A DNA stretch of 8,086 bases from Amoeboradix gromovi X-113 (lineage: Eukaryota; Fungi; Sanchytriomycota): NCBI GenBank assembly GCA_018985225.1, contig JADGIF010000468.1, positions 1 to 8,086 on the forward strand, written 5' to 3'. Under the pieces are notes generated by a model, which saw only the letters and a program-made list of their open reading frames with translations, was not told the origin of the DNA and did not search any database. The position numbers and the translations under genes are program-made. Positions 1 through 8,086 of the stretch are shown here, one piece after another; position 1 is the first letter of the stretch, and the number at the start of each line of letters is the position of its first letter.

Positions 1-189
1 TTATCTATTCTAGTTTTTACAGAGTAGTAGTGATATTTTATTTGAAATAAAGATTGGATGAAAGAGTAAGAGAATAGATCTACAGAATATTTATTTTCCT
101 TTTATACTCGTCAACTCCGCAACTAGCTGAATGTCCACTCGCCTCTTGAATAATGTTCCAAGTTGTTACAGAAAGTTAGTCCAGTTTTT

Positions 190-690
190 ATATTTAATGT
201 CCCAAGTGTAAAAACTGCCATTTAAAAGTTAAAAGAGACAATAGCTAGGAAGATATACATCAAATATGTGTCATTATTCAATCCGCTTCAATGTAGTGAA
301 AGCGTGAGCAATCACTTTGAAGGACAAATTAATTTCTCGGAAATCGCATTTTTTAACGAGGAGCGACAACGATATCTACCGCTGGCGTGAAAGTGAAAAA
401 GACAAAAAATAAACAACTCTCAATATCATAGGACTTCTTTTTATTCGTGCTGCTATTTTGTCACCATTCAACACTTTGCAGATCTACGACTTGAGCAATT
501 TTTTCGCATCAGAATATGCGAAATGAAAAGAACTCAAAGTTCATTAGAGTTGCGACCATTCAAAAACAACATGATATGTCCAACACTTGTAGCAGCTGCA
601 AGTGTTATGAAAGGATTCAATCGTTGCGTCAATTGTCAGCAATGCGGTCACCAAGACCATAGAGATATCAATCCAGGTACTTCAAAATAA
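190..690 (+). pseudogene. Degenerate Fanzor/TnpB-family (Fanzor2/IS607-TnpB-like) RNA-guided nuclease, C-terminal RuvC and zinc-finger region, with frameshifts and stops
   Basis: Manual translation gives motifs in the expected order. Frame 1, 199-216: VPSVKT (GTC CCA AGT, each altered codon one base from DPGVKT, RuvC-I). Frame 1, 397-417: KRQKINN (bridge-helix-like). Frame 2, 452-484: AILSPFNTLQI (resembles Fanzor ILLPxFxTxxM). Frame 3, 567-599: QHDMSNTCSSC (each differing codon one base from EHYTSKTCSxC). Frame 1, 634-672: CQQCGHQDHRDIN (CxxCGxxx[D/H]RDxN, zinc finger plus RuvC-III). In-frame stops at 223, 388 and 394. The 5' boundary is unknown. Confidence 0.68.
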
Positions 691-720
691 TGTAGGCAAG
701 AACATGCTCAAATGCTATCT

Positions 721-776
721 CCCCAAGTTGTCTACACTTGACAAGTGTGGGGTTTGAAATCTTCTTGATTTTCGAA
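721..776 (+). ncRNA. Two adjacent hairpins just downstream of the Fanzor/TnpB remnant; candidate omegaRNA scaffold remnant
   Basis: Hairpin 1: CCCCA(721-725)/TGGGG(748-752) enclosing TTGTC(728-732)/GACAA(740-744). Hairpin 2: TTTGAAATC(753-761)/GATTTTCGAA(767-776), with one bulge and one G-U pair. The position 3' of the nuclease ORF fits TnpB/Fanzor omegaRNAs. Identity as an omegaRNA is inference. Confidence 0.3.
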
Positions 777-1705
777 TTCTTCACATTTAACGTAGGCGCC
801 ACATACGCAGCAAAAATGGGACAATTTAGAATCGCTCAAGGACCTGCATAAGAGTACTAGAAGGAACGGCTTAAACAAGCAAGGCAACATTACTGACAAT
901 GTTGCGAACTTCCAACAAATGGGCGCTCTTTAATTTATAAAATACGAACTTATCTTTACTTCATCAAGTGATTGTGAACATGTCTGCAAAACAAACCTTT
1001 CAAAGATCAAGAGTAGACACTAATAAATGGCATTTCCGCAAAAAAGCATCTTAGTCTTTTGATTGCGCTACAGTGGGCATAATTTTCTGCGGAAGAGGAT
1101 ATTTAGATGCAGTTTCGCAGTTTATAAATGGTTGCACTATTTGAGCCAGCATATCTGCATGTTCTCCTTTGATATCCTGAACTTTTTCACCTGACTTTGG
1201 AAGATCCCGACTGATCGTGGTCATCGTCTGATTTGGTTTGAATATTTACAAATTTCTAATAAATCTCATATGGGACCCAATTTCAGAAAATGTCACCAAC
1301 TTTAAGTCAGAGGACCTGGAAAGATGCGCAGTCCTGTAGTATGCAATTAAGCCTTTTCTCAGTGAGAAAATGCACTGGCAATATCTCTTTCAAAATAGCT
1401 TGGCTGATTAGCAATTAGCACATGTTGCAATATCTCAGCCGATAACCATTTTCATATTGTGTCTTGATGTTTGTAACTTCGTCTTGTTCATAAACAAGGC
1501 AACATCTGGATGTCTTTCGTTCGTATCTGATCTCAGGAAGATGTCGGGTTCCTAGTGTTGTTTTTAAGTGTTCCTCCTTCTTGTAAATGAGGATATTCTG
1601 TCAGAATGGTCTGATTTATTGAATTAAAACCATGTTTACGTTTATAAAACAATGCTCTTAGAAATTTATCATACTACCGCCTTTCCAAAATAGGCCAGAA
1701 ACGAG

Positions 1706-2491
1706 ATGCTCGGATTTATTCCAATTGGATCAGTTTTAACATTTTGGTTTGGATTCCTTATTTTTACTCTATTTACGTTTAAAATTGGATCATTCACGTA
1801 CTGGCATCCATATCCGAAGGCTGCATTTCATATTCAATTAACAGGAGCTGTCAAGACTGACCTTCCAGCTAAAGTATATATTTTAGATGGATTAACAACA
1901 CCGAAGGATGTTATTGATACGTTGCATGCAGCCAAAAAAACAGTTATCTGTCAAATTAGTATTGGAACTGTTAAAAAGGGAACGGTGGATTACCAGGTGT
2001 TGACTGAGAAAATGATCGGACTTGAGTCACCTAGCGGTTCATATTATGCTGATATTAGATCTACAACGGTTATGATGGTAATGGAAAATAGATTAGATGA
2101 AATGGCAGCTAAAAATTGTGATGCTGTAGATGCTACTGATGTAGAGTCATGGAAGTTGGATACTGGATATCCGATCGGAAAAGAAGATCAACTCAGATAC
2201 AACATCTGGATGTCCAACAAAGCTCATGAGAAAGGGTTGTCCATCGGATTACATGGCGATGAGGATCAGATAGTCGATCTAGTCGATTTCTTTGATTTTG
2301 CTGTAAATTATGAGTGTTACACAAAAAATGAGTGTGAAAAGTATTTCCCATTCATTGACAGTAGCAAGGCAGCATTTATCGTCGAGTATAAAGCCTCAAA
2401 AGATGATGTATGTCCGTACGCTAATGAAATGGAATTATCTGTGGATCTTAAAACTTCTTCAATGGGTCCAGAATACCAAGCTTGTCAATAA
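1706..2491 (+). CDS. Glycoside hydrolase family 114 (endo-alpha-1,4-polygalactosaminidase/Ega3-like) protein with N-terminal membrane anchor; possibly catalytically inactive
   Basis: 261 aa, hydrophobic segment ~aa 9-25. GH114-type motifs: W.P....F.IQL.G, VY.LD, TVIC.IS.G, DIRS, M..RLD....K.CD.VD, TGY.I..EDQL.YN, AH.KGLSIGL, QI..LV..FDFAVN, EC....PFI...K..F.VEY. Confidence 0.88.
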   Translation: MLGFIPIGSVLTFWFGFLIFTLFTFKIGSFTYWHPYPKAAFHIQLTGAVKTDLPAKVYILDGLTTPKDVIDTLHAAKKTVICQISIGTVKKGTVDYQVLTEKMIGLESPSGSYYADIRSTTVMMVMENRLDEMAAKNCDAVDATDVESWKLDTGYPIGKEDQLRYNIWMSNKAHEKGLSIGLHGDEDQIVDLVDFFDFAVNYECYTKNECEKYFPFIDSSKAAFIVEYKASKDDVCPYANEMELSVDLKTSSMGPEYQACQ

Positions 2492-3121
2492 AATTTTGAA
2501 GTGATTTATTGCTGTCATTAACTAGTCTTGGTATGATCTTTTTTTGGTATTTATGGAAGTACTGCATTCATGTAGAGCAGGGTATTGAATATATTTATAA
2601 TCTGCCATTTTAGCTCTTATTTTCATGTTCCTCAATAAAGTCGCCTGTCTCTTGTCATCTACTGACACTGTTGGTTTATCTCCTAAATTAATTCTTTTGT
2701 TTCCGAGCATCAAACAAAAGTATGATTGTTTCACCCTGACAAATGTGACATTCGCTCTGAAAGTCCACCGAGGGCACAAGTAAGTGAAAGTATACTAAAT
2801 TTTATACTAAACATCAGTATGTAGTGTCAGATGCAGTTGTGGGTCCAGGTGTCAATACCTGTGACTGCCTCTTCAACTTTTAGAAATTATATCAAGAAAT
2901 GTCAAGAGAAAGGATTGAAAGAGTTGCCACGTGAAGCAGAGATGACAAAAATACCGGCATACACTATATTAGTCCTACTCTTCGAGATGTTGCTCTAGAA
3001 CCTGTCTATCTTTGTTAAGTACGGCACAAACAAACTTGTCGTGGATTCGATTGTTCTTTTATTAACATGCTTTACAAAGTCAATGGTTTATTATGAGATG
3101 TAAAATAATAAAAAGTTTTAC

Positions 3122-4411
3122 TTATTCAAGTTGAAATTTTATAAATCTTTCTACAACACTCTGCCTGGCTCTTCGCCTCATTTCCAGCTTGTCGTTTGTT
3201 GATATCTCGAACAAGAGTGAGTATATTATATTGGAATACTCATCTTCTGTTGACGCCAGATATCCAATACCTGGTCTAACTATGTCCATTTTTGGTCCTC
3301 CACTGTTGTTTGCTACAACCAAGCATCCGCTAAACATGTATTCAATTATTCCTATTCCAAAATGCTCATTATGCATTGTATGTAAACCTATGTCTGATTT
3401 GCTTAATATATGAACCAACACTGTATGAGGTGCATTTACTAAAAATGTGACATATTTGTCCATTTCCAAGTCTAAAACAAGTGCCTTGAGTTCTTCAACT
3501 CTCTTTAGGTCTTGACGATTTCTAGCACCTCCAATTAGTGTCAAATGTGGAAAAAAGATTAGATGATTTTTTCTTGCTTTTAATATGACTTTATGAAATG
3601 AACGAATTTGCAAAGAATGATTCTTCTCAGGCCGAAATTGACCCACGCTAGTTATGTCATATCCACTTCGAGCCAGTGGAATTTTTAACAACTCAGTGGA
3701 TTGGCACGGGGGATAAACTATTCTGCTGTTGACACCCCATAACGAATCAATGTGCTGCTTAGTCCAAGACGAATTAACGTAGATTTTAGATGGAACTTTA
3801 CCACATTGCGAGTACCAGTTGGCATACCATTTATAATACCACAATTTAAAAACACTTATAAAAGGTATTTTGGCCACCAGGTTGCTGTTGTTAAAAGAAC
3901 TTTTTTTAGACGATACAAAAGATATCATATCAGTGCTTATTGTTGGGTAATGAACGTAGCATATAACATTAACATCGTAGAGCTTAGCTAATTTATAACC
4001 AAAGGCAAGACCAGTGGTGTCAATAAAGACAGATGGTAAGTAGAGTTGTTCACAACAATCACCAACAAAAATAATGCTTCCGAAAGCCTGACCTAAGAGC
4101 GTTAACAAGGGATACCTGCTACTATCGAAGTAGTCTCTATTAATAACAACAAATTTGATGTCTCTTGTCAACTTAATGTTAAATCTCTCCTGGGCGTCCT
4201 TGAGAATCGACCTTTGCTTTGATGTACAATAAACAATTACATTTGAGTCCAAACCTGATATCCAAGTCCACAAAACCAGCTCGCCTCCACCCATTGCGTC
4301 CGGATACGGATGTAAAAATCCAACAGTATTCTCCAATACTCTTTTCTTTTTATGGGTATACGCTTTGATATAAGCAACAACCATAAAGAAGAAGCTTGAA
4401 ACCAGAGACAT
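3122..4411 (-). CDS. ALG11: GDP-Man:Man3GlcNAc2-PP-dolichol alpha-1,2-mannosyltransferase (GT4)
   Basis: Motifs FLHPY....GGGE.VLW, FIDTTGLAF, YVHYPTISTDM, NSSWT..HI..LW, SVGQFRPEKNH.LQ, the EX7E motif in HTMHNEHFGIGIIEYM, and NSGGPK.DIV. The ORF-track start at 4462 is TTG; the first ATG at 4411 gives 429 aa beginning with a hydrophobic anchor (MSLVSSFFFMVVAYI). Confidence 0.95.
   Translation of the reverse strand: MSLVSSFFFMVVAYIKAYTHKKKRVLENTVGFLHPYPDAMGGGELVLWTWISGLDSNVIVYCTSKQRSILKDAQERFNIKLTRDIKFVVINRDYFDSSRYPLLTLLGQAFGSIIFVGDCCEQLYLPSVFIDTTGLAFGYKLAKLYDVNVICYVHYPTISTDMISFVSSKKSSFNNSNLVAKIPFISVFKLWYYKWYANWYSQCGKVPSKIYVNSSWTKQHIDSLWGVNSRIVYPPCQSTELLKIPLARSGYDITSVGQFRPEKNHSLQIRSFHKVILKARKNHLIFFPHLTLIGGARNRQDLKRVEELKALVLDLEMDKYVTFLVNAPHTVLVHILSKSDIGLHTMHNEHFGIGIIEYMFSGCLVVANNSGGPKMDIVRPGIGYLASTEDEYSNIIYSLLFEISTNDKLEMRRRARQSVVERFIKFQLE
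4043..4119 (+). repeat. First copy of the 77-bp direct repeat, within ALG11
   Basis: Identical to 8010..8086. Confidence 0.97.
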
Positions 4412-4552
4412 TTGAAGCAGGGAGGTATCATTAGGAATTGAGTTTTGACGATTTAGGTTCAATACTGCAGATTTGAGGCGTATGGATCTTTGAATCTAAC
4501 CGGTTGCAGTTTTGAAAAGTAAAAGCGTTAAAAGCATAAATTTGGTAATTTT

Positions 4553-5671
4553 TTACTTAGAAGACTCAGAGAGTAACAAATGTTTTCTTCTTTTAGGCTG
4601 GTTAAAATAGCCTATGCTCCATGGGCCTTCGCTGGCGTGAGAGTAAAAGTCCATAGGATATTCGTTAATTTTGAATGTATTGCCAAGTACCATATACGCC
4701 TCGTAAGTATTAAGCAATGGTATCACACTTTCATGTGCCCAGTCTATAGACAATCTGGGGCAGCTAATCTGAACAAAAGCATCGATCTCGCATTTCAAGA
4801 GCTCGTTCAAATTTATTTCACTCATTAAGAACAGTTGAGTAGATATTCCCTTTTCTAGGCATTTTCTTCTTAATTCGTCTACGACATGTGGGTTTCCTTG
4901 CCTTCCTAATGTTCCTTGAATAATTCCCCATTTCTTAGCCTTCGATGCCTTTATCATCGCAAATTCTCTCATCTTCTTCATTTTTTCCATTTCATATACT
5001 TCGTGAGTTATAAGTAGAGTGAATGGATCATACCTATAGAATGTCAATAATGGATTCTGGATCATTACACTCTCGAGATGAAAACGACCGTCAGATATAA
5101 AAATGACAGTGCAATTATCCAATCTAGGACTAGTGCAGCCAAGAACCTCACCTTTCGAAAGCGGTCTGCTTTGAGGAAGTATAACATCATATCCTGCTTC
5201 AGATAACTTGGTATGGGCCGCATGAACTGCTGTCAAAAACTGGACTGTACCCATTAGTGCATATTGCTTATCATTGTTAAAGTTAGCTAGGATGCTTGAT
5301 ACTAAGTGGTCGCTGTCAATATTGATGGTAACGAATACGTATAACACCTTGCAAACTGTGTCTTGAATTGGAACTAAGCAAGAATGGCCATAGTGAATTA
5401 GCAAATCGGCGCCAATCTCTTTCGCTTTCACATCCTCTATGCAGCATGCACCATATGTCACATCACCAAGCACACAACATTCAGCTTTCGTAAAATCTTC
5501 AATTATTTGGCAGATTGTTTGTGCATATATCAATAGCCCTTCCGGAAATTGCAAAACTACCCTGTTAAACTTATTTTTGGACACATGGCTAATAGTCTTC
5601 AATAATTCAAAGTTATAGTGCTGAGGGAGTGCCAACAATGCGGATTGCAACTTATCAAAATTTAACTCCAT
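4553..5671 (-). CDS. DPH1: Diphthamide biosynthesis protein 1 (2-(3-amino-3-carboxypropyl)histidine synthase subunit 1)
   Basis: 372 aa. Motifs LP.HYNFE..KTI, LQFPEGLL, GDVTYGACC..D, HYGHSCLVP, GEVLGCTSP, DGRFHLES.MI.NP, GTLGRQGN, VQISCPRLSIDW, YPMDFY. All three Fe-S cysteine motifs are present, indicating Dph1 rather than Dph2. Confidence 0.96.
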   Translation of the reverse strand: MELNFDKLQSALLALPQHYNFELLKTISHVSKNKFNRVVLQFPEGLLIYAQTICQIIEDFTKAECCVLGDVTYGACCIEDVKAKEIGADLLIHYGHSCLVPIQDTVCKVLYVFVTINIDSDHLVSSILANFNNDKQYALMGTVQFLTAVHAAHTKLSEAGYDVILPQSRPLSKGEVLGCTSPRLDNCTVIFISDGRFHLESVMIQNPLLTFYRYDPFTLLITHEVYEMEKMKKMREFAMIKASKAKKWGIIQGTLGRQGNPHVVDELRRKCLEKGISTQLFLMSEINLNELLKCEIDAFVQISCPRLSIDWAHESVIPLLNTYEAYMVLGNTFKINEYPMDFYSHASEGPWSIGYFNQPKRRKHLLLSESSK

Positions 5672-5810
5672 GATATCCCCATGATTAGTCCTCTAAAATA
5701 AATTACAATCGCACTCAGCAAGTCTCCAGTAAGCTCGTTTTCACATTAAAATTCCGTTTAGTTTAAGCTCAGCATATAAAGAATTCTACTTGAGTAAAAA
5801 GGTATAAAAA

Positions 5811-5816
5811 TTTATT
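5811..5816 (-). terminator. Possible polyadenylation signal for the transporter-pyruvyltransferase gene
   Basis: AATAAA on the minus strand about 20 nt after the stop, followed by a T run. A similar AATAAA plus T run overlaps the GH114 stop at 2487-2492 (+). Weak evidence in AT-rich DNA. Confidence 0.3.
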
Positions 5817-5835
5817 CAGTCAGCTCAAAGATCTC

Positions 5836-7902
5836 TTAATTATCTAATTCCTTCAACTCCGCCAAGTATTTCTTCACTTGGGCTATTGCAAGCGTCATGT
5901 TGTGTCCTGGTGCGTAGTATCTTCTCACTATGTTAGAATTACAGTTTTCTCCTCCAAAGTGCTCCATCAAGCTAGTTACTCCGTGAATCTTGCCATAGTT
6001 GTTCTCCAGACACACCACAGGCTTGTCCATTAGTAGTGCTAGTATACTGGCGTGCAGTCTGTCTGTCAAAATCACTTTGTATCCGCAAAACAGTCTATTT
6101 GCTCTGTCCAGACGATACCTAGGAAGCCTATGCTGTTCTTTTGGCTTTCCGTTGTAAAAAGGATTGTTCAACTCCCCCATGTTCTCCAGTTCTTCCAGAT
6201 CGCCCCAATCTATGATATCAAATATTAATCCGCTTTCTCGTAATAGCCACTCATGATCCGACTTGTTACTAGATAAGCTCTCCTCATCCCTCCTCTTCAA
6301 ATACAACACATCCTTATTTGGATCGCATGACGGATCGACATGTCCCAACATAAAGGCACCATCAGGCATTAAATATCGATTTAAGTTTTCAGAAAACTCT
6401 TTGTCCAATATGGTTTTGCTTCTGTTGCTACGCACCGTTAAATGCAAATCACCAAATTCCCTAAACTTCAGAGCATCATCATGCATAATTTCTTCATCCT
6501 CGTAGTAAATACTTTGAGGCAAGAAAATAAGGGTGTTTTTCTTGTATTTATCCATATAGGAAATTCGAAGTTCAGTGGCCCATCGATAGAGATCTCCCCA
6601 GTTGCCTCCCCCATGCATTAGAATTGTGTTGTTTGAGAAGTCATACAAATCAATATTATCTTTACATTCTGTACTTGTGCATGTCGTATCCACAGTGATA
6701 CCCATTCTGCTTAGCGCAAGTTCTTCACCAAGCCAAATTAATGAATCCCCCACGTTTTCATGGTCAGGGGCATCAATAAGAACCACTGACTGATGATAGG
6801 GAATCATGTCTCGTAGAATGCCTGTGTATTGGGCTTGGACAGCAGATATACAGCTTTGTCTACGTATCAAACGTGTTGATTCATCTAATCGCATGGATTT
6901 GCTAAATAAGGGGCTATCTTGTTGGTACGCTTGCAGAATGAAAACACTTGCTAATAGAAGCAATGCAGTGTTCAAAAGCACGGACTGGGATTTGGAAGAA
7001 TTGGGTTTTTTGTTGCTTGCGTTCCTAGGCTTATAAATGCCATACAAACATACCCCGGCATATGCTATGGTTATTCCCAGAATGTTCATCGAGTTCACAG
7101 GGTATTGAAAGTATATCCAGGCATATATAATTGATATAATTCTCTTGAATACATTGGCAATTGCATGGGACACAGCGTGTAGCTCGTTTAGAATCATAAA
7201 GCTCGCTAAGTTGTACATGAAATAGTAAACGCTGGCAAGAAAGAGATGAACAAGATCTGCATTACTCGGGAGCGTAATTCCGAAGAACAGGCTGTATATC
7301 ATTAGCAAAAAAAAGCAACCATACCCCGAAAGTCCAGATAACAGTATGAAGGCTTCAAAAGGTGATAGCTCGCTCTTCTTGAATAATACACTGCGGCAGC
7401 ATGTCACAAATACACTAGCAACGCTAACATACAAAGCAGACCAGCTGAAGCTAACGTCTGTTAATGTGGCTATAGCAACTCCAACCGGAATTGGACATAG
7501 GCTGAGCCATTGTTTCCCATTTAAGCTGGAGTTCAACAAGTACATAGAAAGCAGCCCACTAATGAATGGCTCAAATGCTTTTATGGTGTAGTTGAATTGA
7601 ATGCTACTGTATTTGAATGCGTAACAGGTAAACAATGCATTACATAAATGAAACAAACTTAACTGAACAAAAGGTCGAAACTTACTGTACCTGCTTCCAC
7701 TCATAATTTTGCTCTTGTCGCTTATCAGCTCGTACTTCGATTTTGGGGAGTAAAATGGTAAAAGTATCATGCTAACGAACAAACTACCAAAGCAGGCTAA
7801 AAATATATTATTGCTTTGAAGGAACTGTTTAAGCTGTATGTTACTCAGCGATGTAAAGATGTACCAAACAAGAATCCAGCTAATAAGTTTTAGTGTCTTC
7901 AT
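5836..7902 (-). CDS. Fusion protein: TPT/SLC35E-family phosphate translocator (putative PEP transporter, aa ~1-290), a single transmembrane helix (aa ~308-326), and a polysaccharide pyruvyltransferase domain (aa ~370-660)
   Basis: One uninterrupted 688-aa ORF. N-terminal part is multi-pass, with WY...LSN...K, YTIKA.EPF, PI.VGVAIAT.TD.SF, R.V..KK and YN..SF.IL.....VSHAIANVFKRII.I.....F..PV...N.LG..IA..GV.LY. C-terminal part has D.PDHENVGDSLIWLGE, HGGGNWGDLY, LPQSIYY, VRS..S, PDGAF.LG, RRDEES and TDRLHASIL..L..KP....NNYGKI, typical of Pvg1 and bacterial exopolysaccharide pyruvyltransferases. Confidence 0.9.
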   Translation of the reverse strand: MKTLKLISWILVWYIFTSLSNIQLKQFLQSNNIFLACFGSLFVSMILLPFYSPKSKYELISDKSKIMSGSRYSKFRPFVQLSLFHLCNALFTCYAFKYSSIQFNYTIKAFEPFISGLLSMYLLNSSLNGKQWLSLCPIPVGVAIATLTDVSFSWSALYVSVASVFVTCCRSVLFKKSELSPFEAFILLSGLSGYGCFFLLMIYSLFFGITLPSNADLVHLFLASVYYFMYNLASFMILNELHAVSHAIANVFKRIISIIYAWIYFQYPVNSMNILGITIAYAGVCLYGIYKPRNASNKKPNSSKSQSVLLNTALLLLASVFILQAYQQDSPLFSKSMRLDESTRLIRRQSCISAVQAQYTGILRDMIPYHQSVVLIDAPDHENVGDSLIWLGEELALSRMGITVDTTCTSTECKDNIDLYDFSNNTILMHGGGNWGDLYRWATELRISYMDKYKKNTLIFLPQSIYYEDEEIMHDDALKFREFGDLHLTVRSNRSKTILDKEFSENLNRYLMPDGAFMLGHVDPSCDPNKDVLYLKRRDEESLSSNKSDHEWLLRESGLIFDIIDWGDLEELENMGELNNPFYNGKPKEQHRLPRYRLDRANRLFCGYKVILTDRLHASILALLMDKPVVCLENNYGKIHGVTSLMEHFGGENCNSNIVRRYYAPGHNMTLAIAQVKKYLAELKELDN

Positions 7903-8009
7903 CTACTTGATGTTGAGAAAATGCGAAATCAAAGTATATAATGAAAATCTATCCAATCATGTTGGCCCTATGAACATCAAGCATCTAATTGGTACAAACC
8001 AGTGTGATT

Positions 8010-8086
8010 GAGTTGTTCACAACAATCACCAACAAAAATAATGCTTCCGAAAGCCTGACCTAAGAGCGTTAACAAGGGATACCTGC
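8010..8086 (+). repeat. Exact 77-bp direct copy of 4043..4119 (internal ALG11 sequence) at the window end
   Basis: GAGTTGTTCACAACAATCACC...AACAAGGGATACCTGC is identical at both sites. The preceding bases differ (A4042 vs T8009). Confidence 0.97.

Follow-up and report, generated by a model that had tools for sequence, protein, structure and literature searches.

Can one polypeptide bring the donor of a glycan modification into the secretory pathway and also use it there? The question is raised by a gene of Amoeboradix gromovi X-113, a sanchytrid, that is, an alga-parasitising fungus. The gene lies in an 8,086-nt stretch of contig JADGIF010000468.1 (assembly GCA_018985225.1), which is called the window below. 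In Schizosaccharomyces pombe, phosphoenolpyruvate (PEP) enters the Golgi lumen via a transporter, and the pyruvyltransferase Pvg1 and its PEP suppliers Pet1 and Pet2 are separate proteins (PMC4872226), as a sequence-only reading of the window had noted for Pvg1 and Pet1. Here, in contrast, the enzyme and the transporter form one chain, in which the transporter is predicted to do likewise.

The gene occupies positions 5836..7902 on the minus strand as a single open reading frame of 688 amino acids that runs from ATG to TAA with zero internal stops, in agreement with the initial description. Pfam assigns residues 5-287 to the TPT family (PF03151; E 1.9e-37, 129.6 bits versus a curated cut-off of 30) and residues 383-635 to PS_pyruv_trans (PF04230; E 1.5e-24, 87.8 bits versus a gathering score of 25.3), and a sequence search of the PDB returned two significant relatives, one for each half: Pvg1 (5ax7) and the Galdieria transporter GsTPT2 (5y78). 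The AlphaFold2 model (mean pLDDT 91.5, pTM 0.73) consists of a helical bundle (residues 2-290), one further helix (302-329) and an enzyme domain of alpha/beta type; Foldseek searches with this model rank the same two structures first. From these data, the chain begins with a ten-helix DMT-fold transporter (residues 1-290, 7033..7902), continues through a basic polar linker (residues 291-307, 6982..7032) and an eleventh membrane helix (residues 308-326, 6925..6981), which resembles the type II anchor of Pvg1, and ends with a stem and a GT-B pyruvyltransferase domain (residues 327-688, 5839..6924). The two-domain architecture proposed from the letters alone, its layout of ten helices plus one, and the positions that it gave for the linker and the extra helix all hold.

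The enzyme half aligns with 5ax7 with an E value of 1.1e-22 (chain offset 53), and Foldseek gave this GT-B structure as its top match (E 2.8e-12, TM 0.74 by target). The alignment equates Pvg1 D106, R217, R337, L338 and H339 with D386, R491, R615, L616 and H617, and D386, R491, R615 and H617 are invariant in all 15 aligned fusions. D106, R217, R337 and H339 of Pvg1 are the proposed binding residues for acceptor and PEP, and the D106A mutant is nearly inactive (PMC4872226; PMC6801904). The motifs N383-VGD, GGGN434 and D614-RLH are located where they had been reported, and a residue table confirms that the Pvg1-type active site is retained. The spacing of C351 and C654 resembles that of the Pvg1 disulfide C68-C373, of which the pair is probably the counterpart; both cysteines are present in 11 and both absent in 4 of the 15 fusions. 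The similarity to the S. pombe system thus extends over the GT-B active site, a membrane anchor ahead of the catalytic domain and a probable disulfide. One position differs: His168 of Pvg1 hampers the use of LacNAc, and its mutation to alanine raised LacNAc activity (PMC4872226), whereas the corresponding residue is already alanine here (A442) and serine in two orthologues. This replacement is a weak hint that the acceptor may differ or be wider. With its GalE gene and three GT31 genes, the host may be able to make a beta-galactose acceptor, despite the reported absence of the galactose pathway from sanchytrids (PMC8371127). The GalE gene (UDP-glucose 4-epimerase, contig C803) has a probable 19-nt GT..AG intron, read by eye at L028:1949-1967, that splits its NPYGRTK motif; a gene caller ignoring 19-nt introns would miss GalE.

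On which side of the membrane the enzyme lies depends on the eleventh helix. The N- and C-terminal ends of the ten-helix fold share one membrane side, and in Golgi carriers of this fold both ends face the cytosol. The 15 residues that precede helix 11 contain four K/R and zero D/E, and the linker is predicted to be cytosolic. The hydropathy of the helix peaks at 2.02, and in 13 of 15 fusions the peak reaches 1.5 or more; the enzyme half carries four N-glycosylation sequons. Taken together, the basic linker, the counterpart of the helix in 13 of 15 fusions, the cysteine pair and the four sequons favour a luminal enzyme.

Our preferred reading, to which we give a probability of about two in three, is that the protein is a secretory-pathway PEP/phosphate antiporter tethered to an enzyme in the lumen that consumes PEP and liberates phosphate. 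The single chain would then act as a glycan pyruvylation unit in the secretory pathway; by analogy with Pvg1, the organelle is probably the Golgi. The ten-helix domain, with both its ends in the cytosol, would perform a 1:1 antiport of the phosphate-translocator type, taking cytosolic PEP in and phosphate out, and the eleventh helix would take the chain over the membrane to place the GT-B enzyme in the lumen. There, the enzyme would use PEP to attach pyruvate as a ketal to a terminal sugar, a beta-galactose or a HexNAc-containing end, and the released phosphate could exit via the same chain as counter-substrate. The predicted outcome is surface glycans with negative charge.

The PEP/phosphate part of this reading can be examined against the solved structure of GsTPT2, in which phosphate is bound by K204, K362, R363 and Y339, H185 binds the carboxyl group of 3-PGA, and a bulky Phe at 262/263 disfavours PEP, the PEP translocator AtPPT1 having Asn instead (10.1101/169169). 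In the 5y78 alignment (chain offset 89), K204, Y339, K362 and R363 correspond to K108, Y230, K253 and R254, all of which are present, so the predicted phosphate site is complete. The motifs TIKA (residues 106-109) and NVFKR (250-254), whose basic residues the sequence-only reading had singled out, are found as placed, with these residues retained. Of the fused transporters, all 19 have K253 and R254, all 17 in which the position is covered have K108, and 17 of the 19 have Y230. The four stand-alone TPT-family proteins of the host, in contrast, all lack the full set: one has Q at the position of Y230 (C897), and in the other three G-K-x replaces N..K-R (C732, C1038, C415).

The carbon pocket is altered. 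His185 and Phe263, which lie in the pocket of the triose-phosphate-preferring subtype, are replaced by A89 and T167. All 16 fused copies that cover the position have lost His185, and every named fungal fusion has T, S or V in place of Phe263, much as the PEP-preferring PPT has Asn; both losses favour PEP as cargo. Overall, however, position 263 is non-Phe in 12 of 19 and Phe in 7, so its loss does not serve as a general marker for PEP. This leaves room for an unlikely, broader variant of our reading: a luminal pyruvyltransferase joined to a phosphate-type antiporter that accepts triose phosphate, 3-PGA and PEP alike, or mainly removes luminal phosphate, with PEP perhaps supplied by another carrier. 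Such a variant would suit the seven copies that retain Phe263, the four further TPT-family proteins of the host, and the fact that the four conserved residues contact the phosphate group only and leave the carbon part unfixed (10.1101/169169). It fits poorly with the uniform loss of His185 and with PEP being the sole soluble substrate that the attached enzyme is known to require.

PF03151 contains many nucleotide-sugar transporters, and the closest ESM Atlas clusters are generic EamA, TPT and nucleotide-sugar ones, so the fused domain could instead be a nucleotide-sugar transporter feeding a glycosyltransferase that makes the acceptor. We consider this improbable, as the full phosphate site of GsTPT2 is retained and a profile built from the fused transporter domains plus one stand-alone relative separates the classes well, with 189 bits on GsTPT2 versus at most 44 on SLC35B1, LicB and the CMP-sialic acid carrier. 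The tree also sets the fused domains apart from the G-K-x members of the host on a 99/99 branch. Foldseek gave an rmsd of 3.1 Å for GsTPT2 (TM 0.79 by target) versus 4.6-7.5 Å for nucleotide and nucleotide-sugar carriers, making GsTPT2 the best match in both sequence and structure among the solved transporters. The PEP/phosphate reading is thus supported by the profile scores and by a phosphate site that is kept in the fused but not in the host stand-alone members.

With the plastid phosphate translocators (GsTPT2 and plant PPT) the domain has in common the ten-helix DMT fold and the four phosphate-binding residues. Unlike them, it belongs to a non-photosynthetic host, begins at residue 5 with no leader or transit peptide, has lost His185 and exchanged Phe263 for Thr, is fused to an enzyme, and scores far under the cut-off of the plastid translocator family TIGR00817 (91 bits versus 318; the stand-alone C897 protein of the host scores 170). 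In sequence, it looks built like a phosphate translocator with an altered carbon pocket, and we do not class it as a plastid translocator. A word-index search with the transporter domain alone returned either zero matches or three proteins only. A stand-alone intronless TPT-family protein, P0161 (L024:1501-2478), encoded on a metagenomic contig of 2 Mb, retains His185 and Phe263 as well as the phosphate site, in which R-R replaces K-R.

The host genome contains three PF04230 genes, two of which, besides the fusion, have no recognisable transporter. Both of these paralogues have hydrophobic N-terminal regions without the K-R motif; the one on contig C1173 (L002:988-2856) encodes 622 amino acids, with several unrecognised membrane segments followed by an intact pyruvyltransferase domain. 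In the tree, the enzyme domains of the paralogues cluster with the sanchytrid fusions. Neither profile comparison nor the ESM Atlas linked their N-terminal regions to the transporter. The ESM Atlas structure search returned enzyme-domain matches only. In pairwise shuffles of N-terminal regions against the transporter, P0007 (z up to 6.0) and C1109 (z up to 3.9) showed a weak relationship, whereas C1173, P0005 and P0006 showed no link. These sequences are most simply explained if the gene was duplicated and the transporter then decayed, while one intact copy would feed a shared luminal PEP pool. As the paralogues have no recognisable transporter, tethering is not required in every copy, which argues for co-location and against strict channelling. 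The same proteins, with several hydrophobic segments but no K-R motif, would also suit a transporter domain that is chiefly an anchor or sorting device and whose transport activity is dispensable; this is more improbable still, given that the binding residues are near-invariant among fusions that are merely ~25% identical.

The 3' end of the fusion gene (5808..6110) is apparently common with the C1109 paralogue, as judged from DNA identity and unitig depth. The first 105 nt of C1109 (G000:C1109:1-105, L003) are 98% identical to window positions 6006-6110, where the paralogue runs off its contig, and the unitig at 5808-6102 has a depth of 90 versus 45-77 in the adjoining unitigs. In a metagenomic relative (L007), which has the same gene order, a paralogue lies directly upstream of the fusion. 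The overlap and this gene order suggest a tandem pair with a homogenised 3' end, and the conserved order also marks the locus as native fungal DNA. The neighbouring genes in the window, identified with Pfam as DPH1, ALG11 and a GH114 gene, were not taken as functional partners. Positions 207-331 of the window show a 74% DNA match to a TnpB/Fanzor-like fragment at L002:3841-3973 (C1173).

The fusion is found well beyond this contig. Three orthologues align over the full length at 56-59% identity, the nearest named one (56%) being from Sanchytrium tribonematis. A search across 1.84 billion representatives revealed further distant proteins that match both halves (24-32% identity to the 688-aa protein), both domains being confirmed with Pfam. 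They include Spizellomyces punctatus SPPG_09475 (KNC97094.1), in which TPT and PS_pyruv_trans lie in one chain with 32% identity over residues 79-664, three copies in Quaeritorhiza haematococci, and copies in the slime moulds Ceratiomyxa fruticulosa and Physarum polycephalum and in the choanoflagellate Stephanoeca diplocostata. Another copy, in assembly GCA_001179505.1, which we take to be Vitrella brassicaformis, lies beside a nuclear gene for the RuBisCO large subunit. By their names, the records from Ceratiomyxa and Physarum are transcript assemblies, and the Stephanoeca sequence set is presumably a transcriptome, so in these three species a single mRNA codes for both halves.

That two separate genes were joined here through assembly error or amplification chimerism is extremely improbable and, for the family, refuted: the genome was probably produced by multiple displacement amplification (PMC8371127) and the contig ends in a repeat of an internal 77-nt stretch, but the same fusion is collinear in three other sanchytrid-like assemblies, no unitig branches over the junction, and full-length fusions recur in Sanchytrium, Spizellomyces, Quaeritorhiza, Physarum, Ceratiomyxa, Stephanoeca and metagenomes, transcript-derived records included. 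The junction is crossed by a single unbranched unitig (6073-7890) in the only sequencing run found with this DNA; as the assembly may derive from that run, its support is not independent. Our search of sequencing runs found no RNA run containing the gene, and we found no compositional seam between the transporter and enzyme halves. A concealed tiny intron that might divide the gene was also considered: two GT..AG candidates of 19-22 nt, carrying a branch-like motif, are located at codons 142 and 654. They were rejected because both sit in stretches conserved as protein in the orthologues.

Upstream of the gene, the final 77 nt of the contig (window 8010-8086) copy exactly positions 4043-4119 inside ALG11. 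The unitigs contain two distinct 5' entries into the gene at 7890, one derived from ALG11 (depth 26) and one of 312 nt (depth 39) that comes from the shared 3' end at 5808-5837. This double entry may reflect a partial tandem duplication, a second haplotype or an amplification chimera, and the gene may also have upstream regions other than 7903-8009.

A single origin of the fused transporter domains was not rejected (AU p 0.434). In the enzyme-domain tree, in which the deep branches are weak, the amoebozoan and GCA_001179505.1 domains group apart from the fungal and choanoflagellate ones. The history of the fusion may be one of old inheritance with many losses, of repeated fusion or of gene transfer. 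Judging from its other fusions, to a polysaccharide flippase (PF01943), GT2 or GT25 (P0009, P0012, P0013, P0014, P0101, P0128, P0043), the pyruvyltransferase domain joins readily to pathway partners. It is possible, if doubtful, that the fused transporter belongs to a lineage of PEP/phosphate antiporters that is old, serves the secretory pathway of non-photosynthetic eukaryotes and was joined to the pyruvyltransferase before the split of fungi, choanoflagellates and amoebozoans. In that case, pyruvylation at the surface would be an ancient eukaryotic trait that has been overlooked, and host endomembranes would have contained, before plastids, a carrier with the complete phosphate-translocator site, a ready precursor of the plastid translocators, which are currently derived from nucleotide-sugar transporters (PMC5635587). 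As our trees left out plant translocators, Pet1/Pet2 and named SLC35E1, we make no claim on the origin of the plastid translocators.

Both halves are known, as is the two-protein pathway of fission yeast; the single-chain form is apparently undescribed. Our literature searches, with most subscription journals outside their coverage, found no paper on a transporter-pyruvyltransferase fusion, and database records of it carry automatic names only ('uncharacterized', 'sugar phosphate transporter domain-containing protein'). According to a 2019 review, information on pyruvylation in eukaryotes is scarce, and the cases listed there are confined to fission yeast, algae, a sponge and a sea hare (PMC6801904). 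Golgi complexes of nucleotide-sugar transporters and glycosyltransferases likewise couple donor import physically to the using enzyme; those complexes are non-covalent and use nucleotide-sugar donors, whereas here the fusion is covalent and the predicted donor is PEP (PMC6453868).

The fusion suggests a substrate for an orphan group of TPT-family transporters from eukaryotes without photosynthesis, and with it a single gene suffices to test PEP import into the secretory pathway. It would be a natural covalent model of how donor import is coupled to a Golgi transferase while phosphate runs in a closed cycle, and could provide a one-gene tool to add a sialic-acid-like negative cap to glycans. 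Its presence predicts that sanchytrids, chytrids, slime moulds and one choanoflagellate cap their surface glycans with pyruvate.
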